Shown here piece after piece: positions 1-64,000 of a stretch of DNA of 64,000 nt. Source of the stretch: Eledone cirrhosa (Eukaryota). The translations under genes were made by a program, and so were the position numbers. Position 1 is the stretch's first letter. Each line of letters begins with the position of its first letter. The stretch spans positions 221,464,001-221,528,000 of the forward strand of contig OZ024743.1 of the NCBI GenBank assembly GCA_964016885.1, written 5' to 3'. The notes beneath the pieces are model-generated. The model saw only the letters and a program-made list of their open reading frames with translations. It had not been told where the DNA came from and searched no databases.

Positions 1-31
1 GTCTCGGTTACCCACTCCGTATGCGTATATA

Positions 32-120
<89 letters not shown>

Positions 121-222
121 AAAAAGAGAAATAGGACGAAGGTAAACAGTTACAAAAGGATTTAATCCACGTATTAACAATTGTTTCATCAGAATTTCAG
201 TCCATGATTGCTATACTATGTA

Positions 223-294
223 TGGGGTCGATAAAATAAAGTACCAGTAATGTACTGGGTAATTGCTGGCCTTGTGCCAAAAGTAGAAACAATT
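223..294 (+). mobile_element. 5'-truncated tRNA-derived SINE (octopus-type family 1) with 16-bp TSD
   Basis: GGGGTCGATAAAATAAAGTACCAGT...CCAAAAGTAGAAACAATT; TSD ATTGCTATACTATGTA at 207-222 and 295-310. Absent from the inverted arm at ~995-1015. Confidence 0.9.
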
Positions 295-740
295 ATTGCT
301 ATACTATGTAATAATAGGCAATCAAGAAAGATACTGTGGCATCCGAATTTTTAAAATACAAAGTTGAAATGACCTTAGGAAATGAAATAAGGGGTAGTAG
401 TGTAAGATAGAGGAACATAGAGAGAGATGGGCAAAAGAGAGGGAGAGAGAGAAAAGGGACGGAGGTAGGGAGAGAAAGAGAAAGAGATAGGGTGGTGTGA
501 GAGGATTTGTATAGAATATAGTTAAGTTACAAGAAGGGAGGGGGAGGAGGGTTGTGTGCTAAACGTTGTGATGAGTAGAGGGAGAGAGAAGGAAGATAGA
601 ATTTTAAGTGGCAGTTGGTAGTGGACAGGCGAAAGTTTTACCAGAGAATAGATGAAGGAAGAAAGTATTAAATTTCATATATAGTCTATTTTTAGGAGTG
701 TAGAATTGTTATTTAGGGTAGAAAAGGAAGAGAGGTAGTG

Positions 741-881
741 TTAAGATTTAGTTGAAGGTTTGAAGTGTGAGAACTTCGCTTTTAGTTTATGCTGGCAAAA
801 GATTGACCTTTCAATGTTGTTGTTGAGTAGTTGGTGGCCTGAGCTTAGGATATGGAAGAGCTCATTATTACACAACGGGCA
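741..881 (-). pseudogene. PLE GIY-YIG endonuclease C-terminal remnant
   Basis: Manual translation CPLCNNELFHILSSGHQLLNNNIERSIFCQHKLKAKFSHFKPSTKS* fits the Neptune-type CxLCxxExxxI...LLNxRxE...CRH tail. Confidence 0.7.
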
Positions 882-948
882 CGTTTTCTATGCTCCTCTA
901 TCTTACACTACTACCCCTTATTTCATTTCCTAAGGTCATTTCAACTTT

Positions 949-1049
949 GTATTTTGAAAATTCGGATGCCACAGTATCTTTCTTGATTGCCTATTATTAC
1001 ATAGTGTAGCAATAATGGACTGAAATTCTGATGAAACAATTGTTAATAC
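949..1049 (+). ncRNA. degenerate type I hammerhead with long stem II
   Basis: GTATT-TTGAAAA-(~70 nt)-GAAAC-AATT-GTT-AATAC: stem I GTATT/AATAC and palindromic stem III, but the core deviates from CTGANGA. Confidence 0.4.
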
Positions 1050-1226
1050 GTGGATTAAATCCTTTTGTAACTGTTTACCTTCGTCCTATTTCTCTTTTTT
1101 GATTACACTCCTCGTTTGTTCGTGTTTCTACTACAGAATCCCTACCAACCTGTCGAGTCACCTTAACGTATATTGATAACTTTCCTCACAACTTGTTCTA
1201 CCAAGCTTTGGAATATTCCTAATTAC

Positions 1227-1320
<94 letters not shown>

Positions 1321-1524
1321 GAACGAAATGGGGAGATAAAGAGGCAGGAACAGACTATGTGACAGATAGGGACACAGACAGATAATTATGCGGATGTAGG
1401 AGTGTGCCCTACATTATAAGAACTTTATGGAAAATTCAATTCATTTATATCAGTAAAACAAAACACAAGACAAAAACTGGATTATTGGTGAGTTGTTTGA
1501 CTACAACAGTATAGCAGGGACAGT

Positions 1525-1855
1525 GGTGGTAACATGGCCGAATACATAAGAAGTTTGCTTCACAGTTCTAAAGCCTCGGTACGATTTCATTGTGTGGCAT
1601 CTTATGCAACAACCATTTATCCATAGTCGCGGGTTGGTCCAAGCATTAGGTATGAAATTCGGCTCACGAAAACTGTTTGGATCTCCGTTGTAATTCAAAG
1701 AGGTTAGTTATATCACTCATTGTGTCACGTTGAATTTCACGGTGAATTAACTTAAGGATACACGTGCCTTTATAATACGCATCTATTTTCAGGCTGATGT
1801 TATGAGCAAGCTCTTCCGTTGGTTGAACAATTGGAACACATTGCTGAAATCGAAG
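1525..1855 (+). mobile_element. old tRNA-derived SINE (octopus-type family 2)
   Basis: CATGGCCGAATACATAAGAAGTTTGCTTC head; GTGTCACGTTGAAT...TTAAGGATACACGTG...GAGCAAGCTCTTCCGTTG 3' part. Related copies at 12450-12725, 31025-31284 and 63515-64000. Confidence 0.6.
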
Positions 1856-2245
1856 GTTAAATAAGTACAGAAACGAAAACCTTTGTAACATGTATTTTTT
1901 TTTTACAAGAAAACTAAAAAAATATCTAAAAATACAAGTAAGAAAATATATAATATAAAACTAAATAAAAGAAGGAAAAACTAAAAGTGAATGTAAAAGA
2001 AGAATATTGAATGGAAAGTTCTCGAAATACTCCAATTCCTATCAGCTTATCACCATTGAGGTTTAACTCACATTTCTCTCTACAAGAGAATCACTGATAA
2101 TCATTATTCGAGTTGTTCCCTCCTGAGATGTGTGTGAAGCATAATCTTCCCCGGAACACATATATAAGCTCCTTATATAATTCCTATTTTGATTAAATTC
2201 TACTCAGGAAGAAACAAACACAAAAAAAGATACGATCATCATCAT

Positions 2246-2345
2246 TTCTTCTTCTTCTTCTTCTTCTTCTTCTTCTTCTTCTTCTTCTTCTTCTTCTTCT
2301 TCTTCTTCTTCTTCTTTTTCTTCTTCTTCTCCTTTCTTCTCTTCT
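2246..2345. repeat. (TTC)n microsatellite
   Basis: Direct inspection. Confidence 0.95.
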
Positions 2346-2721
2346 CAATAGACATAACGTGAAGACAAATGTTATAACAAAGTCTCAACAGTTTACAATA
2401 CAAATACTAATTGCACTTTATACAGTATTCTTCCTCTTTAATTTTACTAACGTCATTCAAATTTGTTTACTTGTTTGTTTGTTTTTTCGGTTCTAAAGAA
2501 TTGGAACCAATGTTTTCTTAATCAGATATCTAACCTCCTTCAAAGGTTTAACGATGCTATTACCATTGTCAAAGGGGATGATGTGGCACAGTTGTCTGAA
2601 TATCGAATAGAATGTATTGTAGTATGTGTTCCACACTGAGCTCAAATCCCGACAAGCCCCATTTTGCCTTTCGTCCATTCAAGGTCGATAAATAAAATAT
2701 CAGTTCAATACTAGGTTGGAT

Positions 2722-2793
<72 letters not shown>

Positions 2794-3089
2794 TACACAC
2801 ACGTTTTCTCTCTGAAAGAGACCGGTTGTGTTCAGACCCGGAGAACAATGTGCTCATACAAGTCTAAAAATGTATTAAGCCATGCCCTATATCGGCAACT
2901 CCATCAAGGGTTATGGGCCCATGGATGGGCATAGATTAGCATATTCTAACTAACTCAATACCAATGAACGACAGTATTGTCATTAGCAGAATCAGGTTTA
3001 GAATAGATACATTCTACCCCTACACCAGAAAGGACATCTGACCGTAAAACTTCACCTCAAAAAGGATATAGTTGTGATATTCTAACTTA

Positions 3090-3505
3090 GCTGGTATGAT
3101 TGCCTGTAAACGCTTGATACCTTCGACATTCTGAGTTCAAATCCTGTTAGAATCAGCGGCGATTTTATTCTTCCAGGTTTGAGAGAATTTGTGAAAATTC
3201 ATAGGCCTAGCTTTGTGTTTGATGTTCATGCTGGTGTGTAGCTGTAGTTCAAAGAGCCAGCTTTGTAGCAGATAGTCACCCTGTGGTGCAGCTGTAAATT
3301 AAGGCCAAGCTTTATCATAGATAGTCATGTTGGAATGTAGCTGTAACTCAAAGGCCCAGTTTTGTAACAGTCATGCTGGTTCGGCTTGGGAATTATATTA
3401 TGATTATAGGTGCCTGTAGAATAATCTTTCTCTAACATATTGGTTTAAAGTGTCGGACGTTCGATTGATCAAACAACTAGATGCTCATCATCGAAACCAA
3501 CCGTG
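3090..3505 (+). mobile_element. degenerate SINE(s) with ~49-bp internal tandem repeats
   Basis: TTCTGAGTTCAAATCC B-box-like motif at 3130-3145; three imperfect copies of GCTGTARNTCAAAG..CCAGCTTTGT..CAGATAGTCA. Confidence 0.5.
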
Positions 3506-5781
3506 TGTTTGTGTCTGTATGAGCATGTGTGTGTCTGTTTGTGTGCCTTTATGTGTATATGCGTATGTACGTGTTCGTTTGTACGTGTGTACGTATGTAT
3601 GAGTGTCTGTTTGTGTGTAGGGGGAATAAGTCGTATTTAAATGTGGGTTTCTGTGTATGAATATGTGTGAGTGTTTATTTGTGTATGTGCATATATGTGT
3701 GTGTGAGAGAGAGAGAAAGCATATTTATGTATGTGTTTCTGTGTTTGAATATGTGGCTTTGTGTGTGTGTTTGCTTTTGTGTATGTGCGTATGTGTGTGT
3801 CTATTTTTGCGTGTGTGTGTGAGATTATTATGAGTGTGTGCTTGTGTATATATATGTGTGTGTGTTTGTGTGTGTGAGTTCTGCCTACAAGTATAAATCG
3901 TGCATGAACGTGTGAATTCAAGAGACATACCCAGACAAAGACATGCGCGCTCGCATGCTTGCTCGGTTCTGGATTAATGAATAGCTGGTGTCTGTTTTGA
4001 TTGTATTGTTGTTGTTCTCGTTGTTGTCTTGTTGTTTTGTTGTTGTTATTTTGTTGATATTGTTTATGCTGTTGTTGTTGTTTGGTTCCTCATTCAGCGA
4101 CAGCGAATAATAAACTTCTCTACATCAACAATGTCTACAACAACAATGTTGATATCTTGCAGTATTTAGATGTTGATGATGTCTAAACTAACAAGTATTC
4201 CCCCTTAATTTTACTTCTTAAGCAAACCCTTATTGCTTCGTTAATATTGTGTTGCTGTTATTGTTGATGTTGTTGTTCTTGCTGTTGTTCATCTTTTTTG
4301 CCGTTACTATTCGCATTTCAAAGAAGTTTAATCAGTAGGGAGTTTAAACTGAAGAATTAACAAAACAAAATTAATTTGGGCCTGAAAATATCAAAAATAA
4401 GGGAGGAATTTTTAATCAACAACTAAACCCATTCTGACGATTCTTTAATAAACACTTCGGTAGTTTCACGCAAAAGAAAAAAAACGCAATTTAAATAGGA
4501 TTTGAAATATAATAAAAAAGGATATTACAAAATTAAAGGAGAACTACCATGTTGAAACTAAGCTGTCATGTAAAATCGCCATTCCGCTAATAATCATCAA
4601 ATGTGCTAATCTAACTTGAAAGTGATCCAAAAATATAAAAATTAAATGCATTATTATAATCATGTAATGACGTGTCTAACTAAAGTTTCGTACCTCATCC
4701 GTTTTTCCGGGAGGAAAAATGATTTTATTCTAACTAAATTTAAACATACTCTAAGCTACTGTAGTCCTTTCCCCTGCCATGCCATTTTCAAACTGCTTTA
4801 CAATAATTAGAACAAAATTCTCCTTTCAAAGTATTTAAGCGCAGAAACGAAAATAAGACACAATCAGTGTCTAATAAATAAAAATATAATTTAAAACGAA
4901 ATACAATAAAACGGACAGCACAAAAGATCACAAGATAGTCATTATTCCTAATTTGTTGTTATGATGTTGAAAACACAAGAAATGAAAAGAAAACCTCCCT
5001 TTTTTTAAGTAAAATAATCTCCTCTAAACATTGGAGAATTGAAGCAAGTACCTAATGCAGAACAAATATTATTTCTGTCTATAATCTCTGTACACATACT
5101 TTGCCATCAAACTATACGTGACTTCTTTAGAAGAAAGGGAAAGAAAAAAAATCAAAATGGTAGTAACAAATGTCTCAATAGAAAGGAGATTCTATAACGA
5201 AGAAAAAATTTGTAAGGACTGTAGGATTTTGCCACGGAAAATAAACATGTAATTATACAAAACGAACTCAGATACTATCGACTAAAGCACGAAATGTGGA
5301 AAAGGCTGTCATTTTATTTTCTTTCTTTAAGCACAATAAATAAATCGTGGTCCGAACAGATCGGCTTAAATCCGTTATTTGTTATTTGATCATTTATAAA
5401 TCCATAACTCAAGGATAAATAACGAGTTGTAGCTACAAATGAAGGAAGGATTTGCTATACATTTTCTTTATATTTTGTGTTCAACTTGATTCGATGTCGA
5501 AAGGATAAATACTTCAAACTACTGTGTGATTATTTTACTAGAATGTCAATAATACTTAGAATAAAGAGTAGTAAAAGAAAAGAAAAAAAGAGAATATCGA
5601 AGATTAACTCTAATAGGTAGATTTATGAGTAATAAATGCAAATGGTGAATAAATCTATTCAAACAAATCGAATAGCAAACACGAATACATCAACGTAAAA
5701 ATAGAGACAGAAAGAAAAATGCCTGGCAATGCTAAGAAACGCTAAACTAAATTACAGATACTTCCGGTAGTCGTTTTCGCT

Positions 5782-5871
<90 letters not shown>

Positions 5872-7469
5872 CCCTCTATCTCTATCTATCTCTATCTATC
5901 TATCTCTGTCTTGTCTTTCAGAAATGTTGATGCGCTCTTCGTTCAGCTAAACAGCGCAGAAGCTATAAAGTATTTAAGCGGCTATATAGAGAAATGTTAA
6001 TGAGTTTATTAACTTAAATCCGTTTATTCTATTTCGTATGGCGTTTCGTGAACAAGCATACATTTTAAAGATTTATACAAATCTAAAACGGCTCGGAACA
6101 TTAACTGTTCAATGTGTGACTAACGCTTTCTTAGCCGCCGCCGTCAGTAAAGTTTGTCACATTGCATCGCTTCCGTTGCACTTCACACACAAAGAAGAAG
6201 AATGTTCTTCTTGAAAGAAAATAAGCAAATACCAAAAAGTAAACTCTCAATTTAAATTATTTCATGAAAATAGAATTAGACATTAAATTTCCACTAAATT
6301 TTATTTCCGTAATTCAATTTTCCATTAATTGAATTTTTATTTAAACAATATTATGAATGTTACTCGATATATTTGAACAATATTTTCAAATGTTCTTCAA
6401 TATATTTAAACTGAGTTTGCAAATTGTATTATCGTTATTTATTGAATATATTTTTGTGCTTATTTTTATTTATTCAATTATTTTTACTGAGTACAGTTAA
6501 AAGACAAAAAACAATATCCCTTAAATTCAGTTTTTTCTTTTCACAATCTAAGTTTTATTTAATATATTCTATGTAAAACTGTTTTATAGTTAAGTGCTAA
6601 GATTGTGCAGAGACAAATCAGTGGCACAGTTTTAATTCCATTTTGAATCTGATTCGTTTCACTTAGATGGCTATTTTAAAAATAAAAGGCAAAGGACATT
6701 TAATTCCTGGTGGAGTTGTAGAGAAACCGTTGGCGGCGTCCCTCTCCAGAGAGTGGGGAATAATCGATCCCAGTACTAGACTGTTATTATTGATGACTGT
6801 TTGCTTCGAAATTTCGTCGATGATACCTGTAACCCCAGTGGAAAACATTGCCGAAACATCGAAGTAAAGAATCACTATTAATAACAAATAAAATATTCAC
6901 TCTATATACATTAGTGCTTCTCACACTAGAGTTACTGAGATTCCAAAAAGGGTTGAAGGAAGAAAAGCGTAAATTGTATGATTGTATGTTTATATATGAA
7001 ATGAAATGCCTATCATACCCAACTAAAGTGGCAATCACGAATTCAAAAGTCACAAAAAGGTGCTGCTTCAAACTTAATCTCATTTTGGACTCTACATTTA
7101 CAGAGATTTGTAAAGCACGTCGATGTTAATAACGTACTTGGATGAAAATTATTATATGAGAATTCAAAATAGGGAGAAATTGAGAAAATCTGAGATTGCA
7201 AGGAGAGGAATGTGACCTCGGGGACTTTCTGCTATTTATCACGCAAAACCATAAAACATGCACCATACATATCAAAGCATTCTTTTATTTGTTTCCTATT
7301 TTTTTTAGCCGCCGGTCATCTCTGATCGTGGTTATCCTCTTTTTGTACATAATATGCTATGTTTCCCAATGTGTACTTGCCTTCTTTTTTTAAGGCGATA
7401 GCGTGTGATATAGAGCGAGGATTTAGCTGGTGGTCATGGAGCAGATATTGTGTTGGCTCGAAGCAAAAT

Positions 7470-7860
<391 letters not shown>

Positions 7861-8425
7861 TAAAGGTCGGGGCGTTCTGAAGGAAGTGTATGCATGCAAA
7901 TAGTGTCTTACAATCTAAGACTATTCGCGCAATTTCAAAACCGAAACTGTCTTTATGAATGTTGAAGTAGTGAAAAAGAAGAAAGAGAGATAACTCCTTT
8001 GGTCTGAGCTGAGCCAAGATTTTTTGGAATAATTTAAGGTATTTTAGTGGGATTGAACTTTCTCAGTTAGTTCAATCCCACTGTCTATAAGCCAACATAT
8101 TCATAAAATCTAGTTTAAATCGATATGTAGTAATATCAAATGGTTACCATTCTTTTTCGATTCGACCGGTTCCGCAAAATCTGATAAATCGGAGATATTA
8201 TATATAGAAATTTTATATTAAATAAATAAATATATATATATATGAAACAGCAACAACAGCAGTAACACTACCACTGCCACCATTACCACCATACACACAC
8301 ACACATACACACACACACATATATATATATGTGTGTGTGTGTATGTGTGTGTGTGTGTGTATGGACACATTGTTGGCTAATAAAGACTTTTGATGTATTG
8401 AAGGCTTCTTTGTTTTACTTTCATA

Positions 8426-8519
<94 letters not shown>

Positions 8520-8520
<1 letters not shown>

Positions 8521-9000
8521 ATTAAGTTAAAAATGTACATCCACATATGTATACTGAAATACTAGTATGCATATGAATACACACACGTGTACATATGTAG
8601 ATGTACCGAGTTTTTCACTGGTTACTTTACTGTGAGTGTCCAGCTATTCTGTATGTAAACACACAGACAAACCGGTTTTTAGAGTCATACTGGTTTTTGA
8701 GGAAACACCTTTCCTCTATTCTCCAGAGAATAGAGGAAAGGTGTTTCCTCAAAAACCAGTATGACTCTAAAAACCGGTTTGTCTGTGTGTTTACATACAG
8801 AATAGCTGGACACTCACAGTAAAGTAACCAGTGAAAAACTCGGTACATCTACATATGTACACGTGTGTGTATTCATATGCATACTAGTATTTCAGTATAC
8901 ATATGTGGATGTACATTTTTAACTTAATTGTTTAAGCGTCAGTCATACAAAAGTGAGTTACAAACGAAACGAAATTTAATTTCGTTTCGTTATTTGTTTT
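8520..9000. mobile_element. perfect 204-bp foldback element with ~70-bp extension on the right, inserted in (TA)n
   Basis: 8520-8723 is the exact reverse complement of 8726-8929 with a 2-nt loop (CA); unique extension 8930-9000; TA arrays on both sides. Confidence 0.8.
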
Positions 9001-9067
9001 TATATATACATACATATATATATATGTGTGTGTGTGTATAAATATATATGTATATATATATATATAC

Positions 9068-9167
<100 letters not shown>

Positions 9168-10455
9168 ATATACATATATATATGTGTGTGTGTGTGTGTA
9201 TATACATATATATATATGTGTGTGTGTGTGTGTATATACATATATATATGTGTGTGTGTGTATATACATATATATATGTGTGTGTGTGTGTGTATATACA
9301 TATATATATATGTGTGTGTGTGTGTGTATATACATATATATATACGTGTGTGTGTTAGGTCTAACTACAGTTACAACCGGTGCGCAGTTGAAGCACTCGA
9401 TGTTGCTGCTAGATCCGTCACGTGTTGTATTGCAGAGTTAAGGCGACTCTAATGTACAGACTGTAAATAAAGTAAGTGGGATCGCAGTCACTGTTGCAGC
9501 ATATATATCCATCCGCTCAGGTAGAATCATGATGACCGGGAGCCGACGTTTCCTCGATATTTCATCAGATATGCGAGTTTATATGTGCAAAGACACATCC
9601 ATATATATATATATAGAGAAATTTAAAGTATCTTGCTCACATATAATGTCAATGTTTACTAGGTCATTTTAACAAAGTTTTTATCATACAGAAATTAGTT
9701 TATACCAAACTCACAGAAATGGAAATTTTCATTCACCAGCCACTGTCTTATTCTTCAGGATTAAATTATTTTTTCTAATTTTCTTTCTTTTTTTAAATTA
9801 ATAAAACATCAATGCAATTCGTTACATATTTTAGATAAATTATCAATAGAATAAACTACTACATATTTTTAGAAGAAAATTGTCATCATTTATCAAGGTC
9901 TATGATACGAGTAGGTTCTATCGGAATAGACAATAACATTTAATCATCATATAAGAAGCACCCGACTTTTTAGCTGAACTAATCATACCATCATTGTGTT
10001 TTGAAGGCAAATGGCGGAAAAGAAATATCTTCGTATGTTTTGATTTGGAAAAAAATCATAACCTTAATTTCTCGATCAAACAATCAACTATTTTACACAC
10101 AGCAAAAATGTAATAATAATAATAAAATAAAATAAAATATTAAAATCCATAAAATTAATGATATTGTATAAGAGTAATTTTTCTACAAGATATTACAGCC
10201 TAAGGATATTTAGAAAGATCTTAATTGCATGACCTCGTTGTATTTAAAGTTGTACAGATTGTAATCTTCATATATTGTATTCGTCAGTGATGGAAATACA
10301 TATATTTTAGAATGAGTAAAAAATATAACTTTGACATATATTAGATCTGAAGATCCCGTCGTATTCATTATCAGTTCATTGAAGATATATCGAGATAGCT
10401 AAATAGACAGACAGACAGATAAACAAATACATAGATAGATAGATAGATAGATAGA

Positions 10456-10485
10456 TTTCTTTATTTGCCACAAGGGCGCACAAGA
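10456..10485 (-). mobile_element. extreme 3' end of Tx1-type LINE next to (GATA)n
   Basis: TTTCTTTATTTGCCACAAGGGC matches the 3' termini at 55921, 55955 and 60769; preceded by a GATA array. Confidence 0.65.
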
Positions 10486-10558
10486 AAATGGGTAAATCGG
10501 TTTGTATATGTACATATGTGTGTTATCTTGCGCGTGCGTGTATATATATATATATATA

Positions 10559-11437
10559 CGAGGTGTGTCAGAAAAGTTCCAGGACTGATGTCACAAAAGA
10601 TTTATTTCAAACCCAAACTTCACACAAAGAGTTTTCTCCTTCAAAGTAATCCCCCTGGAGTATGTAACTGTAATCTTAGCTCTCTGCAGCGAACAAACTT
10701 TTTTCTTCATAATTTTATATATATGTCCTCTGTTTCCAGTCGTCAAGCAATGAGCACAGAGCAACGAACAAACTTGAAGTTTCTGGTACGGTTGGGGAAA
10801 ACTCCGTCAGAAGCACTGGGATTGCTGCAGCAAGTGTATGGCGATGAGACGATGTCACGCTCACGTGTTTTTGAATGGTGCAAGATGACCCCAGAAGCGG
10901 AAGGCCCTCAACTATCAGGACTGAGGTCAACGTTGAGCGCTTCAGGCAGATGGTGCGTAGCGATCGTCGGCTGACTGTTCGACTGATGGCAAATGAGCTG
11001 GGCATGAATCGGGACAGCGTCTGGAAGATTCTCACTGAAGATTTGGACATGCGGAAAGTCTGCGCGAAGATGGTGCCAAAACTGCTGAACGATGACCAGA
11101 AGGGTCGACGATGCAAGTGTGCCAGGATATCCTCGAGCGTCTTGAAACCGAACCAGACTTGCTAGGGACAGTCATCACCGGTGATGAGTCATGGATCTTC
11201 GAGTGCGACCCGGAGGGGGACCGTTTTGAAGACGACATCAAAAAGGCCGTGACGACGGAACTGCGGAGGATCCCGGAAGAATCCTTCCAGGAGTGCATGC
11301 AAGCGTGACAGAAAAGGGTGGAAAAGTGCATTAGAGTCCAGGGGGATTACTTTGAAGGAGGAAACTCTTAGTGTGAAGTTTGGGTTTGAAATAAATCTTT
11401 TGTGACATCAGTCCTGGAACTTTTCTGAGCCACCTCT
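10559..11437 (+). mobile_element. internally deleted mariner (Tc1/mariner) with ~101-bp terminal inverted repeats, TA target
   Basis: 10559-10659 is the reverse complement of 11337-11437 (~5 mismatches); TA on both sides; transposase remnants inside. Confidence 0.92.
10750..11371 (+). pseudogene. mariner transposase pseudogene (irritans-like), frameshifted, catalytic domain deleted
   Basis: MSTEQRTNLKFLVRLGKTPSEA HTH, DDPRSGRP, KVCAKMVPKLL, VITGDESWIF, then a jump to GDRFED...KCIRVQGDYFEG*. Confidence 0.88.
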
Positions 11438-11469
<32 letters not shown>

Positions 11470-11772
11470 GAGAGAGAGAGAGAGAAATAGAGAGGAAGAG
11501 AAGAGAGAGAACATGGTCCATTTTCTATGAACTTCATAATTTCTTAGTGCGTCGAAAGTTCGAATGTTCGAACTTTGCATACGATGTTTCTTTATATATG
11601 TCTTGATATTTTCTTTAAATATGTCTTGGAATTTACACGACAATTGAATCGACCGTAATATATCACTGGTATTTATAACTGAAGAAAGTGTAACTAAATA
11701 CAGTAAAGCTTTTTGTGCGCATTTTGTTATTATTCTCTGCTAACTATTTACTTTGTATTATTTATCGTTTAA

Positions 11773-11901
11773 GTATTATTTTACGGTCTGAGTTCAAAAT
11801 CCCGCCGAGGTTTACTTTGCTTTTTATCCTTACGGGGTCGATAAAATAAAGTACCACTAATGTACTGGGTAATTGTTGGTCTTGTGCCAAAAGTAGAAAC
11901 A
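11773..11901 (+). mobile_element. SINE family 1, 5'-truncated, 16-bp TSD
   Basis: TSD ATTATTTATCGTTTAA at 11757-11772 and 11902-11917; GAGTTCAAAATCCCGCCGAGG B-box region. Confidence 0.88.
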
Positions 11902-11919
11902 ATTATTTATCGTTTAACT

Positions 11920-12145
11920 AAAGGTAGTGGATTGGCAGAGTCGTTAGAGCGTCTGACAAATGCGTAACAGTATTTGTTCCGGCTCTTTACGTTCTGAATT
12001 CAGATCTTGTTGGGGTCATCTTTGCCTTTCTTCATTTCAGGGTCGATAATATAAAGTACCCGTCATGTACTGGGTCAATTTAATCGAGTTACCCACTTAA
12101 AACAGAAGGAAATACTGCTTTTGTGTCTAAATTAAAGACTATTAT
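11920..12145 (+). mobile_element. older full-length SINE family 1
   Basis: GGATTGGCAGAGTCGTTAGAGCG A-box-like head; GGGTCGATAATATAAAGTACC core. Confidence 0.75.
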
Positions 12146-12449
12146 TTATTTTCTCTTTGTGAGCCCTGTGTAGCTAATAAAAAAACCATAGTTTCATTTA
12201 TTTGATTGCTTGTTTTCCCTTGAAATGTCCTCCCCCAAAAAAACAATTTCCTGACTATATAAGAAAGTAAATAAGTTGATCGTTAGATCTCTCTAAGGAA
12301 ACTATGTTTTTATCAGCCTTTCCACTACTGATACTATAAACTGGTCTTATCTCCTGGCAGAAGTGTCACCGTTATTCCGGTGTCACAAGGCTAGATTTAA
12401 CCGCAAAATCTACAGAGCTAACATAACGCAAAGCATCCTTTCCGACTCT

Positions 12450-12725
12450 TATTAATAATTCCACCAATCCACGAACCCTATTACTGAACGCAATTCTATG
12501 GGAGATTTAGCCTGACACAATGTGACAAGGCTGGTCCTTTAAATTACAGACACAGTTCATTCTGTGAGCTTCCAAATAGCCTCTCTCGTTCAGATTCATT
12601 CGTAAGGATCGAGTCGATCTGAAACTGTGATAAGTGACACTTGTCAAAGATGTCACGCAGAGGAATCGAAACTGGGATTTTATGATTGTGATGTAAACTT
12701 CTTACCATTCGGTCATGCCTGCATC
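12450..12725 (-). mobile_element. degenerate SINE family 2
   Basis: The reverse complement begins TGCAGGCATGACCGAATGGTAAGAAGTTT, homologous to the 1525 copy. Confidence 0.55.
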
Positions 12726-13289
12726 AACATATATTTCCTTGTGTACAAGGAAAGCTATATTCGAATTTAAACGACATAGATTTTTATATTAGCTGCCAAC
12801 ATTAATAAAGGAACGTCTAATATTTTCTAGACGTCTGCCTGACTATCCGGGAGGTTAGATACTTTGGCTTCAAGTGTAATGATATAGTCAATAATACTTT
12901 CTAACAATACATTTCTAAATTAGCTGAATGAAATGTAGAAATCTTGGATTTTAGCCGATTTAGTTTCTACGACTTTTAACTCGCTCATTACTTTTCTTTT
13001 GCTCATTACTTTTCTCTTAGCTTAAATTTATTTTGCTTTCCATATTAACCTCTACTTGAACCATCTGTAGGTAGAAATAAGATGGTCGACTAATTTTGCT
13101 TTAGGTAAGTCTATAGTGTAACTTTGCCAACAATAATGTTTATGTTTCCTTTACAATTGCATTTTTGCTACTTCAAATAAAGATTTTAGTGAATACTAAT
13201 AACTTCTTCTCTGTGGACAAATTTAAGCAAATATTTCAAAATACACGCAGCTTGCAATAGTTGTGTTGGTAAATTTGTATTGCTATCAT

Positions 13290-13632
13290 TATTACCAACA
13301 GCGAGGTGTGTGTCGAGTATTAAAGGGAAATAGAAAGATCAATAAGTATACAGAGTTTGTAGGCGCTATTAGAACTGAACACCATGTAGAGACAGACGTC
13401 ATGCCAATCGTCATCGGGGCGCTAGGCACGCTCAGTAAAACGCTTTACGTTTTTCATCAAAAACCTTGGGATCTCCGACTTCATACGCAGTGCCCAAATT
13501 TCTACCATCACTAGCACTGCCACAATCCTGCGCGATATATTAAACCTCTGTGATCAGGTACTCATCTGAGGCTAATTAACAGGCTTTACCTAGCAACCGA
13601 TTGCGAGAGAAACCTTACCAAGAAAACCAAAT
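13290..13632 (+). mobile_element. 3' fragment of R4/Dong-type non-LTR retrotransposon (restriction-like endonuclease end)
   Basis: RKINKYTEF...VMPIVIGALGTLSK, frameshift, LGISDFIRSAQISTITSTATILRDILNL; flanked by short (TAT/TAA)n. Confidence 0.75.
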
Positions 13633-14007
13633 TATTAATGTTATTGTTGTTGTTGTCGGCTGTGCCTTTCGTTCTTCCGGAGTCGATAAGATGAAGCATT
13701 AGAGATGCTGTTCTCTAATGAATTTCCTAGAAATGAATGAGAGAATCGAGCATCGCCCGAGTGAATGGCTGTAGTTTCAGTCTTCGTATGTTAGCCGGAG
13801 AATGACATTTGTGTGAAAGAATTTCACTTGGTAGATAGATTAATCCTGGATGTCTCAGATTCATTGATTAGCCAAATATGGTGGTCCACTTTTTTGATGC
13901 TGTTCTTTTTTTTCCTTTCATCCCATTCCATTTTGAGCCTTACACAATTTGAAATCTGTCCCTGTAATGTTCGCCCATTCGTCGCATTTATTGTGATAAA
14001 TGAAATC

Positions 14008-14064
<57 letters not shown>

Positions 14065-14194
14065 TGTTGTTGTTGTTGTTGTAGTAATATATTATCTCAG
14101 ATCCTGTCTGCCAAAATATGCAGCCTTATTTCAATATTACTCCAGGGTAGAAGGAAGGCAGCAAGAAAAAACCTATCATTATATATATATAACG

Positions 14195-14287
<93 letters not shown>

Positions 14288-14291
<4 letters not shown>

Positions 14292-14693
14292 ATTAATAAA
14301 TGGAAACTATATTTATAAAACCATATTTATTTCATTATATATATTTCAAGGATACCAAGTTAAATCATGGTATGCCTTCATCAGACAAAATACAATATAT
14401 AACAGTTTTACAAATAGATATTGACGTACCCTTTCAAAAAGGTAACCGTTGCTTTTGGAGGCCATCCGGATAGTGGTTTGTTTACTTTAGTAAGTCATAG
14501 TGTTAAGAGTAAGTAAAAAGATGGAGAGAGAGAGAGAGAAACGTGGAGAAAAGAAAGGGGAAGATAGACAAAGAAAAAGAAGTAAAGAGAACATTTATTA
14601 ATATTGTATATCTACTCCAAATATTTGTCGAGTGCTTTATATCAGTTATAATAATATTTGCTTGTTGTATCCCAAAAATTTAAATAGAACTTT

Positions 14694-14697
<4 letters not shown>
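14288..14697 (-). mobile_element. non-coding PLE-derived element, family F1, with inverted 3' tail, in (TA)n
   Basis: Homologous to 19646, 44566, 47130, 49741 and 52440; 14594-14697 is an inverted copy of the terminus plus an extension. Confidence 0.8.
14328..14392 (-). ncRNA. minimal type I hammerhead ribozyme (F1)
   Basis: TATTTTGT-CTGATGA-AGGCATACCA..TGGTATCCTT-GAAA-TATATA-TA-ATGAAATA. Confidence 0.8.
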
Positions 14698-14727
<30 letters not shown>

Positions 14728-14756
14728 GATAAATAAATTAATGTTTTGATATTTCA

Positions 14757-14831
<75 letters not shown>

Positions 14832-14834
<3 letters not shown>

Positions 14835-15978
14835 TATTATATTTAGAGTCATTTACAATTAATTAGCTCAAAGAAAGAAGCATTTCTGAGCCGTGAAATA
14901 CAAGTTAATATAAATTAATATATGATAAACACCTAAGTGTTTGTATTGTAAAAGACGAGATTAGCTAGAATGAAATAAACTAATTCAAATAAATATAGCT
15001 TGCCTGTATCGATTTAAAATAATAAATCAATACACACAAACTCATATTGGCAAATAGCCGTGGTACCTGGACAAATTTAAATTTCAAAATTCAAACCTTT
15101 TCCGTAGATCAATCTGAACTTCAAAATCCAAACAAGTTTCGCAAACGATGGTATAAAAAGTGAAATAATCAATCTTCTGTGCTTATCAACAGGTACCCAG
15201 AAAAATTAGGTTACTTCACCTCAAAAAATTTTTGAAGGTCTGGTTTACGAGCACAAAACGCACGAGGTTTTGCACTCGGTTTTTCCAGCTCTCTAGCTAT
15301 CTCATATTCATGGCGCTAGAAATAACAGCCGTTTATATGGGATTAAAAATTAGCTCTACCGAAGGAGCAGTAATATCATATTATATTTAGAGTCATTTAC
15401 AATTAATTAGTTCAAAGAAAGAAGCATTTCTGAGCCGTGAAATACAAGTTAATATAAATTAATATATGATAAACACCTAATTAATTGTAAATGACTCTAA
15501 ATATAATATGATATTACTGCTCCTTCGGTAGAGCTAATTTTTAATCCCATATAATCGGCTGTTATTTCTAGCGTCATGAATATGAGATAGCTAGAGAGCT
15601 GGAAAAACCGAGTGCAAAACCTCGTGCGTTTTGTGCTCGTAAGCCAGACCTTCAAAATTTTTTCGAGGTGAAGTAACCTAATTTTTCTGGGTACCTGTTG
15701 ATAAGCACAGAAGATTGATTATTTCACTTTTTATACCATCGTTTGCGAAACTTGTTTGGATTTTGAAGTTCAGATTGATCTACGGAAAAGGTTTGAATTT
15801 TGAAATTTAAATTTGTCCAGGTACCACGGCTATTTGCCAATATGAGTTTGTGTGTATTGATTTATTATTTTAAATCGATACAGGCAAGCTATATTTATTT
15901 GAATTAGTTTATTTCCTTCTAGCTAACTTTTACAATATAAACACTTAGGTGTTTATCATATATTAATTTATATTAACT

Positions 15979-15982
<4 letters not shown>
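14832..15982. mobile_element. non-coding 544-bp-unit element: partial tandem plus inverted copy, in (TA)n
   Basis: Direct repeat 14832-14936 = 15376-15480 (period 544); 15477-15982 is the reverse complement of 14899-15410. Confidence 0.85.
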
Positions 15983-16056
<74 letters not shown>

Positions 16057-16489
16057 AAATAAATTAATGTTTTGATATCTCACTGAAAAAATCTCTTCAG
16101 CATTTTCTACTGAAAAAATCTTTTTCCTTTCTACTATTTTGGTTATATATATATATATATATATATATATCAGTGAAATATCAAAACATTAATTTATTTA
16201 TAATATCAGTTTCAGCATTATATGCATTGTCAATTGCGGATATGCAGAATATTGTTAAATTGCATATTTGATATGCAACTTAATAATATAAGTATGTATA
16301 CGTACATACATATATGTATACAGACGTACAGTAGTATGTATATATATATATATACATACATGCACACATATATATATGTACGTATGGATTCACCGAACAT
16401 TTATTATAATGCTCGGTGTGTTTGTAAACAAACATCCCGAATTAAGCCGTACAGTGTCTAGCAACCATCGTTGCTCATTTGCTCAAAGA

Positions 16490-16532
16490 ACGCTGTACTA
16501 GTTTCAAGCTTATTAGCTATCGTCAGCAACGT
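16490..16532 (-). ncRNA. minimal type I hammerhead ribozyme
   Basis: ACGTTG-CTGACGA-TAGCT AATA AGCTT-GAAAC-TA-GTA-CAGCGT: 6-bp stem I, palindromic ACTAGT stem III. Confidence 0.85.
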
Positions 16533-16649
16533 ATACCTTCCTGCCAGATGGTTAAACGTCTGAAAGTATATACTTTGCTTATGCAGATATCTTTTTCCTT
16601 TCTACTATTTGTTTATATATATAACAACTCGTGTGTTACTTTTCTACAT

Positions 16650-16727
<78 letters not shown>

Positions 16728-17168
16728 TCATTTATGTTATATGTTATGTGCTCAGGCGCAGGAAATAACTATAAAATAGCTTATAAAATAGTGAAAGAGG
16801 GAAAAGGAATTTGCCAGCGGCAACTACTAAGAGTGAAACCTCGTATCTCTCAGATACTGGCTGAGTACTCTAGCCATTGACAAAAGCTTACCATCTAAAT
16901 TAAGAAGGCGGATTAAACATCTTTTGAAATTGTAGAGAAACATCGTATGCGAAGCTTGCACTTTCGAACTAACGAACGATGAAGTCGATAACTCATTTGA
17001 CTTGTAAATTTTTGAATCCAGAAATCTAATGAGCTATTGAATCCAGAGTCGCCCGATCACTACTAATCGTCTCCTGAGCTGATCGCTAGCGAAATGCGGG
17101 GCTATGTGTGAATAAATACATTGATGTTATATTGATAAATCATTCCTGCTCATTATTAACACTCTACG

Positions 17169-17350
17169 GTGGATTGGCAGTATCGGTAGAGGGTTGGACG
17201 CTATGCTTTCCAGCATAGTTACGTCCCTTTACAGTCTGAGTTCAAATCCCGCCGAGGTTAACTTTGCATTTCAATCTTACGGAGTCGATAAAATAAAGTA
17301 CCAGTAATGTACTGGATAATTTGCTGGCCCTGTGCCTAAAGTAGAAACAA
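17169..17350 (+). mobile_element. near full-length SINE family 1 with 19-bp TSD
   Basis: TSD TCATTATTAACACTCTACG at 17150-17168 and 17351-17369; A-box-like TGGCAGTATCGG and B-box GAGTTCAAATCC. Confidence 0.92.
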
Positions 17351-17599
17351 TCATTATTAACACTCTACGCTGTGTTCAATTCATTCTCTCGAAGTTGATA
17401 AAAAAAATGACCACTCTAATACTGGGGTTGGTTCTTCTTCTATATCTCTTTCATACTTCCTCTCTATCACTCCCTCTCTTTCTCTGGAAACATCTGCTTG
17501 TGTTCATACCTGTAGAGAAGAGGACTCCGCCATGTTTTGAAAAATGCCCAAGACACGCCGTATGTCACTACCGCTACTATAGTGTACCCATACGAGTTA

Positions 17600-18500
17600 C
17601 GGGTACTAATATCTCTATATTAATACCCTACTATATATCTGTATATTAGTACCCTATAATATATCTATGTCAGTACACTACTATATATCTCTATATTAGT
17701 ACCCTACCATATATATCTCTATATTAGTACCCTACTAGATATATATATATCACTACACTACTAGATATATTTATATTAGTATCCTACTGTATATCTGTAT
17801 ATTAGTACCCTACAATATATCTATGCCATTACCCTACTATATATCTCTATATTAGTATCCTACAATATATCTATGTCAGTACCCTACAATATATCTATAT
17901 TAGTACCCTACTATAAATCTCTATATTAGTACCCTACCATATATATCTCTATATTAGTACCCTACTATATATTTGTATATTAGTACCCTACCATATATAA
18001 ATCTCTATATTAGTACCTACTATATATATCTCTATATTAGTACCCTACAATATATCTATATCAGTACCCTACAATATATCTATATTAGTACCCTACTATA
18101 AATCTCTATATTAGTACCCTACCATATGTCTATATATTAGTACCCTACTATATATCTGTATATTAGTACCCTACCATATATAATATATCTCTATATTAGT
18201 ACCCTACCATATATATCTCTATATTAGTACCCTACCATATGTCTATATGTTAGTACCCTACCATATATAAATCTCTATATTAGTACCCTACCATATATAT
18301 CTCTATATTAGTACTCTACCATATGTCTGTATATTAGTACCCTACTATATATCTGTATATTAGTACCCTACCATATATAATATATCTCTATATTAGTACC
18401 CTACCATATGTCTATATGTTAATACCATACAATTTATCTATATGTTACCACCCTATCATATATATCTATGTCCCTACCATATATATCTGTATGCTCCCTA
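17600..18500. repeat. ~22-28-bp minisatellite (TATATTAGTACCCTACYATATATCTC)
   Basis: More than 30 imperfect tandem copies visible. Confidence 0.92.
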
Positions 18501-18562
18501 TTATATATATCTATGTTGCTCTTTACGTTATTTTTCTCTCTGTTATTTTGTCTATGCTGTTC

Positions 18563-18666
<104 letters not shown>

Positions 18667-18968
18667 CACCTCTCTGTATTATCCCTATGTTGTTTTCCAG
18701 GTGAGGTGGCTGTATAAGTTCAAACACATTCCGATTAAACATGAAGTCTCAGATATTTATATTTATCGAAGTCCCAATGATACTTTATGAATGTTATATT
18801 ACAGGCGTGAAATTCAATGAAACTATATCATACTCACCATTAAGCTTGCCCTCAAAGGTCGTAACTTTTATATTATTTGGTATTATTGCGAAATTGTATG
18901 AATGTATCTATAAATATTATATAGATATTTGTGTGTGTGAAGATATATACATACATACACACACACAC

Positions 18969-18999
<31 letters not shown>

Positions 19000-19142
19000 T
19001 ATATATACATACATATGTATGTATGTATGTGTGTGTATGTATGTATATATATATATATCTTCACACGCATACAAATATCTATATGATATTTATATGTATC
19101 TATAAATATCATATAGATATTTGTATGTGTGAAGATATATAC

Positions 19143-19178
<36 letters not shown>

Positions 19179-19311
19179 GTGTGTATATATATATGTATGT
19201 ATGTATGTATATATATGTGTGTGTGTGTGAACATATATATATATATATATAAATGTGTGTGTGTGTGTGTGTATGAATATATTCATATATATATATGTAT
19301 GTATGTATATG

Positions 19312-19348
<37 letters not shown>

Positions 19349-19609
19349 ATGTGTGTGTGTATATATATATATACATATATATATGTATATATACATATAT
19401 GCGTTTGAGAGAGATTACGTTAGAGGGAGAGATTATGTTAGAGGGAGAGAGTACATTATATGTTTATTGATGACTTTATATACTAGATTTATGTATCTGA
19501 GCATATATATTCATATATCAGTATTGAGGATATACCATGTACGTGTGTATTTGTTTATCTGTAACTACTTGTGTGGGGCTGCCTTTGTGTGTGGAAGTGT
19601 GCATGAGTG

Positions 19610-19645
<36 letters not shown>

Positions 19646-19646
<1 letters not shown>

Positions 19647-19810
19647 GATATTAAATAAATGGAAACTATATTTATAAAACCATATTTATTTCATTATATA
19701 TATTTCAGGGATATCATATTAAAAATATGTTATGCCTTCTTCAGACAAAATACAATATAAACAGTCTTATAAATAGATAGATTCGACATACCATTCAACT
19801 TCGACTTCTA
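19646..19810 (-). mobile_element. F1-family element with hammerhead (19687-19752)
   Basis: TATTTTGT-CTGAAGA-AGGCATAAC..GATATCCCT-GAAA-TATATATA-ATGAAATA; begins at the (TA)n edge. Confidence 0.78.
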
Positions 19811-20086
19811 TTTGAAAAGTTGATTTGGTAGTGAAAAAATATTAGGGACAGTTATAAAAAGAAAGAAAGAAAAACGAAGAAAAAGAAGAAATGCATGCAA
19901 CTAAATAGAGAGAGATAGATATAGAGAGATAGATAGAGAGAAGAAATTCATGTAAAGAAACATATATATATATATATATATAAATCTGTGTTTGTGTGAG
20001 TGTTTAGATGTGTGTTTGTGAGTGAGTGACTGTAATTATGTATGTGTGTAAATGTTTATATTTATACATATATATATATATGTATG

Positions 20087-20144
<58 letters not shown>

Positions 20145-20297
20145 CGTGTGTGTGTGTCAGTGGATATTCGAATGTATATATATGTACGCATTATTGGTGA
20201 ACTAATCTCTTTATGTTCATTTTCTATGAATTCTACTTCTATATATTTATGGGAGTATAAATCATGCAATACGTATATATATATATATATATGTGTT

Positions 20298-20345
<48 letters not shown>

Positions 20346-20354
<9 letters not shown>

Positions 20355-21094
20355 GAAAGGTATAGAAAATATTGTAGCAAAAAGCCAACAGTATTCCATA
20401 ATATATATAAGTGACTATAGCGTCAAAATGGGAAAAATAATTCAAACTCAACTCAAAAAGAATCAGGATATAGATTCATCCAACAGAATTTAGTGAAATC
20501 CATGGAAAAATCAATAGAGCCTTAACTCATGATAAAATAAAGTTTAAAATACCCATCCTTCAATTTAGGACAACTACAAATGCTCTGTATAGTCTTGAAG
20601 ACTATTTCACGAAAACTTTCAGTCACGGTTGGAACCGATCCTCAGCAGAGCTCAACTCGATAACCAAAATTTCGCACTGATTAATATACCAAAAAGGGAA
20701 TTAAAAACAGGCTAGTTCACCATCATGCGTGATTATGAAAATAAAACGCACACGTGGAAAGACAGGGCTGGTGATGCCAGAATGAGACGAATGTTTGTTT
20801 ACAAGAAACAACAGTCAAAAACATTCCGAAAAAAAACTCTACAATAAGGAGTTCAGCAAAAAGCAATATTATCGCGGTTTTTTTTATTAAAAAAATACCG
20901 GGATTAGTCACAAATAATTTAAGCACTCTAGGAAAGAAATCCGAGTATAAATATATAAATGAAAGGTATAGAAAATATTGTAGCAAAAAGCCAACAGTAT
21001 TCCATAATATATAAGTGACTATACCGTCAAAATTGGAAAAGTAGTTAACGTAAGATGTGGGAAAAATAATTCAAACTCAACTCAAAAAGAATCA

Positions 21095-21102
<8 letters not shown>
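20346..21102 (-). mobile_element. retrozyme-like non-coding element: 606-bp unit with ~125-bp terminal direct repeat and one hammerhead
   Basis: 20351-20472 is repeated at 20957-21100 (second copy has a ~25-bp indel); flanked by (TA)n. Confidence 0.8.
20582..20651 (-). ncRNA. type I hammerhead ribozyme with full-length stem III
   Basis: GCTCTG-CTGAGGA-(stem II)-GAA-ATAGTCT TCA AGACTAT-A-CAGAGC: perfect 6-bp stem I, 7-bp stem III, AUA cleavage triplet. Confidence 0.85.
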
Positions 21103-21164
<62 letters not shown>

Positions 21165-21406
21165 CTAATGATAGCTAAGATGCTTCCATAGGCGGTATCC
21201 CGGTTGAGCACTCTATGCTCCTACGGAGCAGAGTATTATAGAATGGTAAACGAAAAATCAGAAAGAGGACATGCTCCGAAATCAATAGACGTGTCCGAGG
21301 AACCTGCGAGTCTAGAGTCAGGTAGATCCGCACACGGAGCGCACCTCGTGCTGTTCGCCGGGGAAACAATTGTTCTCGGTATGGTGAACTAAGAGTTGTG
21401 CAACCA

Positions 21407-21457
<51 letters not shown>

Positions 21458-21602
21458 TTTGAGTTTATGTTGGTTGTATACCAACACCTCAGTATGCAGG
21501 CTGGAGCACTCGACGAAATGCGCAGGTTGGTTTGGTTACTCCAGAGTAGTGTAAAATAAAGTTAAATAAAAGTCAAATGATTAAAATTTAGCTTCGTTTA
21601 TT

Positions 21603-21657
21603 ACTGCTATATATATTTCAGTGACAGCCATCTTTGGCTGTGACCTCTTCAGGCAGT
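21603..21657 (-). ncRNA. minimal type I hammerhead ribozyme in a (TA)n-flanked element (21455-21952)
   Basis: ACTGC-CTGAAGA-GGTCACAGCCA AAGA TGGCTGTCACT-GAAA-TATATA-TA-GCAGT, followed by AATAAA. Confidence 0.88.
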
Positions 21658-22499
21658 TTGAATTAGTATGGTATAGACAAGTACATATGTTGTTTAGGTG
21701 TATAATATTGTCAATACTCTGATATCCCCAGTTCCTTGTTGGGTTGTTATTTCACTGAGGAACAGTTCTATACGGACACTCTATCTCAAAATTATTTTTG
21801 AAAAGCATTTAGAAATGCGCAACCGGTAAAAACTTAAAAACTTAAAACCACAACTGAATACTAACCCATACAATTACTAATGCTCTTTTATTCCTAATTA
21901 AACCATTTTTAAACTGTGAACAATTTGTCAGCATTTTCTATTCCGTTTACCAATATATATATATATATATATATCCGTACGTAAGTGACGGCCGAGATAT
22001 ATGAATTCTCAATACCGAAGTCTTAGTCTTAGTCTTAGGTTCGCCTATGGCCTGGGACATATGTGTCTTCTCCAATTTACACGATCAGCTTCGGCAGCTT
22101 GCGTGGAACTGAATGAACCATAGCAGTCCCATTTTGTGGGTATGAAAGTACCCCCAAATTCGGTGCTTAATCACGTGATCGTCCCCATCTTATCAAATTG
22201 TACTCCAAACATATAGCAACCTAAGTTACTATTTTGCATAAAACTGAAAGAACTTCCCAACTCCAGTGATACACGAAGGCATAGCCACACATATCTGCAT
22301 CTCTCTTAACTTTTAAAAATTACTAAACTTGTGAAACCGGTTAAGTTATAGGATATTGTAATTAAATAAGTAAATAATCTTCGCCTTTTTTTTTTTTAGT
22401 CTTTAACTAGTAAAGCCATCACGGGGTGGTGGAGTCTTGGACAGTTAAACCTGATGGAAACCATCTCTCTCCTGGTCAGAACATACCCGATTCATTCCA

Positions 22500-22660
22500 C
22501 AAAGAGAGAAAAGAGAGAGGGGGGAGAGAGTAGGGGGAAATCGACCTCACCACGGTACTAGTACTTCATAGGGTTTCAAACTCGGAGCGTAAAGACCTGG
22601 AAGGAATACTTATGAAGCATTCTATTCGTCGTTCAAACGACCCTGCAAATTCTCAGCCTA
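22500..22660 (-). mobile_element. degenerate SINE family 1
   Basis: GGTTTCAAACTCGGAGCGTAAAGA...AAGCATTCTATTCGTCGTTCAAACGACCCTGCAAATTC is the reverse complement of the SINE head. Confidence 0.55.
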
Positions 22661-22847
22661 AAGTAAATAATAAATGAACACATAAATAAATATACAAAGA
22701 GTATATATTGAAGTCATTGTTCATTCTTTCACAAATGCTACCTAAAGAGTGTGTTTGTGTTTCGTGTCACCTCGCTTCGTATATATTTACAGGATTTCTT
22801 CTTACCGCATAGAGATTAAATGTGGATCTATCACAGCGTAACACCAC

Positions 22848-22894
<47 letters not shown>

Positions 22895-22950
22895 CTAGTA
22901 GCAGTAGCAGTAGCAGTAGCAGCAGCAGTAGTAGTAACAGCAGAAGCGGC

Positions 22951-22991
<41 letters not shown>

Positions 22992-23198
22992 CAGTTTGTT
23001 TTTGCCTATATATTTTCTTAATGACTTGCACGTTCATTACTGAGAACAAAGAAGTGTATCGCTAACCAATAATAAATAAATAAATGAATAAATAAACAAA
23101 CAAATAAATAAATTAAATAAATAGCAGAAAAAGGCGAAATATTCTTTTGTTAGTCGTCTTCAGACAACAATAAACTATGATCCACATGAAAGAGAAAT

Positions 23199-23342
<144 letters not shown>

Positions 23343-23855
23343 CGTGCGCGTGCGTGTGTGTGTGTGTAAGTGTTTGTTTGTTTGTTGTTGTGTGTGTATT
23401 TATTTTTCTGTAAATATTTTGCATAGTTTCAGCTTACCTAAAAAGAAAGAAAAAAAAGGCCACTGAAGTTCACTTGAAAATTCTTTCTGTGTTGTGAGAA
23501 TTCTGAATGGAATGTTTTCTTTCAACGTAAACATTTTAGCTTCTCACTATATATAGTGACAAATTCTTTTTCCGTCCTTAAAGGGTCTCAACTCTATTTT
23601 CGGGGCCGGTGGAACTGGGGAGGAGGGGGGGGAGACATGTCATGCTCCCTCCTCAATAATAATATTTTTCTCCCTAAACTAGCAAAACACATATCTGTTT
23701 GTATATGCGCTACAATTTATGTACATGTTATATAGAGATACATGAGAGAGAGAGAGATATAGATATAGAGCTGGAAAGACTTTTGTGGTTAATTTATATA
23801 GAGAGAAACACTCGGAGAATGTGTTGAATATTAGATATAGAGAGGGGGAGAGATC

Positions 23856-24211
23856 GTCCTACACCATCTTGTTTTTGTGAACACACACAAAAACAAGATG
23901 ACGTAGGACTGAACAAAGGAGAGGCACAAAACAAAGAAAATAATCCCCAGTCACTGAAGAGGTCACAGAATGTGTGACGAAAGGACTTTGACAATATATG
24001 AACAACCGTTCGGTTGTGGAACCAACCAACCAACCGGAAATTTACAATTTTTTTAAATTTATAAATTTAATTTATAATAAATTGGAAAATTGGAGTGAAA
24101 GCGACTGGTGCGTGTGTTTCTTATTGGCAACATGACCCTCCCAAAATATAACAATATCGGTTTCTACACACGTTTTTAGATAAAGAATCTTGCTAAATAA
24201 ATTCAGAAACG

Positions 24212-24213
<2 letters not shown>
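23856..24213 (+). mobile_element. solo pseudo-LTR/3' end of the Naiad-type PLE, with hammerhead at 23950-23992
   Basis: Near-identical to 53790-54055 plus the extension seen inverted at 52621-52680; GTCA-CTGAAGA-G-GTCAC..GTGAC-GAAAG-GA-CTT-TGAC. Confidence 0.85.
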
Positions 24214-24259
<46 letters not shown>

Positions 24260-24639
24260 CCCCACCAAGTTTACTTGATGAGGAGGGTATTTTGGAGACC
24301 CTGCAGGACAAAAAACAAAACCTAACAAAGAGCGGTACTAGAGACGGCATATGAACTGATCACCTCTGAATTGGTTGCCTCCTACCGCTAATAACCTTAT
24401 CACTCTTTCTTATCTAAATAGCAGACATGGCTGAATACGAAGCATTCATTCTAAGTTTTTTCTTTGTTGTGGCTTAGTTTTGTTTCCTTTTCTTTTCTTT
24501 GAATTTTGGATTGTTTTCTATGGGAAACAATAGTTTGAAGGACCAGTTATAAATATGTAAAAAACGAAAGCATTACACACACACACACACTCAGATACAT
24601 ACACACACACACACATATATATATACATATATATTTGTA

Positions 24640-24675
<36 letters not shown>

Positions 24676-25082
24676 CGTTATTCCGGGTTATATATGTGTG
24701 TGTATGTATATATTCATTACACTTGTGCGTGAGCGTGTATACAAATAGTAACATAACGGGATATAGATAATGATATATATATATACAAACTGAGAAGACA
24801 AAAGAAATTGCATTGTTTATAAAGTAGCATCAAATATATTGATTATGTGATGGAGGTATCGTTCCTGTCAACATCCTCGTTCTTGTCAACATTTGTTTGT
24901 GTTTGATCACGAACAGGAAAATCTTTTTCTCTTTTCCAATACTTAGTCTGAATTCTCTGCGGTGTGAAAAAAAAAAGATAGTAAATAGTAAAGTAGTTAA
25001 TCTGTGGTGCGCTGTACGATGTACATATGTGTGTTGCATGTGTGTGTTTATACATTCGCACGTATTATCTGTTTATATATGG

Positions 25083-25204
<122 letters not shown>

Positions 25205-26393
25205 AAAAAATTCAGGACCCCGATGGCTGAGCTCCAGCCATTTCGAGAGCTAGATCGGAACTCATATTACCCACTCTACTACCTGGTTATGCGTTGTAGT
25301 ATTGTTATAGTTAGTTTGTGTGTGGTGTGTTAGAGGTATACATGGAGCTTTTTTACATGTATAGATGTTATATGCACTTATTTTTTGTTGTATATTGCTC
25401 GATGTGGAGTAAGAAAATTTTACTGTATATCTGTTTAAGATTGGATGGTATTTGTGGTTAGGTGGGAAATGTTTATCGAGAATTGCAAAAGATTTTTTAG
25501 GGATTTGCCCATAGTTTGCAAGTTAAATGGAGCATTATACCATGTTACGTTTCTTTTATGGTTTCTAATTGGTTTCCTATTGTTATATTGGGTATGTATA
25601 GAAGTTTGAAGGTAGATTTTGTCATCAGATGATACTATAATATTGTGATTGTTATTAGGGGTGTGAACAAATTGTTTAGTAGATTTTTGAATTGTATTAG
25701 TTTTTGATTTATTGTTTTTTGCTTGATTTATAGATGATATTGGGAGTTTTATTAATGGTGCCTTATTAATTGGACCTGGTATTTTGGTATTATTCTTGTT
25801 ATTTATAGTAAGTCGGATATGTTTCTCTGGTTTATTGGATTGTAAAGATGTAGTTTGGTTAGGTTGGAGGTTCGATGAAATAGGTAATATATCATTAGGT
25901 TTATTGTGAGAATTAATATATAAGATGTTATCATTAACTGCTTTTTTAAGATTAATGGAGTTAGGTGTTTTCGTATGGTTTGTAGTAATATTGTTAGGTA
26001 GGTTATAGAAGTATTCAGAAGCGTTAGGATTGATGATTTTTAGAGAGTTTGTGTCATTTATATTAATGCGGGTACTAGGAGTAATGGTAATAAGGTGCAT
26101 TTTTATAGAATATTTCTTCATTAGATGATAATTTAGATAATCTGAGTGAGATGTTGTACACTAGATGTTTTAGTATGGAACCAGGGTGGTTAGATAATGA
26201 GTGTATATAATGCAGGTTTTGGTTTGGTTTATCTAATGAAGAAATATTCTATACAAATGCACCTTATTATAATGAGGCTTTAGCTAGAAGTGGCTACAAG
26301 GATAAAATATTTTACATACCTAACACCATAAATACCCCCAACATACAACCAAACATAAACAACAAACACCAAAAGAAACACATAAAATTTAAT

Positions 26394-26597
26394 TGTTTCT
26401 ACTTTTGGCACAAGGCCAGCAATTATCTCAGTACATTACTGGTACTTTATTTTATCGACCCCGTAAGGATGAAAGGCAAAGTAAACCTCGGCGGGATTTA
26501 CATAAACACATAAAATTTAATTGTTTCTACTTTAGGCACAAGGCCAGCAATTACCCAGTGCATTACTGGTACTTTATTTTATCGACCCTGTAAGGAT
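26394..26597 (-). mobile_element. two tandem 5'-truncated SINE family 1 copies
   Basis: Reverse-complement SINE tails at 26394-26500 and 26522-26597; AAACACATAAAATTTAAT occurs three times around them. Confidence 0.85.
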
Positions 26598-27326
26598 ATT
26601 TACATAAACACATAAAATTTAATGCCAGCAATAAAGCAGCGAAAAACCTAGATCCTACCATTACTCCCGCATTAATATTTTTTGCTATTAGAATTACTCC
26701 ATAGATTCAATCCTATATTTCATCCCTATAACTGTTTTAAATAATTAACTATTAATTAGCACATTATATTCAACACTCTAACAAAACTTTAACAGACATG
26801 CATTTAAACCTATTAAGAAAACCAGATTATTAATGAGATTTCTTATTCGAAAATAAAATTCCCTACAGGTAAAACTTCAATACTTACACAAATTTTATTA
26901 TTTTCTTACCTATGTATTTCTTTATCTACTTTTTACTTTTCTTTGTTTCCATCTATATTCCTCTACTTGTTCTATTTTTAGAACAAATTATTCCTCTTGA
27001 ACAAAGAAGTAACAAATATTTAGAATTGTTCTATACTATTCTACTCACTGATATCTGCACCCCCTTTCCTCCAACTTTAATCTTCCTTGACCGTCCCACT
27101 TTTCTGAAATTTCTATACAATCTGTCTGAATTCCTTTACACACGCTACTTCCTTTTCTTAAAGGTCATTCGATACCTCATCCCCTGACTGCTAATTTATT
27201 CATCTACTACTACCAGCTTAATGATCTATATTACCCCTTCCTTTTTTTACTATTGGTCAATCTCAACCTAGTTCTTAAAAGGTTACTTATTCATACATGT
27301 TTTTATATTCTTCATAGTTTTATATT

Positions 27327-27470
27327 CCAGCATAGTTACGTCCCTTTACGTTCTGATTTCAAATTTCGCCGAGGTTAACTTTGCCTTTCATCCTTACGGG
27401 GTCGATAAAATAAAGTACCAGTAATGTACTGGATAATTGCTGGCCTTGTGCCAAAAGTAGAAACAATTAT
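27327..27470 (+). mobile_element. SINE family 1
   Basis: CCAGCATAGTTACGTCCCTTTACG...GGGGTCGATAAAATAAAGTACCAG...GAAACAATTATT. Confidence 0.85.
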
Positions 27471-27600
27471 TTCTGAAGACGGCGGGTAGGGAAGACGTAT
27501 GTATATTAACTTACTTTGATAATTTGTAATATATTTTCCATAGATCACCAATAGAATGAACATACGGAGAACTACTCCCCAGAAACGATCGTAAAATAAT
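27466..27600 (+). ncRNA. type I hammerhead with ~100-nt stem II domain
   Basis: ATTATTT-CTGAAGA-CGGCGGGTAG..(~80 nt)..CTACTCCCCA-GAAAC-GATC-GTA-AAATAAT: perfect 7-bp stem I, palindromic ACGATCGT. Confidence 0.8.
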
Positions 27601-27778
27601 GAGTTTTACTATGTTTAATTTCATTGTTTTCACAATTTCTATTATTTTGACTCTGCTTCCAATGAATTATATCGTTGAAATTTTGTATTTTAAACTTTGC
27701 TTCACGACATCTTCTACATACGGATTAGATTGAGTTCTTCATACGGCTTGGACCCTACCATTAATTGGTGGATTTATC

Positions 27779-27862
<84 letters not shown>

Positions 27863-28074
27863 TTAGATATACGTGTGTTTGTATGTATATGTGTGTGTGC
27901 GCGTATGCAAGAGCGCTTGAAGGCGTAAGTGTGTTGAAACAAAAAACACGCATAGTCATTAAATAGAAGGATTAGGAATTGATATATGATGTAGAAATTC
28001 ACAAATTGATTTCATCACGCTCATACACACACACGCGCACACGCACCCACACACTGACACACATGTGCATGTGC

Positions 28075-28136
<62 letters not shown>

Positions 28137-28689
28137 ACACACATGTGCATATATATATATGTATATATACATACATACACACATGAACACACAAACACAC
28201 ACTCATGCACATGTGCACACACACATACATAAATGCATGCACAGACACTCACACATTCTTTTACTTGTTTAAGTCATGAGACACATACATACATATATGT
28301 ATGTGTGTGATTGCGTGTTTGTATGTGTGTGTGTGTGTGTGCGTGTGTGTGCGTGTGTGTGTGTGTGTGCGTGTGTGTGCGTGTGTGTGTGTGTGTGTAT
28401 GTGTGTGCAGACTACTGGCTCCAATAAAGAACGCATACATAATTATTTTCTAGAACAAAAAACAAATTAGTCGTATAGACACACACATACACACACACAT
28501 ACACATTAACAATAACAACTGATTCACATACACATACATGCACGTTCACATACACATACATGCACGTTCACATACATACACACATACAATTAACCATAAA
28601 TACTACTACCAACGTCTCATTTTCACGCACGCACATACATAATAGCTCTCACACACACGTACACTACCAGATAACAACAAACAACGACG

Positions 28690-28832
28690 ACTATACCACC
28701 ACCGCCACCACTTTTACTACTACTACTACTACTACCACCACCTCCTACTACTATTACTACTACTTCCACTACTACTACTACTTTTACTACTACTACTACT
28801 ACCACCACCTCCTACTACTATTACTACTACTT

Positions 28833-28882
<50 letters not shown>

Positions 28883-29125
28883 GCCACTTCTACTCCTCCC
28901 CCTCCTCCTCCTCCTCCTCCTACTACTACTACTACCACCACCACCACTATTATTACTACTACTGCCACTACTACTACTACTACTACCATTACTACCACCA
29001 TTACTACCACCATTACCACCACCACCACTACCACCACCACTACTACTCCTACTATTACCACCACCACCACCCCACTACTACTACTACCACTACTACCACT
29101 ACTATTACGATCACTACTACTACTA
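28690..29125. repeat. (TAC)n/(CAC)n trinucleotide compound repeat
   Basis: Direct inspection. Confidence 0.95.
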
Positions 29126-30109
29126 TGACAACCAAATAAGCCCTGGTTTGACTAATTTTTCAATAAAGATTTAAAAAAAAAAAAACATCTCCAGAATCTA
29201 CAACCTGCAGCTTTCATCAAAAACATTTGAAAATAATCAAAGACAGATCATTTATTTTAAATGATGTTAGGTGTGGAGGGAGTGAAGGGGAGGGGGGTCT
29301 GAATGGAGGGATGATTGGGGTGAAGAGAAAGGTGAGAGGTAGGGGAGGAAGAGAGGGAGGTGAAGAGGAAGGACACTTTCCCCTTGTTTCATGGTTTATA
29401 ATGACAAAGGTATGATTATCATTCCCATGGTATGTCTTGTAGGAATCAAACATTACCTTCAATGTTGATCTTATTGATATTGTGATAGTTGTGATTATTG
29501 TTTTTGTAGCTGATGAGATGATGATATTCTTGTTGTTGTTGCTAGTGTTGTCGTCATGTTTGAGTGGCGGTGCCTGTGTGTGTGGGGGGGGTGGGGCATG
29601 TTTGTGTATGTGTGTGTGCGTGTGTAAGTGCGCGTATGTCTGTGCCTGTGTATGTTTGACAGTATTCATTTCTGTGCAATATTTATCTGCAATGTTGTGA
29701 GGTGTGTATATTTCTATGCCAGTGTATGTTGTTTCTTTGAAGCTACTGTTTCTTCTTTGCTATGTTTTTTTTTGGGGGGGGGGGGTATTGGGGGGAGTAT
29801 TTTGGGGAGGTATTGATTGTTTTTATATTTCTGCTACATGCCCTCAAGCTCTGATTATCAACACTTGCTTTATTATAGTGCCCAGTTGAAGTGTCAGAGG
29901 TTCACTTCAACATTCATCCGTCCTGGGTCGATAAAGGTACCAAATCGACTACTCTATAATATTGTGTCTATGTTGTGTATGCATGGCCCCGGAACTCCTG
30001 GTGGAGTCGTTGGAGCTCCGAAGTGACATATGGACATTTTTGAAACCCGGTGAAGCCTATCTCTCTCCAGATGGTTTCTTCTGTAGAAGGAGAATAGTGA
30101 GAACGATAT

Positions 30110-30278
30110 ATAGAAGAAGAATCGACCCCAGTACTAGTCTAGTACTTTTTTAACCACCTCGAAAGGATGAAAGACAAAGTTTACATTGGCGAGATTTGAA
30201 TTCAGAACGAAGAGAGCCGGAACGAATACTGCAAAGCATTCTATACGACGTTCTAATGACTCTCTTAATCCGCCGCTT
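30110..30278 (-). mobile_element. SINE family 1 (older)
   Basis: ATCGACCCCAGTAC...GAAAGGATGAAAGACAAAG...GATTTGAATTCAGAACG...CCGCC. Confidence 0.7.
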
Positions 30279-31024
30279 ATTGAGTATGTGTTAGAAATAA
30301 CTAATTGCTGAGTTGTTATTACTGCTGTTGTATCACCATCTTCCAAATTCTTCAACATTCCTCCTCGGTTTAGTCCCCATAAAACTCATTCTAAATCCCT
30401 AAAACCTGTTCTTAACTCTTTTTCCCAATTATTTTCCCCTGTCCCTCAATTTTAACCAACTGAAATTCTTTTCCTATTCACCTTTTCGTAAATAAAACCG
30501 AGATGGATTGGTTCGAATCTGAACATTAGCTACATCGAATCCCACCAATGTGGATCAGTCCTCAGCAGTTGTGACCATTATCGCCAAACACTGGGAACTA
30601 AATAATGTTTTTGTTTTTTATCTTTGACTTAAGGGCGCAACTTTGGAGAAACCATATTAATTATTTAATAGACGCCTGTGACTGGTGGTTTAGTGATACA
30701 CTTCCAACACCCACGATACAGTAAAAGACAGGCTCGATCTGGGGGAGGTTTGAACCCAGAATGTCAAACATCCAAGGTATTGTGTCCAGTGATCTAATGA
30801 TTCTACCAATTCACTCCGCTCATTCAAATAAAATAATAACGTGAATTGTGATGTAGAACAGATACTTCACCTTTGTAAACAGCGGGGGCAGTATAAAAAT
30901 AATGAGTGCTCTGTATGTTCAGCACATCCTATATATACGAAGTACCTTTTTCCGAAACTATATATATCAGCAGCATAAACTTCACAAAACACCTCACATA
31001 CATACACACATACGGAATGGAAGG

Positions 31025-31284
31025 GAGCTCCGTCGGTTTTGACGGTGCGTGTTTTAGCTGTTTGATCAACAGAACATGCTGCTTATGAAATTAACGAGCA
31101 AGTGACTGAACATTTCACTGACACGTGTACCCTTAACAGAATTCTCAAGGCGAATAAGTGTGATAAAATATATGCCAAGGCTGGGTCTTTGAATTACAGA
31201 AACAATCGGTCAGATGAGCTGTCCATTCAGTTCCACTGACAACGCTTCGGTCGACCTGAGGTTATGATAACAACTGCCCAAGCT
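31025..31284 (-). mobile_element. SINE family 2, 3' part
   Basis: CTCCGTCGGTTTTGACG...GACACGTGTACCCTTAAC...CAAGGCTGGGTCTTTGAATTACAG. Confidence 0.65.
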
Positions 31285-31431
31285 CAGGGCTTGATTTAAT
31301 GGGCGCCCTGCAGTGAGCTTTGATATGTAAAATTGGGGAAGGGGCGGTGTATTCTAATGTTTGTGTATGAGGTGCCCCCTCCCCCAAAACCTGAAGAGCT
31401 CCGGGCCCCCCAAGGTCTAAATCCAACCCTG
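31285..31431. mobile_element. 147-bp hAT-type MITE
   Basis: TIRs CAGGGCTTGATTTA / TAAATCCAACCCTG (12/14); 8-bp TSD CCCAAGCT (31277-31284) / GCCAAGCT (31432-31439). Confidence 0.75.
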
Positions 31432-32107
31432 GCCAAGCTGCAGCACCTGTCTATAGCAACACATGTCTACGGTAACGCCTGTCTATGGAAATACCTGCCC
31501 AAGCTACAGCACCAGTGTGCATGACTTAATGTTTACCAATCAAACACAAATCCAATTACGCAAGCACACTCACATACACATTCACAGAAACAGATTCTAA
31601 CACACACGCACACACACCTTCAGACACACACCCTCAAACACATTCAAAGAAACAGACTCTAACACACATGCACACAAATACACACACAAACATAGTCATA
31701 CATACACAAACATTCATACATACATACACACACACAAACAAACATATTCATACATAAACATATTCACACACGCACACACACAAACACATACATAAACACC
31801 TTCACACATACACAAACAATCTCATTCACAGAAACACACTTTAACACACACACATTCACGTACAAAGAAACATATTCAGACAAATATAGTCAGACGCGGG
31901 CCCACGCACACATACACACACATATTCTCACACACACATATTCTCACACATATTTACACACACATTTATTAAGGAAAACTAATGACAGAAGATGACGATA
32001 TGTGAGGCCGTTTGCACTTGCAGGTGTTGGGTGAGATGATTGTTAACAGGTGTACTATAGTAGATGATACAATAGGCGATCAGATTTCATGTTGTCCTTG
32101 GGGTAGA

Positions 32108-32226
32108 GAGGAGGAGGAGGAGGAGGAGGAGGAGGGAGAGGAGGGAGAGAAGTAGAAGAAAGAGAAGAAGAAGAAGAAGAAGAAGAAGAAGAAGAAGAAG
32201 AAGAAGAAGAAGAAGAAGAAGAAAGA

Positions 32227-32257
<31 letters not shown>

Positions 32258-32413
32258 AAGAAGAAGAAGAAGAAGAAGAAAGAGAAGATGAAGAAAATGA
32301 AGAAGAAGAAGAAGAAGAAGATGAAGAAGAATAAGAAAGAGAAGAAGAAGAAGAAGAAGAAGAAGAAGAAGAAGAAGAAGAAGAAGAAGAAGAAGAAGAA
32401 GAAGAAGAAGAAG
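32108..32413. repeat. (GGA)n/(GAA)n microsatellite
   Basis: Direct inspection. Confidence 0.95.
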
Positions 32414-32827
32414 ACGTCATTACCACCAACACACTAACAACAACAAAAGCAAGCCAAGCAAACAAGTGAACGAAAGAGTTAACAAAAGACACCGATGATG
32501 AAACTCCAAAGATGAGCAGCAAGAGCTGTTAATACTCAGTATCAATTAGCAAACATATCTTTAGGCAAGTTTCTCTTTGCTAGTTTTTCATGTGTTTTGG
32601 TTTTATTTTTTGTGTGTGTTTTTCATTTCATTTTCTTTTTCTTTTACAGGTGAATATTTTCATTGAAAATATCGTTGTATTGTTGTTGTTTCTTTGGAGT
32701 GTTTCTTATTGTTGTTGATGATGATGATGATGATGATCATCATCATCATCATTATAATAATGGCTGCCTCATTAGTATGCGTCGGTGTTTGTTTGTTTGT
32801 TTGTTTTTACATTGCTAATTGTTTAGC

Positions 32828-33200
32828 ATTGGCAGTATCGGTAGAGGGTCTGACGCTATGCTTTGCAGCGAAGAGTTACGCCCCTTTATAGTTTGAGTTC
32901 AAATCCCGCCGAGGTTAACTTTGCCTTTCATCCTTACAGGGTCAATAAAATAAAGTACCAGTAATGCACTGATATAATTGCTGGCCTTGTGCCAAAAGTA
33001 GAAACAATTATAATTATTGGCAGTTTCAGTACAGGGTCGGACGCCATGTTTTGCAGCACGAGTTACGGCCCTTTATGGTGTGAGTTCAAATCCCGTCAGG
33101 GTTAACTTTGCCTTTTTATCCTTACGGGGTCGATAAAATAAAGTACCAGTAATGCACTGGGATAATTGCTGGCCTTGTGCCAAAAGTAGAAATAGTTATA
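32828..33200 (+). mobile_element. two head-to-tail near full-length SINE family 1 copies
   Basis: 32828-33012 and 33016-33200 each have a TTGGCAGT head, GAGTTCAAATCCCG B-box and CCAAAAGTAGAAA tail. Confidence 0.9.
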
Positions 33201-33207
33201 ATTATGG

Positions 33208-33360
33208 AACTGTTTCATTCGGGAGAAATCATCAGGAATCCTGATGATTACTCCCGAACGAAACAGTTATAGTCCTGTAGAAGCCATTTCTATATTAAAT
33301 ATGTATACTCTGCTATGTATTGAGTACCTTACTAACTGTGGTTACCACCGACTGAACCTT
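33208..33360 (+). mobile_element. short PLE-type terminus with 61-bp foldback over a hammerhead core
   Basis: 33208-33268 is a near-palindrome centred at 33238; CTGATGA...CGAAAC...GTC on the plus strand; ends in (TA)n. Confidence 0.5.
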
Positions 33361-33581
33361 ATATATATATATATATATATATAGATAGATAGATAATTTA
33401 ATATATCAACTAACATAAGCGCACAGATGCACGCCTATGCCAGCAAATACACAGGTTATGTCATAGTACCTAGGTGGTTCAATGCAGGAGGATGCAGAAC
33501 AATAATATAAAAGACGTAAAATAAGAAAATCTTTTTCAAAAATTTTTTTTTTTAATGTTTTACTTACTTACTTAAATTTTC

Positions 33582-33663
33582 ACTCCAACTAATTAGTTTC
33601 TGCAATGGGATAAAGACAGTTACGTAATCTAACTGTCGAGAATTCATTGCGTCATCAGGGAGT
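33582..33663 (-). ncRNA. type I hammerhead (inverted copy)
   Basis: Reverse complement of 34381-34462 with one loop substitution. Confidence 0.85.
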
Positions 33664-34380
33664 CTATTCTCAGCTAAGTCTGCAGGCAATGCGCGGACAC
33701 TGGCGGCTCATATAAAAATAATAATAATTCGGTAGATAGAACAGCTGGCGAGGACTGAATTCTATGTACTGAAATCCTCACTGCTTCTAGTCAAATGGCC
33801 GATTCTAAAGAATCAATCACGTGACACAGAGGCTAGTCAGAAGGAATGGGATGGTAAGATGACTGACGCCTACTAACACCCCCCCCCCAAAAAAAAAGAG
33901 TGAAAATTTAAGTAAGTAAGTAAAAAAATTTTTTAAAAAATTTTTTGAAAAAGATTTTCTTATTTTACGTCTTTTATATTATTGTTCTGCATCCTCCTGC
34001 ATTGAACCACCTAGGTACTATGACATAACCTGTGTATTTGCTGGCATAGGCGTGCATCTGTGCGCTTATGTTAGTTGATATATTAAATTATCTATATTTA
34101 TCTCCAAATCACTGATTTGTCGAGCAGACCTGCCAAAACCACTTCTAAAAAAATTTTTTTGGGGGTGTTAGTAGGCGTCAGTCATCTTACCATCCCATTC
34201 CTTCTGACTAGCCTCTGTGTCACGTGATTGATTCTTTAGAATCGGCCATTTGACTAGAAGCAGTGAGGATTTCAGTACATAGAATTCAGTCCTCGCCAGC
34301 TGTTCTATCTACCGAATTATTATTATTTTTATATGAGCCGCCAGTGTCCGCGCATTGCCTGCAGACTTAGCTGAGAATAG

Positions 34381-34462
34381 ACTCCCTGATGACGCAATGA
34401 ATTCTCGACAGTTATATTACGTAACTGTCTTTATCCCATTGCAGAAACTAATTAGTTGGAGT
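34381..34462 (+). ncRNA. type I hammerhead ribozyme
   Basis: ACTCC-CTGATGA-CGCAATG..GACAGTTA..TAACTGTC..CATTGCA-GAAAC-TAATTA-GTT-GGAGT; predicted cleavage after 34457. Confidence 0.9.
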
Positions 34463-34550
34463 GAAAATTTAAGTAAGTAAGTAAAACATTAAAAAAAAAA
34501 AATTTTTGAAAAAGATTTTCTTATTTTACGTCTTTTATATATATATATAT

Positions 34551-37650
<3,100 letters not shown>

Positions 37651-37721
37651 TATATATATGAATATACGTATATATATGCAACCGGTATTAGCAGGGAAAC
37701 CTTATGCTAGTCCCGTCAACT

Positions 37722-37790
<69 letters not shown>

Positions 37791-38116
37791 CACACACATA
37801 CATATAGGAAAAGAGCCAGGACCCCGTTTCGACAGCTAGATCCGCAGTATACTCTTTTCCTATTACCCACTCTACTACCCTAAGTATCGAGGACTCTGTT
37901 GCGTTATGGTCCACCTGGTTTCTTATCACACTTTCTTTGTTATATATATATATATAGACACACACATATATATACATATATGTATATATACATGTATGTA
38001 TGTATATGTATATGTATATATATATGTATATATATGCTCTACGGTTCTTATATATTTGATATATATTTATCCTTATCGAGCCCTCTTTGGATTTTAGTCT
38101 TCAAATTTATTATTAT

Positions 38117-38162
<46 letters not shown>

Positions 38163-38359
38163 AGAAGCCGTGACTATCCTTCATCAGTGATCTACTAGCC
38201 ATCATAGGTATTTCTTCGCATTAAAGATCAAATACCTATGATCACTGATGAAGGTTGTCCCGCCTTCTCTTTCTAATTCTTACTTCATATGTATCACATT
38301 CGCAAAAGCACATCACGCCAATTTTCATATATATATATATATATATATATATTTCATAA

Positions 38360-39437
38360 TTGAATATAAAAGAGAGATAAACATAGACATATACGTATGT
38401 GTTCAAATCGTAAGGGACCAGGTTCGCTAAGGTGAAAAAAACTATGGAAACATATATGTATATGTCTGTGTTTATCTCTCGTTTATATTCAACTAGCAGT
38501 AAAGCCCGGCGTTGCTCGGGGTCGCTCAGTAGCTGTGTTAAAGTTACAATGTTAAGTTTCTTTTTTGGCTTAAAAACTGTAGTGTCTACTGTGCAGACTT
38601 GCATGTGGTGTTTTTGATTAATATTCCCTCAACCAACAATATGCCTTATGAAGTTAAGAAAACATGACGATAACCCGAATGTTATAACAAAAGAGGATGC
38701 TGGGGATAGAAACTGCACTGGTTATTTATTAACAAAGATCGAAAATGTAAACACTGCAACGCAGAGAAAAACATTAGCGTAACCAAATTATCAGTTATGT
38801 CTGTCTGCACGCCTATATCACCTCTCTGCACGACTGTCTGTCTGCACGCCTATATCACCTCTCTGCACGACTGTCTGTCTGCACGCCTATATCACCTCTC
38901 TGCACGACTGTCTGTCTGCACGCCTAACGACGAAATATTTGCTTGTTTTACGTAGTCTTTAAATAGACTTGTTTTCAAGTAAAAATATTGTTTTAAAATG
39001 CTTTTAAATGGAAATGAAGCAAAACGGAAGCTTAGTGTTCGAACTGTTCGTGTATTGTGTTAATGTCATTTTAAACGCTGAGAAAGCCAGCGTAATTTTT
39101 TACGTAAGACGCTCAATGTAAACAGAACAAAGGGAAATAACTGATCACTTACGCTCAAAAATCGATACATTATATTCGATTTCGTCACATAGGGTGGGTC
39201 AATTTGAAATTTTTTTTTTCCGATGTCTTCGCTAGGTCTCAATGTACAAGTATAGCAATTTCGGCGCAATTCCGTGAGAGATTCTAAGAGGAGATGTGTG
39301 CCAAAAATCGATAGACAGACAGACAACCACAGTTTTATATATATAGATTATAATATACGGCTCGGAAAAATCTCTTTCCTAGAGCTATTTTATTGTAAGA
39401 GACTATTTTAAGTTTCTAACTCAATATATACCTTTGA
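38360..39437. mobile_element. (TA)n-inserted foldback element (family S) interrupted by a Helitron
   Basis: 38360-38400 is inverted at 38450-38491; 38450-38492 + 39348-39437 is the reverse complement of 49257-49390. Confidence 0.7.
38493..39347 (-). mobile_element. non-autonomous Helitron
   Basis: 5' TCTATATATATAAAACTG; 3' hairpin CCCGAGCAACGCCGGG then CTAG; inserted between A and T without TSD; 37-bp tandem repeat at 38798-38926. Confidence 0.85.
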
Positions 39438-39557
39438 TATATATATATATATATATATATAGATATATAATAAAAAATTGAACAGGGACAGAACAGAGAG
39501 GCAGTACGACAAATGTTTATTAGATTCACGCTCAGGAGAGTGGGGGGTAGGTGGAGG

Positions 39558-39589
39558 ACGACGTTTCGGGCATAAGCCCTTCTTCAGGT
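39558..39589 (-). ncRNA. minimal hammerhead (weak stem I)
   Basis: AC-CTGAAGA-AGGGC TTAT GCCC-GAAAC-GTC-GT. Confidence 0.7.
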
Positions 39590-40414
39590 AAGAGTTCAAA
39601 AGGTGTGTAGGGGAGTGGTGGAGAGACATATAGCGAAAGGAAACGGTGCGAATGAAAAATTAACAAATAAAGACAAAAATATAATAAATAATAAATAAAA
39701 ATAAAGCATGATCAAAATACAAGGAATGAGAACATTTAAAAATAAAGGCATGATCAAAATAAACTGAAATTAAAAGGCGGGTAAACAGGTGGTGGAAGGG
39801 TGTGGGGTGAGTAGAGGTGGAGGTGGGTGGAGTGGGGAGAGGGAGACGGGGTGTCCGAGCGGGGAGGGCTGAAGGTGGTGTGTGTGGTTAGGTGTGTGTG
39901 TGTGTGTGTATGTGAAAGTGAGGGTTGGGGGACGAACGGGGTTGCATGTTCAGGAAGGTGTGTGTGGGGGGTGTTTTTGTGTGTCGGAGGGTCTGTGCGT
40001 GTGTGGATAGGGGGTGGGGGGAGAGGAATCAGGGGGCTGAGGGTGTAAATATGTGGTGGGAAGCACGTGTGTGTGGTTTAAGCGTGTTGTGGGTGTGGGT
40101 GGCGTGTGGTAAAAAAAATTTGTTTTGGGATGTGTGTGTGGGTGAGTTATATAGGTGATGGTGTTAGAGGATGGTTGAAAAGTGGTAAGTTACACGGATG
40201 TATGGAGATTTTGGTTGGAAGTCAAAACGCGTGTGGGTAATCCAAGAAGCGGTGGTCGGAAGAGGAGAGATGTGGGGTGCGCGCGCAACAGGAAGTGGTC
40301 ATCAGTGGAAGTGCTGTGGTCAGTTGGTGCTGAGACAGTGGTCGGAAGGGCATAGCAGCAGTCAGCGGAATGGTAGGGAGGCGAGGATGGGTAGGTGTGA
40401 GAGTTGGAGTGAGG

Positions 40415-40471
<57 letters not shown>

Positions 40472-40943
40472 TAGTAGGGGTGTTAGTGGGATGAGTGAGT
40501 GTGGAGTGGGGAGAGAAGGGTGTGTGTGGTTCTATGGAGGGAGTGTGGTGTACTGGTGTGTGTAGTTTGGTGAGGGGGTGTTAGTGGGTGTTAGTAGACG
40601 GGAGGTGGGGAGGGGTGGAATGCAGGTGTGAGTGGGGGTTAGTGGGGGTAGGGTGTGTAGAGTTGGTGGTGTACGAGGGTGTGTGGGTACGTGTGCGTGG
40701 GGTTGGAGGGTGTTAGTGATGTTAGTTGCGTGTGGGGTGGGTGGTGTAAGTGTGTGCGTGTGATAAGGAGGGGGGGAGGAGAAGAGGGGAGGGAAGGGAT
40801 GTTAGTATGTTAGTTGGGGAAGGGTGGTTAGATGAGGGGTGGAGTGGGGGTGTTAGTATTGTTAGTGTGGGGTGGGCGGTGAAAAGGAGGGGTGTGTTAG
40901 TGGTGTTAGTGGGGGATAAGTGGGGGAGGGGGGCGGTCGAACG

Positions 40944-43737
40944 CTAAAGGAATAAGGGTGGGGAGTTCAGGCCGGGGGGGGGGTCTGTAAGATGAAGATA
41001 GTACGTTGTTCGACCGTGAGGCGATGGGCGGGTGTTCCGTGGCACTGGAGTAGGCCACAGACTGTGAGATGGTGTGCGGAGTGTCCAGGGCCACCAAAGT
41101 GGCGGGCGATGGGGGAACTGCCCCCGAGACGAATGTCCCGGAGGTGCTCCGTGACGCGGTCCGCCAGGCGGCGTCCCGTCTGTCCGATATAAGTCGCGCT
41201 GCACCTCGTGCAACGAAGTCCGTAGACTAGGTTGGAGGAGGTGCAGCGGAAGGCATGCCGGACCGAGAGAGGGTAGCCGTTGGGACCCTGGAAGGTGGTG
41301 GTGTTGGTGATGTGGGGACAGGTGTTGCAGCGGGGCCTAGAACAGGGGAAGGAACCGGGGGGGGGGGAAACGGAGCGTGGGTTGGGGGGTAGGGAGCTGT
41401 GGACGAGGAGGGTGCGGAGATTGCGTGCGCGTATGAAGGAGGGGAGTGGTGGGGTTGGGAAGATGTGGGAGGTGGAGGGGTCGGACTGGAGGTGTCGGAA
41501 GAGGCGGCGGATGGTGCGGTGGAGGGGTAAGGTGGAGGGGTGGTAGGTGATGGGGAAGGGGAGACGGTGGGTGGGTGTGCGGTGGCGTGGGGTGAGGGTG
41601 GTAGAGCGGGGGATAGCACGGGCGCGGGTGAGAGCGGTGTGGACGAGAGAGGGGGGGTAACCTCTGCGGATGAAATGGCTGACTAGGGAAAGGGCCTGGG
41701 ACTCAAAGTCAGCATCACGGCTACAGAGGCGTGGATCCTGAGAAGTTGGGAGTAGGGAATAGAGTGTTTAGTGTGGGTGGGGTGGGAAGAGGTGAAGTCG
41801 AGGTAAGAGTGGGAGTCGGTGGGTTTGAAGAAGGCGGAGGTGACGAGGGAGTGGTGGGAGGGGTCGAAGGCGACGGAGATGTCCAAGAAGTGGACGTGGG
41901 TGGTGGAGATAGAGGTGGTGAAGTGGAGGGAGGGGTGGAAGGAGCAGAAGAAGGAGAGAAAGGAGTCGAGCTGTACTCGGGTGAGGGTCGTGGCTCCGAT
42001 ACAGTCGTCAATGTAACGACCGTACAGTTCGGGCGTGGGGCCGGTGTACTGGGCAAAGATTTGGGCCTCAACATGGCCAACAAAAAGGTTGGCATAGTTC
42101 GGGCCCATTCTTGTGCCCAAGGCTACCCCCGTGACCTGTTGGTAAAACTCACCCGAGAAGGAGAAACAATTTAGGGTGAGGACCAGCTCGGCGAGGCGAA
42201 GGAGGGTGGGGGTGGAGGGAATGGGGGAGGGGCGAAGGTCGAGGTAGTGTTTGAGGGCGCGAAGGCCGTCGGCGTGGGGGATGACGGTATAGAGGGACTT
42301 GATGTCTAGGGTGAAGAGGAATGGCTGAGGGCCGGGTAGGTAGGTGAAGGAGTCGAAAAGGCGCAGGGCGTGGTTGGTGTCAGAGATGTGGGAGGGGAGG
42401 GTGGTGACAAGGGGGTCGAGGAGGGAGTCGAGAAAGGCGGAGATGAGAAAGGCAGTTGCAAGCGGAGACGATGGGACGGCCGGGGTTGTCGGGTTTGTGG
42501 AGTTTGGGGAGGAAGTAGATGGTGGGGGTGCGGGGTGTGCGGACGATGAGGTGGGAAGCGGTGGGGGGGAGGAGGGAGGAGGCGATAAGGTCTTTGATGG
42601 TGGAGGAGACTTGTTGTTGGTAGAGGGGGGTGGGATCGGAGGGTAGAGGGCGGTAAAAGAGGGGGTTACAGAGCTGCCTGAGGGCTTCGGCCTTGTAGAG
42701 GTCCGCGCGCCATACCACCACGGCGCCTCCCTTGTCCGCCGGTTTGATGACGATGTCATCTCGGCTACGGAGGGAGCGGAGAGCGAGGAGTTCGCCCCGT
42801 GAGATGTTGTGCCGTTTGGAACGGTGGCGGAAGTCGAAACGATTTACTGCGCTACGGCTGGCATCGACGAAGGCGTCCAGGGTGCTAAATTGCCCTGGGG
42901 CCGGCGTCCAAGAAGATGGTCGTCGGCCCAGGGCGAGAAACGGGTCTGGGGCGTCCGGAGCCGGTGGCGTTTGACCGAAATGTGCCTGTAGCTTAGTGCG
43001 TCGCACGAATCGCTCGACTTCCGTTCGGGTGCGGAACTCGTCGCTGAGCGGAGTGTGGGGTATGAAGCGAAGGCCTCTACTAAGGAGTGAGCGCTCAGGT
43101 GCGGAGAGGGGGAGGTCAGGGGGTATGGTGACAACAAGGGGTGGGGTTTGGGTGTTAGGGGAGGGAAGGGAGGGTGTGGTGAGGGGGTGGAGATTGGGTG
43201 GGGGTGGCGGTCGGGGGAGAGGTGGGGAGTGGTGGGCGTATGGGGATGGGCGGGTGGTGGTGGATGGGGGGGGGGGGGGAGTGAGTGTAGCTTGCGGGCT
43301 TTGGTGGAGCTGAGGAACGAGAAGAGGTTGTGGTTGAGGTTGTGGATGAAGGAGAGGATGGCTTGGGCGAGGAGGGGGTGGCAGGTGGAGTAAAGGCGGA
43401 GGAGGGTGGGGGTCAGTTGGTGGTCAAGTAGGCGGAGGGTGGAACGGGAGGCGCGGATGGAGTTGCGCATCAGAAGGCGTGAGGATCGGGTGAGGATACG
43501 TTGCGCGGAGGGGGAGGCAGCGGGGGAGGGGTGGAAGTGTAGACGGAAGCCAAGGGGGATAAGGTGGAGGCGGAGGCAGTGGCTGAGGAAATGGATGTGA
43601 CTGGAGTGCCGGGTTTTGGCGAAGAGAAGGTAGGAGAGTTGAAGGGCGGAGGGGAGATAGCAGGGTGGAAGGAGGGGGGTGAGGAAAAGTTTGAGGCGAT
43701 TGTGGAGTTGGTGGAGAAAGGATCTCAGGTTGGCCAT
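40944..43737 (-). pseudogene. PLE RT-GIY-YIG ORF with several frameshifts
   Basis: IVIKPADKGGAVVVW, YFLPKLHKPDNPGRPIVS, FTLDIKSLYTVIP, GVALGTRMGPNYANLF, YGRYIDD, KPTDSHSYLDFTSSHP, VYGLRCTRCSATYIGQTGRRLADRVTEH, GLN. Confidence 0.92.
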
Positions 43738-43895
43738 GATGGGCGTTGGGTGAAAGCAGGGGGGGGGGAAGAGAGGGCGGGGTGGAGTGAACGAAGGGGT
43801 AAGTGCGAAGGATAGGCAGAGACGGGGATGGGAAAAGGAACCAGAAAAACGTAGGGAGGGGGGGAGTAAACACCGGAAAATTAAAGACAAAAAAT

Positions 43896-44182
43896 CATAA
43901 AGGTAATAACACAGGCGATCGTGAACAAAAAATCATAGAAATATCATAAAGGTAATGACACAGGCGATCGTGAACAAAAATTCATAGAAATATCATAAAG
44001 GTAATGACACAGGCGATCGTGAACAAAAATTCATAGAAATATCATAAAGGTAATGACACAGGCGATCGTGAACAAAAATTCATAGAAATATCATAAAGGT
44101 AATGACACAGGCGATCGTGAACAAAAATTCATAGAAATATCATAAAGGTAATGACACAGGCGATCGTGAACAAAAAATCATG
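43896..44182. repeat. 49-bp tandem repeat, ~6 copies, in PLE 5' region
   Basis: CATAAAGGTAATGACACAGGCGATCGTGAACAAAAATTCATAGAAATAT starts at 43896, 43945, 43994, 44043, 44092 and 44141. Confidence 0.95.
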
Positions 44183-44408
44183 GAATACAATTGTAGGAAC
44201 ACAGGCAAAGAATCATATACAGAAAAAAAAGGGGTACGGTAACAAAATCAAACAGAGGTAATGCGTAGAAGGAAAGACAAAGTGTGGGAAGGTGTGTAAA
44301 GTTCGGAGACAGGTCACAGCGGATTAGATCGGGGTTGAGCCGGTTGTTAAGTTGAGTTCCAAGGATGGAGGCCGTGTGAGCGTGTGTTTTGTAATATATA
44401 TATATATA

Positions 44409-44500
44409 CTAGCTGGGGTACCCAGCTTCGCCAAGGTTAACAAATGAGAAGACCGGCAGAAGAGAAAACATCTGTATTGAATGCATTGTCTTGTTTACAG
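44409..44500 (-). mobile_element. Helitron 3'-end fragment
   Basis: Reverse complement ...CCTTGGCGAAGCTGGGTACCCCAGCTAG followed by T. Confidence 0.5.
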
Positions 44501-44529
44501 TGTGTGTGTAGTGTGTGTGTGTGTGTGTT

Positions 44530-44565
<36 letters not shown>

Positions 44566-44566
<1 letters not shown>

Positions 44567-44929
44567 GATATTAACAAATGGAAACTATATTTATAAAACC
44601 ATATTTATTTTATTATACATATTTCAAGGATACCAAGTTAAATTATGGTATGCCTTCATCAGACAAAATACAATAAAAGTAACGGTTGCATTTTGAAAGG
44701 GTACGTCAATGTTTATTTATAAAACTGGTATATATTGTATTTTGTCTGATGAAGGCATACCATAATTTAACTTGGTATCCTTGAAATATGTATAATGAAA
44801 TAAATATGGTTTTATAAATATAGTTTCCATTTGTTAATATCGTATATCTACTCCAAATACTTGTCGAGTGCTTTATATCAGTTATAAAAATATTTGCTTG
44901 TTGTATCCCAACAATTTAAATAGAACTTT

Positions 44930-44932
<3 letters not shown>
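44566..44932. mobile_element. F1-family foldback element with two oppositely oriented hammerheads (44606-44670 minus; 44738-44802 plus)
   Basis: 44566-44675 is inverted at 44733-44842; extension to 44932; TA flanks. Confidence 0.88.
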
Positions 44933-45027
<95 letters not shown>

Positions 45028-45111
45028 CGCGTGTGTGTATATATATGTGTGTGTGTGTATATATATGTGTGTGTGTGCCTGTGCGAGTATTCGTGTGTGT
45101 GTGCGTGTGTG

Positions 45112-45385
45112 TGTAATCCACCGTTGGAATCGGAGACATGGGCCGCGAAACACGATCGTCACTGACAACGAACTCGCAGAGAGAAACCCTTATGGTTGAT
45201 TCCCAGCCTGCTATAAATAGCAGTCAGGTTGGTTATCATACGTGGTATGTCTTCTTCTTTGGTGTTATAAAATTAGTATCAATAAACTTTCCTGGATATA
45301 CTCTTATCCCAATCCTGTACATACTTTCCGATTGTCACTTTTCGTTTTTTTTCGTGTGATACGCGAAGGAACCAACCAACAAACA
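45112..45385 (+). mobile_element. possible solo LTR
   Basis: TGTAATCC...CA ends, TATAAATA at 45212, AATAAA at 45281; no TSD found. Confidence 0.3.
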
Positions 45386-45974
45386 TCTCTCTTTTTATAT
45401 CTCATTTATTTGTTCATTCAAATATTTTTCAGCTAAGTCTGTCGTACAACATATATCAGCAATCGTTATCTAATGTTTAAAACATATGAATAGCTGCGAT
45501 ATGTGCACCATATCAATCAAAAACTATATGAGAATTGAATACCATACGAAAGCGCCAGTAAGCTTGCTAAGAACCTGCAGATAGAAATGTTAATAAATAC
45601 AACATTTGGCTTGAGTAAACTTTAAGATGTTCTTTCATTGTACGTTTCCTTTCTCCTTCTCTCCTTCCTCTCCTCTTCCTTAGCTCACCCTAGAGCATCC
45701 TACATACAATTGACCATGGTTTTCCCAGGTGAAGGCCAGCCACACTTTTAGGGTTTGACCCTGAGCTTTGTTGATGGTAATCGCGAAGCTTAGTCTCTAT
45801 ATAGCTCTAGTAACATTTATTCTTCTGGAAAATCAGATCTTGCGGCCAAAATCTGATCTTTTGGGTGGCATATCGACAGTAACAATGACGATAAGCCGTC
45901 TGTGCTTTCGTGAAATAAATACGTTTGTTTATATTTTGTTTTTGTGTATGCAAAAATATCTGTACACGAATATA

Positions 45975-46542
<568 letters not shown>

Positions 46543-46588
46543 AATGTATATTTATATATATGTATATGTATATTTATATATATATATA

Positions 46589-46641
<53 letters not shown>

Positions 46642-46959
46642 CTGTTATATATATATATGACTGTGACTATGAGGATGTATGTATAAATGTATATACACTG
46701 TATATATGAAAAGAAAAAAAAATATTTATATACTTTTGAGACGATCCTTGTATACTTGTGAATTTGGACATATTTAAACCAAAGAAAGACGTAATCTCTG
46801 CTAGGAGGTGCCGCTCTATGTGGGTCATATATGATTCAGATCTGATGGTTCATTTACTGAAACACTTACATTTGTTCATCTGCTGCTCTGAGCAGTGTCT
46901 ATCGATTGTTCTCTGTCATATAAAAATGGGCCAAAACGTTACCTAGACCATTTAAAAAA

Positions 46960-47120
46960 TAATAATTTCTACTATAGGCACACTGCCAGCAAATGTTTTG
47001 GGGAGGAGAATGTCAACAATTAAATCGAACCCAGTGCATTACTGGTGCTTCATTTTATCGACGCTGTAAGAATGAAAGGCAAAGCTAAGCTCGACGGGAT
47101 TTGAACTCAGAACGGAAAGA
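46960..47120 (-). mobile_element. SINE family 1
   Basis: TTTTATCGACGCTGTAAGAATGAAAGGCAAAG...GGGATTTGAACTCAGAAC. Confidence 0.75.
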
Positions 47121-47129
47121 AAGAGAAAT

Positions 47130-47438
47130 GCATTTCTCTCTCTCCGATATTTCTCCACGTTTTTTCTTTCTCTCTCTCCGTCTTTTTCTTTCTCTCCGTC
47201 TTTTTCTAATTGTCCTTAACACTATGACTTATTAAAATAATATAAACAACTCACTATCCAGATGGCTTCCAAAACTAATGGCTGCATTTTAAAAGGGTAC
47301 GTCAAAGTTTATTTGTAAAACTGTTATATATTGTATTTTGTCTGATGAAGGAATACCATAATTTAATTTGGTATCCCTGAAATATGTATAATGAAATAAA
47401 TATGGTTTTATAAATATAGTTTCCATTTATTAATATCG
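47130..47438 (+). mobile_element. F1-family element with hammerhead (47334-47398)
   Basis: Reverse-complement homolog of 14288-14580; ends TAATATCG(TA)n. Confidence 0.8.
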
Positions 47439-47469
<31 letters not shown>

Positions 47470-47474
47470 TAATG

Positions 47475-47511
<37 letters not shown>

Positions 47512-47562
47512 ATATATATATGTATATATGAAAATTGCAAACTTGACTGTCACCACACATTA

Positions 47563-47601
47563 TGAACCTGAAGATTGCGAAAGCATGAAAGTACTTGTTC
47601 A
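47563..47601 (+). ncRNA. compact minimal type I hammerhead ribozyme (39 nt)
   Basis: TGAAC-CTGAAGA-TTGC GAAA GCAT-GAAAG-TA-CTT-GTTCA. Confidence 0.85.
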
Positions 47602-47769
47602 ATTAACACTTAACATTTAATATTCTATCATACTATTTCATTATAATACCATTATAAATTTTAAAGGATTGTAAATAAAACCAGTAAATCAGACAAAGTT
47701 GGAATTCCTCTTATTAATATAATCTTCTATACACAATCATACACACCCGTGTATATTTATCTGTCTATC

Positions 47770-48831
<1,062 letters not shown>

Positions 48832-49219
48832 ACTTTCACTCACTCACTGTTTTTCTCCCTCTTCTCTTCATTTCATCCTGCACTCACGGACGCTATTTTT
48901 TCTCTCTCTGCTCAATGGCCTTCGTTCGTGCTGGCACTATTCTTTCTCTAAGCGCTCATATATTCACCTAGCTTACGCTAACAGAATAATTTTTGAAGCT
49001 TGTTTCTCTCCCACGGTGTGCTATATTTTCTGTTGTTCTCCTGTTTCACTCGCTTTACGCGTTTTAATTGTCCTAATAACTTATTTTGGTTATTATTGCA
49101 CCGAAGTGAGATATATGATTTTTAATGCAATGAAATATCTATGATCTTCGGCAAATCACTGATGAGGGACGTATTTTATTACATGTTACCATGTGCTACC
49201 TGCAGTATTTTTCTCTATA

Positions 49220-49256
<37 letters not shown>

Positions 49257-49258
<2 letters not shown>

Positions 49259-49635
49259 AAGGCATGTGTTGAGTTAGAAACTCAAAATTGTCTCTTACAA
49301 TAAATTACCTCTAGGAAAGAGATTTTTCCGACCCGTATAATATAACTGAAAAAATAAGAAAAACGAACACAGACATATACATATATGTGTTCAAATCGTA
49401 AGGGACCAGATTCGCTAAGGTCTAAAGTCTGCTAGACTCAATTTAAGAATAAAGCAAGAAAAATAAATACAAACCAGAATTGTAGTAACTACCAATCACC
49501 CGGACAGTTTGCATAATACTGTTTCGCAATATTAATTGTGAAGAGGAATACCAAAACTCTAGCTCATCTGCTCCCTTACGATTTGAACACATATATGTAT
49601 ATGCCTGTGTTCGTTTTCTTTTTTTATTCAGTTAT
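49257..49635. mobile_element. family S foldback element in (TA)n
   Basis: 49341-49405 is inverted at 49573-49637; homolog of 38360-39437. Confidence 0.7.
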
Positions 49636-50736
49636 ATATATATATATAAGTGGAAGGGATATTTAATTTGTTGGAAATTCAACATATATAAATGTTTATA
49701 ACTGATTCAGAGCATTCGACAGTTTTCTGAAGTAAATATTCAATGATATTAAATAAATGGAAATTATATTTATAAAACCATATTTATTCTATTATATATA
49801 TTTCAAGGGTATCAAAAACTTTGGTACGCTTTCATCAGATAAAATACAAAGAGTGTTTTATAAATTTTGAAATAGCCAAGGAAACATACCTTATCAGTTG
49901 AATTTGCCTTGGGTAGTGAGATTAAATTAAAGAACGGATTTTTCAAAGTTATGGATGAGTATGCAAATGAATATGTAAATAAGGTTGAGTTATATGATTG
50001 AAAAGCCGTTATTTTAAACGCTATGGAAAGTTTAGATATATTACTAAGTGAGAAAGAAAGAAAAAAGAAAAAAGGAAATAAGAAAAAGAGAAAAGAAGAA
50101 GAAGGAAAAGGAAAAAGAAGACCACTTATATTCGTTAATTTGGGGGAAATAAATTTGAATATTTACCTATATTATGTATATATTTATATGGAAAATTATG
50201 TTTGTAAGTATTTATCTTATAATATTGTAGTGGGTTAAATATATAAATGTCTATATATATTTTAATAATAGCATATGTATTTTTATTAAAAAGATAATTT
50301 GCAATTTTTAGTTGTTTATAATATGAGTTAGGAGGGACGTTGATTTTGTAATTTATATAAATAAATAGGTAGTTAGAATTATGAATTTATATATTTGGAT
50401 AACTTGTTCGGCTTTGAGAATGTTTTAAATTAACGGAGTTAGGTATAATAAGTTTATATGATTGAGAAAGGAAAGATAACTCCAATTTTATTTGTTAATC
50501 GATAAATCTTTTAAGAATTAGTATGAGATTAATTAATTATTTAGTCGAAAGAAATATGGATGTTTAAACATCGTCTTGAATAGGATACATTTTCCTAAAA
50601 TCAGTTAATGGTTATTAATCTACGTTTAAGAAAATAGCTTTAGAGGGTGTCATTGGAAAAATATAGAATTAAAAAATTAAACAATTAAAATTAAAATTAT
50701 ATGGATATACATAAATATATATAAATAGCTATACAC

Positions 50737-50784
<48 letters not shown>

Positions 50785-50792
<8 letters not shown>

Positions 50793-51554
50793 AAACTTGA
50801 GGAGGGTCAAATTTGTTTAATAATATTGCCAGAATTAATAACAGAACACACTCACTGTTTGGTTGGTTTTCGCTTCTGTGTCTTTTATATCGGTTAATTT
50901 AATTTATTCGGTCCTCAATGTTACTATTGACTGACCAACGGTAAAAATACAAATATAATATAGACACAAACACATATATATAGTCTAACAAAGTTCTTTC
51001 GTTGCACATCTGCAACATCGTCAGTGGTGCTATTATGTTTCCTCCAGTTGTATTGCATGTCTACGCCGTCTATATTTAGTCTGTTTATTTTTGTTTGTCT
51101 TCTCTGCGCATGCGTTTGCGTGTGTGTATAGTGTTTGCGTGTGTGTATAGTGTTTGATGTGTGTTCGTGTGCGCAGAGAAGACAAAAAAAAAAAAATAAA
51201 CAGACTAAATAAAGATGGCGTAGGCATACAATACAACAGGAGGAAACATAATGGCACCACTGACGATGTTGCAGATGTGCAACGGATGAACTTTGTTAGT
51301 CTATATATATGTGTTTGTGTCTATATTGTACCTGTATTTTTTACCGTTGGTCAGTCAATAGTAACATTGAGGACCGAATAAATTAAATTAACCGATATAA
51401 AAGACACAGAAGCGAAAACCAACCAAACAGTGAGTGTGTTCTGTTATTAATTCTGGCAATATTATTACACAAATATGACCCTCCCCAAGTATAACAATAT
51501 TTGTTTCGACACACGATTTCATATCAAAAACCTCGCAAAACTAATTCATCGTTG

Positions 51555-51557
<3 letters not shown>
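50785..51557. mobile_element. non-coding Naiad-related foldback element, ~330-bp arms, hammerhead at 50987-51028 (-)
   Basis: 50785-51113 is inverted at 51168-51500; ACCA-CTGACGA-T-GTTGCA GATG TGCAAC-GAAAG-AA-CTT-TGTT; shares the ATGACCCTCCC..ATAACAATAT terminus with 24130 and 54030. Confidence 0.85.
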
Positions 51558-51607
<50 letters not shown>

Positions 51608-51889
51608 GTTGAGGCAAATAACTATGTGTATACTCTGGTAATGTATCTTACATTGCCCATTGAGTGCGCTGAGATACAACCGGTACTGGCATTGATAAAT
51701 ATGCTGGGTCCGTCAACCCTTATTATTATATATATATATATATATTATAAGAAATTTTTGCTGAAAGATGAAAGTACTACAAATATTAGAGACATTATGA
51801 TTTAGAGATATTAATATATTAAAAATTTAAATTGTTAAAAAAGATAGGATCATTTTGAAGATTTATAGGAATATTATAAATTACACATA

Positions 51890-52200
51890 GTTCTGAATGT
51901 AGAAATTTGGCGATGTCTGCAAGAATTAAATAATTCTGTCCTGAGATTAATAGAATTTTGACAGTTAATTATATAAAAAAAATTCTTCATTATACAGTTT
52001 AAAGAATTTTGATAAAGCCATATTTCGGTACGCAGGTGCGTTTGAAATCGTTTTCCAAGATATTGAATAGTCTATATTCTTGCTTTTTAAGTTCATATAA
52101 GATGTGAAAGAGAAGTAGAAGATTTTTTTATCAGATCATCTGAAAGAATGATTATGGTTATTCCAGCGATCTTTAAATTTTGTAGAAGTGGCACCGACAT
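51890..52200 (-). pseudogene. Neptune-type GIY-YIG endonuclease remnant
   Basis: YVGATSTKFKDRWNNHNHSFR*..STSLSH..LKSKNIDYSISWKTISNAPAY..NEE..INLRTELFNSCRHR. Confidence 0.8.
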
Positions 52201-52565
52201 AGTTAAACATTTTCTTTTTCCTTTTCCTTCTTCTTCTTTTTCCTTTTTCTTTTTCCTTTTATTCTTTTTTCTTTCTTTCTCTCTTACTAACACATCTAAA
52301 CTTTCCATAGCGTTTAAAATAACGGTTTTTCAATTTACATATTCATTTGCATACTCATCCATAACTTTGAAAAATCCGTTCTTTAATTTAATTTCACTAC
52401 CCAAGGAAAATTCAACTGATAAGGTGTTTCCTTGGCTATGTCAAAATTTATAAAACACTCTTTGTATTTTATCTGATGAAAGCGTACCAAAGTTTTTGGT
52501 ACCCTTGAAATATATATAATAGAATAAATATGGTTTTATAAATGTAGTTTCCATTTATTTAATAT

Positions 52566-52620
<55 letters not shown>

Positions 52621-52623
<3 letters not shown>

Positions 52624-54048
52624 CGTTTCTGAATTATCAAGATTCTTTATCTGAAAACGTGTGTTGAAACCGATATTGTTATACTTTGGGAGGGTCATGT
52701 TGCCAATAATAAACACACGCACCAGTTGCTTTCACTTCAATTTATTATGCCAAACCCATGACTTCCAAATATCTGATCCACCGAAACTCATCTGTTTCGG
52801 ACCATACCAAAATCAACATACTGATTGCGGATTTGGTACGGGTGAAGAGAAACGTGTCCCGCATGTGCAACACCAAAGAACTAGAGAGACACATACAACA
52901 CTTCATCCACCGTATGCAGTTCTCTGTTTACAATCAGAGATAAAATCAGAGTATATAGAGGAGCCAGAACCAAATGGGAAAAAATAGTAAATAATGATAC
53001 AAATGGGAAAAAATAGTAAATAATGATACAAATGGGACCTGCTCTTTGTATAGGAGCAAATTTTGGAATAGAATAGAAAGAATTAGGAATAAGGTTAATA
53101 GAGTAAACTCATAGTATGATAGCAATAAATACCAGAGTGTAATGTTCATCGATACAACCCCTAGAGGTGAATTAGCTTACAAATTTAGAAGGGCCCTAGA
53201 TAAACATAAACTCAATATTAAGATAGTAGAAAGACCAGGTACCTCCATAAAAACACTTATTAGCAATACATACCCTTTTCAAAGACCTCCCTGTATAGAT
53301 AAGAAATGTATAATCTGTAAACTAAGCCCCCATATTAACTGTAAAACTAGAAATGTAGTATATAGCTTAAGATGTACTGAAGGACAATGTAGAGATAAGA
53401 ATATAGTGTACATAGGTGAGACAGCTCGTAGTATAGGGGAACAGATAAATGAACACTGGTAAAGAATCATCTGTACTCTACCAACATGCTAAAATAGAAC
53501 ATAAGGGTAAATTAGAGAACATAGAAATAAAAATAGAATCTACACACAGAAAAGACGCAGTGTTTAGACAAATCACAGAGGTAATAAACAAAACTGAACT
53601 CCAACCAAAATTAAATAGAAAACATGAATGGAACAGCAACATCACAACTTACAATTAAGGACAACATGAAAACACACACACACATAGAACAAACAAACAA
53701 CCAGTAACATATAAATAAACAAATAAATAAATAAACAAATATAAACACACACAGACACCCGGATGTAACACATGCGCAAACTAAGCACACAAAACACACA
53801 AAAACAAGATGGCGTAGGACAGAACAAAGGAGAGGCACAAAGACAAAGAAAAGAATCCCCAGTCACTGAAGAGGTCACAGAATGTGTGACAAAAGAACTT
53901 TGACAATATATGAACAATCGTCTGGTTGTGGAACCAACCAACCGGAAATTTATAAATTCCTAAATTTATAAATTTAATTTATAATAAAATGAAGTGAAAG
54001 CAACTGGTGCGTGTTTTTCTTATTGGCAACATGACCCTCCCAAAGCAT

Positions 54049-54055
<7 letters not shown>
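52621..54055 (+). mobile_element. 5'-truncated Naiad-type PLE with inverted 3'-end copy at its 5' side, in (TA)n
   Basis: 52621-52745 is the reverse complement of the pLTR end; hammerhead at 53862-53904 with GAAA mutated to AAAA. Confidence 0.85.
52745..53658 (+). pseudogene. Naiad-type PLE RT thumb, linker and GIY-YIG, disrupted
   Basis: TKINILIADLVRVKRNVS..FIHRMQFSVY, LYRSKFW, VMFIDTTPRGELA, CIDKKCIIC..CKTRNVVYSLRC..YIGETARS..EH, SVLYQHA..RQITE..LNRKHEWN. Confidence 0.85.
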
Positions 54056-54097
<42 letters not shown>

Positions 54098-54219
54098 ATT
54101 CTATTCCATATATATATATATTTATATATATATACATATATATATATATAAATATGTGTGTGTGTGTGTGTGTGTATGTGTGTATGGCATTGATAAATAT
54201 GCTGGGTCCGTCAACTCCT

Positions 54220-54272
<53 letters not shown>

Positions 54273-54411
54273 TATAGAAAAGGCTTATATATATTTGTTG
54301 AGGGGGTGGGGGTGGGGGGTTAAAAAATAACTATAGCACCGCATAATTTATTTATTTATATATATCTTAGTAGAGGTTGTGTTACAGCAGAGGCACGAGG
54401 AGGGTGGGCAG

Positions 54412-54646
54412 AAGAAGAAGAAGAAGAAGAAGAAGAAGAAGAAGAAGAAGAAGAAGAAGAAGAAGAAGAAGAAGAAGAAGAAGAAGAAGAAGAAGAAGAA
54501 GAAGAAGAAGGAGTAGGAGGAGGAGGTGTGTCATGATCTGAAAGAAGAGATGACCTGAATGCAGTGTATGGAAGTCTACCAGGTGTTTACAAGAAAGACT
54601 ACTTTTTCTTACTTATTCTCGTTATCGTTGTTGTTGTTGTTGCGGC

Positions 54647-54680
<34 letters not shown>

Positions 54681-54831
54681 CTTGCTGCTGCTGCTGTTGT
54701 TGTTGTTGTTGTTGTTGCTGCTTTAATTTGCTTAATTTATATATTGGTTTTTAGTTTTTATTTTCATAATTTTTCACTTCTGTTATTTTATTTTATTTTA
54801 TTTATTTTTATGTTGCTGGTGTTATTGCTGC

Positions 54832-54871
<40 letters not shown>

Positions 54872-54997
54872 GCTTCTGTTGTTGTTGTTGTTGTTGTTGT
54901 TATTGCTGCTGTTGCTGTTGTTGTTGCTGTTGTTGCTGTTGTTGTTGTTGTTGTTCTTTGTTGTTGCTGCTGTTGTTGTTGTTGTTTTTTGTTGTTT

Positions 54998-55040
<43 letters not shown>

Positions 55041-55085
55041 CGTTGCGGCTGTTGTTGCTGCTGTTGTTGTTGCTGTTGTTGTTGT
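54412..55085. repeat. (GAA)n and (TTG)n/(CTG)n microsatellites
   Basis: Direct inspection. Confidence 0.92.
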
Positions 55086-55920
55086 TTCATTATTTCAATT
55101 AGATTTGTGGAGTGCAGGAGAAAAGAAAGGAATGCGAGAAACGCCAACACACAGGAGGGGAGGGGAGGGATGAGGAAGAAAGCGGGGAGGGGTTAAGAGC
55201 GAGTAATATTAAGGCGATAATGTTGATTATTATGGTGGCGGCGTTGGGGGTGGTTGTGGTGGTGAGGGGCTGGGGGTGCCAACGGTGTTGATGGTGGTGA
55301 TGGAAGTGGTGGTGGTGTTGGTAGTGGTAGGTGATGGTGGCGTTGGTGTTCGTGGTGGTGTTGATATTGGTGGTGGTGTGTATTGGTGGTGGTGTGTATT
55401 GGTCGCGGTGGTGTTGGCGATGGTGGTGGTGGTGCCGGTGGTGATGGGTATTGGTGATGATAGTGGCGGTGTTGTTGGTGGTGGTAGGTGTTGGTGGCGT
55501 TGGTATTCGTGGTGATGTTGATATTGGTGGTGGTGTGTATTGGTTGCGGTGGTGTTGGTAATGGTGATGGTGGTGGCGCCGGTGGTTTGGTGGTGATGAG
55601 TATCGGTGGTGGTGGTGGTGGTGGTCGGTGGTGGTGTTGATTGTGGAGATGGTAGGTGAGGAAGGAGGAGATGGCGAATGAAGATAGAGACATGTTGAAA
55701 GAAGTAGAAAAAAGAAAAAGATGCAGTGGGGTAGTGTGCTTGTGAGGGAAACTGAGAAAGAATGTGGTAGAAAGAAAAAAGAGAGGATATGAAGACGGTG
55801 GAGGAGTGAGGAATGGAGGGAGGGAACAAATAGCAGATGGATATATATATAGAGAGAGAGGGGGAGAGAGGGAGAGAGAAAAAGAGATGGATGGCTGTAA
55901 AATGATAGATGGATAGATAT

Positions 55921-56369
55921 ATTTCTTTATTAGCCACAAGGGCGATGGATAGATATGTTTCTTTTATTTGCCACAAGGGCATCAAAAGTGGGACAAGTAC
56001 AATGGGGGGAGTTTACAAAACAAGGCGTCCTCAATAGGGAGGAGGCAATAACAATATATAAAAATAAAATAAAATATAACAAAAAATAGAATTATAACAA
56101 AATCCTCAATAGAGGATTTTGTTATAAAATATAACAAAAAATAAAATTTATAACAAAATCCTCAATAGAGAGGAGGCGCCTTGGGGGGTCGCACACACCC
56201 CCGAAAAAAGTGTGCAACCCTTTTCCTCAGGAGCACAGAGAGGGGGTGCTCCCTTGTTCCTTCCTCTTTTCCACCTACAGGCTCATGTAAAGAGAAGGCC
56301 CATTCACACGGGCCATTCTCGCCACTTTCACCCACCTTTCATAAAAACGACTGGGGTGCAGCACCTCTC
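55921..56369 (-). mobile_element. two 5'-truncated Tx1-type LINE 3' ends (55921-55943; 55955-56369) in GATA-rich array
   Basis: 56270-56369 is homologous to 61005-61108; GATA repeats on both sides. Confidence 0.8.
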
Positions 56370-56414
56370 TATAGATAGACAGACAAACAGACAGAATCAC
56401 GGCTAGATAAATAA

Positions 56415-56491
<77 letters not shown>

Positions 56492-56595
56492 GATGGAAGC
56501 TTTTTAATTAGTGAGTGCTTCTAAGAATATTTAATGTCTGTATTAGAGCATATGAAATGCATCTGTATAAGTACTTTTATGAATTCTTTCTGCTT

Positions 56596-57732
56596 ATATG
56601 TGTGTACGTATATGTATATATATGTGCGTATGTGTGTATATATGTACGTATATGTCTATATATGTGCGTATATGTGTATATATGTACGTATATGTGTATA
56701 TATGTACGTATATGTCTTTATATGTGCGTATGTGTGTATATATGTACGTATATGTCTATATATGTGTGTATATGCACGTATATGTTCGTATATGTGTATA
56801 TATGTATGTATATGTCTTTATATGTGCGTATGTGTGTATATATGTACGTATATGTCTATATATGTGCGTATATGTGTGTATATGTACATATATGTGCGTA
56901 TATGTGTATATATGTACGTATATGTCTTTATATATGCGTATGTGTGTATATATGTACGTATATGTCTATATATTGTCAATAATTGTCACAAGTGTAGTGT
57001 TTGTACCAGAGTTTTCAAGTCGCTGGCTGGACTAAAAAGTCACACTTGTATAGCCCATCGGTAGGGGTTCTCCTACATGGATATAAAGTAGTGGCCGTAC
57101 TCGAAAACGAGTTGGCAGCCACCATATGTCTATATATGTGCGTATATGTGTGTATATGTACGTAAATGTGCGTATATGTGTATATATGTACGTATATGTC
57201 TTTATATGTGCGTATGTGTGTATATATGTACGTATATGTCTATATATGTGTGTATATGTACGTATATGTGGGTATATGTGTATATATGTACGTATATGTC
57301 TTTATATGTGCGTATGTGTGTATATATGTACGTATATGTCTATATATGTGCGTATATGTGTGTATATGTACGTATATGTGGGTATATGTGTATATATGTC
57401 TTTATATGTGCGTATGTGTGTATATATGTACGTATATGTCTTTATATGTGCGTATGTGTGTATATATGTACGTATATGTCTATATATGTGTGTATATGTA
57501 CGTATATGTGGGTATATGTGTATATATGTACGTATATGTCTTTATATGTGCGTATGTGTGTATATATGTACGTATATGTCTATATATGTGCGTATATGTG
57601 TGTATATGTACGTATATGTGGGTATATGTGTATGTATGTGTGTATATGTACGTATATGTGGGTATATGTGTATATATGTCTTTATATGTGCGTATGTGTG
57701 TATATATGTACGTATATGTCTATATATGTGCG
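56596..57732. repeat. higher-order minisatellite built from ATATGTRCGT/ATATGTCT units
   Basis: Direct inspection. Confidence 0.9.
56974..57123 (+). mobile_element. 150-bp 3' end of RTE/BovB-like LINE with 14-bp TSD
   Basis: HKCSVCTRVFKSLAGLKSHTCIAHR* C2H2-like end; ATATGTCTATATAT at 56960-56973 and 57124-57137. Confidence 0.65.
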
Positions 57733-57944
57733 TTTTATTGTGAGTAGGGAGGGAAGTGAAAGTAGATATGGAGTAGGATTAAAAATATGAATTAAGGGTT
57801 ATATGGGGGTGAGAAGAAGGAAGTGGATGATAGTGTAAGTTATGTTGGGATGTATTGTAGAGGGAGAACAAGAACTGAGTATAGACATGTGGGTGTGTAA
57901 GTGAGAGAATGTGTGTTAGGATAAGTGGGTGTGTGAAGAAATAC

Positions 57945-58765
57945 GTGAGTGTGAGTGAAGGAATGCGTGAAAGGGTGAGAGACTGATTGAGTGAGTGGGT
58001 GAGTGAGTGTAAGTGAAGGAATGCGTGAAAGGGTGAGAGACTGGTTGAGTGAGTGGGTGAGTGAGTGTAAGTGAAGGAATGCGTGAAAAGGGTGAGAGAG
58101 TGATTGAGTGAGTGGCTGAGTGAGTGTAAGTGAAGGAATGCGTGAAAAGGGTGAGAGAGTGATTGAGTGAGTGGGTGAGTGAGTGTAAGTGAAGGAATGC
58201 GTGAAAAGGGTGAGAGAGTGATTGAGTGAGTGGGTGAGTGAGTGTAAGTGAAGGAATGCGTGAAAAGGGTGAGAGAGTGATTGAGTGAGTGGGTGAGTGA
58301 GTGTAAGTGAAGGAATGCGTGAAAAGGGTGAGAGAGTGATTGAGTGAGTGGGTGAGTGAGTGTAAGTGAAGGAATGCGTGAAAAGGTGAGAGAGTGATTG
58401 AGTGAGTGGGTGAGTGAGTGTAAGTGAAGGAATGCGTGAAAAGGTGAGAGACTGATTGAGTGAGTGGGTGAGTGAGTGTAAGTGAAGGAATGCGTGAAAA
58501 GGGTGAGAGAGTGATTGAGTGAGTGGGTGAGTGAGTGTAAGTGAAGGAATGCGTGAAAAGGTGAGAGAGTGATTGAGTGAGTGGGTGAGTGAGTGTAAGT
58601 GAAGGAATGCGTGAAAAGGTGAGAGACTGATTGAGTGAGTGGGTGAGTGAGTGTAAGTGAAGGAATGCGTGAAAAGGGTGAGAGAGTGATTGAGTGAGTG
58701 GGTGAGTGAGTGTAAGTAAAGGAATGCGTGAAAAGGTGAGAGAGTGATTGAGTGAGTGGGTGAGT
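57945..58765. repeat. 58-59-bp minisatellite, ~14 copies
   Basis: GTGAGTGAGTGTAAGTGAAGGAATGCGTGAAAAGGGTGAGAGAGTGATTGAGTGAGTGG. Confidence 0.95.
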
Positions 58766-59219
58766 GGGAGAGTGAGTGAGTGAGTGATTGAGTGGGTGAG
58801 TGAGTGGGTGAGTGGGAGAGTGAGTAGGTGGGTGAGTGGGTGAGTGGGTGAGTGAGTGGGTGGCTGAGGAAATACGAAATTGGGTTAGCGAGTGTAAGAG
58901 AATGCATGCGTGGAAGGGTAAGGGAGAGAGTGAGTGGATGAGTAAGTGAGTGGGTGAGTGGGTTAGTGAGTGGGTGGCTGAGAGAGTGAGTGTGTGGGTG
59001 AGTGAGTGGGTGACTAAGTGATTGGGTGAGTGAGTGGGGAATGAGCGAGTTAGTGATGAGGATGAATGATGAATAGGTAAGAGTGTTAATGGGTGAATCT
59101 GTATGTACATGAGTGTTTGTGAATGTTTTTTTTTTATCTCTGATTGAATGACTTGGTATGTCAGGGAAGGTATGAATGGGTGAGTGAGTGATTGCGTGAA
59201 TCAATGGGTGAGGATTGCG

Positions 59220-59940
59220 TGAATGAGTGAGTGAATGGGTGAGAGAATGAGTGAGAGAATGAGTGAGTGAATGGGTGAGAGAATGAGTGAGAGAATGAGT
59301 GAGTGAATGGGTGAGAGAATGAGTGAGTGAATGGGTGAGAGAATGGGTGAGAGGATGGGTGAGTGAATGGGTGAGAGAATGAGTGAGAGAATGAGTGAGT
59401 GAATGGGTGAGAGACTGAGTGAGAGAATGAGTGAGTGAATGGGTGAGAGAATGAGTGAGTGAATGGGTGAGAGAATGGGTGAGAGGATGGGTGAGAGAAT
59501 AAGTGAGTGAATGGGTGAGAGAATGAGTGAGAGAATGAGTGAGTGAATGGGTGAGAGAATGAGTGAGTGAATGGGTGAGAGAATGGGTGAGAGGATGGGT
59601 GAGAGAATAAGTGAGTGAATGGGTGAGAGAATGAGTGAGAGAATGAGTGAGTGAATGGGTGAGAGAATGAGTGAGAGAATGAGTGAGTGAATGGGTGAGA
59701 GAATGAGTGAGTGAATGGGTGAGAGAATAAGTGAGAGAATGAGTGAGTGAATGGGTGAGAGAATGAGTGAGTGAATGGGTGAGTGAATGGGTGAGTGAAT
59801 CGGTGAGAGGATGGGTGAGAGAATAAGTGAGTGAATGAGTGAATGAGTGAGTGAATGAATGAGTGAGAGAATGAGTGAGAGAATGAGTGAGTGAATGAGC
59901 GAGTGAATGAATAAGAGACTGAGTGAGTGAATGAGTGAAT
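59220..59940. repeat. 12-bp minisatellite (GAATGRGTGAGW)
   Basis: Direct inspection. Confidence 0.93.
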
Positions 59941-60046
59941 GAGCATATAAAGTGTTGGGTTAGTGGGAGGATGAGTAAGTGAACGAGAGAGGAGGAAGTG
60001 GGTAAGCTTATAAATGTTAAATTAGTGTCAAGTGGGAAAAGGAATG

Positions 60047-60114
<68 letters not shown>

Positions 60115-60596
60115 CGTGCGTGCGTGTGTGTGTGTGTGTTTGTGTGTTTGTGAGTGTGTGAGTATCTGTGTGTATATATATAAATATGTATATAAATATA
60201 TATGTATATGAATATGTATGTATATAAATGAGTCTGTGTGTGCATGTGTGCAGAGAGAGTGTGAGAGGAGAAGTCAAATGAGGTGAAGAAAGTGGGAGGG
60301 AGTGAAGTGTATGTGTGTGTGTGTGTGTGTGTGTGAGTGTATGTGTATGTGGGTGTATGCGTGTGTATGTATGTGTATATGTGAGTATGTGTGAGTATGT
60401 GTGTGCAATGAAACAACCTCAATGATAGTTTGAGGCAGTATTGAAATGACTCAGCATTCTGCTTGGAATCACTGAGTGCTTTCGTTCATTAAGTTCATAA
60501 TATCTATGCTACGCACAGTTTCGCAGGCAAGCAAGCGAGAAAGCGCAGATACGCCCATACATACATACACGCAGATATGCATAAATACATTCATAT

Positions 60597-60659
<63 letters not shown>

Positions 60660-60725
60660 TGCTTTGCATATATGCATATATACATTCATACATATTTCTG
60701 CTTTCCTTAACACACACACACCTGC

Positions 60726-60768
<43 letters not shown>

Positions 60769-62088
60769 TGTTTCTTTATTAGCCACAGGGGCACAAAAGA
60801 AGGGGACAAATACAAAGGGGGAAGTTTACATACAATAAAAACGTGTAAAATATTATCACAAATACAATTGAAAAGTTAATCAATTTTCCCCAGTAGGAGG
60901 AGACATTTCATATGGGTAACACATAACCTCGAAAAAAAAAATGTTCAACCCTCAACTCCAGGAGTACGAAGAGTTTGTATCCCTTTCCTCTCTTCCTCCT
61001 TTTCGTCAACCTACAGGCTGATATAGAGAGAAGGCCCATTCACTCGGGCCATTCTCGCCACTTTCACCCACCTTTCATAAACCTTGCTGGGGTACAGCAC
61101 CTCTCTCTCCATCCTGATTCTTCTTCCAAAGTGGTATTTGAAAAAAAGAATCAGTTGTTGGCCGGAGGGAAAGGTGTCTGACCTCAGTCCTTTTAACCTC
61201 GTCCAACATACAGCCTCTTTCGCCATAGCTATCACACAAAGGAAAACCGCCTCTCCTTCGTTTTTGAAGGAGGGTGGCGGTTTGATCATCACAATGGACT
61301 CGGTGGTCAACCGGATTGGTCCCACCCGCGACAATAGTCGTTCTACATAGCCCCACAGGTCGGTAACGCCCGAGCAGTGTATGAATGCGTGCCCACACCG
61401 GTTGATCGGTGAGAAATACCTGGAGATGCCGTAGCCTCAGCGCATGTTTGCGCATCATTAGCCACGGCATTACCAGCCCTCCGTTGGAAGGGTGTTGACA
61501 GCAGACGGATCTCCTCACCAGTGGAGCTTGCTTCTTCCACAGGAACTGGAAGAGCATGCGTTCCATCTTGGTGAGGTATTCACGGCGACAAGGCACGGCA
61601 GTCAAGCGGTAGTAGATGACGGACGCTATCAAAATGTTCGCCATCTCCACTCGACCTTTCAAAGACAGTTTGCACTCTGCCCACTTCTGGGTGAGCGCAA
61701 ATACCTTGGCCATGACCTCGTTCCAGTTTTTCTCCACCTGAAGGTCTGGACCGAACCAGACCCTGAGCAATTTCACCGGTCCGTCCGTCCAGCGTCCAGC
61801 GTCCAGTTGTCGGACGGCATCGGTTTGTCTCTCCACATTCCGAGTTGTAAACCGACAGACTTGTCCGGGTTCAGTTTTGCTCCTGTGAATCTTTCGTATT
61901 CCTGTAGTAGGTTGCCGATTACCTTGATTTCCGAGGTTTTCGACACCATTACCGTCACGTCGTCGGCATAAGCCGACGCCGCTTTTCGCAGTCCCGGTTT
62001 TAAAGGGATGCCCTGCAAAATCTCCAACTTCCGCAGTAGTGGCTCTAGAGTCAATAGGTACAGAATGAAGGAGAGAGGGCATCCCTGA
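60769..62088 (-). mobile_element. 5'-truncated, internally deleted Tx1-type (L1 clade) LINE inserted in (GATA)n
   Basis: QGCPLSFILYLLTLEPLL..AYADDV..TGAKLNPDKS, LSLKGRV, FLW, GGL; 3' end abuts (GATA)11; 5' junction followed by GATAG. Confidence 0.88.
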
Positions 62089-62378
62089 GATAGTATTACA
62101 AATATAATTATATTTCAGCTAGTAATTTTCACTAAATACAATACTTTATTTTGATTGTATACACATAAACGCATATTTACATATATATTATTGTATACAC
62201 ATAAACGCATATTTACATATATTTTATTGTATACACATAAACGCATATTTACATATATATTATTCCCACAGTAACACAGATCTCATATATGCATATATGA
62301 GTTCTGTATGTATGTAAGTATATATATATATATATACGTATGTAAAAGGTAAACAGAAATAATAACACAATCGGTACA

Positions 62379-62445
<67 letters not shown>

Positions 62446-62453
62446 GATACTTG

Positions 62454-62562
<109 letters not shown>

Positions 62563-62639
62563 ACTTGCATGCATACATACATACATACATACATACATAC
62601 ATACATACATACATACATACATACATACATACATACATA

Positions 62640-62978
62640 GTCAGAAAAATACAGGAGAAGGAGGACATCTACGGACCATTGATGAGGAGCTTACAAATCC
62701 AGTATCCAAGATACACCTTTAGCTTCATACCCATCATTATTGGTGCTACGGGTTATATACCAACCCGCTTGGACCAAAGTATGACCGAACTTGGATTTGC
62801 GGACAAAAAGCGCAGCTCCCTAATTCATAGTCTACAAATGGCTGCGATAGCTGGCACCTTCAAAATATGCAAAACATTCTTGCGATTCAAGGGATGACAA
62901 TTTCTTTTCTTTTACAACCTTGCCACCAGGAAGGTGGCCGGTCAAAAAAATATACTCGAAATTAAGAGAAAGAGAAAA
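62640..62978 (+). mobile_element. 3' fragment of R4/Dong-type non-LTR retrotransposon inserted in (CATA)n
   Basis: [47 protein letters not shown]; (TACA)n on both sides. Confidence 0.8.
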
Positions 62979-63184
62979 CATACATACATACATACATATA
63001 CATGTTTCTGTCTGTCGTATGTGTAAAGTCTGTTTACACCAAGCCTCCAAGCTATCAGCTTGTAAGAAATCTGTCCTAGTCATCAACGACAATTTAATTA
63101 CGTATAGTTTGGTGTTACGTATCCGTATTTAACATAAAAGATACACTACGTGAATTGTGAACGTAGCTTAGCTGACTGGTATAA

Positions 63185-63513
63185 CCCTTTACCTTTTAAA
63201 CCGGCTATATCCGGTCAGAATTCTCTCATCTCTTTCTGTTCAAACTAGCCATAACAGGGCACTCATACCGACGTTAACGTATTGTTCTGAAAATAAATAA
63301 TTGTTTCTATTTTTGGCACAAGGCCAGCAATTACCCCAATACATAACCGGTACTTTATTTTATCGACCCCCGTAAGGATGAAAAGCAATCGGTGGTTCTG
63401 AAAATAAATATCAAAATCTCATAGATTTGATATCATGGGAGATAATTCTGAGAGGTAAAGCCTTTACCGTGAAAATACAATAGTATATGTAGAGTAATGT
63501 AAATACTAAAGGG
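63185..63513. mobile_element. degenerate piggyBac-like MITE containing a SINE
   Basis: CCCTTTA.../...TAAAGGG ends with ATAA flanks (degenerate TTAA). Confidence 0.5.
63300..63394 (-). mobile_element. SINE family 1 fragment with 16-bp TSD
   Basis: GTTCTGAAAATAAATA at 63284-63299 and 63395-63410. Confidence 0.85.
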
Positions 63514-63514
63514 A

Positions 63515-64000
63515 TAAGGAGTTCACTTCGCAATCATTATGTCCCGGGGTCGATCCCACTGTGTAACATCTTGAACAAATGTTATTTCCCATAGCCTCAG
63601 TCGACGCAAACCACGTGAGGGAAATTGGGTAGACAGGGGCTGATTGGAAGCCCATCGGATGAACAGTGCCTATAATTCAAATATCCAGCCTTGTCATAAA
63701 CGATGTCGTGCCGAATGGATCTCCCTTAGAATTATGTTAATTAGACACATATCTGTAGAATGCTCGGCCACTAACCCGTTAATTCATGAGCACGCTGTTC
63801 TTTTCATGGAAGAATGCTCAGGCACTTACACGTTAATTTACGACCAGGCTATCCCATTAATTGAAGACTGCTCAGACACTTATACGTTAATTTACGACCA
63901 GGCTGTTCCGTTGATTGAAGAATGCGTGGCCACTTACACGTGAATTTACAAGCAGGCTATTCGGTTGATGGAATAACAGGAACACTCATCGTCGAACCTG
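63515..64000 (+). mobile_element. SINE family 2 with ~50-bp internal tandem repeats
   Basis: GGGTCGATCCCACTGTG B-box-like motif; four copies of CACTTACACGTTAATTTACGACCAGGCT... Confidence 0.7.

Follow-up and report, generated by a model that had tools for sequence, protein, structure and literature searches.

The window analyzed here (64,000 nt of Eledone cirrhosa, assembly GCA_964016885.1, contig OZ024743.1, positions 221,464,001 to 221,528,000 of the forward strand) contains, at 33389–34540, a two-armed insertion with a 643-bp plus arm and a 509-bp inverted arm, placed head-to-head (5′ to 5′) and each ending in (TA)n. In the numbering used below, position 1 of the repeated unit is the G that follows the predicted hammerhead cut, and 33898 is unit position 2. 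The features of the locus are as follows (with the basis of each in parentheses).

33360–33388, no strand: likely target site, a (TA)n/(GATA)n tract adjoining the inverted arm where its 3′ end lies (sequence)
33389–33897, minus strand: inverted arm of 509 bp, unit ~258–561 then 1–~205, with its 3′ end at the long fixed site (inverted-repeat match)
33582–33663, minus strand: hammerhead motif of the inverted arm, with an intact junction (reverse complement of 34381–34462)
33898–34540, plus strand: plus arm of 643 bp, unit 2–561 then 1–83, with its 3′ end at the short fixed site (direct repeat)
33898–34458, plus strand: one 561-nt period (direct repeat)
33980–34101, plus strand: unit 84–205, the 122-nt "tail" by which the two fixed 3′ ends of the family differ (family 3′ ends)
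34381–34462, plus strand: type I hammerhead motif, with the predicted cut 34457/34458 after GUU (fold)
34458–34517, plus strand: A/T-rich zone in which the 5′ ends of the family pile up, unit 1–60 (5′-end counts)
34541–34550, no strand: short (TA)n that separates the plus arm from the adjoining (ATC)n tail of a neighboring LINE (sequence)

The direct repeat between 33898–33979 and 34459–34540, with a spacing of 561, makes the plus arm one period plus 82 nt long. The inverted arm is 97%–99% complementary to the plus arm, and its 3′ end is at a different fixed site (unit ~205) from that of the plus arm (unit 83). The first-pass annotation had the plus copy running through one 561-bp unit, past the ribozyme and into (TA)n, with an inverted copy of ~510 bp joined at its start point. 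This anatomy is found (the inverted copy measures 509 bp, at 33389–33897), except that the (TA)n after the plus arm extends over only ~10 nt before the (ATC)n tail of the unrelated LINE begins. The start at 33898 is also as proposed, within 1 nt of the predicted cleavage product: the 5′ end of the plus arm is the second base of the predicted 3′ product, 1 nt past the cut.

No open reading frame of at least 100 aa is present in 33389–34540, nor any reverse transcriptase (RT) or GIY-YIG frame. Since the 561-nt unit is without an RT and GIY-YIG open reading frame, the element is not an autonomous Penelope-like element but a passenger. The unit is strongly folded (z = −5.5), the GC content of the family is 36%, and an imperfect palindrome at unit 22–69 lies within or overlaps the zone of 5′ ends. 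A simple pattern search found neither Pol III A and B boxes nor TATAAA in the unit.

Other repeats surround the insertion. The (TA)n tract of the inverted arm is shared with a second, unrelated two-armed mini-insertion that has a hammerhead-like core (33208–33237 on the minus strand, 33239–33359 on the plus strand); relatives of 80%–90% identity, often two-armed, occur in ~20 fetched loci. Two tandem 188-nt copies of a SINE-like repeat, 88% alike, are found at 32828–33205. The LINE whose (ATC)n tail abuts the plus arm encodes an RT and occupies 34549–37455 on the minus strand, with RVT_1 and PHD matches and frames at 34910–36166 and 36082–37455.

The hammerhead motif and its conservation

In the predicted type I fold (z = −4.0), ACUCC and GGAGU form stem I, the core reads CUGAUGA...GAAA, stem III is palindromic, and the triplet is GUU, which is atypical; the motif at 34381–34462 and its predicted cut after GUU are recovered as first annotated. 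Stem II is extended, long, and branched. At positions 10.1 and 11.1, where G10.1–C11.1 is typical, there is a C·A mismatch that is fixed in the 561-nt family. An Rfam search, at the gathering threshold and then at E ≤ 10, returned no hammerhead match.

The core and the three stems are present and conserved in 138–143 insertions. One of 45 positions is polymorphic in the core and stems, compared with 52 of 347 elsewhere (p = 0.018), and the change at that sole position, from C–G to U–G, keeps the pair. Among 20 variants of the hammerhead, 98.9% of the cells pair, with two-sided changes in two of the 22 pairs; the covariation amounts to three cells in related sequences and probably reflects one or two events. 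The comparison of copies points to selection acting on the hammerhead fold. By analogy with the motifs described in PMC4209133, the palindromic stem III suggests that the ribozyme works as a dimer and is only weakly active, which would fit partial cutting.

In the experiments described in 10.64898/2026.07.22.740005, eight of nine predicted frog retrozymes did not cleave in vitro. In the lizard Penelope system, as described in PMC11167929, hammerhead mutants inserted normally and zero RNA reads ended at the site. The role of the hammerhead in Penelope-like elements and in the passengers they carry is called unclear in the account of PMC8557442.

Further repeat families with hammerhead-like motifs occur in the fetched loci (L259 at 786–3705; L083, L122, L036, L042, and L094), including a 310-nt tandem array, and some of these motifs have U·U at 10.1/11.1. 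An apparent match between the 561-nt unit and the 310-nt family proved spurious.

3′ ends and pairing of the arms

The host genome (3.0 Gb) is microsatellite-rich, and a first-look search gave 2,156 candidate copies in it. The 17-mer beside the cut site has 3,632 exact matches genome-wide, which indicates thousands of dispersed copies. The family has two fixed 3′ end sites, unit 83 and unit 205, separated by 122 nt; the patterns in which these ends are followed by (TA)n have 826 and 548 exact matches genome-wide (more than 1,300 3′ ends). In 29 of the first 30 loci, collected by a search that set no requirement for a (TA)n flank, the 3′ end falls at unit 83 or 205 before (TA)n. As their query started at the cut site, these 30 loci do not enter the 5′-end statistics. 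The sample used instead is anchored at the 3′ end and comprises the first 90 of the 826 matches and the first 90 of the 548, nearly all on one chromosome, with 193 distinct arms, or 188 uncensored 5′ ends once five arms that run off the fetched DNA are removed. Ends were mapped with a two-strand model, as the palindrome at unit 22–69 distorts simpler end-calling.

An inverted partner is present for 119 of the 193 anchored arms. Among 106 unique two-armed insertions, 88 pair an end at 83 with an end at 205, nine run off the fetched DNA, and nine have another partner end. No pair of like ends (83/83 or 205/205) is seen among them, and all 88 classifiable insertions are pairs of unlike ends (with a chance of 0.48 each). 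Arm lengths reach more than four units. None of the seven matches examined for a 3′ end at the cut site has one (0/7), as expected for internal priming.

According to PMC8557442 and PMC3846280, Penelope-like elements are marked by partial tandems, by an inverted copy truncated at its 5′ end, by a tail confined to one end, and by (TA)n targets. The 561-nt insertions share these marks with the EN+ Penelope-like pseudo-LTRs described there and in PMC11167929 and PMC4209133, and the resemblance extends to the inverted copy lying on the 5′ side and to a hammerhead that precedes the 3′ ends, has a palindromic stem III, and carries an additional base following A9. In the in vitro work presented in PMC11167929, both strands of the target are nicked and extended by the lizard Penelope protein, whose synthesis begins at two sites within the RNA; these two sites define the tail. 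In E. cirrhosa, a young autonomous element with RT and GIY-YIG and intact frames of ~900 aa also ends in (TA)n, and all nine complete inverted pairs of the autonomous Penelope-like element in 20 fetched loci consist of a short and a long end (9/9). The Penelope-type features that explain the inverted arm, namely two fixed 3′ ends and pairing of unlike ends, are absent from the first-pass annotation.

5′ ends and the nature of the template

The 5′ ends of the family are mostly scattered, with an excess in unit 1–60 (67 of 188, against 28 expected from exposure). The excess remains when A/T content is taken into account (p = 3e-8), and of 57 windows of 60 nt that were scanned, the best begins at 561/1. 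The excess is seen for both end types, for inverted, (TA)n-flanked, and other junctions, and for single arms too. Per pass, 68 of 286 end in the zone, compared with 21 of 218 in the adjacent 60 nt on its upstream side (p = 3e-5). Within the zone, there is a peak at unit 7–13 (17 ends vs. 3.1 expected); since an A/T run starts at position 7, just 3′ of stem I, stalling of the enzyme and trimming from a cut end both predict this peak. Positions 561–2 hold 3 of the 188 ends in this unbiased sample (1.2 expected, p = 0.13). At one locus (L133), both arms end at the cut site.

For nucleotide resolution, a break-capturing pattern over unit 542–4 was used. It has 126 matches genome-wide, of which the first 100 were tallied by eye and one, an internal deletion, was dropped, leaving 99; a script applied to the first 30 tallied rows agreed with the tally except for that deletion and two substitution rows. 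Among these 99 ends, the counts at positions 2, 1, 561, and 560 are 7, 6, 15, and 8, with 0–7 elsewhere. Positions 1, 561, and 560 together have 29 of the 99 ends tallied (of 126 matches), with 12.2 expected (scan-corrected p ~2e-4), and 26 of 94 under strict counting (p = 5e-5). The commonest exact end, 561, is one base past the cut and needs an added or chance-matching A. The peak of truncation points at GUU/G that the first-pass annotation had predicted is therefore present but small: most copies run through the site, with only ~1% of passes stopping at the cut site itself, and the larger excess lies 6–59 nt downstream, where stalling of the RT in an A/U-rich hairpin would account for it equally well.

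For a control site that shares the TCCA context, 100 of 105 rows were tallied by eye, with 17 rows checked on fetched DNA, and yielded 28 true ends; four of the 28 are at the matching positions. Expressed per anchor (3,632 vs. 1,887), the rate at the site is 4.5 times that of the control (p = 9e-4), or 3.2 times with strict counts (p = 0.007). As shares within the windows, 29/99 at the site and 4/29 in the control (a total later recounted as 28), the two do not differ significantly (p = 0.15). Thirteen of the 28 control ends (p = 0.002) belong to a ribozyme-free hot spot at unit 445–449 (34341–34345 in the window), inside a predicted long stem, whose density per base is slightly less than half that of the peak at the site.

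For the locus itself, the relevant count is that at 560–2, where 36 ends are seen and 16.5 expected. About half of such ends are background, and it is accordingly an even question whether the start at 33898 reflects the cut. Under a uniform model, a given arm would come within 1 nt of the site ~0.5% of the time and, with thousands of arms in the family, a coincidence at one locus says little. The earlier claim that the locus records ribozyme activity in vivo is thus reduced to a weak signal of the family. At that level only, we think it somewhat probable, from the distribution of ends, that the 5′ ends record cutting by the hammerhead.

The most serious competing explanation retains a Penelope-mobilized retrozyme and attributes the 5′ ends to stalling or fall-off of the RT in the A/U-rich hairpin and stem I, with junctions at A/T microhomologies and the 33898 start a product of chance. 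Stalling is compatible with a peak at 7–13 rather than at 1, with the overlap between the zone and both homopolymer runs and the palindrome, and with the second hot spot at 445–449; ~76% of passes cross the zone, and the hammerhead is dispensable in the in vitro assays of PMC11167929. However, other A/T-rich stretches (61–83, 181–200, 241–260, and 421–440) have end ratios of only 0.3–1.2, and the excess is not restricted to inverted arms, as it extends to single ones. A separate peak covers G/C-containing positions at the cut and is absent from the same-context control, and the hammerhead is conserved among the lineages that spread. We regard stalling as the sole cause of the 5′ ends as rather unlikely, while giving it real weight.

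Cutting of the template by the hammerhead, the reading that we prefer, leaves the form of that template to be considered. Successive passes within an insertion differ by 0.4%–0.6%, different insertions by 4.5%, and nearest-neighbor insertions by a median of 0.34% (161 insertions); ten variants private to one insertion occur in all its passes. Arms of this uniformity would be produced by a 561-nt circle copied round and round, with the excess at 561/1 due to an abnormal ligation junction (for example, a 2′-phosphate or a 2′-5′ link) or to nicked circles. Arms of more than four units and the lack of a pile-up at one full turn (five arms of 531–591 nt) agree with a circle, and abundant circular RNAs, with circles as templates, are described for related retrozymes in PMC7229834. 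With nearest neighbors only 0.34% apart, however, uniform arms are no proof of a circle, and uniform master arrays predict them equally. The junction has no excess of indels, which counts against a circle as well; a search for an A-to-I editing scar found none (distinct common alleles: A>G 10, T>C 10). Arms of the 205 type stop in the zone more often when they meet it for the second time (14 of 39) than for the first (12 of 77; p = 0.018). Because a circle lacks a 5′ end, and one nicked beforehand would halt the enzyme at the first encounter, ends like 33898 would require either a linear multimer that is partly cut or a stall that depends on sequence. Circles as the origin of the 561/1 excess appear improbable to us.

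The first-pass annotation had left the template as a multimeric or circular RNA. A partly cut linear multimer fits an arm that passes one intact junction and stops at the next, while the circular alternative lacks the 5′ end at which to stop. Circles may also exist and serve as templates, by analogy with the retrozymes treated in PMC7229834, and both routes may operate. The 561-nt family, rather than the 33898 locus, would thus weakly record cleavage, and only that of a linear multimer.

A DNA-level satellite spread by local duplication and fold-back repair, with no RNA step, is very improbable: some junctions are symmetric at short palindromes (L200, L058) and self-priming has been proposed for Penelope inverted repeats in the discussion of PMC3846280, but fold-back predicts like outer ends, which are found in 0 of 88 pairs, and dispersed copies with fixed 3′ and variable 5′ ends form a retrotransposition pattern. 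The first-pass description of the element as retrozyme-like and reverse transcribed is supported.

Proposed mechanism and relation to known elements

The mechanism that we favor, with some confidence but not a high one, is a two-armed insertion of the non-coding 561-nt family, carried out (likely) by a Penelope-like enzyme acting in trans on a template that is (likely) cut at a minority of its junctions. The Penelope protein would nick both strands of a (TA)n site, with one cDNA starting at unit 83 and the other at unit 205, both internal to the RNA. Each cDNA would extend until the enzyme falls off or reaches a cut 5′ end. The two cDNA ends would then be joined head-to-head, usually after trimming to a short A/T match, and such trimming would place many ends made at the cut site further downstream, by a few to tens of bases. 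Arms like the one at the present locus, which cross one junction and stop at the following one, would derive from partly cut linear multimers.

A stronger version, which we put forward tentatively and think doubtful as a whole, would read the 5′ ends as a fossil map of cutting by a non-canonical hammerhead in the germ line, with Penelope dimers that prime on both nicked strands at the two fixed RNA sites and copy partly cut linear multimers, and with about a fifth of all arms ended by the cut and subsequent trimming. If true, it would show from the genome that hammerheads associated with Penelope are active in vivo on the retrotransposed RNA itself, in contradiction to the in vitro finding that the substrate is uncut RNA.

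With its thousands of copies, a young family offers a countable read-out of where copying starts and stops. The strict pairing of unlike ends leads to a sharp prediction for Penelope insertion, i.e., one cDNA per nicked strand, each from its own start site. The excess of 5′ ends is a cheap test of cleavage in vivo, in an element class that is known and with a signal that is modest. A search of the main texts of open-licence papers found no earlier map that places 5′ ends relative to the hammerhead sites of Penelope elements or retrozymes.

Two other systems offer partial parallels. In R2 elements, the cut made by an HDV-like ribozyme defines the 5′ end, and a ribozyme cut is likewise a possible 5′ limit of the cDNA here, but only a small minority of the copies end at the cut. 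In the twin priming of L1, two primers from one target lead to head-to-head arms; two primers and head-to-head arms are shared, but the second priming site is variable in L1 and fixed in the 561-nt family.

The family is very probably a further member of the metazoan non-LTR retrozymes, with clear marks of Penelope-type insertion. With the non-LTR retrozymes described in PMC7229834 and 10.64898/2026.07.22.740005, it shares non-coding tandem units that each have a type I hammerhead, a GC content below 50%, a range from monomers to multimers, dispersed copies, and a proposed mobilization by Penelope-like elements; that retrozymes are passengers of Penelope is the thesis of the 2026 preprint (10.64898/2026.07.22.740005), as set out there. 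The unit of 561 nt is longer than the 170–400 nt given in PMC7229834 but inside the range of 51–972 given in 10.64898/2026.07.22.740005. In comparison with the retrozymes as described in these two sources, the present hammerhead has a long branched stem II and C·A at 10.1/11.1, and no terminal-repeat homology to the 561-nt unit was found in the three Penelope-like families sampled from the genome as possible partners. Fixed paired 3′ ends and 5′-end distributions, as obtained here, lie outside the retrozyme descriptions in those sources.

The differences from EN+ Penelope-like elements, as these are described in the four papers cited above for pseudo-LTRs, are of another kind. There is no RT or GIY-YIG frame in the present element, the tail is 122 nt long instead of 30–40 nt, and the one-sided tail, optional in the accounts of those papers, is near-obligate in the two-armed insertions here.

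Two young Penelope-like families of the same genome have hammerhead motifs of their own. The autonomous one found in L280–L287 (e.g., L282 at 3052 and 6178) has a period of ~3.13 kb and frames of ~900 aa. Its hammerhead core reads CCGAAGA in a near-identical subfamily and CUGAAGA in others, and the ribozyme may, judging from these cores, be dispensable for the family, which makes it a natural control for 5′-end tests. The other, in L308–L322, has a period of ~4.13 kb, frames of up to ~1,217 aa with an asparagine-rich insert, and two 3′ end sites roughly 56–59 nt apart.
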